Assembly (NCBI GenBank): GCA_023703535.1
Contig: CP097967.1
Location: 92,543 to 156,542, forward strand
DNA: 64,000 nt
Direction: 5' to 3'
Source: SAR86 cluster bacterium
GTDB taxonomy: Bacteria > Pseudomonadota > Gammaproteobacteria > Magnimaribacterales > TMED112
In this document: one piece after another, positions 1 through 64,000 of the stretch
Layout of the letters: each line of letters opens with the position of its first letter
Numbering within the stretch: position 1 is the stretch's first letter
Made by a program: the position numbers and the translations under genes
Notes under the pieces: model-generated
Seen by the model: only the letters and a program-made list of their open reading frames with translations
Database searches by the model: none
What the model was told of the DNA's origin: nothing

Positions 1-768
1 TTTCGACGCTGAATAAAGTTCACCGGAAGAATTTTTTAGACCCTCTGATGCAATTACTACTGAGAATCCATCTTTATCAACATCATTTGAGATTCCATTG
101 AGAAATTTTGTTTCATCAAAAGGAACTTCAGGCAATAAAATTTTGTGTACGTGACTCCCATTTTGATTAGCCAATTCTCCTGCAGCTGCAATCCAGCCAG
201 CATGTCTTCCCATTACCTCAAGAATGAAAACTTTTGTGGATGTTTTACACATTGACTTGATGTCGAGTGAAGCTTCTTTTGCGGAAATTGCAATATATTT
301 AGCAACAGAACCAAAACCAGGACAATTATCTGTAACTGCAAGATCATTATCTATAGTTTTTGGAATAGCAATAGCACACAAATCAAATTTTAAAATTTGT
401 GCTGCTTGATGTATTTTGAGACAGGTGTCAGCAGAATCATTGCCCCCGTTGTAAAAAAAATAACCAATATTTCTATCTTCAAATTTTTTAAATATTTTTT
501 CATAAAAAGATGAATCAGATTCAGGGTCGGGCAACTTATATCTACAAGAGCCAAACATCCCACCAGGACTTTCTAGTAAAAGATCCAAACTTTTTTGCGT
601 CTTATTCAAATCATAGATTTCATCTTCAATAAGCCCAACAATTCCATTTTTCCCCACAAAAATGTTCGAATTTGAGAAATGTTTTTTAAAACCATTAAAA
701 AGTCCATATGCTGAGCAATTTATTACAGAAGTTACTCCACCAGATTGAGCATAAAATGCATTTTTCAT
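1..768 (-). CDS. pfp: 6-phosphofructokinase, PPi-dependent type (partial; runs off window start)
   Basis: Translated by hand (absent from ORF track): MKNAFYAQSGGVTSVIN... with YNGGNDSAD, PKTIDND and EVMGRHAGW motifs; D in GGND and K in PKTIDND are the PPi-type signature. Confidence 0.88.
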   Translation of the reverse strand, partial: MKNAFYAQSGGVTSVINCSAYGLFNGFKKHFSNSNIFVGKNGIVGLIEDEIYDLNKTQKSLDLLLESPGGMFGSCRYKLPDPESDSSFYEKIFKKFEDRNIGYFFYNGGNDSADTCLKIHQAAQILKFDLCAIAIPKTIDNDLAVTDNCPGFGSVAKYIAISAKEASLDIKSMCKTSTKVFILEVMGRHAGWIAAAGELANQNGSHVHKILLPEVPFDETKFLNGISNDVDKDGFSVVIASEGLKNSSGELYSASK

Positions 769-806
769 GAGACTTATCTTATACTCCATTTAGAGCAACA
801 TAAAGA

Positions 807-2054
807 ATGAAGATTTTTTTTCTAGGTATATCCGGAACTTTTATGGGCAATCTGGCTCAAATTGCAAAGAAAAAAGGTTTTGAAGTTTTTGGAGTAGATC
901 AAAAATTTTACCCACCAATGTCGGATGAGCTTTTAAATGCAGGTATTAAATTTCAAGAAGGCTACGAAGAAAAAAATTTTGTAGATACTGATATTTATGT
1001 AATTGGAAACAGTATATCAAGAGGTAATCCGCTTCTTGAGGTCATCATAAATAAAAATAAAAAAATAATTTCCGCTCCGGATTGGCTCTATCAATATGTT
1101 TTAAAGGAAAAAAAAGTAATTGCTGTTTCAGGTACACATGGTAAGACAACAGTTACCTCAATGATTGCTCATGCTTTTAAAGAAGATGGTAAAAATAATT
1201 TTGGTCATCTCATTGCAGGTGTTCCAGAAGAAATTCATTCTTGGTCCTTGGGCGATGATGACTACTTCGTAATCGAAAGTGATGAATATGATACGGCCTA
1301 TTTCGATAAAGAGCCTAAATTTTTTCACTATAGACCCAACATTTTAATGATTAATAATATTGAATTTGATCATGCAGATATTTATTCATCTCTAGACGAA
1401 ATAGAGAGCAAATTTATAAAGCTTCTTCAGCAAATGAAAAAAAGATCAAAAGCATATATAAATGCAGGCGCTGTCAGGAGTTCGTTTAAAGATAAAGTTC
1501 AGAAATTAGAAACGAATTGTGAGATTGAATTTTTCAATGCTCAGGGAGAAACTATTTCTGAAACAAATACTAATTTAGCATCAAAGATTCTTATAAACTT
1601 TTTTGAAGAAGATACTACAAAAAAATTACTTAAATCTTTTAAAGGCGTTAAAAGAAGATTTCAAATTTTATTTGAGAGCGAAAAAATCATACTCATAAAT
1701 GATTTTGCTCACCATCCAACAGCTATTCAAGGAACTATAGAATTAACTCAAAAAGAATTTGTTGATGCAAAAATCATCCCTATTATTGAATTTGGTTCAA
1801 ATACAATGCGAAATGGCCAGCATGATATTTCTCTTATGGCCATATTGGAAAATTTTAACTGCTATACAATTAATACCTCTGAAAAACAGCAGCAGTTATT
1901 TAAATCGTTTTCTTCAACATTCTCAGAAAATAAGTTTGAAGAAATATTAAACTCCAAAGAAAAAAAAATCGTTGTTTTGATGTGTGGGAATAGAGATTTT
2001 AATGGCTTGCAGATACAATTTTTAAATAAACTAAAATCATTAAAGTCTAAATGA
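807..2054 (+). CDS. mpl: UDP-N-acetylmuramate:L-alanyl-gamma-D-glutamyl-meso-DAP ligase (murein peptide ligase)
   Basis: GISGTFMGNLA, GTHGKTT, ESDEYDTAYFDK, DFAHHPTAI motifs. Confidence 0.92.
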   Translation: MKIFFLGISGTFMGNLAQIAKKKGFEVFGVDQKFYPPMSDELLNAGIKFQEGYEEKNFVDTDIYVIGNSISRGNPLLEVIINKNKKIISAPDWLYQYVLKEKKVIAVSGTHGKTTVTSMIAHAFKEDGKNNFGHLIAGVPEEIHSWSLGDDDYFVIESDEYDTAYFDKEPKFFHYRPNILMINNIEFDHADIYSSLDEIESKFIKLLQQMKKRSKAYINAGAVRSSFKDKVQKLETNCEIEFFNAQGETISETNTNLASKILINFFEEDTTKKLLKSFKGVKRRFQILFESEKIILINDFAHHPTAIQGTIELTQKEFVDAKIIPIIEFGSNTMRNGQHDISLMAILENFNCYTINTSEKQQQLFKSFSSTFSENKFEEILNSKEKKIVVLMCGNRDFNGLQIQFLNKLKSLKSK

Positions 2055-2069
2055 AATAACTAACTATTT

Positions 2070-2411
2070 ATGGTTTATAAAGACAGTTCTGAAAAAATAA
2101 AAAAAATATGTTTAAAAACTTTTGACGAATTAAAAGCGAATGATATTAAAGAACTAAACATAGAAAAAATCTCATCTTTTGCTTCATATTTGCTTATTGC
2201 CACTGGAACATCAAATAGACACATCAAGTCAATTGCAGATAAAGTGGTGGATGATTTAAAGGAGGGTAAAATTGATATTCTTGGTAAAGAAGGCTTTGAA
2301 TCACAGGAATGGGTACTAATTGATGCAGGGGATGTTCTTATAAATGTAATGTCAAAAGACTCACGCGAACATTATGATCTTGAATCACTTTGGACAATGA
2401 TCAAGAAATGA
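2070..2411 (+). CDS. rsfS: Ribosome silencing factor
   Basis: IATGTSNRHIKSIA, WVLIDAGDV, R-x-x-YDLESLW; syntenic with rlmH-mrdA. Confidence 0.93.
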   Translation: MVYKDSSEKIKKICLKTFDELKANDIKELNIEKISSFASYLLIATGTSNRHIKSIADKVVDDLKEGKIDILGKEGFESQEWVLIDAGDVLINVMSKDSREHYDLESLWTMIKK

Positions 2412-2863
2412 AATTAAACCTCCTATACGTAAGTTCACAAAAAAATAAAAGTGCACTTTTTTTGGAAGATGATTTGGTAAAGAGAATTAAAAGTCCGTTG
2501 AAACTAGAGCTAAAGAAAATTTTTTGCAAAACAGAATCTAACAATATTGAGCAACAAAAAAATATTGAATCAGAACAAATAAAAAAATTCCTTAACAAAA
2601 ATAATTTTTTATTTTGTTTTGATAAAAATGGAGATAAATTCAGTTCTGAAAATTTTTCAGACTTACTTTTTAAACAAACTAAAGATATAGATTTTGTAAT
2701 TGGAGGTTCATTTGGAATTAGTAAAAAACTTCTAGACTCTTCAAACAAAGTAATTTCTTTCTCAGATATGGAATTTTCTCATGATATATTCAGGTTAATG
2801 GCAATAGAACAAATATATAGAGCACAGTGTATTTTTAATAATCATCCTTATCATCAAAAATAA
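2408..2863 (+). CDS. rlmH: 23S rRNA (pseudouridine1915-N3)-methyltransferase
   Basis: FVIGGSFG, EQIYRA, NHPYH C-terminus; ATG at 2408 overlaps rsfS TGA. Confidence 0.9.
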   Translation: MKLNLLYVSSQKNKSALFLEDDLVKRIKSPLKLELKKIFCKTESNNIEQQKNIESEQIKKFLNKNNFLFCFDKNGDKFSSENFSDLLFKQTKDIDFVIGGSFGISKKLLDSSNKVISFSDMEFSHDIFRLMAIEQIYRAQCIFNNHPYHQK

Positions 2864-2865
2864 TT

Positions 2866-4647
2866 ATGGATAACAGATCATTTTTTAGAGGAAGAACAAT
2901 TTTTCTAACATTTATTTTTCTTGCACTGATAGTAATCGTTCTTTTCAGATTTTTTTATCTACAAGTAATAAATGGAGATGAACTGAAAGAACTCAGAGAA
3001 AAAAATATTAATACTTTTGAGTATGTATATCCAAAAAGAGGGAGAATTATTTCAAAGGATGGTTTTGTACTTGCCGAAGACAGAAAAATATTTTCGATTG
3101 CAGTAAATTTAAATGTAAAACCAAATGAGCAGGCAATTGAAAAATTAATTTCTATTTTTCCAAATAAAATTGAAAATCAATATGTCAAAGATATTGTTGA
3201 GAAATCTATAAAAACGGGAAATCAAGAGGTTGTAGTTTCAAAATTAAATCAACAAGAATTGTCAAAGTTTTTAGTTAGGAGTAATGAGCTTGAAGGGTTT
3301 TCTGTAATTGAAAATTATGAGCGAATTTATGATCCTCATCCATCAATATTTCATGTTCTTGGCCATATGGGCTACTTATCTGAAAGAGATAAAACTTATT
3401 TCAAATCAAGAATAGATCAATATACACCGTCATTGTGGAGAAGAGTTGGTAAATCAGGAGTCGAAAGGATATATGAAGAGCAATTAAGAGGCAAACATGG
3501 AAAAAGATTTTTTTTAAGAAATGCAAGAGGGCAAAAAAAAGTTGAAATAGGTAAAGAGGATTTTATTGAGGGGAGTGATTTAAATATTTCAATTAATTTT
3601 AATGCCCAAAAAAAGGCATATGATCTATTAAATGGTAGAAAAGGCTCAATTGTAGTTATAGATTTAAGGGATTTTAGTATTCCTGTAGCAGTAAGCGCAC
3701 CATCAATAAGCGCTAATGATTTAAGAGATATCTCTTCAAAAGAGTACCAGGCTTTACTTAATGATACAAAGAGACCACTTTTTAATAGAGCTTTTATGGG
3801 TCTCTATCCCCCAGGCTCAACAATAAAACCATTTTTTACTATTTTTGCTTTAAGCAATTCTTATACAAATTGGCAAGAGCAAATTTATGATGATGGATTT
3901 TTTAGATTTGCGGAGAGCGGTAGGGTTTTCAACGCGTGGCGTGAGGGCGGCCATGGTTTAACTAATTTAAATAAAGCTTTAGTAGAAAGTTCAAATCCAT
4001 TTTTTATGAATCTTGCCACAAGATATGAAAAAGATTCTTTTACAGATTTTTTAGACTCTGGCTCATTCGGTAAAAGGTTATGTATTGATTGTTGGCCACA
4101 CCAGTTCAGCCCTCTGATTTCAGATCAGTGGAAAACAAAAAATTTTGGTTCAAGATTATTTAGAGGTGATTTGGTTAACATGGGAGTAGGTCAGGGGTAT
4201 TTAAGTGTTACGCCATTACATTTAGCTCTAATCTCCGCAATGATTGCTAAAAAGGGAGATTATGAAATTCCATATTTAGTGCAAAAAGAACAAGATATTC
4301 AACAGTTAAATTTTGATTTGACCGAAGAGGATTGGAAACAATTACACGAATCTCTTACCCAGGTAATTTATTCAAGAAATGGGACAGGTATAAGAATTCA
4401 GCCGGGCGACATGAAACTTGCAGGTAAAACTGGTACTGCTCAAGTAAAGAGCATCAACTCAAAAGAGGAATATGATGATTTAAGAGAAAATGAAGAATTT
4501 AGAGATCATGCAATGTTTATCGGATTCGCTCCGTATGACGAACCAAGATATGCAATATCCGTTGTTATTGAGAACGGCGAATGGGGAGGTTCAGTTGCTG
4601 GTCCTGTTGCAAGAGATGTTTTATTAGAGGTATTTGATGCTGATTGA
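2866..4647 (+). CDS. mrdA: Penicillin-binding protein 2
   Basis: N-terminal TM, YPPGSTIK (SxxK), ESSN (SxN), KTGTAQ; precedes rodA. Confidence 0.95.
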   Translation: MDNRSFFRGRTIFLTFIFLALIVIVLFRFFYLQVINGDELKELREKNINTFEYVYPKRGRIISKDGFVLAEDRKIFSIAVNLNVKPNEQAIEKLISIFPNKIENQYVKDIVEKSIKTGNQEVVVSKLNQQELSKFLVRSNELEGFSVIENYERIYDPHPSIFHVLGHMGYLSERDKTYFKSRIDQYTPSLWRRVGKSGVERIYEEQLRGKHGKRFFLRNARGQKKVEIGKEDFIEGSDLNISINFNAQKKAYDLLNGRKGSIVVIDLRDFSIPVAVSAPSISANDLRDISSKEYQALLNDTKRPLFNRAFMGLYPPGSTIKPFFTIFALSNSYTNWQEQIYDDGFFRFAESGRVFNAWREGGHGLTNLNKALVESSNPFFMNLATRYEKDSFTDFLDSGSFGKRLCIDCWPHQFSPLISDQWKTKNFGSRLFRGDLVNMGVGQGYLSVTPLHLALISAMIAKKGDYEIPYLVQKEQDIQQLNFDLTEEDWKQLHESLTQVIYSRNGTGIRIQPGDMKLAGKTGTAQVKSINSKEEYDDLRENEEFRDHAMFIGFAPYDEPRYAISVVIENGEWGGSVAGPVARDVLLEVFDAD

Positions 4648-5716
4648 CCTAAGAAGCTTTCTTATAATTTTTTCTTTATTGGGAATAATTATAGCTGGCT
4701 CTTTAACTGTTTATTCTGTGACATCAATCGATGCTTTTTATTTTATTCGTTTTCTTCTAATTACATTAATTTCAATAATTTTGGTAAGTCTCTTCTTTAA
4801 CTATGTGAATTTGAATCGGGTTTTATCTGCAGGTTGGTTATTGTTAGTTTTAAATTTAGCTTTAGTTTTATCAGTTGAGATTTTTGGAAAAGAAATAAAT
4901 GGTTCAAAAAGATGGTTAGATTTTGGTTTTTTAAGTTTACAGCCTTCAGAATTTATGAAGATATCCTATGCACTATTTGTTATTCAGTACTTAAGATTTT
5001 TCAATTTTAAATTCAATATTTTTAGATCTTTTCTTTTACTTTCTATTTTGTTTATAACAGCTGCTCCCATAATTATTCAACCTGACCTTGGCACAGGGCT
5101 GATATATATTCTCTCAGGATTGATGCTCTTATTTATTTGTGGCATGAGGAGGGTTTATTTCATTTTAATGGGACTATCTGCAATCCTCTTATCTCCAGTA
5201 ATTTATAATTTTTTTCTTACTGATTATCAAAGAGGAAGAATAATAAGTTGGTTTTCAACAAATCAATCTCTTTCAGAAAAATGGAATATTTTACAATCAG
5301 AAATAAGTATTGGTTCTGGTGGGCTTTTTGGTGATGGATTTCTTAATAGCAAACAAAATGAATTTAATTTTCTTCCAGAAGCAGATACAGACTTCATCTT
5401 TTCAATTTTTGCAGAACAGTTTGGATATTTAGGGGTTGTTATAGTCCTATTTCTACTTACCGTGTTTGTGATTCTATCCATGATTGTAGTAATGCAACAA
5501 AAACGGCTTACAACTGATATGTCTCCATATTATCTTGGCACATACTTTACTTTTATTATTGGATTTAGCTTTTTAATGAATGTTCTGATGGTAAGTGGTC
5601 TTATTCCGGTAGTTGGACTACCATTGCCATTTTTCACCAAAGGGGGATCATCTCTATTATGCTTTTCAATAATGTTAGGTTTAATTTTTTCATCAAGAGG
5701 ATTTTTAAGAGGATGA
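4637..5716 (+). CDS. rodA: Rod shape-determining SEDS glycosyltransferase RodA
   Basis: Multi-TM, LQPSEFMK, QPDLGT, PEADTDFIF, GGSSL. Confidence 0.94.
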   Translation: MLIDLRSFLIIFSLLGIIIAGSLTVYSVTSIDAFYFIRFLLITLISIILVSLFFNYVNLNRVLSAGWLLLVLNLALVLSVEIFGKEINGSKRWLDFGFLSLQPSEFMKISYALFVIQYLRFFNFKFNIFRSFLLLSILFITAAPIIIQPDLGTGLIYILSGLMLLFICGMRRVYFILMGLSAILLSPVIYNFFLTDYQRGRIISWFSTNQSLSEKWNILQSEISIGSGGLFGDGFLNSKQNEFNFLPEADTDFIFSIFAEQFGYLGVVIVLFLLTVFVILSMIVVMQQKRLTTDMSPYYLGTYFTFIIGFSFLMNVLMVSGLIPVVGLPLPFFTKGGSSLLCFSIMLGLIFSSRGFLRG

Positions 5717-6702
5717 GATTTTTTCTATTTTTGCTTTTATCACTTTATATTGAATCAAACATTACAGAAAGAGATGATGTTAAGGAATTTATTAAATTTG
5801 CAATTTCTAATTCAGATCTAGATAGGGATGAAGTATTAGCATTTATTAAAGATGCAAAACCTTCAAAAAAAGCTGTTGTTTTAAAAAATAATCAACCAGA
5901 AGTAAAAGCCACTTGGGATTCCTATCGCAATACAAGAGTATCTGCAACAAGAATTATAAATGGATTGAAATTTTTACTTGATCACAAAATATTGCTTGAA
6001 AACGTAGAGAAAGATTTTGGAGTTTCAAAATTTTATATTGTTTCAATAATTGGAATTGAAACAAATTATGGAAGAAATTATGGTTCTTTTAATCCTCTTG
6101 ATGCTATCTTTACAAGAGCATTTGATCCTAAAAGTAAATATTGGCAAAACGAACTTTTAGAACTCTTTAAAATTGCAAAACGATATAATCTTCAACCAAA
6201 AAATATGCGTAGTTCCTGGTCAGGAGCCATGGGACTGGGACAATTCATTCCTTCAAGTTATAACTCTTATGGGGTTGATTACAATTACGATGGAGTAGTT
6301 GATTTGATGGATTCTAGAGAAGACGGAATTGCCAGTGTGGCAAACTACCTAAAGGTTCATGGATGGATCAATGATGCTCGCACAGTTGAAGAAGTTGAAA
6401 TTGAAAATAGAATATCTTCATTATCAGAATTTCAGATTGACGAACTTTTATTACCTTACAGAATAAATAATTTCCGCACAAAAATTTCGGCTGATGAAAT
6501 AAAAAAAGGAGGCTTAAAATTTAATGAAAACTTTTCAGGTAAAATAACGCCGTTATTAATGCATCAAAACGGAAAAACAAGATTATTTCTTGGATTTGAC
6601 AATTTTAGGGTAATAACTAAATATAATCGAAGTAGTAAATATGCATTAGCAGTGCATCAATTGGCTGAAGAAATTGAAAAAAAATATTATGAAACAATTT
6701 AG
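5713..6702 (+). CDS. mltB: Lytic murein transglycosylase B-like
   Basis: IIGIETNYG, GAMGLGQFIPSSY, YNRSSKYALAV; ATG 5713 overlaps rodA stop. Confidence 0.92.
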   Translation: MRFFLFLLLSLYIESNITERDDVKEFIKFAISNSDLDRDEVLAFIKDAKPSKKAVVLKNNQPEVKATWDSYRNTRVSATRIINGLKFLLDHKILLENVEKDFGVSKFYIVSIIGIETNYGRNYGSFNPLDAIFTRAFDPKSKYWQNELLELFKIAKRYNLQPKNMRSSWSGAMGLGQFIPSSYNSYGVDYNYDGVVDLMDSREDGIASVANYLKVHGWINDARTVEEVEIENRISSLSEFQIDELLLPYRINNFRTKISADEIKKGGLKFNENFSGKITPLLMHQNGKTRLFLGFDNFRVITKYNRSSKYALAVHQLAEEIEKKYYETI

Positions 6703-7834
6703 TTTTCTATTGCTTATTTCACTAAGTATCAATTTATTTTCATCACCTATTCCAAAACCACCAGATTTAGGTGTTGGAAGTTATATTTTATATGAACCAA
6801 CTACAGATACTGTTATTGCTTCCTTTAATGAAAATGAATCTGTTGAGGTTGCTAGTCTTACCAAACTGATGACAAGTTATGTAGTTGCTGATCAAATCAA
6901 GCAAGGCTACATATCAATGGAAGATGAGCCGACAATTTCTGTAAAAGCATGGCAAACACCAGGATCACAAATGTTTATAAGAGAGGGAACTAAAGTAAAA
7001 GTTTCAGACTTAGTTAAAGGAATGGTGATAATTTCTGGTAATGATGCAAGTGTAGCTTTAGCCGAACATATAGCAGGAAGTGAAGAAAATTTCGTCTATT
7101 TAATGGATCAATACGCTGTAGATTTAGGTTTGAGTAATTCTGATTTTAATAATTCGAGTGGATTGCCGGATCCAAATAATGTTAGCTCAGCCCTTGATCT
7201 TGCAAAATTAACTGGAGCTATAATTAGAGACTTTCCAGATCATTATCAAATTTATAAGGAAAAAGAATTTTCCTATAGCGCTCCTGGAGAATATGTAGCA
7301 CCTCAACCAAATAGGAATAGATTATTACATTTAGATGATATGTTTGATGGGGTTAAAACAGGTTATACAAGAGCAGCGGGCCATTGTTTGGTTGGTTCAT
7401 CAACCAGAGATGATATGAGATTAATTGCAGTTGTTTTAGGAAGTGGTATTGATAAACGATTTGCTGATGTGAGAGCTTTAGTAGGTTATGGTTATCAATA
7501 TTTTAAAACAAGAGAAATTGTCTCTTCTGGAGATGTGATTGATTCTTTAAGTGTTATAGCTGGAAATAAAGATAGTGTTTCCGTAGGTGTGGATAAAAGT
7601 GTAGTAATGACTTTAAAGAAAAATATTGACTTAGAGTTACAAATATTAGCCCAAGAAAGAATAGTTGCTCCTGTTATTGGAGGAACAACAGCAGGAACAT
7701 TAAAGATCATAGATGAAGATGGCAATATAATTAATGAATCTGAATTAGTTTTTCTTGAAGACGTTGAAAAATTAGGTTTTTTTCAATACTGGTTTGCACT
7801 TATTTGGGATTGGATAAAATCTCTGTTTATCTAA
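6689..7834 (+). CDS. dacA: D-alanyl-D-alanine carboxypeptidase (PBP5/6 family)
   Basis: ASLTKLMT (SxxK), SGNDA (SxN), KTGYT, C-terminal membrane helix. Confidence 0.93.
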   Translation: MKQFSFLLLISLSINLFSSPIPKPPDLGVGSYILYEPTTDTVIASFNENESVEVASLTKLMTSYVVADQIKQGYISMEDEPTISVKAWQTPGSQMFIREGTKVKVSDLVKGMVIISGNDASVALAEHIAGSEENFVYLMDQYAVDLGLSNSDFNNSSGLPDPNNVSSALDLAKLTGAIIRDFPDHYQIYKEKEFSYSAPGEYVAPQPNRNRLLHLDDMFDGVKTGYTRAAGHCLVGSSTRDDMRLIAVVLGSGIDKRFADVRALVGYGYQYFKTREIVSSGDVIDSLSVIAGNKDSVSVGVDKSVVMTLKKNIDLELQILAQERIVAPVIGGTTAGTLKIIDEDGNIINESELVFLEDVEKLGFFQYWFALIWDWIKSLFI

Positions 7835-7835
7835 A

Positions 7836-8837
7836 TTAAACAAATTTAAAAACTACTTCTCTTAAAGAGTCCCATGGACTGCCTTTTAAGAAACCTTTGA
7901 ATTTCTTATCTGACTCATCGAGCAAAGAAAGAGCACTCTGAATTTTCTTTTTAGTAAATCTTTTTGCGATCATGTTATATGGCTGAGAGTCCCAAATTCC
8001 TAATTTTCTTACTGAGCCACTTCTACTTAATATCATATTTATGGCTTGCAAATCTCTATTTAATAACCAAATGAGCAATGGAATAATTCCTGGCTCATTT
8101 TTCTCGTAGTAATTTATGATCTCAATTGCTGAATCTATTTTACTTGCCGACAATTGATTAATTATTAGATTGTGATTTTTAACAGAGTTTTCAGAAAAAA
8201 TATTTTCGATATATTTTGAATCATTAACTATTTTTAATAATTCCATATCATTTAAAAGAAGAGAAAAGTTTCCTTCATATTGACGTTGCTGAATTAGAAT
8301 TTGCTCATCAGTAACAAGCTTTTTTGGAAGAATAAATCTTAAGAAATTAAAAATTTCTGTTGGAGGCGGCTCTGAACAGTTTACAAAAATACCTTTCTTA
8401 AAATTTGTAAGTATTTCCTTTTTTGCTGTTTCTATTTTCAATTCAGTCATTTCTAATACTACTATTACATTTCCAGAAATATTTTTATCCTTTCGTCTAA
8501 TTGTCTCTGCAAAAGGGTTCTTTTCTTCGGTCAAAGTCTTTGATATATACTCAATTTTTTCTTTGACATCCTTGTTGAGACGATTTTTTATAAAATTAAT
8601 AAAAAGTACTTTGCTTGATGAAAACATATCTTGGGAAGCAAGTGATCCATTGAAATTTAGAATAAAATCTTCTTCCTCAATATCAAGTTTAATTTTTTTG
8701 TATTCAGAATCTAAAAAAGAATTCTCAATAATGTGTTCTTTTGACTTAAAAATGCAGGCTGGTTCTTTGCCGTAAATTACGAATAAATTCTCTTCTAAGT
8801 TCTTTTTCTGTAAAAAATCTAGACAACTGATATTCAT
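7836..8837 (-). CDS. holA: DNA polymerase III delta subunit (diverged)
   Basis: YGKEP N-terminal motif, C-terminal KGFLKGSPWDSL; position after leuS-lptE. Confidence 0.8.
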   Translation of the reverse strand: MNISCLDFLQKKNLEENLFVIYGKEPACIFKSKEHIIENSFLDSEYKKIKLDIEEEDFILNFNGSLASQDMFSSSKVLFINFIKNRLNKDVKEKIEYISKTLTEEKNPFAETIRRKDKNISGNVIVVLEMTELKIETAKKEILTNFKKGIFVNCSEPPPTEIFNFLRFILPKKLVTDEQILIQQRQYEGNFSLLLNDMELLKIVNDSKYIENIFSENSVKNHNLIINQLSASKIDSAIEIINYYEKNEPGIIPLLIWLLNRDLQAINMILSRSGSVRKLGIWDSQPYNMIAKRFTKKKIQSALSLLDESDKKFKGFLKGSPWDSLREVVFKFV

Positions 8838-9217
8838 TGTTGAATATTTTTTTTAATTTTCTCGCAGATATCTAGAATCATAAATTCTCTGTATTGTTTC
8901 TCTAATTCAAGTGACATATTTGAAGAAATATAATTTGTTGGACCCATCTGCATTGATTTAATTTTAATTTTTTCGTTTTGAAATTTAATATCTACAGTCA
9001 TTGATGTTTTCGAATTAAACTCCAGCCCCTCTGAATTTATATTATTTGCTAAATTTATTACTTTTAGTCCAGATATCTCTAAATCTTGACCAATATTTGA
9101 AAGGCATCTTTTAAATAAAAATCTATCCTTACCCTCAAATGAACTATCAAAAATTAAATTATTTTTTTCAATTGATGAGCAACTACTAAGAAAAAAAATT
9201 ATAAGAAATCTAATCAT
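8834..9217 (-). CDS. Lipoprotein, probable highly diverged LptE
   Basis: Lipobox LSSC; occupies the lptE slot of the conserved leuS-lptE-holA operon. Confidence 0.55.
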   Translation of the reverse strand: MIRFLIIFFLSSCSSIEKNNLIFDSSFEGKDRFLFKRCLSNIGQDLEISGLKVINLANNINSEGLEFNSKTSMTVDIKFQNEKIKIKSMQMGPTNYISSNMSLELEKQYREFMILDICEKIKKNIQQ

Positions 9218-11592
9218 TTACAAAATTTATTAATTTATCTTTTATAAATATTACTTTTTTTATTTCATTCCCTTCCAGATATTTAGAAATATTTGGATGT
9301 TTTGATACGGCTTTTTCAACGTCACTTTGATTCAGATTGACACGCAGAACTATATTTGCCCTTACTTTACCGTTTACTTGAACTAGATAATTTACTTCAC
9401 TCCTTTTTTGTTGAAAAAAATCTTCTTTTGGCCAACAAGCGCTACTAAAATTCTTTTCTAACACATCTTCGTAAAGATACTCACAAATATGTGGTGCAAT
9501 AGGAGATAAAGAAATAAGTAAAAATTCATATACTTTTAAAAATTCATTTTCGTCAGCTGTGATTTTATTTTTATCTATTCTTCTATTTAATTTATTAAAT
9601 ATTTCCATACATGATGAAACTACAGTATTAAGATTCAATCTTTTTTCGTAGTCATCATTAATTTTAATGGACAACTCTTTAATTTCTTCCTCTATGGAAG
9701 TATTTGAATCCTTAAAAGCATCCTCAGAACGATTTTTTAATCTTTTCAGAAAGTGCATATAACCTTTTTAAAAACCTATGACATCCTTCTAAACCATTAT
9801 CTGACCACTCTAGTGATTGCTCTGGTGGGCTTGCAAAGATCATAAAGGTCCTTATTGAATCTGCTCCATACAATTCAATGTATTTTTCCGGATCAACAAC
9901 ATTTCCCTTCGATTTCGACATCTTTGCACCATCCTTTAGAACCATGCCTTGAGTAAGTAATTTTTTAAATGGTTCATCTCCTTCAACTAACTTCATATCT
10001 CTAAGCACTTTATGAAAAAAACGAGCATATAGAAGATGCAATATTGCATGTTCAACTCCACCTATATATAGATCAACGGGCAGCCAATAGTTAGTATTCT
10101 CATCAAAAATTTTGTTTTTATTATCTGCAGATGTGTATCGAGCAAAATACCAAGAGGATTCAAAAAATGTGTCAAAAGTATCTGTTTCTCTTATTTCTCC
10201 GTTAGCAATATTTTTAAAGTCTTCATTTTGATCTAGTGGTTTATGATCTTTATCACCTAAAGGTAATTCAACGGGCAGATTTTGAACGGGTCTTGGTTCT
10301 CCATTTTTATAGACAATTGGAATTGGACATCCCCAGTATCTTTGTCTGCTAACACCCCAATCTCTTAGTCTGTATTGATAGAGTTCTTTTCCCACATGAT
10401 TATCACTCAACATTTTCGATATTTTTTTAAAAGCTTCATCAACATTTAAATTATTTAATTCTTGAGAATTAACTAACCTGCCATCTCCAGAATAAGGAAG
10501 TGGTTCTTCAGATTCAATTACACGTTTGATTTGAATTTTATATTTTTCAGCAAATTCAAAATCCCGCTCGTCATGTCCAGGGACTCCCATAATAGCTCCC
10601 GTTCCATAATCCATTAGGACATAATTTATTATCCATATAGGAATATTTTCATTTGTAATTGGATTGAAAACATTAAATGAAGTTTTGTAACCTAACTTTT
10701 CTGCCTTAGTTATGTCTGATTCAGCTGTAGAGCCTTTACTTTGTTCTTTGATAAAAGCGGCCAGCTTTACATCTTTTTTTGATAATTGTTCTGCTAGTGG
10801 ATGTTTAGGAGATAATCCAAAGAATGTAACTCCAAATAATGTATCAGGCCTAGTAGTAAATGCTTTCAAAGTTTTATTTTCAAAATCAGTTTTAAAATCA
10901 ATTTCTATACCTTTTGACTTCCCAATCCAGTTTTTTTGCATGTTGACTACATTTTCTGGCCAATCTATATCTTCAAGACCAGACTCAAGCTCATCTACAT
11001 ATTCGGTAATTTTTAAGAACCATGTGTCAATTTCCTTCCTTACAACATCTGCCCCAGTTCTCCATCCTTTGCCATCTATTACTTGTTCATTAGCTAATAC
11101 TGTTTTATCTATTGGATCCCAATTGACCATTGATTTTTTTCTATAAGCTAAACCTTTCTCAAACATCTTTATAAATATCTCTTGTTCAAATTTGTAGTAA
11201 GAAACATCAGAGGTATTTACTTCTTTTGACCAGTCATAGCTAAATCCTAATGACTTTAATTGTTTCGTCATGTGTTTAATATTTTCATCTGTCCATTTTT
11301 TAGGATGTATTTTTTTATCTAATGCCGCATTTTCTGCTGGTAAACCAAATGCATCCCAGCCCATTGGTTGCAAAACATTGAATCCTTTAAGTCTTTTATA
11401 CCTTGAAATAGCATCACCAATTGTATAGTTCCTGACATGACCCATGTGAAGATTTCCTGAAGGATATGGCAACATTGATAAGCAATAAAATTTTGGTTTG
11501 TTTTGATCTATTTCAGCTTTGTAAGTATTTTGCTGATGCCATTTTTTCTGAGCTTCCAACTCAATTTGTTTAAAGTTATAAATATCACTCAT
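9210..11592 (-). CDS. leuS: Leucine-tRNA ligase, interrupted by a 1-nt frameshift (ORFs 9724..11592 and 9210..9758)
   Basis: HMGH (HIGH) and KMSKS motifs in the long ORF, anticodon-binding/C-terminal domain (QVNGKVR) in the short ORF; deleting one T of the T6 run at 9733-9738 gives a single 793-aa ORF. Confidence 0.93.
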
Positions 11593-12932
11593 TTAATAAT
11601 TTTCTCCTCAAGATATTTAATATAATAATCAAGGTTTAAAAAGCCTTTATCTTCTAAAATTCTTTGATGTAGATTTTGATTGGTTTTAATCCCTTCAACA
11701 ACTAACTCTTGTAAGGCAACCCGCATTTTATTAATCACCCTATCTCTATCCTTATCTTTGACAATTACTTCAGCTATAAGAGAATCATAGTTTGCTGGCA
11801 CTTGATATCCAGAATAGATTTGTGACTCAAATCTTACATGATAACCTCCTGGTCTGTGCACTCTCTCTATTCGGCCTGGAGAGGGAACAAATGTTTCTGG
11901 ATCTTCAGCGTTTATTCTGCATTGCATAGCATGTCCGTTAACTTTTAAATCCTCTTGTTTGAAATCATATTTATTTTCAAGTGCAAGAAGTAATTGAGCT
12001 TGAACTAAATCTACACCCGTAATCATCTCAGTAACTGTATGTTCCACTTGAATTCTTGTGTTCATTTCAATGAAATAAAAATCATTATTTTCATACAGGA
12101 ATTCAATGGTTCCTGCACCCTCATAATTTAGTTTTTTACAAGCTTCTACTGATAGGTTTTGAATTTCCTCTAATTTTTGATTATCTATATTGAGGGCAGG
12201 GGCTTCTTCAACAATTTTTTGATATTTTCTTTGCAAAGAGCAATCTCTAGTAAATAAATGTACTGCCTCACCCTTACCATTACCAAAAATTTGTACTTCA
12301 ATGTGCCTTGGTTTTTTTAAATATTTTTCAATAAAAATTTTTCCATCTCCAAAAGCTAATTCAGCTTCATTTTGTGCAGATTGGATTGATTGCCATAACT
12401 CATCCGATGAATTAACAACTCTCATACCTCTTCCTCCTCCACCTGCAGAAGCTTTAATGATTACTGGATAGCCAATCTCTTCAACAATTTTAATTGCTTC
12501 ATTTTCAGTAGAAATTTCTCCCTCATATCCAGGTACTACAGGTATATTCAAAGATTTTGCTAATTCTTTAGCTTTAATTTTGTCGCCCATAATTGCTATT
12601 ACTTCTGGGTCAGGTCCAATAAACTTAAAACCACTTTCTCTGCACTTTTCAGCAAAAGAAGCATTTTCTGCTAGAAAACCAAAACCAGGATAAATTGCAT
12701 CAGCACCTGATAATTCTGCGGCTGAAATTATTGCTGCTTCATTAAGATAGCTATCTTTAGTCTCAGGAGGGCCAATACAGATTGCCTCATCCGATAGCTT
12801 TAAGTGTTTTTGGTCTCGGTCTATCGTAGAGTAAACAGATGCAACTGAGTATCCCAACTCTCTTGCGGCACGTAGTGCTCTTATTGCAATAACGCCTCGG
12901 TTAGCAATTAGAATTTTTTTAGATTGTTTCAA
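11589..12932 (-). CDS. accC: Acetyl-CoA carboxylase biotin carboxylase subunit
   Basis: [31 protein letters not shown]. Confidence 0.96.
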
Positions 12933-13353
12933 TTGATACTAATGATTCGTTGAATTCTACTGGTTGTCCATTTTCAACTTTTATATCCACTATTTTTCCA
13001 TCAAATTCAGATTTAACTTGGTTCATCATTTTCATGGCTTCAATTATGCAGATAGTGTCTCCTTTTTTTACCCTTTGTCCAATTTCAACAAATGGCGGTT
13101 TACCCGGTGCTGGACTTCTATAAAAAGTACCAACCATTGGAGATTGAATAAAAGATAAATTTTCTTCAGGTTCGTCTACATTATCCACTATCTCCTTGCT
13201 TTGCACCTGCGGTGCAACTATCTGTTGAGGAATTTCAACATCACCTTTTTTTCTATTTATTCGAACACTTTCTTCACCCTCTTTAACTTCAATTTCATTT
13301 AAATCAGATTCTTGAAGCATTTCGATGAGTTTTTTAATTTTTCTAAGATCCAT
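12919..13353 (-). CDS. accB: Biotin carboxyl carrier protein
   Basis: MDLRKIKKLI start, SPMVGTFY, EAMKMMN biotinylation motif. Confidence 0.97.
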   Translation of the reverse strand: MDLRKIKKLIEMLQESDLNEIEVKEGEESVRINRKKGDVEIPQQIVAPQVQSKEIVDNVDEPEENLSFIQSPMVGTFYRSPAPGKPPFVEIGQRVKKGDTICIIEAMKMMNQVKSEFDGKIVDIKVENGQPVEFNESLVSIETI

Positions 13354-13777
13354 CTTTACCTCTCATAATTTTATCTAGAGCAAATTCATACCCATCAAAA
13401 CCAAAACCTACAATTGAACCTACAGCTATGTCATTAAAAAAAGATTTATGCCTAAATTCTTCTCGAGCATAAACATTTGATATGTGTACTTCATAAAATG
13501 GTAGCTTTACTGAAAGTATCGCATCTCTTATAGCAATACTAGTATGAGTAAAAGCACCAAAATTAAAAATACCATAGCTGTAATTTTCAGTTTTTTGTGA
13601 GTGAATCTTTTCAATAATCTCTTTTTCAGAATTACTTTGAAAAAATTCTAAATTTACATCATGTTTTTTCCCAACTAACATGCTCTCTAAATCGCTTAAT
13701 GATTTGTTTCCATAAACATCAGTCTCACGACTTCCAAGCATATTTAAGTTAGGTCCATTTATTATCAAAATTTTCAT
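13343..13777 (-). CDS. aroQ: Type II 3-dehydroquinate dehydratase
   Basis: NGPNLNMLGSRE, THTSIAIRDA, EVHISN. Confidence 0.96.
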   Translation of the reverse strand: MKILIINGPNLNMLGSRETDVYGNKSLSDLESMLVGKKHDVNLEFFQSNSEKEIIEKIHSQKTENYSYGIFNFGAFTHTSIAIRDAILSVKLPFYEVHISNVYAREEFRHKSFFNDIAVGSIVGFGFDGYEFALDKIMRGKDGS

Positions 13778-13918
13778 TTAAATGATTTTAAAAGATTTTA
13801 ATGACATTTTCAAAGAAAATAAAGACTTTTAATAATATGATTTTTTATTTTTTTTGTTTATTTGTGCTTAAAAATGAAATTTATTTAGTTTTTATAGCTT
13901 GGAAATTACAATCTAGGC

Positions 13919-13924
13919 TATAAT
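13919..13924 (+). promoter_or_regulatory. Probable sigma70 -10 box of hemB
   Basis: TATAAT 12 nt upstream of the hemB ATG. Confidence 0.55.
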
Positions 13925-13936
13925 TACCCTCCTTAA

Positions 13937-14923
13937 ATGATAACAAGAAACTTTCCAAAAACCAGAGCTAGAAGACTCAGAAAAAATTCTGTGATTAGAG
14001 ATTTAATTTCAGAAACATCTTTAAATAATAAAAAACTAATTCAACCATTGTTTGTTTCTGACACAGTTAAAGGAGTGGAAGAAATTAGTTCGATGCCAAA
14101 TCAATTTAGATTTGATCAGAATTCAGTTTTAAAAGAAATTGAAGAACTGAAAGGACTTGGTATAAACTCAATTGCTTTGTTTCCACATCTCAAGTCTATT
14201 GAAAAGGATAATGAGGGTTCTGAGGCACTAAATCCAGAAAATTTTTTATGCGACACACTCAAAAAAATAAAACAACATTTTCCTGATTTAGTTGTGATTG
14301 TTGACGTCGCATTAGATCCCTATACAACTTCAGGGCATGATGGAATTTTAAAAGACGGAAAAGTTGATAATGACCTCACTCTTGATGCGCTTTCTAAGAT
14401 GTCAATTACACTCACTCATTCTGGAGCTGATATTCTTGCACCATCGGATATGATGGACGGTAGAATTGGATATATTAGAGATGAGTTAGAGAAGAATGAT
14501 TTCAAAGATACTGTTATTCTTAGTTACGCCGTAAAATACGCCTCTAGTTATTACGGGCCATTCAGAGATGCAGTAGGCTCTAAGCAGAAAGAGGGGATAT
14601 CAAAAAAAACCTATCAAATGGATTTTAGAAATTCAAAAGAAGCAAGAAAAGAAGTTGAATTAGACATACAAGAGGGTGCTGACATATTGATGGTTAAACC
14701 CGCACTTCCAAATTTAGATGTTATCAAAGTTGTTTCAGAGGAATACGATTTACCTGTATTTGCATATCAAGTGAGTGGAGAGTATTCAATGCTGATGAAT
14801 GGTATTGACAAAAATTTATTCGACTCTAATGTAATACCTGAAACTCTAGTGAGTATATTTAGAGCTGGTAGTTCATCAGTATTAACATACTTCGCTAAGT
14901 GGATCGCAGAAAATAATGGCTAA
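13937..14923 (+). CDS. hemB: Porphobilinogen synthase
   Basis: DVALDPYT, APSDMMDGR, YYGPFRDA, MVKPA, YQVSGEY. Confidence 0.97.
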   Translation: MITRNFPKTRARRLRKNSVIRDLISETSLNNKKLIQPLFVSDTVKGVEEISSMPNQFRFDQNSVLKEIEELKGLGINSIALFPHLKSIEKDNEGSEALNPENFLCDTLKKIKQHFPDLVVIVDVALDPYTTSGHDGILKDGKVDNDLTLDALSKMSITLTHSGADILAPSDMMDGRIGYIRDELEKNDFKDTVILSYAVKYASSYYGPFRDAVGSKQKEGISKKTYQMDFRNSKEARKEVELDIQEGADILMVKPALPNLDVIKVVSEEYDLPVFAYQVSGEYSMLMNGIDKNLFDSNVIPETLVSIFRAGSSSVLTYFAKWIAENNG

Positions 14924-15233
14924 CGATATTAATAAAGATAATTTTTCCTCGGAGGTCTTGGAAAACGATAAATTAGTCCTAGTAGATTTTTGGGCTGAAT
15001 GGTGTGGACCATGCAAACAAATTTCTCCAAGACTTGAAGAATTAGCTAATAAATACTCAGAAAATCTAACGGTATGTAAAGTAAATGTTGATGAGAATAG
15101 AGAATTAGCTATTGAATATAATATTAGAAGTATCCCTGCTTTGATTATTTTTAAGAGTGGTGAGATGGTTGATAGTCTAATTGGGGCAGTGAGTTTAGAA
15201 GAGTTGGAAGATCTTGTAACTAGAAATCTATAA
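14916..15233 (+). CDS. trxA: Thioredoxin
   Basis: WAEWCGPCK; directly upstream of rho. Confidence 0.96.
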   Translation: MANDINKDNFSSEVLENDKLVLVDFWAEWCGPCKQISPRLEELANKYSENLTVCKVNVDENRELAIEYNIRSIPALIIFKSGEMVDSLIGAVSLEELEDLVTRNL

Positions 15234-15302
15234 AACTTTACAAAAAAATTTAAACTGTTATCTTATACGAATCTTCACATCTCAAATTCCAATTTTTAGA
15301 AA

Positions 15303-16571
15303 ATGAATGCATTAGAATTAAAACAAAAAAACACTAAAGAACTGTTAGAAATTGCTGAAGGTCATGGTTTAAAGCACGTCTCCAGACAGAAAAAAGCAGA
15401 CATAATTTTTAATATTCTTAAAACAATCTCTTCTGATGGGAAAGAGTTATTAGGAGGTGGAATCCTAGAAACCTTACCTGATGGGTTTGGTTTTTTGAGA
15501 TCTCCTTGGGGCTCTTATCTTGCAGGGCCAGATGATGTTTATGTTTCACCAAGTCAAATAAGAAAATTTAACTTAAGAACAGGTGATTTTGTAGTAGGAA
15601 ATATAAGACCACCAAGAGAGCAAGAAAGATATTTTGCCTTAGTACAGGTAGAGACAATTAATGATAATGAGCCTAAGAAAAGTCAAGAAAAAATAGCTTT
15701 TGAAAATTTAACTCCTTTGTTTCCAGACTCTAGACTAAAACTTGAAACTGGTTCAGGAAGTTCTGAAGATATTTCACCAAGAATAATTGATCTTGTAGCA
15801 CCAATTGGAAAAGGGCAGAGAGGTTTGATTGTGTCTCCTCCTAAAGCTGGTAAGACATTACTTTTACAAAATCTTGCTCAGTCAATTATTAAAAATAGTC
15901 CTGATGTGCATGTGATAGTTTTACTTATTGATGAGAGGCCTGAAGAAGTTACAGATATGCAAAGGTCTGTAGATGCAGAAGTTGTAGCGAGCACTTTTGA
16001 TGAATCTCCACAAAGACATGTTCAAGTTGCAGATCTTGTTATAGAGAAAGCAAAAAGACTTGTTGAGCATAAAAAAGATGTAGTGATTTTGCTCGACTCA
16101 ATTACTAGACTTGGTCGTGCATACAACACAGTTCAGCCTGCTAGTGGAAAGATTTTAACAGGTGGTGTTGATTCAAACGCTTTAGAAAGACCAAAAAGAT
16201 TTTACGGTGCAGCAAGAAATGTTGAAGAGGGAGGTAGCTTAACAATTTTAGCTACAGCTCTTGTTGAAACAGGTTCAAAAATGGATGAAGTTATTTATGA
16301 GGAATTTAAAGGCACAGGAAATATGGAAGTTCATTTAGAACGGAAAATTGCTGAAAGAAGAATCTTCCCTGCTATAAATATTCTTCGATCAGGTACAAGA
16401 AGAGAAGACCTATTAACAGAAGAAACAGAATTACAAAGAATGGTAGCTTTAAGAAAGGTCGTAAGCGATATGGAAGAAGTTGCTGCCACTGAATTTTTGA
16501 TTTCTAAACTTAAAAACACAAAAACTAATGAAGAATTCTTTTCTTCAATGACAAAACCAAAAGCTAAATAA
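15303..16571 (+). CDS. rho: Transcription termination factor Rho
   Basis: [35 protein letters not shown]. Confidence 0.98.
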
Positions 16572-17214
16572 TTTCTTTTATTTTTTTCTCTAAGTTATCA
16601 GAAAAATAATCTAACAATTTTATTTTGAATCCAAGTGACTCAACATAATTATTGATACGAGGCGATATACCTAAGAAGGTTTTTTGATGGGTGAAATTTA
16701 TCTCCTTGAAATAAATTTCAGCAGAGAATTTACTTGGAAAAATAATAATATTTGCACTTTCAAAATCTTCTTTTAAATGCTCATAATTCTGGAATTTTTC
16801 TCTTTTATAACAACAAATTTGTTTTACATTTTTACCCATTTCTTCAAGCTCATTTTCAATTTGGTCTAACCCACCCTCTCCTTTAACAATTAAATAATCA
16901 TCTCCTTTAGAATTCTCTTTTATTGTTTCCATCAATCCATCAGAGCCAGGGGAAGTTGGTATTTTTGCCACTAAATTGCTTTGAAGAAGAGTTGCTTCAG
17001 TGCCTTTACCCATAGCAAAAATTTGTTTATCTTGCAGTGAACTTAGATCTCTGAAATTTTCAACAGCTGGACTACTTTGAAAAATAATATTTTGAAAATT
17101 TTTATCTTCAAAGGAATATTCAATCGGAACTAACTTGAATAATGGAATATTTTTAATTGAATTCATTTCTACGAATTCAAAATTTCCTTTAGCTCTTGTA
17201 TCAATTATGTTCAT
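16564..17214 (-). CDS. hemD: Uroporphyrinogen-III synthase (diverged)
   Basis: FQSSPAV, GKGT, KGEGG, YKR, FPS motifs; downstream of hemC. Confidence 0.75.
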
Positions 17215-18109
17215 CTAATAATTTTTTTGCATTATTTCTATTAAACTCTTCAGTAGCAAGTTCAATTAATTTTTGAGGGTCTGAATGTGTTTTTTCTGCA
17301 GAAAAAAATTCATTTTTACCGAATACTTGAAAAGTTAGTTTATGCTCTCCATTCGCTATTCTGCCATTGCTTACTGACCTTACAGAAATTGCTGAATTGC
17401 AATCAGCATTAATATTCCTTAAAAAACTTTTATATATGTCCATACCTAGCTTATGTATTTTATATTTATCTTTATCAAAAAAATTGTTAAGCATTTTAGA
17501 AATATCTGTTCCTTTCAGGCACTGAAGACAAATTAAGCCTTGTGCGCTTGGAGTAAGAAAATCAAGATTGTAAGAATTAAGATTAAAACCAAGTCTAGTG
17601 CAGCCGGCATTTGCCAGAATGATACAGTCATACTCACCGGAATTAAGTTTCCAAATTCTAGTATCAATATTTCCATTTAAAGAAAAAATTTTTTCAGCGC
17701 CTAACAAAAATTTAGCTTGCATCTTTCGTCTTAAACTCGAGGTTCCAAGAATCATTTCTGAAGAAAATTTTTTTTTATTTTTATCTCTGAAAATAATCCT
17801 ATCAGATGACCACGTAGAGATATCATCTGTGCTTTCTCTTAGATAAAAATAATCAAATTCTTTACTCTCTGTAGCTGGCAGATCTTTTGCAGAGTGTACA
17901 GCAATGTCGATATCTCCAGAGGAGATTTTTTCTTCGATATCTTGAACAAAATTCAATTTATCAAACTGCGTTCTACCTTTTGCACTCTCTTTATCTCCTT
18001 TAGTGACAATTTTTTCTGTTACATAATCTTCAATTCCAATTTCTTCCATTGAAATTTCAACTTGCTTTAAAGCTAAACTAGAACTTCTCGATCCAATCCT
18101 AATATTCAT
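17201..18109 (-). CDS. hemC: Hydroxymethylbilane synthase
   Basis: IGSRSSSLALKQ, DIAVHSAKDLP, GTSSLRR, GNIDTR. Confidence 0.93.
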   Translation of the reverse strand: MNIRIGSRSSSLALKQVEISMEEIGIEDYVTEKIVTKGDKESAKGRTQFDKLNFVQDIEEKISSGDIDIAVHSAKDLPATESKEFDYFYLRESTDDISTWSSDRIIFRDKNKKKFSSEMILGTSSLRRKMQAKFLLGAEKIFSLNGNIDTRIWKLNSGEYDCIILANAGCTRLGFNLNSYNLDFLTPSAQGLICLQCLKGTDISKMLNNFFDKDKYKIHKLGMDIYKSFLRNINADCNSAISVRSVSNGRIANGEHKLTFQVFGKNEFFSAEKTHSDPQKLIELATEEFNRNNAKKLLDEHN

Positions 18110-18660
18110 TTATTCACAGTAAATATTGATCCTAAAGCGTCACCAGTTTTTGATGTTTTAAGCATTTTTAAATTTTGATTTTTAAGCACTTTATCATGTG
18201 CTGATTGTTCCACATAAATTATTGTTCCTGATAGAGAAACTCTATCTATAACTTTACATAAAAAATCACCATAATAGTCCCTTGCATAAGGTGGATCAAA
18301 GAAAATAATGTTAAATCCTTTTTCTTTAAATCTTCTTACAAAATCTTCTGCTCTAGTTCTATGAAGCTTTGATTTATCTACAACATTTAAGGAAGAAATA
18401 TTATCTTTTAAATTTTTATAGAGACTAGGGTTTTGTTCAATAAAAGTACAAGATTTTGCTCCATTAGAAATGGCCTCAATGCCTAAAGAACCTGAACCTG
18501 CAAAAAGATCTAAACATTCAGAATTTTCAATATTAGGTTTAAGCCATGAAAAAATTTTTTCTCTAAGTTTTTCTGGAGTGGGCTTTAGATTAGCGTTCTT
18601 CGATGTTTTGATTCTTCTACTACCTAGAGTGCCTGAGATGATTCTTAATTTACTGCTCAT
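18106..18660 (-). CDS. rsmD: 16S rRNA (guanine966-N2)-methyltransferase
   Basis: LRIISG, LDLFAGSGSLGIEAISNGA, FFDPPY. Confidence 0.93.
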   Translation of the reverse strand: MSSKLRIISGTLGSRRIKTSKNANLKPTPEKLREKIFSWLKPNIENSECLDLFAGSGSLGIEAISNGAKSCTFIEQNPSLYKNLKDNISSLNVVDKSKLHRTRAEDFVRRFKEKGFNIIFFDPPYARDYYGDFLCKVIDRVSLSGTIIYVEQSAHDKVLKNQNLKMLKTSKTGDALGSIFTVNK

Positions 18661-18872
18661 TTCGAGCAATTATTTTTACAGATAAAGGTATTGTCTTTTT
18701 CAGTTAAGTCATCAATGGATTTAAATACTCCACACTTTTGACACTCTTGCACTTCTGCAACCTTACTATTTTTTTTGGCATTAAGGATAAAATTCTGAAC
18801 AAGGCGTTTTACAAGCATTCTTATAAGGAAATAAGCGATAGGTGCAATTACACCCACAACGATAAAATTCAT
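18657..18872 (-). CDS. Small membrane-anchored Cys-motif hypothetical protein (PP0621-like)
   Basis: N-terminal TM helix, CQKCG and C-terminal CKNNC; stop/start-coupled between bamD and rsmD. Confidence 0.6.
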   Translation of the reverse strand: MNFIVVGVIAPIAYFLIRMLVKRLVQNFILNAKKNSKVAEVQECQKCGVFKSIDDLTEKDNTFICKNNCSK

Positions 18873-18873
18873 A

Positions 18874-19596
18874 TTAGTTTACTTCTTCAAGAGCTTTTAC
18901 TTTGTCAGCGTAGTCTTTATAGCCAAGTTTTGTATAAGCCTCTCTCATTATTTTAAGAGCACGTTTTTTTTCTGAAGTATTGGGCATATTCTTGATAATA
19001 TAGGTAGCTCTATTTAGTGCAGCAACATAAGCCCCTCTTTTCAAGTAATATTCAGCACTATCAAGTTCATTGCTAGCTATTAGATTCCTTAAAAAAACTA
19101 ATCTTGATCTAGCTTCATCTACATAATCACTTTCAGGATATCTAATTAAGAATTCTGTAAGATCAGCAAAAGATTTTTTTGCACCCGTCACATCTCTTTT
19201 TGCTAGATTTAATGTTAAAAAATCACTAAATAGACCATCATCAGCATAGTATCCAGTCATTCCTTTCATAAAATAGGCATAATCTATATTTGTATTCCTA
19301 GGATAGAGACGAATGAATTTTTCAGCTGCTGCATAAGAGGCATCAAAATTGCCTGTCATGTAGTGTACATAAATTAAATCTGCTCTTGCTTGCTCAGCAT
19401 AAACACCAAATGGATAAGATCTTTCGATTCTAAATAGGGCTTCAGCAGCACCAGTATAATTTCTGGAACTGATTCTACTTTGCGCAAGATTATAGAGACT
19501 CACTTCAGGTGTGTCTGCTTCTTCTTTCTTATCATTTGAGGAGCAGCCTCCAAGCCAGAGACCTGCCAAAATCAATAAAAGGTATTTATATCTCAT
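18874..19596 (-). CDS. bamD: Outer membrane protein assembly lipoprotein BamD
   Basis: Lipobox LGGC, TPR pattern YPFGVYAEQA, YPESDY, YYLKRGAYVAALNR; divergent from rluD. Confidence 0.94.
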   Translation of the reverse strand: MRYKYLLLILAGLWLGGCSSNDKKEEADTPEVSLYNLAQSRISSRNYTGAAEALFRIERSYPFGVYAEQARADLIYVHYMTGNFDASYAAAEKFIRLYPRNTNIDYAYFMKGMTGYYADDGLFSDFLTLNLAKRDVTGAKKSFADLTEFLIRYPESDYVDEARSRLVFLRNLIASNELDSAEYYLKRGAYVAALNRATYIIKNMPNTSEKKRALKIMREAYTKLGYKDYADKVKALEEVN

Positions 19597-19626
19597 TTAA
19601 AATTTTTTGCTTTAAACTAAAAAGTA

Positions 19627-20544
19627 ATGATAACAAAAACTTTTAATATTGACGAAGCCAATATTAACAAGAGGCTTGATTCATTTCTTTCTGATATTTT
19701 GGACGATATTTCAAGAGGATTAGTTCAACAATTAATTGAACAAGGTAATGTATTGGTAAATGATCTTGAAGTTAAAAAAAATTATAAACTGCGGTTAAAT
19801 GATCAAATTCAAGTCATTTTACAATTTCCAGAAGTTATTGAAGATGAGTCTCAAAACATTCCTTTAGATATAGTTTTCGAAAATGAAGATTTTTACATCA
19901 TCAATAAACAAGCAGGGCTTACAGTTCATCCAGGAGCTGGCCAAAAAGATAACACTTTGCTAAATGGGCTTTTGCATTTAAATAAAAAAGCTTGTGAACT
20001 TTCAAGATGTGGCATAGTTCATAGATTGGACAAAGAGACAAGTGGTTTAATGGTTGTAGCAAAAAATCATAGTTCTCAAACAATACTTACCAATTTAATA
20101 AAAGACAGAGCTATTGAAAGAAAATATTATGCACTGGTCCACGGAAATGTAATTTCTGGCGGGACTATTGATGAGCCCATTGAAAGACATCCAAAAAATA
20201 GATTGATTTTTACTGTTGATCAGGAGGGAAAAGAATCAAAAACTCACTACCTTGTAAAAGAGAGGTATGAAAATTTTTCCCTACTTGATGTGAAATTAGA
20301 GACTGGCAGAACACATCAAATAAGAGTTCATCTAAAACACATCGGTTTTCCTATTGCAGGTGATAAGCAATATACAAAGATTTCTAACTGGAAGGGAAGT
20401 TCAGAAAAAGAACTTAATGTTATCAATTCTCTTAAAGGGCAATTTTTACATGCTTACAGCTTGGCCTTTTTATTTAAAAATGAGAGCTTTTCATTTTCTG
20501 CAGAATTGCCAGATTACCTTACAACAGTATTAAAAGACCTCTAA
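19627..20544 (+). CDS. rluD: 23S rRNA pseudouridine synthase RluD
   Basis: S4 domain, GIVHRLDKETSG, TGRTHQIRVH. Confidence 0.95.
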   Translation: MITKTFNIDEANINKRLDSFLSDILDDISRGLVQQLIEQGNVLVNDLEVKKNYKLRLNDQIQVILQFPEVIEDESQNIPLDIVFENEDFYIINKQAGLTVHPGAGQKDNTLLNGLLHLNKKACELSRCGIVHRLDKETSGLMVVAKNHSSQTILTNLIKDRAIERKYYALVHGNVISGGTIDEPIERHPKNRLIFTVDQEGKESKTHYLVKERYENFSLLDVKLETGRTHQIRVHLKHIGFPIAGDKQYTKISNWKGSSEKELNVINSLKGQFLHAYSLAFLFKNESFSFSAELPDYLTTVLKDL

Positions 20545-20546
20545 AA

Positions 20547-21236
20547 ATGGAAGAAAAAATAATTAACTACAACGAATTAAAATTTGAGATTCTTAACGAA
20601 AAACCAAAAATTGTTATTGCCTTAAAAAGTAAAAAAATTTTTTCTAAAGTGAATGAAACTAATAAAAAGAAAATATTAAATAACTTATTCAGCCTAAATG
20701 GTTACAAAGATTTTAATCAAAATCATGGAACAAATATTTTTAATCACGATGAAAAGGGTCAAAAAAATTATGATGGTTTCTTCTTGGCTGAAAAGAAAAA
20801 AGCGATGGGGTTAAAAACAGCAGACTGCATACCACTTTTTCTATGGAATAAAAAAGTTGATAAAGTCTTCGGACTTCACTGCGGTTGGAAAGGAATTGTT
20901 AGTGGTATTATTGAGAAGGTCTTAAGTTCTGATAATGGCAAAGATCTAGCTTTTGCATTCTTGGGTCCACATGTCTCTCAAGCAAATTTTGAAGTTCAAA
21001 AGGATCTTATTTCTGCATTAGAAAGAGCAAACTTTGATACTTCCAAGGCTTTAGTTGAGAAAAAACAGGGTTTTTATCTGTCTTTGCGTGAATTATGTCG
21101 CCAAAAATTAGAGAATTTTTCAGTTGAAATTATTAACAAAGAATCAGAGTGTTCTTATGAAAAAAAAGATAAACTTTTCTCTTTCCGAAGAGCGAAAGCA
21201 AAAACTTCTAATAACATTACTTTTACTTGGTTATAA
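20547..21236 (+). CDS. pgeF: PgeF/YfiH family purine nucleoside phosphorylase / polyphenol oxidase-like protein
   Basis: QNHG, TADCIP, HCGWKG, FSFRR; follows rluD. Confidence 0.88.
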   Translation: MEEKIINYNELKFEILNEKPKIVIALKSKKIFSKVNETNKKKILNNLFSLNGYKDFNQNHGTNIFNHDEKGQKNYDGFFLAEKKKAMGLKTADCIPLFLWNKKVDKVFGLHCGWKGIVSGIIEKVLSSDNGKDLAFAFLGPHVSQANFEVQKDLISALERANFDTSKALVEKKQGFYLSLRELCRQKLENFSVEIINKESECSYEKKDKLFSFRRAKAKTSNNITFTWL

Positions 21237-21260
21237 AGGTGTTAAAAACTTAAAAAAAAG

Positions 21261-21289
21261 CTTTATTTTTTTGTTTAAAAAACTACAAT
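21261..21289 (+). promoter_or_regulatory. Probable rRNA operon promoter
   Basis: TTTATT-17 bp-TACAAT with upstream A-tracts and a G-rich discriminator. Confidence 0.5.
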
Positions 21290-21328
21290 GGGGGTTTCCC
21301 CACAATGATGGGGTTGGTCTGATTGAGA

Positions 21329-21357
21329 AAAATTTAGTCACTCATATGTGGGTGCCC
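21329..21357 (+). promoter_or_regulatory. 5' arm of 16S precursor processing stem
   Basis: AAAATTTAGTCAC (21329-41) and GTGGGTGCCC (21348-57) are complementary to GTGACTAAATTTT (22933-45) and GGGCGCCCAC (22919-28) just after the 16S. Confidence 0.8.
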
Positions 21358-21392
21358 AAAAAAAAATCGCCACTTTTAGTGGCAAAACAGTT

Positions 21393-22913
<1,521 letters not shown>

Positions 22914-23033
22914 CGGAAGGGCGCCCACAAGGGTGACTAAATTTTCAGACGATCATAAGATCTATAAAAGAACAATTTGCGAAACTGCAATAAAATTATT
23001 TCAAAGAACAAAGAGTTAACTTTGAGGTTACTT

Positions 23034-25745
<2,712 letters not shown>

Positions 25746-25788
25746 AACCTCAAAGTAAATTCTTTTATTAAGTTTCGCAAATCACGGT

Positions 25789-25898
25789 TGCCCGATAACA
25801 ATAGCTCACTGGAACCACCTAATCCATCTCGAACTTAGAAGTGAAACGGTGTAGCGCCAATGGTAGTGCGTAAGTGCGAGAGTAGGTATTATCGGGCT
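25789..25898 (+). rRNA. rrf: 5S rRNA
   Basis: Terminal helix GCCCGATA/TATCGGGC, CCGAAC-like CTCGAAC, AGTGAAAC, GCGAGAGTAGG. Confidence 0.93.
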
Positions 25899-25971
25899 TT
25901 TTTTTGTTCTTTTTATTACTTGAATTCATCTCATTTTTCCTTTTTAATCAATAGTTCAACTTGGAGAAATT

Positions 25972-26562
25972 ATGAGATATCTATTTACATTATTAATACT
26001 AAATTCTTTTATTCTGCTATCGCATACTAAAGATAGCTCACATGCTAGTGCCGAATGGCAAATTGAAGCCTATGGTTCTGCTGCACCTGATTTTATTGGC
26101 AATTACGCAACAATAATTGGTGGCAATGGAGAAGTTTTGCACGAAGGAAGTAACGGTTGGACTTGTCAGTCAGGTAACAACAGACCTTTTCCTAAAATGG
26201 GTTGGTCAAGTGCTCACGAAGCAATGCCATTATGCATGGATGAAAATGCTTTCAAATTTATGAATGGTAAACAGAGCGAAATGACAGCTGATGGTTGGGC
26301 TTGGATGCTGCATGGTGATGTTGGTGAAGATAACTCCAAACCAGGAGTACTCAATAAGAAAGATAGTGCACCTGGGCAATGGATTGAATCGGGGCCTCAT
26401 ATGATGTTAATGCCTAAAGATCCGGCAACTATTAAGAATATGTCATCAGATTTCACTACTGGTGCACCTTATGTGATGATGCCTAATACACCAATAGCAC
26501 ATTTAATGATTCCATTAACTGGCTATTATGTATATCAGCCAGAATCTAATCCAAAAAATTAA
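25972..26562 (+). CDS. Exported hypothetical protein, Met/His/Trp/Pro-rich
   Basis: GGAG RBS, signal peptide, motifs WAWMLHGD, SGPHMMLMP, PYVMMPNTPIAHLMIP. Confidence 0.8.
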   Translation: MRYLFTLLILNSFILLSHTKDSSHASAEWQIEAYGSAAPDFIGNYATIIGGNGEVLHEGSNGWTCQSGNNRPFPKMGWSSAHEAMPLCMDENAFKFMNGKQSEMTADGWAWMLHGDVGEDNSKPGVLNKKDSAPGQWIESGPHMMLMPKDPATIKNMSSDFTTGAPYVMMPNTPIAHLMIPLTGYYVYQPESNPKN

Positions 26563-26567
26563 TTTTT

Positions 26568-28193
26568 TTGATGGGGGAAAAACACAGCGATTTAATAAAT
26601 AAATCTAGAGCTGCTTTTTTAAAATGGAGAGCTTTACCAGCTCCTGAGCGTGGCAATTACATCAGGTTGTTTGGAGAAGCTCTTCGAGAGCAAAAAAAAG
26701 AAGTTGCAAATCAAATAACATTTGAAGCAAAAAAAATTATTTCAGAATCTGAAGGTGAGGTTCAAGAAGTCATTGATATGTGTGACTTTGCTACTGGTTT
26801 AAGTAGGCAGCTCTATGGTCTCACCATGCCAAGTGAAAGACCTAATCATCGATTGCAGGAGATTTGGCAACCTTTAGGTATTGTTGGTTGTATTACAGCT
26901 TTCAATTTTCCTGTAGCTGTGTTCGGTTGGAATTTTTGTTTAGCTGCTGTTTGCGGCAATAGTATTATTTGGAAACCATCACCTCATAGTGAGGGATGTG
27001 CAGACTTAACAAAAAAAATATGGGATTCTGTCGCAGGTGAATATAAGGATTTGGTTTTAATCAAAAAAGGAGCAAATGAGGCTTCAGTAGAATTTGCTGA
27101 AGATGAAAATATTGCCCTACTTTCTGCCACTGGAAGTTGTGCTATGGGCAAGGCTATTGCGCCAATAGTTTCAGCCAGATTAGGAAGAAACTTACTCGAA
27201 CTTGGTGGGAATAACGCAGCTATTATTTGTCCAACTGCAGATCTGGATTTGACAATTAAAGGTGTGACTTTTTCTGCAGCAGGTACAACTGGTCAAAGAT
27301 GCACAACATTAAGAAGACTCTTCGTACATGAAGACATTTATGAGGAGGTAATAAACAAACTTATACCTTCGTTTGAGAGTTTAAAAATTGGAGATCCTTT
27401 TGATAGAAATATTCAGGTGGGACCTTTAATTTCTGAGCAAAGTTACGATGCTATGAAAAAAACATTAGATGCTTGTTCGAGTAAAGCAAAGAAAATACAT
27501 GGTGGTCAAAAATTAGATATCGAGGGCGGCACATATGTGCAGCCGGCAATTGTTGAAGTTGACAGCCATATCGATGAAATGAAAGATGAGACCTTTGCGC
27601 CAATTCTTTTTGTAATGCCATTTAATAAATTAACTGATGCTATTGAATTGCAAAACTCTGTTAAGCAAGGTTTAAGCAGCTCTATCTTTACTAATGATTT
27701 TCGAGAGTCAGAACTTTTCCTTGGTCCTGAGGGATCAGATTGTGGTATTGCAAATGTGAATATTGGCACAAGCGGCGCAGAAATTGGTGGTGCTTTTGGA
27801 GGAGAAAAAGAAACTGGAGGCGGCCGTGAATCAGGTTCAGATGCATGGAAAGCTTATATGAGAAGAACAACTGCAACTCTTAACTACGGAACAGAATTGC
27901 CCCTTGCTCAAGGAGTAGAGTTTGGAGATAAAGGGAAAATCATGTATGAAGGCATGACATTTGTAAGGACAGAAAATGAATTAATCCCACAAGTAGCAAT
28001 TCATAATCGTCAAAGAATTGAATGGATCGCAGAGGCTGGTGAAGATGGTAGAACTTATGAGGAAATAAATGCACCAAATTCTTACTACAGAAAATGTATT
28101 AAAAGGCGAACTTACCATGGCAATCATTCAAGTATTCTTCAGGACCTAAGGTATGATGTAGCAAGAGGTTGGATAAGATTAAAACATGAATAA
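26568..28193 (+). CDS. Aldehyde dehydrogenase (ALDH7/piperideine-6-carboxylate dehydrogenase-like) with C-terminal extension
   Basis: TAFNFPVAV, LLELGGNN, GQRCTT (catalytic Cys), ETFAP, GGRESGSDAWKAYMRR, LPLAQG. Confidence 0.9.
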   Translation: MMGEKHSDLINKSRAAFLKWRALPAPERGNYIRLFGEALREQKKEVANQITFEAKKIISESEGEVQEVIDMCDFATGLSRQLYGLTMPSERPNHRLQEIWQPLGIVGCITAFNFPVAVFGWNFCLAAVCGNSIIWKPSPHSEGCADLTKKIWDSVAGEYKDLVLIKKGANEASVEFAEDENIALLSATGSCAMGKAIAPIVSARLGRNLLELGGNNAAIICPTADLDLTIKGVTFSAAGTTGQRCTTLRRLFVHEDIYEEVINKLIPSFESLKIGDPFDRNIQVGPLISEQSYDAMKKTLDACSSKAKKIHGGQKLDIEGGTYVQPAIVEVDSHIDEMKDETFAPILFVMPFNKLTDAIELQNSVKQGLSSSIFTNDFRESELFLGPEGSDCGIANVNIGTSGAEIGGAFGGEKETGGGRESGSDAWKAYMRRTTATLNYGTELPLAQGVEFGDKGKIMYEGMTFVRTENELIPQVAIHNRQRIEWIAEAGEDGRTYEEINAPNSYYRKCIKRRTYHGNHSSILQDLRYDVARGWIRLKHE

Positions 28194-28353
28194 CGACAAG
28201 AAGTTTCAATTTTTCAAAGAGGAAATAGAAGCACTTTATAAGAATCAGGAGTTCCTCAACAAAAAATTAAACTTAATTGATAAAAAATTAAATCTCACAA
28301 GAAAACAACTAAATATTCTTGCTAAAGGCGCAGAAGCTGAAGATCAAATATAG
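28186..28353 (+). CDS. 55-aa coiled-coil-like hypothetical protein
   Basis: Below track cutoff: MNNDKKFQFFKEEIEALYKNQEFLNKKLNLIDKKLNLTRKQLNILAKGAEAEDQI; overlaps the ALDH stop, and its TAG abuts the coaE ATG. Confidence 0.55.
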   Translation: MNNDKKFQFFKEEIEALYKNQEFLNKKLNLIDKKLNLTRKQLNILAKGAEAEDQI

Positions 28354-28935
28354 ATGTTTTTGGTTGGTATAACAGGAGGTATTGCTACAGGTAAAACCCT
28401 TGCTTGTGATTTTTTTAAAAAGAAAAAAATTGAGATAGTCGATGCTGATGAAATTTCTCGAAGCTTGCAAGAGGTAGGAGAGAAAGGTTATGAAGAGGTA
28501 GTAAAAGCCTTTGGTAAAGATATTCTAAAACCTAATAAAGAATTAGATAAAGCAAAACTAAGAAAGATAATTTTTTCTGATCAAAAAAAGAAGGAAAAAC
28601 TAGAGGCCATAATGCATCCAATTATTGGTGAAAAGACTATAAAGGATGTAGCAAAAATTAAATCAAAATGGGGTATTTACTCTGCCCCAATTTGGGGAAA
28701 GTACGATAATTTTAATAGAACTCTTGTCATAGACGCTCCAGAAAATACTCAAATTGAAAGAATTGTTAAAAGAGATAAAGTTAGTGAGGAGGAAGCTAAA
28801 ATAATTATAGATAAACAAATGTCTAGGCATGACAGAATATCTTATGCTACAGATTTTATTCTAAACGATTCAAGTATTGAGGATTTTGAACGTAAACTAG
28901 AGTTCTACTTTAATTTTTTTGAGAGTCAATTATGA
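28354..28935 (+). CDS. coaE: Dephospho-CoA kinase
   Basis: GITGGIATGKT P-loop, DADEIS, LEAIMHP, RIVKRD, QM. Confidence 0.95.
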   Translation: MFLVGITGGIATGKTLACDFFKKKKIEIVDADEISRSLQEVGEKGYEEVVKAFGKDILKPNKELDKAKLRKIIFSDQKKKEKLEAIMHPIIGEKTIKDVAKIKSKWGIYSAPIWGKYDNFNRTLVIDAPENTQIERIVKRDKVSEEEAKIIIDKQMSRHDRISYATDFILNDSSIEDFERKLEFYFNFFESQL

Positions 28936-29096
28936 ATGAAAAGGTAAACATGAAATGTCCGCAGTGCAAAAATATTGTAGAAATCAGTTCAGAGTTCAAA
29001 CCTTTTTGTTCGAAGACATGTAAAAATTTAGACTTTTTAAATTGGGCTAATGAAGAAAAATCTATACCTATGCCTGATGATTCCACCAGTGACTAA
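28932..29096 (+). CDS. yacG: DNA gyrase inhibitor YacG
   Basis: Below track cutoff: KCPQC...PFCSKTCKNLDFLNWA; ATGA overlap with coaE, conserved synteny. Confidence 0.88.
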   Translation: MNEKVNMKCPQCKNIVEISSEFKPFCSKTCKNLDFLNWANEEKSIPMPDDSTSD

Positions 29097-29622
29097 TACC
29101 CGCAAAAGCCTCGACTATTGCATTAGACTCATTAATACCACCCAAGGGCACAATTGTGATTTGTGGATATTTATCCTTTAAAGCAAAAAAAGAATCCCAA
29201 CCCATACCTTCAATACCATTCTTTCTTATAACAGGCGAGAGAAAGGCATATGAACAGCCAATATCAATTGCTTGAATAATATCTTGATCATTATGGCATG
29301 AAGCTCCAAGTACTAAATTCTTACTATTTTTGTATTCATAAATTTCTTTGGAGGTAAGATGATAGCCCTTCGCTTTGTATGAAAATTTATTTGGAGAATT
29401 AAGCAACAAAGGTACATTTTCTTTTTTACAAAATTTTTTGACCTCTAAAATAATTTCATCAAGCTGGCCTGTATCCTCTTTTATTCGAAGTATTAGAATT
29501 TTTTTATTAAATCTTTTTGTATTTAGTAATTTTTTTTTAAGAGTTGAAATTTTTTTAAATTCACCAGTAATCAAAAAAAAGGTTTCTGGATCTTTGATGA
29601 GGTCTCTAATATTTTCAGCCAA
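29068..29622 (-). CDS. Thiamine-phosphate-synthase-like (TMP-TENI) domain protein
   Basis: LRIK, GYHLTS, GASCHN, AFLSPV, GWDSF, VPLGGI; TTG start right after secA. Confidence 0.75.
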   Translation of the reverse strand: MAENIRDLIKDPETFFLITGEFKKISTLKKKLLNTKRFNKKILILRIKEDTGQLDEIILEVKKFCKKENVPLLLNSPNKFSYKAKGYHLTSKEIYEYKNSKNLVLGASCHNDQDIIQAIDIGCSYAFLSPVIRKNGIEGMGWDSFFALKDKYPQITIVPLGGINESNAIVEAFAGISHWWNHQA

Positions 29623-29624
29623 GG

Positions 29625-32093
29625 TTAAGTAGTATTTTTTCTAGCTTCGAATTCAGCTTGTGACATTTTTTGAATTTTTATATTAAAAAGTATTTTCACA
29701 GAATCATCTTTAAAAGATTCAATCATGCTATCAAAAAGTTCAAATGATTCTTTTTTAAATTCATTAATTGGGTTTCTCTGAGCATAAGCTCTTAGACCTA
29801 TATTCCCCCTCAAAGAGTCAATATTTTGAAGATGTCTTTTCCAACAGGCATCTAAAACCTGAATCGAAACCTGTCGCTCCAATTCTTTTTTCTTTTCTTT
29901 AAGTGGCTCAAATTTATTTAAATATTCTTCTTTATAGAAATCGTTTAGCACATCCATAATTTCTGCGAAAGTTTGATTTTTATTAAATTCTTTTGGTTCT
30001 GGAGCACTCCCCAAAGACTGACTTAAGCTTTTTGTAAAGTCGTCAAAACTCCAATACTCATTTTGATCCTCAGGCAATGCTTTATCTGCAATTTTTTCTA
30101 GCAGATTATCAAGATATTCAAAAATAAGTTTTTCATTATCATTGTCTTCAAGAAAAAAGTTTCTGAGCTCATACACAGTTAATCTTTGATCATTTGATAC
30201 ATCATCGTATTCAAGAATTTGTTTTCTTATTTCGAAGTTACGATTTTCTATTTTCTTCTGCGCATTTGCTATCGCACCATTTAGAAGAGGATGCTCAATG
30301 CTTGAATCATCCATTCCTTCACTTAATCTTGAGAATAATTGCTTTCTATTTTCATCAATAAAAAGCCTAAGCACTGTATCATCAAGACTTAAAAAGAACT
30401 TTGAGTAACCTGGGTCACCTTGTCTTCCAGATCTTCCTCGCAGCTGATTGTCTATTCTTCTTGATTCATGGCGCTCTGTTCCAATAACATGCAAACCCCC
30501 GGCATCAATCACTTTTTGATGGTTTTGATTCCATTCTTTATCGTCTTCTTTTTTTCCACCCAAAACAATATCAGTTCCACGCCCAGCCATGTTGGTAGCA
30601 ATGGTAATAGCACCTGGTCTTCCAGCCTCCTCAATAATCATTGCCTCTTTCTCGTGATATTTTGCATTTAGAACCTGATGTTTAATGCCAGCTTTTTTCA
30701 GAATAGAAGAAACCTTCTCTGAACTTTCAATTGAAGCCGTTCCCACTAAAATAGGGGCTTCTTTTTTATTTATTTCCTTAATTTCTGTAAGTAATGCGCT
30801 GTATTTATCCTCTTCATTTACGTAGACGACATCATTAACATCCTCTCTTACCATTGTTTGGTTTGTAGGAATGACAACAACACTCATATTATAAATTTGC
30901 TTAAACTCAGCTGCTTCGGTGTCTGCAGTGCCTGTCATACCTGAGATTTGATCAAATAATCTAAAGTAATTTTGGAATGTAGTTGAAGCAAGAGTCTGCG
31001 TTTCTTGTTGAATGGGTACTTTCTCTTTACATTCTAATGCTTGATGAACACCTTCCGAAATTCTTCTGCCAGGCAACTTTCTTCCAGTATTATCATCGAT
31101 TAAAACAACTTTATTCCCCTCTTTTACATAATGAACATCTTTTTCAAAAAGATAATTAGCTTTTAAAGTAGCTTGAATGTATTTAAGGAATTTCAAATTA
31201 TTAGTTGTGTAGAGACTTTCATCTTCCTTAATCATATTTCTGTTGACTAAAAAATTTTCAACTTTTTCAAACCCATTTTCTGTAAGTTCCACTGAGCGAC
31301 CTTTTTCATCTATCAGAAAATCTCCCTTTTCTTCTTCAGATAAAGGTTCTTCATCAGTACCTTCCCTCAATTGCTGTTTTAAATTTGGAATCAATTTAAG
31401 GAAAACAGGGTAAGCAGATGCATCATCATCAGTGGCTCCAGAAATAATCAAAGGAGTTCTTGCCTCATCAATCAAGATTGAGTCTACTTCATCGATAATG
31501 GCAAAATTTAAATCTGCTTGTGATTTTTGATTTCTAAATAAGACCATGTTGTCTCTAAGATAATCAAATCCTAACTCACTGCTAGTGCAGTAAATAATAT
31601 TTGATTCGTAGCTAGATTTTTTTTCTTCAAAACTTTGAGTAGAAGTAAGCGCTGAGACTTTAAGTCCGAAGTACTCATATATTGGAGCCATCCAGGCTGC
31701 ATCACGTTCAGCCAAGTAGTCATTTACCGTCACGACATAAACTTTTTTTCCATTTAAAGCGTTTAATACTGCAGGCAATGTTGCAACAAGTGTCTTTCCT
31801 TCACCTGTTTTCATTTCAGCGATATTTCCATCTTTTAAAACTAGACCTCCTATCATCTGACAGTCAAAATGTCTTAATCCTAGTGTTCTTACCGAAGCTT
31901 CACGCACAGATGCAAAAATATGAGAAAATTTTTCTTCATCTGGCTTTTCATCAAAATGAAGTTCTTTAAAAAAATTTTCATCCTTTGATGACATTTCTTC
32001 TTCTAAAGCGTTTATTTTATTTACAATTTTGGTGTATTCAGAGATTCTCCTTTGATTGGCTGAAGGAAAAATTTTTCTAAGGATATCTAGCAT
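29625..32093 (-). CDS. secA: Preprotein translocase ATPase SecA
   Basis: MKTGEGKTL, DEVDSILIDEARTPLIISG, NMAGRGTDI, QLRGRSGRQGDPG. Confidence 0.98.
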   Translation of the reverse strand: MLDILRKIFPSANQRRISEYTKIVNKINALEEEMSSKDENFFKELHFDEKPDEEKFSHIFASVREASVRTLGLRHFDCQMIGGLVLKDGNIAEMKTGEGKTLVATLPAVLNALNGKKVYVVTVNDYLAERDAAWMAPIYEYFGLKVSALTSTQSFEEKKSSYESNIIYCTSSELGFDYLRDNMVLFRNQKSQADLNFAIIDEVDSILIDEARTPLIISGATDDDASAYPVFLKLIPNLKQQLREGTDEEPLSEEEKGDFLIDEKGRSVELTENGFEKVENFLVNRNMIKEDESLYTTNNLKFLKYIQATLKANYLFEKDVHYVKEGNKVVLIDDNTGRKLPGRRISEGVHQALECKEKVPIQQETQTLASTTFQNYFRLFDQISGMTGTADTEAAEFKQIYNMSVVVIPTNQTMVREDVNDVVYVNEEDKYSALLTEIKEINKKEAPILVGTASIESSEKVSSILKKAGIKHQVLNAKYHEKEAMIIEEAGRPGAITIATNMAGRGTDIVLGGKKEDDKEWNQNHQKVIDAGGLHVIGTERHESRRIDNQLRGRSGRQGDPGYSKFFLSLDDTVLRLFIDENRKQLFSRLSEGMDDSSIEHPLLNGAIANAQKKIENRNFEIRKQILEYDDVSNDQRLTVYELRNFFLEDNDNEKLIFEYLDNLLEKIADKALPEDQNEYWSFDDFTKSLSQSLGSAPEPKEFNKNQTFAEIMDVLNDFYKEEYLNKFEPLKEKKKELERQVSIQVLDACWKRHLQNIDSLRGNIGLRAYAQRNPINEFKKESFELFDSMIESFKDDSVKILFNIKIQKMSQAEFEARKNTT

Positions 32094-33007
32094 TAGATAG
32101 CTTCTTCAATAAGAGGCTTAAGATAGTTTATAGGCGCATCTTTTATTTCATCGATTTCAATAATTTTGTATGCGTTCTCGCTCTCAATCTTTCTTAATAA
32201 TTGATTGTTTAATGCATGCCCGGTTTTAAAACCAAAAAATTCACCTATTAAATTATGTCCAAGTAAATAAAGATCACCAATAGCGTCAAGAATCTTATGT
32301 TTAACAAATTCATCAGCAAATCTGAGTCCACCCTCATTTAAAACATCTTCATCACCTATTCCAATAGCATTATTTAAATTAGCTCCAAGTGCTAAGTTCA
32401 TCTTTTTAAGTTTCTCTAAGTCATCCATTAAGCCAAAAGTTCGTGCTCTGCTTACTTCTCTTATAAAAGAAGTTTGTGAAAAGTCTATTGAGGCACTATG
32501 GGGATATTTGTTATAAACGGGATGATCAAATTCAAGAGTAAAAGTTACTCTAAAACCATCATATGGTTTAATCCTAGCCACAGCATCATCTCTTTGAACT
32601 TGAACAGACTTTGTTACATACACAAATTTTTTCACTGCATTTTGTTCAACAATACCAGCTGTCTGGATTAGGAAAACAAATTGAGTTGAGCTGCCATCCA
32701 TAATTGGAATTTCAGGCCCATCGCAATCAATAATGCAGTTATCAACGCCAGTGCCTGCTAATGCAGAAAGTAAATGCTCAATAGTTGAGATTTTATAATC
32801 TCCATAGACAAGCGTAGTTGAAAGAGTTGTCTCTCCAACGTTTTTAGCAGTGGCTGGAATATCGACAACTTTATCTCCATCAATTCTTCTAAAAAGTATT
32901 CCAGTATTTGGCTCAGCGGGATGAAAAGTTAGTTTAACTTTTTTGCCGGTGTGCAAACCTACTCCTGAGCAAGTAATTTTATTTTTTATTGTTCTTTGTG
33001 AGAGCAT
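32093..33007 (-). CDS. lpxC: UDP-3-O-acyl-N-acetylglucosamine deacetylase
   Basis: QRTI...GVGLHTG, TIEHLLSAL, SRARTFG, HKILDAIGDL. Confidence 0.97.
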   Translation of the reverse strand: MLSQRTIKNKITCSGVGLHTGKKVKLTFHPAEPNTGILFRRIDGDKVVDIPATAKNVGETTLSTTLVYGDYKISTIEHLLSALAGTGVDNCIIDCDGPEIPIMDGSSTQFVFLIQTAGIVEQNAVKKFVYVTKSVQVQRDDAVARIKPYDGFRVTFTLEFDHPVYNKYPHSASIDFSQTSFIREVSRARTFGLMDDLEKLKKMNLALGANLNNAIGIGDEDVLNEGGLRFADEFVKHKILDAIGDLYLLGHNLIGEFFGFKTGHALNNQLLRKIESENAYKIIEIDEIKDAPINYLKPLIEEAI

Positions 33008-33037
33008 TTGGCTATTTTAGTTTATAAATATCTTTTT

Positions 33038-33715
33038 TTATATTTTATTTGTTAACGTGTAAGTCGCTATAGCAGCTGCTATAGAAATATTTAATGATGA
33101 TGTCTGTCCAATTTGCTTGATTTTCAATACTTCATCACAGTTTTTTAAAACTAATTGTTTTATGCCCTTTTGCTCATTGCCAAAAACGAATACATTTTTT
33201 TCAGAGGGCACTAATGTATTTATATCTTTTTTAGCATGCTCAGAAAAACCAGTTACCCAATAATTATTTTCTTTAAGTTTGTTTATGGTCTGACTTATGT
33301 TTGCAACTTTGTATAAATCTAAATCGTAGACACCTCCTGTTGAGGTCTCTATAACAGCCGTGTTATTAAAATCTGCGGAATTATTTTTAGGAATAATGAC
33401 TGAATTAATGCCAAAAAATGATGCAGTCCTTAAACAAGATCCTAAATTTCTTGTATCCTGAACCTCATCAAAAATAAGAACTGATTTCCCTATTTCATAA
33501 TTTGCCGATTTTATATCCCTAACTGCAGGCTCTTTACATGCTGCGTAAAAGTCTTTCGATTTATTTAAAATTTTTATACCAGATTGTTTCGCATTAACAG
33601 CTAATTCAGAAATCTTTTTATCTTTAGGGTTAGGGATATTAATGAATTCAATAATCTCGGGATTAGATTCAATCAGAGTCTCAATACAGTAAAAGTTTTT
33701 TATATTTATTTTCAT
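33038..33715 (-). CDS. rlmB: 23S rRNA Gm2251 2'-O-methyltransferase (SpoU family)
   Basis: DTRNLGSCLRTA, FGNEQKG, SLNISIAA; follows rnr. Confidence 0.85.
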   Translation of the reverse strand: MKINIKNFYCIETLIESNPEIIEFINIPNPKDKKISELAVNAKQSGIKILNKSKDFYAACKEPAVRDIKSANYEIGKSVLIFDEVQDTRNLGSCLRTASFFGINSVIIPKNNSADFNNTAVIETSTGGVYDLDLYKVANISQTINKLKENNYWVTGFSEHAKKDINTLVPSEKNVFVFGNEQKGIKQLVLKNCDEVLKIKQIGQTSSLNISIAAAIATYTLTNKI

Positions 33716-35184
33716 ACATAAAACAGCGATATTTTGCCTTCAAGCTCCATAACATTATCTATACCAACTGAAATCTTGTCACCCAAACAAAAAGTATTAG
33801 CCCTTCGTTTACCTGATAATATTTTATCTCTTGCATTGTATTTATAGTTATCTTTTGGCAACTCAGTTATATGTAGAAGGCCTGAGGTATATAATTTTGG
33901 CATATCTACGAAAACTCCAAAGTCTTTTACGCCAGTTATAAAACCATCAAAAATTTGACCCCTAAAATTTGCAGCATAAGAGCACAACATGTTCTGTTGT
34001 ACTTGTTTAGATGCAAACTCTGATGATCTTTCACGTTCAGAGCAATGCATTAATAAATCGTCCAAATCCTCTATTTCACAATTAAGCTTATTTAATTTTG
34101 CAATTATCATGCGATGAACAATAAGGTCTGGATACCTTCTTATTGGAGAAGTAAAGTGTGTATATTTTTTATATTTCAAACCAAAGTGACCAATTTCTTT
34201 TGTTGAATATTCAGCTCTTTGCATAGACTGCAATACAACTGCGTTTAGAATGCTTTTATCACTTCTTTTTGAAAGATTTTTTATAAAAATATTGAGATTA
34301 TCAACATCTTCAATACTGCCCTCCCAATTAATATTTCTTCTTTTTAGAATCTGGCTAAGTCTATCAATTTTATAATTCTCAGGATAATCATGAACTCTGT
34401 ATATTCCTTGACTGTAATTTTTATTTAAAAAATCAGCTGCACAAATATTTGCAGAGAGCATAAATTCTTCGATTAATTTATGCGACATTAATCTTGTCCT
34501 ATTTTTTAATTCTTGAATTTTTCCTTCTCTATCAAAACTCATATAAGGCTCATCAAGTTCAAAGTCTAATGCACCTCTTTCTGCTCTACGCTCTAAAAGC
34601 TTTGACATTAAAATTTTTGCTGAATCGAGTGACTCCTTGTATTTTTCTCCATTGAGATTGATTTTATTTTCTAAAAAATCTTCAACTTTGTTGTAAGTGA
34701 GGCGTGCACAAGATTTAATTTCACTTCTGTGGAATGTATATTTTTCAATATTGCCTGCCTTATCAAAATTAATCTTAACTATTAAAGTTTTTCTTAAGAC
34801 TCCCTCTTTGAGCGAGCAAAGATCATTTGATAGTTTTTCTGGAAGCATAGGTAGAACTTTTCGAAACATATAAGTTGAAGTGGCCCTTGCTCTCGCCTCC
34901 ATGTCTATAGCCGAATTTTCTTTCACATAAAAAGATACATCTGCAATAGCAACATAGAGCTTAAATCCATCGGGAATTAACTTACAAAATATTGCATCGT
35001 CAAAATCCTTAGCATCCTCACCATCAATTGTTACAAAGGGCAATTCATTAAAGTCTTCCGAATTGACCTTTTCATCACTCAGAAGTTTTGATTCAGTCAA
35101 TACCTCCTGAGGCCAAATTTCTCTGAGAGAGTAGTCGTAAATGGCTTTATTGTGAAATTTTTGTAAATTATTTTCGTTTTTCAT
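33712..35184 (-). CDS. rnr: RNase R / RNB-family exoribonuclease (short: RNB + S1 only)
   Basis: TIDGEDAKDFDDA, LIEEFML, HFTSPIRRYPDL, C-terminal S1 (FGVFV...GLLH). Confidence 0.88.
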   Translation of the reverse strand: MKNENNLQKFHNKAIYDYSLREIWPQEVLTESKLLSDEKVNSEDFNELPFVTIDGEDAKDFDDAIFCKLIPDGFKLYVAIADVSFYVKENSAIDMEARARATSTYMFRKVLPMLPEKLSNDLCSLKEGVLRKTLIVKINFDKAGNIEKYTFHRSEIKSCARLTYNKVEDFLENKINLNGEKYKESLDSAKILMSKLLERRAERGALDFELDEPYMSFDREGKIQELKNRTRLMSHKLIEEFMLSANICAADFLNKNYSQGIYRVHDYPENYKIDRLSQILKRRNINWEGSIEDVDNLNIFIKNLSKRSDKSILNAVVLQSMQRAEYSTKEIGHFGLKYKKYTHFTSPIRRYPDLIVHRMIIAKLNKLNCEIEDLDDLLMHCSERERSSEFASKQVQQNMLCSYAANFRGQIFDGFITGVKDFGVFVDMPKLYTSGLLHITELPKDNYKYNARDKILSGKRRANTFCLGDKISVGIDNVMELEGKISLFYV

Positions 35185-35217
35185 TTTTTTTTAAAAACAA
35201 TCCTTAAATTAGCCATT

Positions 35218-35739
35218 ATGAATAAATTGATTTTTAGTTTATTTGTGGTCATTTTATTAACCAGCATCTTATTTGTTATGAATTTTAAAAAACCAATTTC
35301 AAATCTTTCACAAGATGATATCCCAAAAACTGTTGTTAAGCCCTATAAGCCAGATTTAAATTATCCAGATTTAGTGATCGAGGGTATTGAAAAAGCATTG
35401 AAGGAAAATAAGCAACCACTCATTATTTTTGGAGCAAATTGGTGCCCAGATTGCATTATTCTTCATCAAATTACACTTATTCCTCAAATGGCAAAATTTA
35501 TAAATGAAAACTTTGAGCTAATTTATGTAGATGTTGGGGATTATCGTGATGGCTCAGAACCAAAGAACAAGCAGATATTGCTTAATTACGGAATTGCTGA
35601 ATTGGAAGGAGTGCCAACAATAGTTGTTTTATCAAAAGATTTGAAAGTGCTAAATAAAGATAGTTCGACACAATGGCGCAATGCAAGAGAAAGACAGCCT
35701 TCTGAGTTTTACTTCTATCTAAATAACTTTCTAGGTTGA
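35218..35739 (+). CDS. Membrane-anchored thioredoxin-fold protein
   Basis: N-terminal TM, FGANWCPDC, GVPT cis-Pro loop. Confidence 0.85.
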   Translation: MNKLIFSLFVVILLTSILFVMNFKKPISNLSQDDIPKTVVKPYKPDLNYPDLVIEGIEKALKENKQPLIIFGANWCPDCIILHQITLIPQMAKFINENFELIYVDVGDYRDGSEPKNKQILLNYGIAELEGVPTIVVLSKDLKVLNKDSSTQWRNARERQPSEFYFYLNNFLG

Positions 35740-36150
35740 TTTAAAAATCTCATCATCACTTTTGAAAGATTTAAACTCTAAGGAGTTTCCGAAAGGATCT
35801 TGAAAAAACATTGTTTTTTGTTCGCCTGGTTTTCCCTCAAATCTCAAATAAGGCTCAATAACAAACTCAAGCTTACTTTCTTTAATTTTTTCAGAGAGCA
35901 AGTCAAAATCTTGCCAGTCAAGAATTACACCAAAATGTGGTATTGGAACCATCTTTCCATCAACTTCTTTACTTACTTTTTTTGGCACATCGCCAATATG
36001 GCAAACTAATTGGTGACCAAAAAAATTATAATCTACCCAATTTTCTGAAGAGCGACCCTCATTGAAACCAAGAAGATTTCCATAAAAGTTTTTTGCCTTT
36101 TCAATACAGTCTACGGGAATGGCTAGGTGAAATGGTCTAAGTTTTTGCAT
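35731..36150 (-). CDS. VOC / glyoxalase-dioxygenase family protein
   Basis: FHLAIPV, FFGHQLVCH, PHFG, DPFGNSLEFK. Confidence 0.9.
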   Translation of the reverse strand: MQKLRPFHLAIPVDCIEKAKNFYGNLLGFNEGRSSENWVDYNFFGHQLVCHIGDVPKKVSKEVDGKMVPIPHFGVILDWQDFDLLSEKIKESKLEFVIEPYLRFEGKPGEQKTMFFQDPFGNSLEFKSFKSDDEIFKST

Positions 36151-36388
36151 TATCTTTTATTCTTTGTTTTTTCTTCTCATATGTATCTTCCCATGATTTT
36201 CTAAAAGAGTCTGACATTCTACTTTTTATATCTTCAAGGTTAGAGTTTTTCCATGCATCTGTAGTTTCATCTTTTTTCCATTTAATTCTTTCATCTTTTG
36301 TACGCATACAACCTAGACATTTATTTTGAGAATCATACTGACAAATAGAAATACATGGCGAAACTATTTTGTTGAACTTTTTTTTCAT
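36137..36388 (-). CDS. DUF1289 family Cys-rich protein
   Basis: SPCISIC...CLGCMRTKDE..KW; likely start ATG 36388. Confidence 0.85.
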   Translation of the reverse strand: MKKKFNKIVSPCISICQYDSQNKCLGCMRTKDERIKWKKDETTDAWKNSNLEDIKSRMSDSFRKSWEDTYEKKKQRIKDNAKT

Positions 36389-36411
36389 TTTAGAAGTATT
36401 ATATTTTATTA

Positions 36412-37728
36412 ATGAAATACAGACTTTCAATTATTCTTTTTTTTCTAACATGCTCTTTATGGGCAGATGATTTAAGGAATGAAATGTCTGCATCATTAAA
36501 ATCTTTAATGCCTAAAGTAATTGAGTGGAGACATGATATTCATGAGTTTCCAGAACTATCAAACAGAGAATTTAGGACTTCAAAAAAAGTTGCAGATCAT
36601 TTAGAGAGTTTGGGAATTGAGATAGAGACAGGAATAGCATATACAGGTGTTGTTGGAATAATTAAAGGAGGAAAACCTGGACCAACAGTTGCACTTAGAG
36701 CTGACATGGATGCCTTACCTGTAGAGGAAAAGACTGGACTTCCCTATGCATCAAAAGTAAGAACAACTTATCTTGGAAACGATGTAGGTGTCATGCATGC
36801 ATGTGGTCATGATGCACATGTTGCAATTTTGATGGGGGCTGCAGAGTTTTTAGCAAAACATAAAGAGCAACTTGAAGGCAATATCATGCTTATCTTTCAA
36901 CCTGCTGAAGAAGGTCCACCTGAAGACGAAGGAGGTGGAGCTAAGATGATGCTTGAAGAGGGAATATTTGAAAGATATCAGCCTGAAGCAATTTTTGGCT
37001 TACATGTAACTAATATGCCTAATGGACTAATTGCTGTAAAGCCTGGACCAGCAATGGCAGCAGCATCTGCTTATAGAATTTCAATCAAAGGCAAACAAGC
37101 TCATGGCTCTGCTCCATGGGCGGGAATTGACCCAATAATGGCAACTGCAGAATTAATTCAGTCTTTAAATACAGTTGTAAGTCGAAGAATAAATATTATT
37201 AATAATCCTGCGGTTATTTCAGTTGGCATAGTCGAGGCAGGCACAAGAAATAATATTATTCCAGAAGATGCCATGATAATGGGAACCATTAGAACTTTTG
37301 ATCCAGAATTAAGAAGTGAAATCTACAGTGAAATTGAACAACTTGCAGAAGGTGTTGCAGTTGGAACTGGTACAACAATAAATGTCGAATTTGATGTAGG
37401 TGGCTTCTTTCCAGTTACTTATAATCAAGAAGATCTAGTCAAGAAATATTCATCAACTCTAAAAGAAGCTTCTAACGGAAAATTCATGATTTCTGATGTT
37501 CCGACTACAGGCGCAGAAGATTTTTCATATTTTTCCCAAGAAATACCTGGCATGTACTTTTATTTAGGTGTAAACAGACCAGGCAAGGGAGAGGCATCTG
37601 GCGAATTCAACAGAAGGTCTGATGTTGCAGGAAATCATTCACCTTATTTCATTGTTGATGATGAAGCATTAGACGAAGGCGTTAGAGCAATGAGTTTTCT
37701 TGCAATTGATTACCTTAAGAATAATTAA
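36412..37728 (+). CDS. Exported M20-family amidohydrolase/peptidase
   Basis: Signal peptide (SLWA), RADMDALP, MHACGHD, QPAEEG, HVT, AEDF, NHSP. Confidence 0.92.
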   Translation: MKYRLSIILFFLTCSLWADDLRNEMSASLKSLMPKVIEWRHDIHEFPELSNREFRTSKKVADHLESLGIEIETGIAYTGVVGIIKGGKPGPTVALRADMDALPVEEKTGLPYASKVRTTYLGNDVGVMHACGHDAHVAILMGAAEFLAKHKEQLEGNIMLIFQPAEEGPPEDEGGGAKMMLEEGIFERYQPEAIFGLHVTNMPNGLIAVKPGPAMAAASAYRISIKGKQAHGSAPWAGIDPIMATAELIQSLNTVVSRRINIINNPAVISVGIVEAGTRNNIIPEDAMIMGTIRTFDPELRSEIYSEIEQLAEGVAVGTGTTINVEFDVGGFFPVTYNQEDLVKKYSSTLKEASNGKFMISDVPTTGAEDFSYFSQEIPGMYFYLGVNRPGKGEASGEFNRRSDVAGNHSPYFIVDDEALDEGVRAMSFLAIDYLKNN

Positions 37729-38461
37729 GTAAAACATTATCTACAAAATTGAGCATTAATTTATGTGAATCTGGTGTTTCTACAAGAGAGTCTAAGACTT
37801 TATTAAATTCTTCTTCACCAGAAGTGTACTTTGCCTTATAGATTGCAAGTCTTTCAAAAACTGTAGCTCGATCTACTTCAGGATGAAATTGGAATGCCCA
37901 GAGTGGTTTATCTCTTAATTTAAAACTATGTAAACATTGTTGTGTGTATGCTAAAAGATCAAGATTTTCTGGTAAGTCATCTGCATATTGTTGATGAACC
38001 GAAAGAGCATAGAATCCTGATTTAACCCCTTTAAAAACAGGATCAATATTTGCTAAATTTGTTGTTTTAATAGGTATGCTTCCCATCTCATAATCAGCAT
38101 CTTTGCTTTTTATTACTCCATCAAAAGCTAGTACAGCTAATTGAAACCCAAAACATGAAGCAAAAGTTGGTATTGCATTTTCTCCAGCAAATTTTATTAG
38201 TCCTACAGAGTCTTTTATGAATGGATATATTTCAGGTTCAAGTACATTAGCTTCACTAGCTCCACCAACATACAAAGCATCATAACCATTCAATACATCT
38301 GTAGAAAAATTTGGCTTATCAAAAACATTAAGTATATCTATTTGGTTAAGTTCCAATTCACTGTATTTTGCGAAGCTTTCATGCTCTTCTTTGCGCACTT
38401 TCTGATCATCCCTTATCTGTAAAAGGAGTATTTTTAATTGATCTCTTGTTTTATTAACCAT
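37715..38461 (-). CDS. Class I glutamine amidotransferase-like protein
   Basis: SCFGFQL nucleophile elbow and QFHPE (Cys-His-Glu triad). Confidence 0.88.
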   Translation of the reverse strand: MVNKTRDQLKILLLQIRDDQKVRKEEHESFAKYSELELNQIDILNVFDKPNFSTDVLNGYDALYVGGASEANVLEPEIYPFIKDSVGLIKFAGENAIPTFASCFGFQLAVLAFDGVIKSKDADYEMGSIPIKTTNLANIDPVFKGVKSGFYALSVHQQYADDLPENLDLLAYTQQCLHSFKLRDKPLWAFQFHPEVDRATVFERLAIYKAKYTSGEEEFNKVLDSLVETPDSHKLMLNFVDNVLLNYS

Positions 38462-38504
38462 TTCGCAAATTTATTTTTTACCATAAATGATATAGAATAC
38501 AACT

Positions 38505-38672
38505 ATGATTCAATACTTAATCGTGGGGGCGCTTGGGTTAATATCTCTCACAACAATGTGCTTGTTCCTTTTAGTTAAAGAAGGAACTAAAGGTATTAAA
38601 TCAAAACCATACAAAACTAAAAGTGGAATTGTTCATACCGCTGAAAAATTTCGAGAAAATCATTTAGTTTAA
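38505..38672 (+). CDS. 55-aa single-TM hypothetical protein
   Basis: Below track cutoff: MIQYLIVGALGLISLTTMCLFLLVKEGTKGIKSKPYKTKSGIVHTAEKFRENHLV; stop is 9 nt before the S10 peptidase. Confidence 0.6.
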   Translation: MIQYLIVGALGLISLTTMCLFLLVKEGTKGIKSKPYKTKSGIVHTAEKFRENHLV

Positions 38673-38681
38673 ATTTACATA

Positions 38682-40127
38682 ATGAGAGCCATTCTTTTTT
38701 TACTTTTAACCTCTTATGTATTTGCAGAGAGTAATTTTGATTTTTCAAAAAAATTTTCGGGCACTTTCAATGGGAAAAAGCTGGAATACACTGCAAAAGT
38801 TTATGAAAAAGTAATTTTTGAACGAGATGACTCAACAAAACCTTTAGCTTCTTTTGTCGTCACTGAATACAGTGTTGATAATCAAAAAAATAGACCAGTC
38901 ATGTTTAGTTTTAATGGAGGTCCTGGATCTGCATCATTGTGGTTGCATATGGGAGTTTTAGGTCCAAAAGTGGTGAAAGTTCCAAGCGACGCAGGTGATG
39001 ATGGTTCTCCTCCATATAATTTAACAAACAACAAATTATCGCCCTTAGATAAAGCTGATTTAGTTTTCATTGATCCAATTGGGACTGGCTATAGCAGACC
39101 ATTGGGTGAACATGAAGGAAAAGAATTTTGGGGAGTAAAACAAGATGCCGTAGTAATAGCAGAGTTTATTCGAAGATGGATTAACGACAATAAAAGATGG
39201 AATTCTCCAAGATATATTTTAGGTGAGAGTTATGGTGGAATAAGAGGACCATTATTGGTATCAGAGTTGAGAAGTGGCGTTTTAACAAACATCGAAGTCA
39301 ACGGCCTTCTCTTAGTTTCACCTGCTGCTGATATGCAATATATAAGATTTGCTCCAGGAAACAATTCCCCACATTATGGCTATCTTCCAACTTATGCAGT
39401 AACTGCCTATTATCATGGAAAGGTAGATACAGATTTGACTTTGCTCGAATTTTACGAAAACTCAAAAAAATTTAGTCTAGAAAAATATGGTCCAGCTTTA
39501 TTAAAAGGTACAAGAATTTCTCAAGAAGAATACGACGAAATAGTTAAAGAATATTCTTTTTATACTGGTTTAAGTGAAGAGTTTGTTAGGAATTCAGATT
39601 TAAGAGTTGAAGCGTCTGATTTTAGAAAAGAGTTATTACGTGATGAGGGTTTTTCTGTTGGAAGAGCAGACTCAAGATACAAAATGAAAGATTATGTAGC
39701 TGCTGGTCAGTATCCTGATACGGATGCTTCAATGGAGGGTTTCTCTTCTGCATATGTATCTGCATTACATACATGGTTTTCTGAGATTGGTGTTGAAACT
39801 GTGATGCTGTACCAGAGTAGTGATAGAGATTTATATAATAACTGGGATTGGAACTCCACCCAAGATCAAAAATGGCCTAGATATGTAAACCCAACACCAC
39901 ATATTGGTTATGCTCAACGTGGAAATGAAGAATTTAAAGTTTACGTTTCTTGTGGAATTTATGATTTAGCTACACCTTGTTTTACTGCTGAAAATTTTCT
40001 TTATGACAATGGGGTCGATATGGAAAGAGTTATTTTTTCTGAATTTGAAGCAGGACATATGATGTACAATCATCAACCTTCATTTGATCGTTTTTTAAAG
40101 GAAGTAAATAATTTCTTAAAAGAATAA
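38682..40127 (+). CDS. Exported S10-family serine carboxypeptidase
   Basis: Signal peptide (YVFA), FNGGPGSAS, IDPIGTGYS, GESYGG (catalytic Ser), YDLATP, AGHMMY. Confidence 0.92.
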   Translation: MRAILFLLLTSYVFAESNFDFSKKFSGTFNGKKLEYTAKVYEKVIFERDDSTKPLASFVVTEYSVDNQKNRPVMFSFNGGPGSASLWLHMGVLGPKVVKVPSDAGDDGSPPYNLTNNKLSPLDKADLVFIDPIGTGYSRPLGEHEGKEFWGVKQDAVVIAEFIRRWINDNKRWNSPRYILGESYGGIRGPLLVSELRSGVLTNIEVNGLLLVSPAADMQYIRFAPGNNSPHYGYLPTYAVTAYYHGKVDTDLTLLEFYENSKKFSLEKYGPALLKGTRISQEEYDEIVKEYSFYTGLSEEFVRNSDLRVEASDFRKELLRDEGFSVGRADSRYKMKDYVAAGQYPDTDASMEGFSSAYVSALHTWFSEIGVETVMLYQSSDRDLYNNWDWNSTQDQKWPRYVNPTPHIGYAQRGNEEFKVYVSCGIYDLATPCFTAENFLYDNGVDMERVIFSEFEAGHMMYNHQPSFDRFLKEVNNFLKE

Positions 40128-40193
40128 GTCACAATTCTGCAAATTAATTCTATTTTTCTTCAAAGTTCTTATTAATTGTTTTAAATTGTAATT

Positions 40194-40937
40194 ATGAATA
40201 TTCAAAAGTTTTTTATTGGACTACTTGTAGTCACATTCTCGTTATCAATATTTGCAGATCATCACAAAGGTGATGGTATGAAAGACAAAGGAGCTAAAAA
40301 AGGGATGATTGCCAAGAAAATGGTTGAATCAGGTTATAAAGGTAAAGATCCATTTCTAAAGATGGTGAAAAAACATATGGCAGATGATGGATATCAATAC
40401 CCAAGTCGTTTTGTTGGTTTTGGATTCTATTATGACCCAAATGGAGACCAGCCTGATGTTGTAATTTCAACTGTTGAGGGAAGCTCAGCATCAGAGGCAA
40501 TGAAAGTTGGAGACGAAGTATTGTCAATTAATGGAGTTAAAGACTGGAGAAATACTGATCCAGAGGCAACAAAAGTTGGTGATGTATGGAATGTGAAAGT
40601 CAAAAGGGACGGCAAAGAAGTAGACCTTGAAATGGCAAGAACAGTCGTGCAGCCAAGAACTGATAAGGCCACTTTTGTGGAAAATATTGAAGGAGCTGAT
40701 GCAGAACAATGGGGATCAAGCTTGATCGAATACAGAATGATTGATGTTGCTGTAGGTAAAGAAGTAGCTTATGTACTTCATTGGAGAAAAGATTTAGATG
40801 AGGAGTCTGGAGTAGAAGCAGAAACCTATATTGTTACAAGAGTTGGATTTGATGAAAGTGGCAAAGTTAATTTTATTGGTGCTCTTTCAGAGGATGAACT
40901 TTTGTTAAGGCAGACTGGTTGGTCTATAACTAGATAA
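40194..40937 (+). CDS. Exported PDZ-domain protein (paralog 1)
   Basis: Signal peptide ending IFA-DHH, RFVGFGF, GSSA...VGDEVLSING PDZ pattern. Confidence 0.8.
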   Translation: MNIQKFFIGLLVVTFSLSIFADHHKGDGMKDKGAKKGMIAKKMVESGYKGKDPFLKMVKKHMADDGYQYPSRFVGFGFYYDPNGDQPDVVISTVEGSSASEAMKVGDEVLSINGVKDWRNTDPEATKVGDVWNVKVKRDGKEVDLEMARTVVQPRTDKATFVENIEGADAEQWGSSLIEYRMIDVAVGKEVAYVLHWRKDLDEESGVEAETYIVTRVGFDESGKVNFIGALSEDELLLRQTGWSITR

Positions 40938-40951
40938 TAAAATTCATTTCT

Positions 40952-40984
40952 TAAGGCGCTATTTTTATGGCGCCTTTTTTTCTT
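40952..40984 (+). terminator. Intrinsic terminator between the PDZ paralogs
   Basis: AAGGCGC...GCGCCTT stem followed by a T-run. Confidence 0.75.
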
Positions 40985-41017
40985 TTAAAAAAAATCATTT
41001 TGTTTTATGGTTTTAGG

Positions 41018-41767
41018 ATGGATATTAAAAAAATTATTGTTGGACTCTCAGTAGTCCTAATTTCGTTATCAATTTTTGCAGACCACCACAGAGGTGGAAT
41101 GAAGTCTATGGCAGCTGTAGCTGAAAGCTGGGTAAAAGCACAATATACCAGTAAAGAAAAAACATTAGCTATGGTTAAAAATCATATGGCTGAAGATGGA
41201 GTAAGTTTTTCTGGCAGATTTGTAGGTTTCGGTTTTAACTGGGATCCGCAAAATGAAGAAGGAATGATTGTTACAAGAGTAATTCCTGGTTCACCTTCAG
41301 AAGGAGTTTTAGAGGTAGGAGATAAATTTGTTTCTGTTAAAGGTGTAAAGGTTACTGAAGATAATATTAATACAGGGAAGCTTAGCTTTTCTGGATTACC
41401 TGGTGAGCCCGTTGATGCTGTTGTTATGAGAAATAATAAAAGGGTAAAAGTATCTGTAACTAGAGGAATTGTAAATCCAACTTGGTCCAAAGCTCAGGTA
41501 TTGGAAAATATTGAATCTGCAGATGCAGAGGAATGGGCAAGTAATTTAGTTGATTACCAAATTGGAGATGTAGTAGTAGATAGAGGAAAAAATATTGCAT
41601 ATGTCTGGCATTGGTCAAAATCTAAAGATGAAGTTTCTGGAAAGGAAGCAGAATCACATAACTTCACTAGAATGCGATTCAATGAAAATGGTATGGTACA
41701 AGGCTATTGGAGCTTATCTGAAGAAGAGCTAGTTTTAAGGCAAACTGGCTGGACAATTACTAGATAA
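41018..41767 (+). CDS. Exported PDZ-domain protein (paralog 2)
   Basis: Likely start ATG 41018; signal peptide ending IFA-DHH, RFVGFGF, PGSPS..VLEVGDKFVSVKG; same C-terminus LRQTGWxITR as paralog 1. Confidence 0.8.
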   Translation: MDIKKIIVGLSVVLISLSIFADHHRGGMKSMAAVAESWVKAQYTSKEKTLAMVKNHMAEDGVSFSGRFVGFGFNWDPQNEEGMIVTRVIPGSPSEGVLEVGDKFVSVKGVKVTEDNINTGKLSFSGLPGEPVDAVVMRNNKRVKVSVTRGIVNPTWSKAQVLENIESADAEEWASNLVDYQIGDVVVDRGKNIAYVWHWSKSKDEVSGKEAESHNFTRMRFNENGMVQGYWSLSEEELVLRQTGWTITR

Positions 41768-41996
41768 TTATGTAATATAAAAAATGTAGAAATAAGGATT
41801 GGAAACAAAACTTAGATCTGCAAAAAAGACACCAAGAAATTGGTGTCTTTTTTTTTGTGATGGCTTTAATTTTTTTTATAAATGTATAGACAATTATTAG
41901 AAGATTATGTAATATAGAAAATGTAGAAATAAGGTTTGGAAACAAAACTTAGATCTGCAAAAAAGACACCAAGAAATTGGTGTCTTTTTTTTTGTG
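41767..41996. repeat. 93-bp direct repeat x2 (41767-41859, 41904-41996), each holding a bidirectional terminator hairpin
   Basis: 91/93 identical; A6-GACACC-8 nt-GGTGTC-T9 hairpins at 41822-41856 and 41959-41993. Confidence 0.92.
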
Positions 41997-41997
41997 T

Positions 41998-42073
41998 TGG
42001 AGCCACCTGTCAGAGTCGAACTGACGACCTACTGATTACAAATCAGTTGCTCTACCAGCTGAGCTAAGGTGGC
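41998..42073 (-). tRNA. tRNA-Thr(TGT)
   Basis: 76 nt, GCCACCT/AGGTGGC acceptor stem, ACTGA-TTTGTAA-TCAGT anticodon arm, encoded CCA. Confidence 0.97.
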
Positions 42074-42084
42074 TAGAAGACTGA

Positions 42085-42113
42085 ATTCTACAACATAATA
42101 TTTTCATAGTGAA
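42085..42113 (-). promoter_or_regulatory. Probable promoter of tRNA-Thr(TGT)
   Basis: Minus strand TTCACT-17 bp-TAGAAT. Confidence 0.55.
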
Positions 42114-42136
42114 GTTGACTTTAACTTTCTAGAATT

Positions 42137-42685
42137 TTATAAAAAGCAACCTGTGCCTTTTAGGTTGCAATACCCATCTGGATTTTTTGCTAAATATTGT
42201 TGATGATAATCTTCTGCTGGAAATGTTTTAGTTTCAATCTTAATTTCGGTAGTTATTGGACCAAATCCTTTTTCATCTAATTTAGTTTGAAACACTTTTT
42301 TTGAAATATTTGCTGCATCTAATTGGTGGCTGTCTTTGCAAAAAATTACTGATCTATATTGCTCCCCAATATCATTACCTTGTCTCATCCCTTGTGTTGG
42401 ATCATGACATTCCCAAAAGGTTTTAAGAATTGTTTCAAATTTGATCTGCTTTTGGTCATAAAAAACATTTACTGTCTCAACATGCCCAGTTACTCCCATA
42501 CATACTTCCTCATAAGTTGGATTATCTCTTCTTCCTCCTGAGTAGGATACATAAGTTGTCCATACTCCCGGAAGTTCCCAAAAAAGCCTTTCAACACCCC
42601 AAAAACATCCAGCTCCTAAAATTATTTCTTTTACTGATTCTGGATAGGATTTAAATAACTCTCTATCAGTGACATAGTGTTTCAT
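42137..42685 (-). CDS. msrA: Peptide methionine sulfoxide reductase A
   Basis: GAGCFWGVE, HDPTQGMRQGNDIGEQYRS, AEDYHQQYL, GYC; likely start ATG 42685. Confidence 0.96.
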   Translation of the reverse strand: MKHYVTDRELFKSYPESVKEIILGAGCFWGVERLFWELPGVWTTYVSYSGGRRDNPTYEEVCMGVTGHVETVNVFYDQKQIKFETILKTFWECHDPTQGMRQGNDIGEQYRSVIFCKDSHQLDAANISKKVFQTKLDEKGFGPITTEIKIETKTFPAEDYHQQYLAKNPDGYCNLKGTGCFL

Positions 42686-42704
42686 TAAGATAATTATATA
42701 TGTA

Positions 42705-42732
42705 TTGACTAACAAAAATGGAAGTTGATAAT
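42705..42732 (+). promoter_or_regulatory. Probable promoter of the tRNA-Tyr/Thr/tuf cluster
   Basis: TTGACT-16 bp-GATAAT, 14 nt upstream of tRNA-Tyr. Confidence 0.55.
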
Positions 42733-42746
42733 AACTACTTCAACTC

Positions 42747-42831
<85 letters not shown>

Positions 42832-42896
42832 TTTTTTAGTTTTTTTTAAAACTAATATAATGGTTGAAGCTTTGCTTTTTAGGGTTTATGATATGC

Positions 42897-42972
<76 letters not shown>

Positions 42973-42987
42973 AACATAGAGGTAATT

Positions 42988-44175
42988 ATGGCTAGAGAAA
43001 AATTTGATAGAAGCTTGCCACACATAAACGTGGGTACAATTGGACACGTTGATCATGGTAAGACAACGTTAACAGCAGCACTTACAAAGGTGTGTGCTGA
43101 TACATTTGGTGGTGAAGCAGTCGCTTTCGAGGGTATTGATAATGCACCTGAAGAGAAAGAAAGAGGCATAACTATTGCAACATCACACGTAGAATATAGT
43201 AGTGATCAAAGACATTATGCTCACGTTGACTGTCCAGGTCACGCTGACTATGTCAAAAATATGATTACTGGTGCCGCTCAGATGGACGGCGCTATATTAG
43301 TAGTTAGTGCGGCGGATGGCCCAATGCCACAAACAAGAGAACACATACTTCTGGCTAAACAGGTTGGGGTTCCTAATATTGTTGTTTATCTAAATAAAGC
43401 AGATATGGTTGATGATGAAGAACTCATTGAACTTGTAGAAATGGAAGTTCGTGAATTGCTTAACAAATACGATTTTCCTGGCGATGATACTCCAATCATA
43501 AAAGGAAGTGCGCTTAAAGCTTTAGAAGGTGACGCTAAGTACGTAGAAAGTGTTGTTGAATTAGTAAAATCTCTTGATTCTTACTTCCCAGAACCTGAAA
43601 GACCTATTGATAAGCCTTTCTTAATGCCTATCGAGGATGTCTTTACTATTTCAGGTAGAGGTACTGTTGTGACAGGTAGAGTTGAAAGAGGAATCGTCAA
43701 GACAGGTGACGAGTTGGAGATTGTTGGGATTAAAGATACCGCAAAAACAACTTGTACTGGTGTTGAAATGTTCAGAAAAACACTTGATGAGGGTCGAGCA
43801 GGAGAGAACTGTGGTGTGTTACTTAGAGGAACAGAAAGAGATGACGTTGAAAGAGGTCAAGTTCTTGCTATTCCAGGTTCAGTGAAGCCACATACAAAAT
43901 TTACTGCAAAGATCACTGTTTTAAGTAAAGAAGAAGGTGGAAGACATACACCATTCTTTAAAGGTTATAGACCACAATTTTATTTCAGAACTACTGATGT
44001 TACTGGTGAAGTTAATTTACCTGACGGTGTTGAAATGGTTATGCCAGGGGATACCGTTGACGAACTTAACTGTGAACTTATCGCTCCAATTGCTATGGAA
44101 GAGGGATTGAGCTTTGCTGTAAGAGAAGGTGGTAGAACTGTAGGCGCAGGAATTGTGCTTAAGATTGTTGCCTAA
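42988..44175 (+). CDS. tuf: Elongation factor Tu
   Basis: [25 protein letters not shown]. Confidence 0.99.
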
Positions 44176-44218
44176 ATTTTTAAAGGTTTCTTTAGAAGGT
44201 TATAATAGGAGATCGCAA

Positions 44219-44294
44219 AGGCCTGTAGCTCAATTGGCAGAGCGGCGGTCTCCAAAACCGCAGGTTGTGGGTTCGATTCCCTCCAGGCCTGCCA
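44219..44294 (+). tRNA. tRNA-Trp(CCA)
   Basis: 76 nt, GCGGT-CTCCAAA-ACCGC, CCA end; TATAAT at 44201-44206 upstream. Confidence 0.97.
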
Positions 44295-44303
44295 TTTAAA
44301 ACA

Positions 44304-44651
44304 ATGAACAGCACTCTTAATAATATTCTCTGGATTTCTTCCCTGATATTAGGGTTTGCAGCTGTTATATTATTCACTTACTTAGAGGATCTCGGTTTGC
44401 TATATCGAGTGCTTATATTAAGTGGTTTATTATTTGCTTCCTTGGGGCTACTTTCTAGAACTGAATTTGGGAAAAATGCAATGAAGCTTATAGTTGACGC
44501 AAGAACAGAGGTTTCTAAGGTTGTCTGGCCTGGAAGAGGTGAAACAACTCAAATGACTGTTGTGGTTTTAATAATGATTTTGATTTTAGCTTTAGTTTTC
44601 TGGGGCCTAGACTCATTGTTATCATTTCTCTCGAAATTTATTCTGAGTTAA
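44304..44651 (+). CDS. secE: Preprotein translocase SecE (3-TM type)
   Basis: EVSKVVWP motif, three TM segments; ATG 44304. Confidence 0.93.
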   Translation: MNSTLNNILWISSLILGFAAVILFTYLEDLGLLYRVLILSGLLFASLGLLSRTEFGKNAMKLIVDARTEVSKVVWPGRGETTQMTVVVLIMILILALVFWGLDSLLSFLSKFILS

Positions 44652-44654
44652 ATT

Positions 44655-45182
44655 ATGGACTGGTATATCATTCAAGCTTATTCTAACTGTGAAAAAAAAG
44701 TAAAAGCAGCACTAGAAGAGCGCATAGATATTTCGGGGTTATCTTCAAAGTTTGGTGAAATTATGATCCCTACCGAACAGGTAACAGAGTTAAAAAAAGG
44801 TCAAAAAAGACAAATCGAAAGAAAGTTTTTTCCTGGATATATGCTTGTACAGATGGAATTAGATGATGATACATGGCACTTAGTTAGAAAGACACCGAAT
44901 GTAATGGGTTTTCTAGGTGGAAATAAAACAAGACCAAGTCCACTCACTGAAAATGAATTAAATAAAATAGTAAATAGAGTTGATGAAGCTGTAGAGCAGC
45001 CAAAATTCAAAACAGTATTTGAATCCGGAGAAACTGTGAGAATAAACGATGGGCCATTTAATGATTTTAATGGTGTTGTTGAGGAAGTTGACTATGAGAA
45101 AAATCTTATTAAGGTTTCTGTAAGTATTTTTGGTAAATCTACTCCTGTAGAATTAAATTTCTCGCAAGTAGAAAAGGTATAA
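44655..45182 (+). CDS. nusG: Transcription factor NusG
   Basis: [37 protein letters not shown]. Confidence 0.97.
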
Positions 45183-45184
45183 GA

Positions 45185-45751
45185 ATGGCAAAAGAAGTGA
45201 TGACAATAATAAAACTGCAAGTTCCTGCAGGAGGTGCAAATCCAAGCCCACCAGTTGGTCCAGCTTTGGGCCAGCATGGACTAAATATAATGGATTTTTG
45301 TAACGCCTTTAACGAAAAAACTAAGGAAGTTGAAAAAGGTCTGAAAGTTCCTGTTGAGATTACAGTTTTTGAAGACAGAACATTTACATTCATAACAAAA
45401 TCACCTCCAGCATCAATTTTATTGAAAAAAGCTGCTTCAATTCCTAAAGGAAGTGGAGAGCCAAATAGAACAAAAGTGGCAAGAATTTCTTTAGAAAAAG
45501 TTAAAGAAATAGCTGAGATGAAGATGGAAGATTTAAATTCAAATGATATTGAATCTGCTATAAAAGTAATAAGTGGTACGGCTAGAAGTATGGGTATCGA
45601 AATTAAAGGAGTTTCAGATTCTGGTCAAGAAATAGTAGCGCCAGAGGAAGCAGCACCAGCAGACGCTACAGCAGAAGAAGAAGTGCCAGCAGAAGATGCA
45701 GCACCAGCAGAAGATGCTCCAGCTGATGTGAAAGAAGAAGAGTCAAAATAA
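45185..45751 (+). CDS. rplK: 50S ribosomal protein uL11 with acidic C-terminal tail
   Basis: [16 protein letters not shown]; residues 142-188 are extra. Confidence 0.96.
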
Positions 45752-45753
45752 TT

Positions 45754-46437
45754 ATGAAAGAAACAAAATACAAAAAAGCCTTAGGTGCTCTAGACGAAGA
45801 TAAAAGTTATAGCACTGAAGAAGCGCTGGAATTAATTCTAAAACAGCCAAAAAGAAAATTTCAAGAAACTGTTGATATTTCAGTATGGTTAGGAATAGAT
45901 CCAAAGAAATCTGAGCAAAACATACGAGGTTCTCTAACTCTTCCAAACTCATTGGGTAAAGAAGTTAAAGTTGCTGCTTTTGTAGATTCAGATAAAGCTG
46001 ATGAGGCAAAAAAAGGCGGAGCAGATTTTATTGGATTAGATGATTTGATAGAAAAATATAAAGATGGAAATATAGACTTTGATGTTGCTATCACTACTCC
46101 AGCTCAAATGAAGAATGTATCTAAACTTGCAAAAGTTTTGGGTCCTAAAGGTTTAATGCCGAGCCCTAAATCTGGGACTGTTACGGAAAATATAGATAAA
46201 GCTGTCAAGGAAATAAAACATGGACAAGTAAGGTTTAAAGCAGAACAAGAAGGTATAGTGCAAGGCACTATTGCAAATGTAAGTATGAAAAAAGTTCAAC
46301 TTAAAGAAAATTTTGATTCTTTTATTAATGAACTTAAAAGATTGAAACCTGCTTCTTCAAAAGGAATATATTTTAAAAGTGTTTTTCTCTCGACAACTAT
46401 GGGTCCAGGGTATAGAATTGACACTTCTCAATTTTGA
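45754..46437 (+). CDS. rplA: 50S ribosomal protein uL1
   Basis: LGPKGLMPSPKSGT, STTMGPG. Confidence 0.97.
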   Translation: MKETKYKKALGALDEDKSYSTEEALELILKQPKRKFQETVDISVWLGIDPKKSEQNIRGSLTLPNSLGKEVKVAAFVDSDKADEAKKGGADFIGLDDLIEKYKDGNIDFDVAITTPAQMKNVSKLAKVLGPKGLMPSPKSGTVTENIDKAVKEIKHGQVRFKAEQEGIVQGTIANVSMKKVQLKENFDSFINELKRLKPASSKGIYFKSVFLSTTMGPGYRIDTSQF

Positions 46438-46439
46438 GA

Positions 46440-46515
46440 TATCAAAGACTGTAGGTGCCTTGCTTAATTTCCTACATAGATAAATCAAATGATTATCTAT
46501 TAATGTCTTTAGTAA
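46440..46515 (+). promoter_or_regulatory. Probable L10 leader (rplJL autoregulatory RNA)
   Basis: AAGAC-TGTAGG...CCTACA-TAGA stem with a later GTCTT pairing to AAGAC, in the rplA-rplJ gap. Confidence 0.65.
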
Positions 46516-46525
46516 AAATATAAAA

Positions 46526-47047
46526 ATGGCTTTAAGTGTAGATGATAAAAAAAGAATTGTAGCCGACATTAGCAGCTTTGCTAATGATTCAAGCTCATTA
46601 GTCCTTGCAGATGCAAGGGGTTTAAATGTTTCCGAAGCCAATCAACTAAGATCGGAAGGACATAAATCAAACGTAAAATTTGTTGTAGTTAAAAATACAT
46701 TGGTCAAGCTAGCATTTAAAGGAACAACATACGAAGGTTTAGATGACTATCTAACAGGACCCACAATGTTAGGTTTTTCTTATGATGAACCAGGTGCAGC
46801 AGCAAAAATTCTTAGAAAATATTCAAAGTCGAACGAAAACCTAACAATAAAAGGTTTATCGGTTGATGGAGTGCATCTCGAAGGCTCAGAAATAGACAAA
46901 TTAGCCTCATTACCAACATTTAATGAAGCTATTTCAAAAATTGCTGGACTTTTGAAGGCACCTTTGGGTAAAATTGCATCTCTCATGAATGAGATTCCTT
47001 CAAAGTTTGCAAGAACCCTTCATGGTGTAAAAGAGCAAAAAGGTTAA
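46526..47047 (+). CDS. rplJ: 50S ribosomal protein uL10
   Basis: VVKNTL, GPT, LASLPT. Confidence 0.96.
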   Translation: MALSVDDKKRIVADISSFANDSSSLVLADARGLNVSEANQLRSEGHKSNVKFVVVKNTLVKLAFKGTTYEGLDDYLTGPTMLGFSYDEPGAAAKILRKYSKSNENLTIKGLSVDGVHLEGSEIDKLASLPTFNEAISKIAGLLKAPLGKIASLMNEIPSKFARTLHGVKEQKG

Positions 47048-47056
47048 GGAGATATA

Positions 47057-47446
47057 ATGGCAACGAAAGAAGAAATATTAGAATCTATATCCAAAATGTC
47101 TGTAATGGACCTTGTGGATCTTATTAAAGAAATCGAAGAAAAATTTGATGTATCAGCTGCGGCAGTAGCAGCTCCAGTTGCAGTCGCTGCAGGCGGTGCA
47201 AGTGCGGAAGCTGGTGGTGAGGCCGCTGAAGAAAAAAGTTCATTTGACGTCGTATTAACTGCTTCAGGAGATAAGAAGGTAGCAGTTATTAAAGCCGTTA
47301 GAGCGGCTACAGATCTTGGACTAAAAGAAGCTAAAGATTTAGTCGATGGTGCTCCCAAAACTGTGAAAGAAGGAGCAAAAAAAGATGAAGCTGAAGCTTT
47401 GGTTGCTGCTTTACAAGAAGCAGGAGCTCAAGCAGAAATGAAATAA
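47057..47446 (+). CDS. rplL: 50S ribosomal protein bL12
   Basis: Ala-rich hinge, [18 protein letters not shown]. Confidence 0.98.
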
Positions 47447-47485
47447 TCTTATATAATAAAAATTGTAAGGCCCTATAAATAATTA

Positions 47486-50400
47486 ATGACATACTCTTTT
47501 ACTGAGAAAAAACGAATTAGAAGACAATTCGGTACACTCCCTGACGTCATGGAGTTGCCATATCTTGTTAAAACACAAACTGATTCATATCGTGATTTTC
47601 TTCAAGCTTCAAGCGATCCTGATAAAAGAGATAATAAAGGCTTAGAAGAAGTCTTCAGATCAATCTTTCCTATAAATAGTGCTTCTCAAAATGCTGCGCT
47701 TGATTATGTCAGTTATGAGCTTGAAGATTGTTTATATACTCCAGAGGAATGCAGGCTAAAAAGTATATCTTACGCAGCAAAATTGCATGTAAACCTTCAA
47801 CTAAGGCTAATGGATAAAAATACACAATATAAAACTGTTAAAGAAAAGGGAATAAGCCCTGACCGAGTTTTTCTTGGTGAAATTCCTCTCATGACAAAAG
47901 ATGGAAGTTTTGTTGTTAATGGAACTGAAAGAGTTGTGGTATCCCAATTACATAGATCACCTGGCGTGTTTTTTGATCATGACAAGGGCAAAACTCATGC
48001 CTCTGGAAAAGTACTGTATGCAGCAAGAATTATCCCTTACAGAGGCTCTTGGCTGGATTATGAATTTGATGCAAAAGATTTAATTTATGCTCGTATAGAT
48101 AGAAAAAGAAAATTTCCTGCAACTGCAATATTAAAGGCTCTAGACCTTTCAGATATAGAAATTTTAAATGCTTTTTATGAGTCTCTAGATGTGGAAATAA
48201 ATAATAAGAAAATTTATCTAAATGTTGACCCTAAAAATTTCAAAGGAAAGGCTTTTGACTTTGACCTTAAAGTAGGAAATTTAGAAGTTGTATCGGGGAA
48301 AAGAATAAATGCAAAAGTTGCAAATGAACTAGAAAAACAAAAAAACAAAAGCCTTGAAATAGACTTTGATAATTTTATAGATCAAACAATTGCGGAAGAC
48401 ATCATTGACAAAGAATCAGGAGAGGTCCTCGTTACAGCAAATACAAAACTCGATAAAACAATATTAAAGAAATTAATTGAAAGTGATTTTAGCTTCAAAA
48501 TTCTCTATATAAATAGTATCGATAGTGGGTCATATATTGCTGATACATTAAGAAATGATCCAAGCACTAATAGACTTGAAGCGCTAGTTGATATTTACAG
48601 AATGTTGAGACCTGGAGAGCCTCCAACAAAAGAATCAACTGAAGTTTTATTTAATAACCTTTTCTTTTCCGAGGATAGATATGACTTATCAGATGTTGGA
48701 AGGATGAAATTAAATTGGAGATTAAAAATTGAGGATAGAACAGATGTTCACGTTCTAACAAAAGAGGATATTATTGCCGTTCTAAAGAAACTAGTTGATA
48801 TAAGAAATGGTAAAGATACTGTCGATGACATTGATCATTTAGGTAACAGAAGAATTAGATCTGTTGGAGAGATGACAGCTAATCAATTAAGAATTGCCCT
48901 TGTAAGAGTTGAGAGGGCTGTAAAAGATAGATTAGGAATGGCTGAAACTGAGGGTTATAAACCTTCAGATCTTATAAATGCTAAACCTATAACTGCTGCA
49001 TTTAAGGAATTTTTTGGTTCAAGTCAGCTATCACAATTTATGGATCAGAATAATCCTTTATCAGAAATTACACACAAAAGAAGAGTTTCAGCTTTAGGCC
49101 CCGGTGGATTATCAAGAGAAAGAGCGGGTTTTGAGGTACGAGATGTTCATCCCACACATTATGGTAGAGTTTGTCCGATTGAAACTCCTGAAGGTCCTAA
49201 TATTGGACTAATTAATTCTTTATCATCTTACGCAAGGACTGATAGATATGGTTTTATTGAAACTCCATATAGAGTTGTAAAAGAGGGAAAGGTTACTGAT
49301 GAGATAATTTATCTCTCTCCAATAATGGAGAGTAATCACTATATTGCGCAGGCAAATGTTGAGCTCGACAAAAAAGGAAAATTTACATCAGATTTTGTAA
49401 CAGCAAGACATCAAGGTGAAACAAGTTTAACAAGCGTTGGAATGATTACATTAATGGATGTATCACCAAAACAAGTCCTATCTGTTGCTGCATCACTTAT
49501 ACCATTTTTAGAAAATAACGATGCCAACAGAGCACTCATGGGATCAAACATGATGAGACAGGCAGTACCTACACTTATTCCTCAAAAACCTTTGGTGGGA
49601 ACTGGTTTAGAAAGACAAGTTGCAAGAGACTCAGGTGTATGTGTTGTTGCAAATAACTCTGGAGTTGTTGATTCAGTTGATGGTGGAAGAATAGTTATAA
49701 AAGTTTCTAGTGGGGATAGTGTAAGTGTTGATATATATAATCTCGTTAAATATACAAGATCGAACCAAAACACATGCATAAATCAAAGACCGCTTGTTAA
49801 AAAAGGAGATGTTGTAAAAGCAGGTGACATTATAGCTGACGGGCCATCAATAGATCTTGGAGAGTTAGCAATTGGACAGAATATGAGAATAGCTTTTATG
49901 CCATGGAACGGATTTAATTATGAAGATTCTATTCTAGTTTCAGAAAGGGTTGTTCAAGAGGATAGACTTACAAGCATTCATATCCAAGAACTCACTTGCA
50001 CAACAAGAGATACAAAACTTGGTATGGAAGAAATTACTTCAGACATCCCAGGTGTAAGCGAATCAGCTTTATCAAAATTAGATGAAAATGGAATTGTTTA
50101 TGTTGGAGCAAAAGTAGAGGCTGGAGATATTTTAGTTGGGAAAGTTACGCCAAAAGGTGAAACACAACTGTCACCTGAAGAAAAATTACTTAAAGCTATA
50201 TTTGGAGAGAAGGCATCAGATATTAAAGACACTTCATTGAGAGTGCCGTCAAGTGTAAGTGGAACAGTCATTGATGTTCAAATCTTTACACGAGATGGAG
50301 TTGATAAAAATCCGCGTGCTAAAAGTAATGAAGATCTAATGATGTCTGAATTTAGCAAAGATTTAGATGATGAAATGCGAATTGTTACTAATTCACTTAA

Positions 50401-51538
50401 AAATACAATCATTCAAGCTTTAAAGAAAGAGAATTTAATAAAAGCAAAAGGGAAATTAACTCAAGAGTCTTTGGAAGAAATGGATTTAGCAGCCGTTCTT
50501 AAAATAAAAATAACCAATAAAAAAATTACAGAACTTCAAAAAAATGTTTCAGATCAATTCAAAAAATACCAAGCTGAAAATAAAGAAAAAATGAATATTT
50601 TTAAGCAAAAAGTTGCTGGTGGAAATGATTTGGCTCCAGGTGTACTTTCTGTTATTAAAGTTTATTTAGCTGTAAAAAGAAAAATACAAGCAGGCGATAA
50701 GCTTGCTGGAAGACATGGTAATAAAGGTGTTATTTCAAGCATTGTTCCAGTTGAGGATATGCCCTACGATGAAAATGGTGAACCAGTAGATATAATTCTA
50801 AATCCTCTTGGTGTACCGTCAAGAATGAATGTAGGTCAGATTTTAGAGACGCACTTAGGGCTTGCTTCAAAAGGTCTTGGTAACCTGATTGATAAGATGC
50901 TAAAAAATAAAGAAAAATTAGATAAAGTTAAAAAAGTTTTAAATGATATATATTCTTTTGGACCTAGAACTAAAGATGATGTTGGTTCAATGAAAGATAT
51001 TGAGCTTAAGGAACTTTCAGAAAACTTGAAAGATGGTGTTCCATTTGCAACGCCAGTTTTTGATGGAGCAAATGAACACCAAATAAAAGAACTTCTTAAA
51101 TATGCTGGACTACCTGAAAGCGGCCAATTTGATTTATATGACGGACGAACAGGTGAAAAATTTGATAGGCCAGTTACGGTTGGTTATATGTATATGTTAA
51201 AACTTAATCACTTAATCGATGACAAGATGCACGCCAGATCTACAGGTTCATATAGTCTTGTTACACAACAGCCTTTGGGAGGAAAAGCTCAATTTGGTGG
51301 ACAAAGGTTTGGGGAAATGGAAGTTTGGGCTCTTGAGGCTTATGGTGCTGCCTATACTCTGCAAGAAATGTTAACAGTTAAATCGGATGACATAATTGGA
51401 AGATCAAAAGTTTATAAAAATATCGTAGACGGTAACTATGAGGTTGATTCAGGTGTACCAGAATCATTTAACGTTTTAAGTAAAGAAATTAAGGCTCTTG
51501 GCCTTAATCTTGAGTTGGAGGACTCATCAGAGGAATAA
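47486..51538 (+). CDS. rpoB: RNA polymerase beta subunit
   Basis: [42 protein letters not shown]. Confidence 0.99.
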
Positions 51539-51539
51539 C

Positions 51540-54500
51540 ATGCAAGACATAATTAAAAATATTAATAAAAGTTCAAAAAGAAATTTTGATCTAATATCTT
51601 GTGGTTTAGCTTCACCGCAAATGATCAGATCTTGGTCTTGGGGTGAAGTAAAAAAACCAGAGACCATAAATTATAGAACCTTCAAACCTGAAAGAGATGG
51701 TCTTTTCTGTGCAAGGATATTTGGACCTGTCAAAGATTTTGAATGTCTTTGTGGAAAATATAAAAGAAGAAAACATAGAGGTGTTATTTGTGAAAAATGT
51801 GGTGTAGAAGTAACAGCAACAAAAGTAAGACGTGAGAGAATGGGGCATATTGAGCTAGCCTCTCCTGTTGCTCATATTTGGTTCTTAAAATCTCTCCCAT
51901 CTCGAATAGGTCTCTTCCTTGATATGACTCTAAGAGAAATAGAAAGAGTTCTTTATTACGAAAGTTACGTTGTTGTTGAGGCAGGGATAACTGATCTCAC
52001 AAAAGGACAACTTCTCACTGAAGAGGAATACTCCGAAGCTTTAGATGAATATGATGACGACTTTACAGCACTCATGGGTGCAGAAGCTATTCAAATTCTA
52101 CTCACTGATGTAGATATGGAAAAAGAAACACAATTTATTAAAGAAGAATTAAATACTAGTGGTTCCGAGACAAAAATTAAAAAACTTCAAAAAAGACTGA
52201 AATTGATGGAGGCCTTTAAAGAAAGCGGTCAAAAACCTGAATGGATGATAATGAATGTTTTGCCAATTTTACCTCCAGACCTAAGACCATTAGTTCCATT
52301 AGATGGTGGAAGATTTGCAACATCTGACTTAAATGATTTATACAGAAGAGTAATAAATAGAAATAACAGGTTAAAGAGACTTCTTGAACTAGGAGCTCCA
52401 GAAATCATTGTTAGAAATGAAAAAAGAATGCTGCAAGAGTCAGTTGATGCTTTGCTTGACAATGGAAGAAGAGGTAGAGCTATTCTTGGAACAAACAAAA
52501 GACCATTAAAATCCCTTGCAGATATGATTAAAGGCAAACAAGGAAGATTTCGTCAGAATCTATTAGGTAAGAGAGTTGATTATTCTGGACGTTCAGTAAT
52601 TGTTTCTGGGCCAACCTTAAAATTACATCAATGTGGGCTGCCAAAAAAAATGGCACTTGAGCTCTTCAAGCCTTTCATATTAAACAGATTAGAACAAAAG
52701 GGTATAACGGTCACAATAAAAGCTTCAAAACAATTAGTAGAAGAGGAAGCACCAGAGGTTTGGGATTGTTTAGATGAGGTGATAAGGGAACATCCTGTGC
52801 TATTAAACAGAGCTCCAACTTTACATAGGCTTGGCATTCAGGCATTTGAGCCAATTCTTATTGAGGGCAAGGCAATTCAATTGCATCCTCTAGTATGTGT
52901 TGCATTTAATGCAGACTTTGATGGAGATCAAATGGCTGTACACGTTCCTTTATCCTTAGAAGCTCAATTGGAGGCAAGGGCATTAATGATGTCAACAAAC
53001 AACATACTTTCACCTGCAAGTGGAGAGCCAATAATACAACCAAATCAAGATGTAGTTTTAGGGGTTTATTACTTAACTAAAGAGGATAAAGATGTAGAAG
53101 AAAAGACAAGGACATTTGTTGATGTTCATGAGGTTAAAAGAGCATATTTAGAGAAACAAGTAAGCCTTCATTCAAAAGTAAATGTACGAATTAAAAAAGC
53201 TGAGGGTTTAAAAATTGTCTCAACTACAGTTGGAAGATGCTTATTTTTTGAAATCATGCCGCAGGAATTAGATTTTGAAGAAGTAAATAAAACATTTAAG
53301 AAAAAAGATATTCTTAAACTTATTTACAAAGTTTACAGAGATTTTGGTCTAAAAGAATCTGTTCTATTTGCAGATAAGTTGATGTATCTAGGGTTTGAAT
53401 ATTCAACTACTTCTGGAGCTTCAATTGGTGTAAATGACTTTGAGATCCCTGATGACAAAAATGAAATTATCTCTAAAGCAGAATCAGAAGTTAAAAATAT
53501 TGAGCAACAGTTTGAATCAGGACTTCTAACAAAAGGAGAGAAATACAATAAAATTATTGATATCTGGTCAAGGACTAATGAAAAGGTTGCATCTTCAATG
53601 ATGAAAGCTCTTGGCGATAAAGTAGAAGTTGATAAAAATGGTAATGAGGAAGTAATTCCATCATTTAACAGTGTATTTATGTATGCAGATTCCGGAGCAA
53701 GAGGTTCCGCGGCACAAATACGACAGTTAGCTGGAATGAGAGGTCTTATGTCCAAACCTGATGGGAGTATTATTGAGAGTGCAATTACATCAAACTTCAG
53801 AGAAGGCCTATCGATGCTTGAATACTTTACTTCAACCCATGGTGCACGAAAAGGTCTCGCAGATACTGCTCTTAAAACAGCAAACTCTGGATATCTTACA
53901 AGAAGACTAGTAGACGTATCGCAGGATGTCGTAATAACTACTGACGATTGTGAAACTACTGAAGGAATAACAGTTGAGGCCATTATTGATGGTGCTTCTG
54001 TGATTCAAACCATTTCAGAAAGAATTCTTGGCAGGGTTTTACAAGAGGATATTAAAAAAGATGGGAAAGTTTTATTTGAAAAAGGACATTTATTTGATGA
54101 AGAGTCAGCAGAGGTAGTACAAAATTCAGGGATCAAAAAAGTAAAAATTCGCTCACCAATTACATGCGAGGCATCTCTTGGTTTGTGCGCAAAATGTTAT
54201 GGGAGAGATTTAGCTCGTGGACACTTAGTTCATGTAGGTGAGTCTGTAGGAGTTGTAGCAGCACAATCAATTGGAGAGCCTGGTACACAACTTACAATGA
54301 GGACATTCCATATAGGTGGTGCCGCTTCAGGTTCAGCTGAAGACGATTCAATAACAACGCTTCGTGGTGGAAAAATAGTTTTTGATGCATCACTAAAGAC
54401 GGTTGAAAAGAAAAATGGAGAAGCAATTGTTATCTCTAGAAACGCTTATTTAACTATACAAGATGACGATGAAAATCTTCTTGAAAAATACTCAATTCCT

Positions 54501-55658
54501 TATGGAGCAGAAATTCTTCATACAAACAATACAAAGGTCGACCCTGGAACACTTATTGCAAAGTGGGATCCTCTTACTCTACCTATTATTTCGGAACAAG
54601 AGGGAACAATTGTTTTTGCTGATCTAACAGAGGATGTAACTATGAAAGTTGATATTGACGAATTGACAGGATCAACTAAGAGAGAAGTTATTGATGTTAA
54701 TGAAAGGCCACTAAAAGGAAAAGGAATGACACCAACAATTAGCGTTCTGAATGATAAGAAAAAAGCTCTTGCAACTTATACACTTCCTTCAAAATCAATT
54801 TTGATGAAAAACAATAGTAATAAGGTTTCTAAGGGAGAATTTATAGCTAGAGTACCTGTCGAAGGAACAAAAACAAAAGACATTACAGGTGGTTTACCAA
54901 GAGTTGCAGATTTATTTGAGGCAAGAAAACCTAAAGATGGTGCAATTTATTCTGAACTTTCTGGAGTGCTTTCATATGGAAAAGAAACTAAGGGACGTAA
55001 AAGACTTGTGATTACACCAGAAAAAGGTGAGCCGTGGGAAGTTATGGTTCATAAATACAGAGCTGTTTCCTTCTTAGAAGGAGACACTGTTCAAAGAGGT
55101 GATATTCTTTGTTACGGACCTACCGATACACACAGCTTATTGCATTTACATGGTGTTGAAGAATTAGCTAAACACTTAATATCTGAAGTTCAGGATGTAT
55201 ATAGATTGCAAGGCGTTGTTATTAACGACAAACATATAGAAGTAATAACAAGACAAATGCTGAAGAAAGTTACAGTTATTGATTCAGGAGATAGCGGCTT
55301 CATTGAAGGGGATGTCTTAGAAATTGCAAAAGTAAGAGCTGAAAATAAAACTTTAGAGGATTCAGGTAAAAAGCCTGTTAAATTTGAGAGAATGCTGCTA
55401 GGGATAACAAAAGCAGCGTTATCGACTGATTCATTTATATCGGCAGCTTCTTTCCAAGAAACTACAAGGGTTTTAACTGAAGCGGCTGTCACAAGCAGAA
55501 AAGACATCTTAAAAGGTTTAAAAGAAAATGTAGTTGTTGGTAGATTAATTCCTGCTGGAACAGGGTTTGCAGCAAATCAAAAAGCAAGTGTATCTTCAGA
55601 AGAAATACAAGATATTGAAGAGGCATTGAAAAAAGAACTTCTAGAGAGCTTTCAGTAA
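51540..55658 (+). CDS. rpoC: RNA polymerase beta' subunit
   Basis: [11 protein letters not shown], Zn-ribbon cysteines; likely start ATG 51540. Confidence 0.99.
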
Positions 55659-55661
55659 ATA

Positions 55662-55690
55662 TTGACCGATGATATTCACTGCTATATTAT
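55662..55690 (+). promoter_or_regulatory. Probable str operon promoter
   Basis: TTGACC-17 bp-TATTAT, 12 nt upstream of the rpsL ATG. Confidence 0.65.
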
Positions 55691-55702
55691 TCTCCTTTTG
55701 AT

Positions 55703-56077
55703 ATGGCTACGATAAATCAATTAGTAAGGAAACCACGAAAAACTAAGCGTGCTAAGAGTGATGTTCCTGCACTTAAAAATTGCCCACAAAGAAGAGGGGT
55801 TTGCACACGTGTTTATACAACAACCCCAAAGAAACCTAATTCTGCTTTAAGAAAAGTTTGCAGAGTTAAACTTACCTCGAAATTTGAAGTTACATCTTAC
55901 ATTGGAGGTGAAGGTCATAATCTTCAAGAACACTCAGTAGTTCTTATAAGGGGTGGAAGAGTAAAAGATTTACCAGGTGTTAGATATCACACCGTGCGAG
56001 GCGCTCTAGATACTTCAGGAGTTGCAGATAGAAAGCAAGGTAGATCTAAATATGGAGCTAAGAAAGCTAAAAAATGA
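55703..56077 (+). CDS. rpsL: 30S ribosomal protein uS12
   Basis: [23 protein letters not shown]. Confidence 0.99.
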
Positions 56078-56544
56078 GAAGAAGAGCAGCTCCAAAAAGA
56101 AAAATAATTCCAGATTCAAAATACGAGAGTGAGCTTGTAGCTAAATTTATGAATCAACTTATGGTTGATGGGAAGAAGTCAATTGCTGAAAAAATTGTAT
56201 ACGGTGCATTTGATGAGTTAGAAAAGTCAGTACAAAAAGAAAGCCCAGTTGACGTATTTAAAAAAGTTTTAGACCAAGTAGCACCGGTTGTTGAAGTTAG
56301 ATCTAGAAGAATTGGAGGAGCTACATATCAAGTTCCTGTTGAAGTTAGAGCAAAAAGAAGAACTGCATTAGCGATGAGATGGTTGGTTGAAGCAGCTAGA
56401 AAAAGAAAAGAAAAATCAATGCCTGCAAGATTAGCTGCTGAGTTAAAAGAAGCAATGGATGGAAAAGGAGCAGCAGTAAAAAAGAAAGAGGATATGCATA
56501 AAATGGCTGAAGCAAATAAAGCTTTTTCACATTTCAGATTTTAA
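56074..56544 (+). CDS. rpsG: 30S ribosomal protein uS7
   Basis: [18 protein letters not shown]. Confidence 0.98.
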
Positions 56545-56546
56545 AA

Positions 56547-58634
56547 ATGGCAAGAAAAACACCTTTAAACCGTTACAGAAATATAGGAATTTGTGCCCAT
56601 GTTGATGCTGGTAAGACAACTACAACTGAAAGAGTTCTTTTCTATACTGGGATTTCACACAAAATTGGGGAAGTGCATGACGGAGCTGCAGTTATGGACT
56701 GGATGGAACAAGAACAAGAACGAGGAATAACCATTACATCTGCTGCAACAACATGCTTTTGGAAAGGTATGGATCAACAGTTTGAAGAACACAGAGTAAA
56801 TATTATCGATACTCCTGGGCACGTAGATTTTACTATTGAGGTAGAGAGGTCATTAAGAGTTCTTGATGGAGCAGTTGTTGTTTTTTGTGGTTCCTCCGGT
56901 GTTCAACCACAATCTGAAACGGTTTGGAGACAGGCAAACAGATATGAGGTTCCACGAATTGTTTTTGTAAACAAAATGGATAGAGCTGGAGCTGACTTTG
57001 AAAGGGTTATAGGACAAATTAGAGAAAGATTAGGTGCGACTGTCGTTCCTATACAATATAACATTGGAGCTGAAGACGATTTTAAAGGTGTTATTGATCT
57101 TATAAAAATGAAAACAATCACTTGGAATGAAGCTGATAAAGGATCTACTTTCGAATATACAGATATACCTGAAGAGCTTAATTCAAAATGCCAGTCTCTA
57201 AGAGAGGAATTAGTTGAAGCGGCTGCAGAAGCAAATGAAGATTTAATGGAAAAATATTTAGAAACATCAGACCTATCAGAGGAAGAAATAAAAAAAGGCC
57301 TAAGAGAAAGAGTTTTATCAAACGAAATAACTTTAGCATTATGCGGTTCAGCATTCAAAAATAAGGGCGTTCAAGCAGTTTTAGATGCAGTTATAGAATT
57401 TTTACCAGCTCCAGATGAAGTTAAGGCTATCGAGGGAGTCAACCCTAAAACAGAGGAAAGCACCTCAAGAAGTTCAAGTGATGAAGAGCCTTTTTCAGCA
57501 CTTGCATTCAAAATAGCTACAGATCCTTTTGTAGGCAATCTTACTTTCGTAAGAGTTTATTCTGGCGTTCTGTCTCAAGGTGATGGCGTTATCAATACAG
57601 TTAAAGATGATAAAGAAAGAATTGGAAGAATGGTACAAATGCACTCTAACAACAGAGAGGAAATAAAAGAGGTTAGAGCAGGCGATATTGCTGCTTGTAT
57701 AGGACTTAAGAACGTAACTACTGGGGATACACTTTCAGATGAGAAAAACTTAGTTGTTCTAGAAAGGATGGAATTTCCTGAACCGGTTATATCTCTGGCA
57801 GTGGAGCCAAAATCAAAACCTGACCAAGAAAAGATGTCAATAGCACTTGGTAAGCTTGCACAAGAAGATCCCTCTTTTAGGGTGAGTTCAGATGAGGAAT
57901 CAGGTCAAACAATAATATCTGGAATGGGAGAATTGCATTTAGAGGTTCTGGTTGAAAGGATGAAAAGAGAATTCAGTGTGGAGGCAAATGTAGGGAAACC
58001 TCAAGTTGCATATAGAGAAGCAATTACACAAAACGTTGAAGTTGAAGCTAAATATGCAAAACAGTCAGGTGGTAGAGGCCAATATGGACATGTTCTAATG
58101 AGAATGGAACCTAGCGAAGAGGAATTTGAATTTATTGATGAAATCAAAGGGGGAGTCATACCAAAAGAGTATATTCCTGCAGTTTCTAAAGGTGTTAAAG
58201 AACAACTTCAAAATGGTGTTATAGCAGGATATCCACTACAAGGAGTAAAGGTGACACTATATGATGGCTCATATCATGATGTCGATTCAAGTGAAATGGC
58301 TTTTAAATTAGCTGGGTCAATGGCAGCTAAAGATGGTGCTATGAAGGCAAAACCTATACTACTAGAGCCAATGATGGATGTAGAAGTTGTAACTCCTGAA
58401 GATTATATGGGTGATGTAGTAGGAGATTTAAATAGACGAAGAGGACAGGTTCAAAATATGGAAGATATCCCTTCAGGAAAGGCTATTAAAGCACTTGTTC
58501 CCCTTGCAGAAATGTTCGGTTATGCAACAGATTTGAGATCTGCAACACAAGGAAGAGCAACATACACTATGGAGTTTCAAAAATATCTAGAAGTTCCTTC
58601 AAATTTAACCGAAGAAATAATCAATAAGAATTAG
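56547..58634 (+). CDS. fusA: Elongation factor G
   Basis: [29 protein letters not shown]. Confidence 0.99.
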
Positions 58635-58643
58635 TCAAATCCT

Positions 58644-58672
58644 TTGACAGCACATATCTAAAGCCCTAAAAT
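58644..58672 (+). promoter_or_regulatory. Probable S10 operon promoter
   Basis: TTGACA-17 bp-TAAAAT in the fusA-rpsJ gap. Confidence 0.8.
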
Positions 58673-58699
58673 TGTGGTCTTTCGGTATGAATTGATAGT

Positions 58700-59011
58700 A
58701 TGGAACAGCAAAAAATTAGAATTAAATTAAAGGCTTTTGACCACAAATTAGTTGATAAATCTACTAAGGAAATAGTCGAGACCGTGACAAAGACTGGGGC
58801 CAAAGTTATTGGACCTATTCCACTGCCTGTAAAAAAAGAAAGACTGACAATTCTAATTTCTCCACATAAAGATAAAGATGCAAGAGATCAATATGAGACT
58901 AGGACTCATAAACGTCTTTTCGATATCATTAACCCAACAGAACAAACTGTTGACGCACTTATGCGATTAGATATTGCAGCAGGTGTTGATGTAAAAATTA
59001 CCCTTAATTAA
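58700..59011 (+). CDS. rpsJ: 30S ribosomal protein uS10
   Basis: [22 protein letters not shown]. Confidence 0.98.
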
Positions 59012-59012
59012 A

Positions 59013-59696
59013 ATGCTTGGTCTGGTTGGTTTAAAAAAGGGTATGTCGCGCGTCTTTAAAGATGATGGTAACTCTATTCCTGTAACAGTAATTAAAATCG
59101 AAGATAGTAAAATAGTCCAAAGAAAATCCCAAGAAAAAGATGGTTACTTTGCTGTGCAAGTAAATTATGGGTCTAAGAAAAAAGTATCAAAAAGTTTAGA
59201 AAAAAAATTCACAACAAAGAATAAGGGATACTTAACCGAATTCAGTGTTTCAGAAACTGAATTTAATGAATTAAAAGAAGCCAAAAAACTCTCTTTAAAA
59301 GGGTTTACAGTAAATTCTAAGGTTGATGTGTCAGGAATATCAAAAGGAAAAGGTTTTTCTGGAGTAGTTAAAAGGCATAATTTTAAGACACAAGATGCTA
59401 CACATGGAAATTCATTATCACACAGAGCACCAGGTTCGATTGGTCAATGTCAATTTCCTGGAAGAGTTTTTAAAGGAAAGAAAATGGCAGGACAATATGG
59501 AAATACTAAAGTTACTATTCAAAATTTAGAAATCGAAAAAATAGATTATGACGAAAATCTTATTTTGGTAAAAGGGTCAGTACCTGGACCAATAGGAACT
59601 TTTTTAAAGATTACACCATCTATAAAAGAAAAACCAGAGGCAAAAGCTAAACCAGAAGAAAAATCAGAAGAAGTAGAGGATAAAAAAGATGCCTAA
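59013..59696 (+). CDS. rplC: 50S ribosomal protein uL3
   Basis: SKGKGF, HRAPGSIG, GKKMAG; charged C-terminal tail. Confidence 0.97.
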   Translation: MLGLVGLKKGMSRVFKDDGNSIPVTVIKIEDSKIVQRKSQEKDGYFAVQVNYGSKKKVSKSLEKKFTTKNKGYLTEFSVSETEFNELKEAKKLSLKGFTVNSKVDVSGISKGKGFSGVVKRHNFKTQDATHGNSLSHRAPGSIGQCQFPGRVFKGKKMAGQYGNTKVTIQNLEIEKIDYDENLILVKGSVPGPIGTFLKITPSIKEKPEAKAKPEEKSEEVEDKKDA

Positions 59697-60306
59697 GTCT
59701 GAAACTAGTAAAAGCACTAAAACTGCATCACCAAAATTACCTTCTGAAATTTTCTCAGTAGACTTTAATGAATCTTTAGTACATCAGGTTCTTACAAGCT
59801 ATATGAGCTCTGAAAGACAAGGATCAGTGTTATTAAAAAATCGTTCAGATGTAAGAGGCGGAGGAAAAAAACCTTTTAGACAAAAAGGGACTGGTCGAGC
59901 AAGAGCTGGAACTATAAGAAGTCCTATTTGGGTAGGAGGTGGAGTTACTTTTGCAAATGTAAAGAACTATAAAAAGAAAACAAACAAAAAAATGGCAAAA
60001 AAAGCTATTGCATCAATTCTTTCAAAATTCAAGACTGAAAAAAGATTAGATCTCGTAAAGGATATTAAATTTAAGGAGGGTAAAACTAAAGAAGCTAAAT
60101 TATTCTTCGAAAAAATGAAATTAGATTCAGCACTTTTAATTTCCGATGAATTTGATCAGAAATCTATTCTAGCTATGAGAAATCTGAAGAATTTCTCTTT
60201 TTTAGAGGTATCAGATTTAAATCCCTACGATCTTATTAAAGCCAAATATATTTTAATAACACATTCATCTGTACCAAAAATAAAGGAGCTTTTAAATGTT
60301 AAGTGA
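59689..60306 (+). CDS. rplD: 50S ribosomal protein uL4
   Basis: KPFRQKGTGRARAG, GGGVTF. Confidence 0.97.
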   Translation: MPKSETSKSTKTASPKLPSEIFSVDFNESLVHQVLTSYMSSERQGSVLLKNRSDVRGGGKKPFRQKGTGRARAGTIRSPIWVGGGVTFANVKNYKKKTNKKMAKKAIASILSKFKTEKRLDLVKDIKFKEGKTKEAKLFFEKMKLDSALLISDEFDQKSILAMRNLKNFSFLEVSDLNPYDLIKAKYILITHSSVPKIKELLNVK

Positions 60307-60595
60307 AAAAACATATAAACAAATTCTTTCTCCTTTAATAAGTGAAAAATCTGCTATTCAAAAAAGTGTTTCAAATACTTATGTTTTTAAAGTTAATAAA
60401 GATGCTACAAAGACGGAGATTAAAAAAGCGACTGAAGAAATTTTTGGTGTCGTTGTGAAATCAATAAGAGTTTTGAATACTAAATTTAAAAATAAAAGAA
60501 CAAGATTTGGCAAATACAAAACTAAAACCTTTAAAAAAGCTTATATAAAACTGGAGGAAGGGAAAGAAATTAATCTAGAAAACCCTTTTAAATAA
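60296..60595 (+). CDS. rplW: 50S ribosomal protein uL23
   Basis: [19 protein letters not shown]. Confidence 0.96.
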
Positions 60596-61416
60596 TGGCA
60601 ATTATTAAGGCAAAACCAACATCACCAGGTAGAAGGTTCAGAGTAAATATTAAACAAGATCTTTACAAAGGAAGACCAGAAAAGACTCTCGTAGAGTCAA
60701 AAAAAAGAACTTCTGGAAGAAATAATAATGGAAATATTACAGTGCGCCATAGGGGTGGAGGCCATAAAAGACTGTATAGAATAATTGATTTTAAAAGAAA
60801 CAAATTTGATATTGAAGGTGTTGTAAAAACAATCGAATATGATCCTAATAGATCAGCAAATATTGCATTAATTGAGTATAAAGATGGAGATAAGTCTTAC
60901 ATAATTGCTCCTAAAAAATTAAAGGTTAAAGCAAAAATTTTATCTGGAGAAAATGCTCCAATAAAAGATGGGAATTCGCTGCCATTAGCTAAGATTCCAC
61001 AAGGAACTGAAGTTCATTGTATTGAAATGCGTCCAGGAAAAGGCGCTCAAATAGCTAGAGCTGCCGGCACAACTGCTAGATTGGTTGCAAAGGAAGGTAA
61101 GTATGCAACATTGAGACTAAGTTCTGGTGAAATGAGAAAAATACTCCTGAGTTGTCGAGCTACTGTAGGCGTAATATCGAATGAACAACATAATTTACAA
61201 TCGATTGGTAAAGCAGGTGCAATGAGATGGAGAGGAATTAGACCAACAGTCAGAGGTGTTGCAATGAACCCAGTTGATCATCCACATGGTGGAGGTGAAG
61301 GAAAGACTTCTGGCGGAAGAAATCCAGTATCTCCTTGGGGCACACCTACCAAAGGATATAGAACAAGAAAACCAAAAGCGAGCGATAAACTCATAGTGAA
61401 AAGGAGATATAAATAA
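60595..61416 (+). CDS. rplB: 50S ribosomal protein uL2
   Basis: [21 protein letters not shown]. Confidence 0.99.
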
Positions 61417-61691
61417 TGGCTAGGTCAAGTAAAAAAGGACCATTTGTTGATCATTCTCTTGAGAAAAAAGTTCTAAAAGCGATTGAGACAAAAGATAAAA
61501 AACCAATAAAAACTTGGTCAAGATCATCCATGATAACTCCTGACATGGTTGGATTGACTATTGCTGTTCACAATGGAAGGCAGCATATTCCTGTATTTGT
61601 TAGAGAGGATATGGTTGGCCAAAAATTAGGAGAGTTTTCCATGACAAGAACATTTAAATTACATTCAGGAGATAGAAAAGTAAAAACATAA
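61416..61691 (+). CDS. rpsS: 30S ribosomal protein uS19
   Basis: [16 protein letters not shown]. Confidence 0.98.
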
Positions 61692-62050
61692 TGGAAGTAA
61701 GAGCATATCTAAGAGGAGCAAGACTCTCACCACAAAAAGCTGGGTTGGTTGCAGACCAAATCAGAGGATTGGGCGTGGAAAAAGCCTTAGATATATTAAA
61801 TTTTTCAAAGAAAAAAGGAGCAGATTTAATTAAAAAGCTACTTAACTCAGCAATTTCAAATGCAGAAAATAATGAAGAAGCAAACATAGATGAATTAGCA
61901 ATTAAATCCATAATAGTTAACAAAGGATTCGTTATGAAGAGAATAAAAATTAGAGCAAGAGGTAGAGCAGATAGAATCAGAAAACCTTTTTGCAACATTG
62001 AAATAATGCTTACAGACAACAAGGAGGCTAAAGATGGGTCAGAAAGTTAA
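61691..62050 (+). CDS. rplV: 50S ribosomal protein uL22
   Basis: [20 protein letters not shown]. Confidence 0.97.
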
Positions 62051-62669
62051 TCCAGTAGGCTTCAGATTAGGAACATCTAGAGATCACGATTCTATTTGGT
62101 TTGCAAAATCAAAAGATTATTCAAAGCTTGTTTTACAAGATTTGAAAATTAGAAAAAGAGTAAAAGAAATTCTTCCTCAAGCACCGATTAGCTCTGTAGT
62201 AATTAAAAGGACAATGGAAGAGGTAATTATAGATATCAAGACTTCAAGACCAGGAATAGTAATAGGAAAGAAAGGTGAAGAGATTGAGAAAATCAAATCT
62301 GAGTTAAAGAAAGTAGTTAAACAAGATGTGAAATTAAATGTTGTTGAAGTTAAGCAGCCTGATTTAGATGCTCAATTAGTGGCAGATTCAGTAACACAAC
62401 AACTAGAAAAGAGAATTATGTTTAGAAAAGCAATGAAAAGAGCTGTGCAAAATACTATGCGTCAGGGCGCTAAGGGCATAAGGATAGAGGTTTCTGGAAG
62501 GCTAAATGGAGCTGAAATAGCAAGATCTGAGTGGTATAGAGAAGGTAGAGTCCCTCTTCATACGCTAAAAGCAGATATTGATTATGCAACAAGTGAAGCG
62601 TTAACAACTTATGGGATTTTAGGCGTTAAGGTTTGGATTTACAGGGGAGATGCAAATGCTTCAGCCTAA
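62034..62669 (+). CDS. rpsC: 30S ribosomal protein uS3
   Basis: [27 protein letters not shown]. Confidence 0.98.
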
Positions 62670-63072
62670 AAAAACAAAATATAGAAAACAAATGAAGGGC
62701 AGAAATACTGGTTTTGCTTCAGCTGGGAATCAAGTTTCTTTTGGCGATTTTGGACTGAAGGCTGTGGGCCATGCAATGGTTACTTCTCGTCAGATAGAGG
62801 CTGCTAGGAGAGCGCTGGTTAGATATATAAAAAGAGGTGGAAAAGTATGGATAAGAGTATTCCCTGATAAGCCAATTACCAAAAAACCCTTAGAAACCAG
62901 ACAAGGTAAAGGAAAAGGGAATGTTGAGTATTGGGCTAGTCCTGTAAGGCCTGGAAAAATTTTATATGAAGTAGCTGGTGTATCTGAGAAAGATGCACAA
63001 AAAGCTTTTGAACTTGCAAGTGCAAAACTTCCTATGGCTACAACTTTTACAAAGAGAGGAGCAAATGGCTAA
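62656..63072 (+). CDS. rplP: 50S ribosomal protein uL16
   Basis: [22 protein letters not shown]. Confidence 0.98.
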
Positions 63073-63265
63073 GAAGAAAGTTAAAGACTATGAGTCGATG
63101 AAATTAGAGGCTCTGCAGAAAGAATTAATTTCAGAGAGGAAAGAGTTGTTTGAGAGCAATTTCAAGCATAAAATGGGCCAGCTTAAAGAAAGTCATCTTC
63201 TGAAAGAGAAGAAAAAAAATATAGCAAGAATTAAAACAGAAATGAGGAATAAAAATGCCAGTTAG
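63065..63265 (+). CDS. rpmC: 50S ribosomal protein uL29
   Basis: KKNIARIKT; between rplP and rpsQ; likely start ATG 63065. Confidence 0.92.
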
Positions 63266-63563
63266 AACTCTGCAAGGAAAAGTGGTTAGCCATAAAATGT
63301 CAAAAACTAGAACAATTTTAGTCAATAGAAGGCAAAAACATCCAAAGTATGGCAAATACATAAATCTTTCAACTAAATATCATGCACATGATGAAAAAGA
63401 TGTTTCAAAAGAAGGCGATGAGGTTCTAATTCAGGAGTGTCGTCCAATTTCTAAGACAAAAAGTTGGAAAATTTTAGAAGTTTTAGGTGGAAAAAAAGCA
63501 GTGAAAAAGAAAGCCGAAAAAAAGGTTAAAGAAGAAATAAAAGCTGAGGAACAAAAAGAATGA
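63255..63563 (+). CDS. rpsQ: 30S ribosomal protein uS17
   Basis: [20 protein letters not shown]; charged C-terminal tail. Confidence 0.97.
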
Positions 63564-63928
63564 TTCAAACACAAAGCATGTTAAATGTTGCAGACAATAG
63601 TGGTGCACGTGAAGTTATGTGCATTAAAGTTTTGGGTGGATCAAAAAGAAGAACTGCAAATATAGGCGATGTAATCAAGGTAGCAGTGAAAGATGCGCTG
63701 CCACAAAGCAAGATTAAGAAAGGTTCTGTCATGAACGCATTAATTGTGAGGTCAAGATCAGGTGTAAGAAGAAATGACGGATCCAAAATTGGTTTTGATG
63801 AGAACGCAGTAGTTCTTTTAAATAATAATAAGGAACCTATTGCTACAAGAATCTTTGGCCCTGTTACACGTGAGTTGAGATCAGCTAAATTCATGAAAAT
63901 TGTATCACTCGCTCCGGAGGTCCTTTAA
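63560..63928 (+). CDS. rplN: 50S ribosomal protein uL14
   Basis: [18 protein letters not shown]. Confidence 0.99.
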
Positions 63929-64000
63929 TGAAACAAAAAAGTACAAAACTAAGAGAGGGCGATGAAGTGATTGTTATCTCAGGTAAAGATAAAGGAAAGA
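63928..64000 (+). CDS. rplX: 50S ribosomal protein uL24 (partial)
   Basis: [24 protein letters not shown]; cut by window end. Confidence 0.93.
   Translation, partial: MKQKSTKLREGDEVIVISGKDKGK

Follow-up and report, generated by a model that had tools for sequence, protein, structure and literature searches.

The window, which is the whole stretch of DNA that was analysed (64,000 nucleotides of SAR86 cluster bacterium contig CP097967.1), carries two genes, here called ORF1 and ORF2, that lie in tandem on the same strand and encode exported paralogs, as the initial annotation had recognized (Table 1). Identity between the two proteins amounts to 46% along the whole length (BLASTP E 1e-70), and the motifs that had been quoted for the pair, namely HMA(D/E)DG, RFVGFGF, VGD..(L/V)S(I/V).G, ENIE.ADAE.W and LSE(D/E)EL.LRQTGW.ITR, are all present in their alignment. 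The open reading frame of ORF2 is listed from position 40967; since this ATG falls inside the terminator hairpin of ORF1, and since a start at 41018 gives a protein of the same length, 249 residues, as in a 522-member public cluster, 41018 is taken as the true start. Both are real genes under strong purifying selection, with dN/dS values against close relatives of 0.02-0.14 for ORF1 and 0.04-0.14 for ORF2, and the exact ORF1 protein is encoded on 359 public contigs. As ORF1 has its own terminator, ORF1 and ORF2 may lie on separate transcripts; the hairpin that follows ORF2 lies in a 121-nt direct repeat whose copies occupy positions 41743-41863 and 41880-42000.

Table 1. Features of the ORF1-ORF2 locus, with positions in the window.
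Feature	Position	Strand	Description and basis
Exported M20 amidohydrolase/carboxypeptidase	36412..37728	+	Two genes upstream; PF01546, PF07687
Exported serine carboxypeptidase (Peptidase_S10)	38682..40127	+	GESYGG motif; PF00450, E 6.8e-17; 67 bp before ORF1
ORF1	40194..40937	+	247 aa; divergent paralog of the exported PDZ-in-SnoaL family
ORF1 signal peptide	40194..40256	+	Residues 1-21, MNIQKFFIGLLVVTFSLSIFA; read from the sequence, putative cleavage site
ORF1 Asp-His-His	40257..40265	+	Predicted mature N-terminus (X-X-His, ATCUN-like); family comparison
ORF1 N-terminal cone part	40272..40400	+	Helices 27-49 and 51-61, strand 62-69 (AF2); Foldseek; hhalign
ORF1 inserted PDZ	40407..40649	+	Residues 72-152; Pfam, PDB profile and Foldseek matches
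ORF1 C-terminal cone part	40650..40913	+	Helices 158-167 and 234-240, strands 177-187, 191-201, 208-219 and 225-231 (AF2); Foldseek; hhalign
ORF1 tail	40914..40937	+	T-G-W-S-I-T-R and stop; family alignment
Intrinsic-terminator-like hairpin and T run	40953..40986	+	ORF1-ORF2 gap; 10-bp stem, 5 G-C pairs, then TTTTTCTTTT
ORF2	41018..41767	+	249 aa; canonical member of the exported PDZ-in-SnoaL family
ORF2 inserted PDZ	41216..41473	+	Residues 67-152; PDZ_2 match at 78-147 and alignment to ORF1
ORF2 tail	41744..41767	+	T-G-W-T-I-T-R and stop; alignments
Terminator-like hairpin	41822..41863	+	After ORF2; part of the 121-nt direct repeat

Both proteins are predicted to be exported to the periplasm. 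The leader of ORF1 displays a basic n-region, a hydrophobic core and a small residue at -1, and throughout the family the leaders of relatives are either signal peptides of this type or carry a lipobox with its Cys. In 39 of the 46 members that are not lipoproteins, the leader ends in a small residue followed by X-X-His, often with His, Glu or Asp coming next; the motif is missing from the lipoproteins (approximately 27 of 73 members) and from 7 further members. The corresponding segment of ORF1 is disordered in the AF2 model. ATCUN motifs bind metals, and the Asp-His-His of ORF1 may do likewise.

Each protein contains an inserted PDZ domain, located where the initial annotation had placed it (residues 72-152 of ORF1 and ~67-153 of ORF2) and where the Pfam PDZ models match. 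The ORF1 region is recognized by the PDZ, PDZ_2 and PDZ_6 models, weakly and below the cut-offs of PDZ_2 (PF13180; 21.8 bits, cut-off 27.0) and PDZ (PF00595; 22.4 bits, cut-off 23.2), while the ORF2 match to PDZ_2 is weak and just above its cut-off (27.6 bits); PDZ_2 matches all 22 aligned family members, with a best E of 1.1e-8. When compared to the PDB, the family profile retrieves the PDZ domains of RseP and DegP at E 4e-11, as well as those of Ctp proteins; the AF2 model of ORF1 forms the strands and helices of a PDZ fold at residues 72-152, and Foldseek matches the middle of this model to the PDZ regions of DegQ, HtrA, DegS, RseP and CtpA. The carboxylate-binding loop is intact in both paralogs, as had been proposed (R72-F-V-G-F-G-F in ORF1, R67-F-V-G-F-G-F in ORF2), and R72, G75, F76, G77, F78, D107 and R138 are invariant in the 73 exported members. 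The further description of the domain as "CtpA-type" had to be abandoned, since the PDZ domains of RseP, DegP/DegQ and Tsp/CtpA, and even the eukaryotic ones of PSD-95, score about equally; judged by its sequence, it is to be classed as a generic bacterial protease-associated PDZ (PF13180).

The two copies are not equivalent within the family. Across 80 genome loci, the homologs are for the most part nearer to ORF2 than to ORF1, and among the family loci only two (L007 and L008) match ORF1 better. ORF2 retains the family-wide motifs, including L.F.G.PGE; ORF1 deviates at residues that are conserved in at least 93-96% of the 73 family members, has lost the L.FRGKPGE motif (96% conserved in the family), and is 5 residues shorter in the region of PDZ helix alpha-B, which measures only ~3 residues in the model. 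These comparisons identify ORF2 as the apparent canonical copy and ORF1 as a putative lineage-specific, divergent copy with a shortened helix alpha-B, whose specificity is probably altered relative to that of ORF2.

The initial annotation had seen no protease catalytic motif, and no protease domain was matched in either ORF1 or ORF2. The window proteins give no match to the S41 catalytic domain (PF03572), and no Ser-Lys dyad region, by which S41 CtpA/Prc proteins are recognized, was found around the PDZ; the NCBIfam models for CtpA, Prc and Tsp cover the PDZ stretch only, with 12-19 bits against cut-offs of 218-700. Similarly, no trypsin-like HtrA/DegP domain was found N-terminal to the PDZ, and the corresponding models cover the PDZ stretch alone (13-16 bits, cut-offs 400-750). 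A protease function was rejected because the catalytic domain is lacking in both proteins.

The regions that flank the PDZ had been read as the two halves of a single SnoaL/NTF2-like fold, and structure prediction, Foldseek and comparisons of PDZ-deleted profiles all bear out this reading. The AF2 model of ORF1 (pLDDT 89.2, pTM 0.79, with both domain junctions at pLDDT 94-98) consists of two helices and a strand, followed by the PDZ and then by a helix and a four-stranded sheet. The AlphaFold and Foldseek check, run on ORF1, aligned single NTF2-type chains over both flanks, spanning 197-227 columns across the insert; these chains include KSI (6uae, 4l7k, 8cho), KstA15 (8r20), AclR (2gey) and the SnoaL-like 3hk4, with target TM values of 0.53-0.70 (0.62-0.70 without AclR). 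The PDZ-deleted profile of the exported family aligns to that of a group of PDZ-deleted cytoplasmic relatives over 127 colinear columns (hhalign, probability 91%, E 1e-6), beginning at ORF1 residue 33, and the PDZ-deleted cytoplasmic profile matches a "predicted ester cyclase" of the PDB (8ysb) over positions 5-126, in one stretch, at E 1.9e-11. It is thus with high confidence that the PDZ is predicted by the model to be inserted in a SnoaL-like NTF2 cone, at the loop that joins strand beta-1 to helix alpha-3. In the 73 exported members, the invariant residues of the cone are K158, W173, R216, G223, E233 and Q240; the position equivalent to Asp121 of SnoaL (1SJW, nogalamycin cyclase) is presumably not conserved.

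The fold assignment could be an artefact of the modelling alignment, in which approximately 100 of the 128 rows are cytoplasmic relatives, in which case an ordinary PDZ would be flanked by segments of a different or new fold. The SnoaL and SnoaL_2 models (PF07366, PF12680) do not match ORF1 or ORF2, with or without the PDZ, no Pfam family was found for the PDZ-deleted window proteins, and the PDZ-deleted exported profile retrieves nothing from the PDB by sequence, so that the NTF2 assignment depends on predicted structure and one profile-profile link. In addition, an AF2 model built from the two paralogs alone was poor (pLDDT 44) and was discarded. However, this model had the same order of helices and strands as the later one, the hhalign comparison without PDZ is colinear over both halves, SnoaL_2 recognizes 6 of the 15 exported members from which the PDZ was deleted (best E 1.5e-4), as well as 7 of the 22 members in full length, and a full-length, single-stretch HMMER match joins the exported family to a cytoplasmic protein (P0070) that passes Pfam SnoaL. 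An artefact is therefore considered very improbable.

The C-terminus that follows the cone is constant in both length and sequence in 71 of the 73 members, which end in [ILV]-[ST]-R, the terminal Arg being invariant. In the AF2 model of the ORF1 monomer the tail is a coil that is undocked and adds no strand.

Proteins of the exported family occur in SAR86, Halieaceae, SAR92, Woeseia and some Bacteroidota. A word-indexed homolog search with ORF1 alone returned its own cluster only, and it was an exhaustive HMMER search that yielded the relatives; related loci were gathered with a closer set of 13 sequences. More than 100 database proteins combine Pfam SnoaL (PF07366) with PDZ_2, under the automatic names of ester cyclase or ketosteroid isomerase-like, and the architecture is therefore already recorded in public databases. 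The proposal of a "new domain architecture" was thus overstated, but the architecture is uncharacterised: no PDB chain with both SnoaL/NTF2 and PDZ was found by PDB profile search or Foldseek, a literature search yielded no paper on a SnoaL/NTF2 and PDZ architecture, and no curated family describes SnoaL together with PDZ. PDZ-in-SnoaL proteins are a real, widespread and unstudied family.

The gene directly upstream of the family gene encodes a peptidase or amidase in 26 of 77 loci, corresponding to 7 of 35 distinct upstream contexts. This neighbour is an S10 enzyme in the SAR86 species studied and an S9 enzyme in L007, L008 and a Flavobacteriaceae locus (L025); elsewhere it is M14/AstE-like (2 loci), M20 (6), S45 penicillin amidase (11) or Amidohydro_3 (3). 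In 6 other SAR86 loci, the directly upstream gene, which diverges from the family gene, is an ortholog (73-75% identical) of the M20 enzyme of the window. The peptidase neighbours are phylogenetically clustered, mostly within SAR86, and often divergent rather than operonic, and about two thirds of the loci have no peptidase association. Near the family loci examined, neither recurrent biosynthetic or small-molecule catabolic genes nor copper-homeostasis genes were found, and the gene contexts of more distant relatives, two of them cytoplasmic (P0168, P0247) and one an exported P0041-type protein (P0155), have no common theme. In other genomes, two families of exported proteins (~240 aa) adjoin the family gene; none is present in the 64-kb window.

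As for function, the explanation that is tentatively favoured, although it falls well short of being probable, is that of a periplasmic, non-proteolytic module that would bind peptide C-termini and act alongside exopeptidases and amidases in peptide scavenging. Since the canonical R-x-x-G-F-G-F loop is kept, a free C-terminal carboxylate is probably still bound by the PDZ through beta-strand addition. The exported protein may thus capture substrates for periplasmic exopeptidases and amidases, hand them over or regulate these enzymes, while the role of the cone would be to accommodate the upstream portion of the ligand or to dock a partner. Until displaced, the invariant [ILV]-[ST]-Arg tail may occupy the PDZ groove, its own or that of a neighbour, although Arg is an uncommon last residue for a PDZ ligand and the modelled tail adds no strand. 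Architecture and function taken together, in an estimate that blends two figures, the combined explanation has about an even chance of being correct. A bolder form of it, in which these proteins of abundant marine heterotrophs would form a new class that senses peptide C-termini in the periplasm or serves as an adaptor for them, is rather unlikely: here the groove would be shut by the protein's own tail and opened by a peptide C-terminus, thereby controlling a ligand pocket in the cone or the activity of the neighbouring exopeptidases and acylases (S10, S9, M20, S45), while X-X-His, by binding Cu(II), would provide a second input.

Other functions can be envisaged for the same architecture. 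The cone could act as an enzyme or bind small molecules in a pocket (cyclase, isomerase or hydrolase-like, in the manner of SnoaL, KSI or LEH), with the PDZ as a lid or gate opened by a peptide C-terminus, as in CtpB/Prc. This possibility, which the initial annotation had put forward and which is rather doubtful, is in line with the nearest sequence relatives of the cone being SnoaL-type ester cyclases, with the invariant polar residues K158, R216, E233 and Q240, with the gating role of PDZ domains inserted in S41 and M50 proteases, and with the location of the beta-1/alpha-3 loop near the open end of NTF2 cones. Nevertheless, R216, E233 and Q240 match residues that are common to SnoaL-like proteins and may therefore be structural, the cytoplasmic relatives have different invariant cone residues, the polar ones among which are largely not conserved in the exported proteins (an observation that is alignment-dependent), and the lack of recurrent biosynthetic or catabolic genes nearby also speaks against a pocket of this kind. 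Self-assembly into a structural periplasmic protein without external ligand, whereby subunits would link head to tail as the PDZ of each binds the C-terminus of another, and the cone would dimerise, as it does in many SnoaL proteins, seems improbable. It would account for the fixed C-terminus and for the fact that loop and tail differ in concert between the subfamilies: all exported members have R72, whereas the cytoplasmic relatives mostly have Pro before the G-x-G loop and a different, longer C-terminus that ends in P-x-x-V-K-x. However, Arg is atypical at the last position of PDZ ligands, the tail is undocked in the monomer model, and the recurrent peptidase neighbours would be left unexplained. 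Even less likely is a role in binding or buffering periplasmic Cu(II)/Ni(II), with Asp-His-His as an ATCUN site and the PDZ-NTF2 body as a carrier or partner-docking part. The recurrence of X-X-His right after the predicted leader, and its disorder in the model, agree with such a role, but the cleavage site that would expose it is a putative one, no copper-homeostasis genes were found nearby, and the motif is missing from many members whereas the invariants of PDZ and cone occur in all of them, which argues that it is accessory and not the core function.

If the favoured reading of a peptide-binding module in a PDZ-in-SnoaL fold is correct, PDZ insertion as a regulatory device would not be confined to the envelope proteases (S41, M50) but would also apply to a small fold of the NTF2 type that binds ligands or acts as an enzyme, and an abundant, conserved periplasmic family would be defined in marine bacterioplankton, namely SAR86, OM60/NOR5, SAR92 and their relatives. 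Its recurrent pairing with carboxypeptidases, aminoacylases and acylases that are exported would then point to an unnoticed part of the processing of peptides and dissolved organic nitrogen in the surface ocean. The family is a concrete and cheap target for structural and binding work.

The closest known systems are the cytoplasmic "ester cyclase" proteins with SnoaL and PDZ_2 (such as P0070 and NCBI MFC2077818.1, from Candidatus Bipolaricaulota), which are also uncharacterised. They have the same architecture and insertion point as the exported family, to which they are matched full-length and colinearly by HMMER/hhalign, and share with it the PDZ core residues G75, G77, P98, A99, G106, D107, R138 and R149. 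Unlike the exported proteins, they are without a signal peptide, are ~224 aa in length and pass the SnoaL Pfam models, carrying SnoaL (PF07366), SnoaL_2 (PF12680) and PDZ_2. SnoaL-type cyclases and NTF2 enzymes (8ysb, IdmH 6hnl, SnoL 2gex, AclR 2gey, KstA15 8r20, KSI 8cho) display the same alpha+beta cone, with the same order of elements, and have in common with the window proteins a C-terminal Q-x-G motif and an Arg in the penultimate strand; however, they are single-domain, cytoplasmic proteins of ~125-150 aa that lack a PDZ. The S41 C-terminal processing peptidases (CtpA, CtpB, Prc/Tsp) and the M50 site-2 protease RseP are, in turn, envelope proteins in which a PDZ is inserted within another domain, as is the case here, and their PDZ sequences are comparable among themselves in similarity to the window PDZ. 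Their host domain is a protease, whereas the window proteins have neither an S41 nor an M50 domain; in these proteases the PDZ recognizes free C-termini and serves as a gate or filter for access. A further parallel is offered by the PH-PDZ supramodule of alpha-syntrophin, a eukaryotic, cytoplasmic protein with another host fold and no sequence relation to the window proteins, in which the PDZ is inserted into a split PH domain whose halves re-form one fold, so that there, too, a small ligand-binding domain carries the PDZ in one of its loops.

The products of ORF1 and ORF2, neighbouring genes in a low-GC stretch (about 32-35%) of a SAR86 cluster gammaproteobacterium, are 46% identical from end to end (E 1e-70), and the initial annotation had described them as exported paralogs in which a PDZ domain apparently interrupts an NTF2/SnoaL-like fold. 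Every motif quoted there is present in the ORF1-ORF2 alignment, dN/dS against close relatives is 0.02-0.14 for both genes, and a protein identical to ORF1 is encoded on 359 public contigs under no name other than "hypothetical protein"; the observation is therefore real. The gene order of the window is kept in L005, a related locus from single-cell genome AG-907-K13, with proteins 95-100% identical. A mechanical ORF list had placed the start of ORF2 at ATG 40967, which lies within a terminator hairpin and was rejected.

Coordinates of the two genes and of neighbouring features in the window
Feature	Position	Strand	Remarks
ORF1	40194-40937	+	247 aa
ORF2	starts at 41018	+	249 aa; start as in public gene calls and a 522-member cluster
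Strong terminator-like hairpin between ORF1 and ORF2	40953-40976		plus T run (to 40986)
Asp-His-His directly after predicted signal-peptide cleavage site, ORF1	40257-40265
Asp-His-His directly after predicted signal-peptide cleavage site, ORF2	41081-41089
121-nt direct repeat, copy 1	41743-41863		last ~5 codons of ORF2 and its terminator hairpin
121-nt direct repeat, copy 2	41880-42000		degenerate remnant with the same hairpin
tRNA gene	42001-42073	-
Complete rRNA operon (16S, 23S, 5S)	21393-25897		16S-23S spacer only about 120 nt

The architecture of both proteins is very probably that of a PDZ domain inserted into a SnoaL-like cone. A first AF2 run on two sequences was useless (pLDDT 44), and the model of ORF1, the copy modelled, was built from a 128-row alignment (pLDDT 89.2, pTM 0.79). 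In this model two helices (27-49, 51-61) and a strand (62-69) precede a PDZ-like unit (72-152), which is followed by a helix (158-167), four long strands (177-231) and a last helix (234-240), with pLDDT of 94-98 over both junctions; that such an arrangement is a modelling artefact is highly improbable. Foldseek searches against the PDB retrieved ketosteroid isomerases (6uae, 4l7k, 8cho), KstA15 (8r20), AclR (2gey) and a SnoaL-like protein (3hk4); normalised to the target, their TM is 0.53-0.70 (0.62-0.70 if AclR is left out). Also retrieved were the PDZ domains of DegQ, HtrA, DegS, RseP and CtpA. The NTF2-type targets have 117-157 residues and their alignments 197-227 columns; these alignments therefore span the insert and employ both flanks.

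Profile comparisons provide a second line of evidence. An exhaustive HMMER search yielded about 25 full-length representatives, including P0070, a cytoplasmic relative matched over residues 18-217 in one stretch; this protein and more than 100 similar ones, leaderless and about 224 aa long, are matched by the Pfam models SnoaL, SnoaL_2 and PDZ_2 and bear the automatic names ester cyclase, SnoaL-like aldol condensation enzyme or ketosteroid isomerase-like. Upon removal of the PDZ columns, the exported family and these cytoplasmic relatives align over 127 colinear columns (hhalign probability 91%, E 1e-6), and the PDZ-deleted cytoplasmic profile matches the "predicted ester cyclase" 8ysb in a single stretch (positions 5-126, E 1.9e-11), and also IdmH, SnoL, AclR and KstA15. 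The exported family's own PDZ-deleted profile had no match in the PDB, and SnoaL_2 recognized 6 of 15 PDZ-deleted exported members (best E 1.5e-4), ORF1 and ORF2 not being among them. Since the model, Foldseek and the profile link are positive and the direct tests weak, the assignment of the host domain to NTF2, and with it the earlier suggestion that the flanks are two halves of one such domain, is well supported yet indirect: it depends on a structure that is predicted and on a profile link that is transitive.

The insert itself (residues 72-152 in ORF1, 67-152 in ORF2) is matched weakly by Pfam PDZ models, ORF2 being barely above the PDZ_2 cut-off and ORF1 below it. The textbook carboxylate loop of PDZ domains, R-x-x-G-F-G-F, is intact and invariant in the exported family. 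NCBIfam models for RseP, Prc/CtpA and HtrA align with the PDZ part alone, and no protease domain was matched by Pfam or NCBIfam models in either protein, in agreement with the initial annotation.

Scanning a single genome for each species identified 103 related stretches, 80 of which were retained, mostly in SAR86, then in Halieaceae (Luminiphilus, Halioglobus, Congregibacter), SAR92-like bacteria, Woeseia and Wenzhouxiangella, with a few in Flavobacteriaceae/Bacteroidetes, Balneolales and Marinimicrobia. Invariant residues in 73 non-redundant members (ORF1 numbering) are G66, R72, G75, F76, G77, F78, D107 and R138 in the N-part and PDZ, and K158, W173, R216, G223, E233, Q240, G242 and the final R247 in the C-part. 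In alignment-dependent comparisons, the core residues of the PDZ are common to the exported family and the cytoplasmic relatives, but the latter have different invariant cone residues, a Pro in place of R72 and a longer, different C-terminus. Most homologs are nearer to ORF2, and ORF1 deviates at positions 93-96% conserved elsewhere (W43M, P98S, L103M, F109V, G150T) and has a 5-residue deletion, with the L.FRGKPGE motif lost, in the alpha-B region of the PDZ, where the modelled helix has about three residues and pLDDT falls to 81. Of the loci retrieved, L007 and L008 (52-53% identical) are the only two nearer to ORF1 than to ORF2, and the tandem pair was seen only in the window species (L002, L005, L006). 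These comparisons indicate that ORF2 represents the canonical form of the gene and ORF1 a divergent copy specific to the lineage, which is still under purifying selection.

A typical leader opens each protein (MNIQKFFIGLLVVTFSLSIFA in ORF1, MDIKKIIVGLSVVLISLSIFA in ORF2), whereas about 27 of the 73 non-redundant relatives have a lipobox with its Cys in its place; export is thus probably a trait of the whole family. An X-X-His N-terminus, the pattern of ATCUN Cu(II)/Ni(II) sites, is predicted for the mature form of 39 of 46 non-lipoprotein members (DHH, MHH, GHH, AHH, GGH, DGH, AAH, DDH and others), with further His residues in some relatives, such as AAHEKDDHGHYHG. On sequence grounds, the family's mature N-terminus is a putative site of this kind; a metal-binding role as the function of the family is nevertheless quite unlikely.

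Within the window, ORF1 is preceded by genes for an M20 peptidase (+), a class-I glutamine amidotransferase (-) and an S10 serine carboxypeptidase (+), the latter ending 67 bp before it; downstream follow a terminator, ORF2, a terminator, a tRNA (-), msrA (-), two tRNAs (+) and tuf. The two copies of the 121-nt repeat (92% identical, spacing 137), the second of which ends exactly at the tRNA gene, resemble a scar left by tandem duplication at this site. The 16S-23S spacer of the window's rRNA operon showed no tRNA.

Of the 77 loci that have an upstream neighbour, 26 (7 of 35 distinct upstream contexts) carry a peptidase or amidase gene directly upstream: divergent S45 penicillin amidases (11 loci), M20 (6) and Amidohydro_3 (3), and same-strand S9 (3, one in a Flavobacteriaceae MAG), M14/AstE-like (2) and S10 (1, the window species). 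Most of these neighbours carry leaders or lipoboxes, the M14-like one having none, and no peptidase was found among annotated downstream neighbours. Since peptidases and amidases generally make up a few percent of the genes of a bacterium, they appear enriched upstream of the family, in loci that are phylogenetically clustered. Other neighbours include a divergent PF10118 "predicted metal-dependent hydrolase" directly upstream in other gammaproteobacterial loci (L052-L054, L063, L067, L072, L075, L076, L081), four of which have an indoleamine 2,3-dioxygenase gene downstream. Two families of exported ~240-aa proteins without Pfam match, absent from the 64-kb window, adjoin the PDZ-in-SnoaL gene in several loci of SAR86 and Bacteroidetes (L007-L013, L021, L068, L016, L020, L057, L069, L022), mostly in the same orientation; in L009-L013 one of the two families lies on both sides.

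A tentative proposal is that these proteins may bind peptide C-termini in concert with periplasmic exopeptidases and acylases. The PDZ would grip free C-termini in the periplasm, the cone would hold the remaining part of the ligand, or a partner, and the protein could take part with these enzymes in scavenging peptides, as a module for capture, hand-over or regulation. The PDZ-gated enzyme or pocket put forward in the initial annotation is a somewhat doubtful alternative. The C-terminal end is [ILV]-[ST]-Arg in 71 of 73 members, and the protein's own tail could be a competing ligand; head-to-tail self-assembly is unlikely.

PDZ-in-SnoaL is a real, well-conserved and uncharacterised architecture. 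No Pfam or NCBIfam model covers the whole protein, no PDB chain covers cone and PDZ in Foldseek or PDB profile searches (best query-normalised TM 0.38), and literature searches found no published work on the combination. Its initial description as new goes too far, and it is not categorically new, because it is visible already in automatic domain annotations of relatives. The cytoplasmic SnoaL+PDZ "ester cyclases", themselves uncharacterised, are its nearest relatives. Among characterised folds, the cone comes closest to SnoaL-type cyclases and NTF2-like enzymes, and the insert to the PDZ domains of HtrA, RseP and Ctp. Membership of the S41 or HtrA families was rejected because the catalytic domains are missing; functional analogies are provided by the S41 and M50 proteases, in which a PDZ domain is also inserted, and by the split PH-PDZ module of syntrophin.
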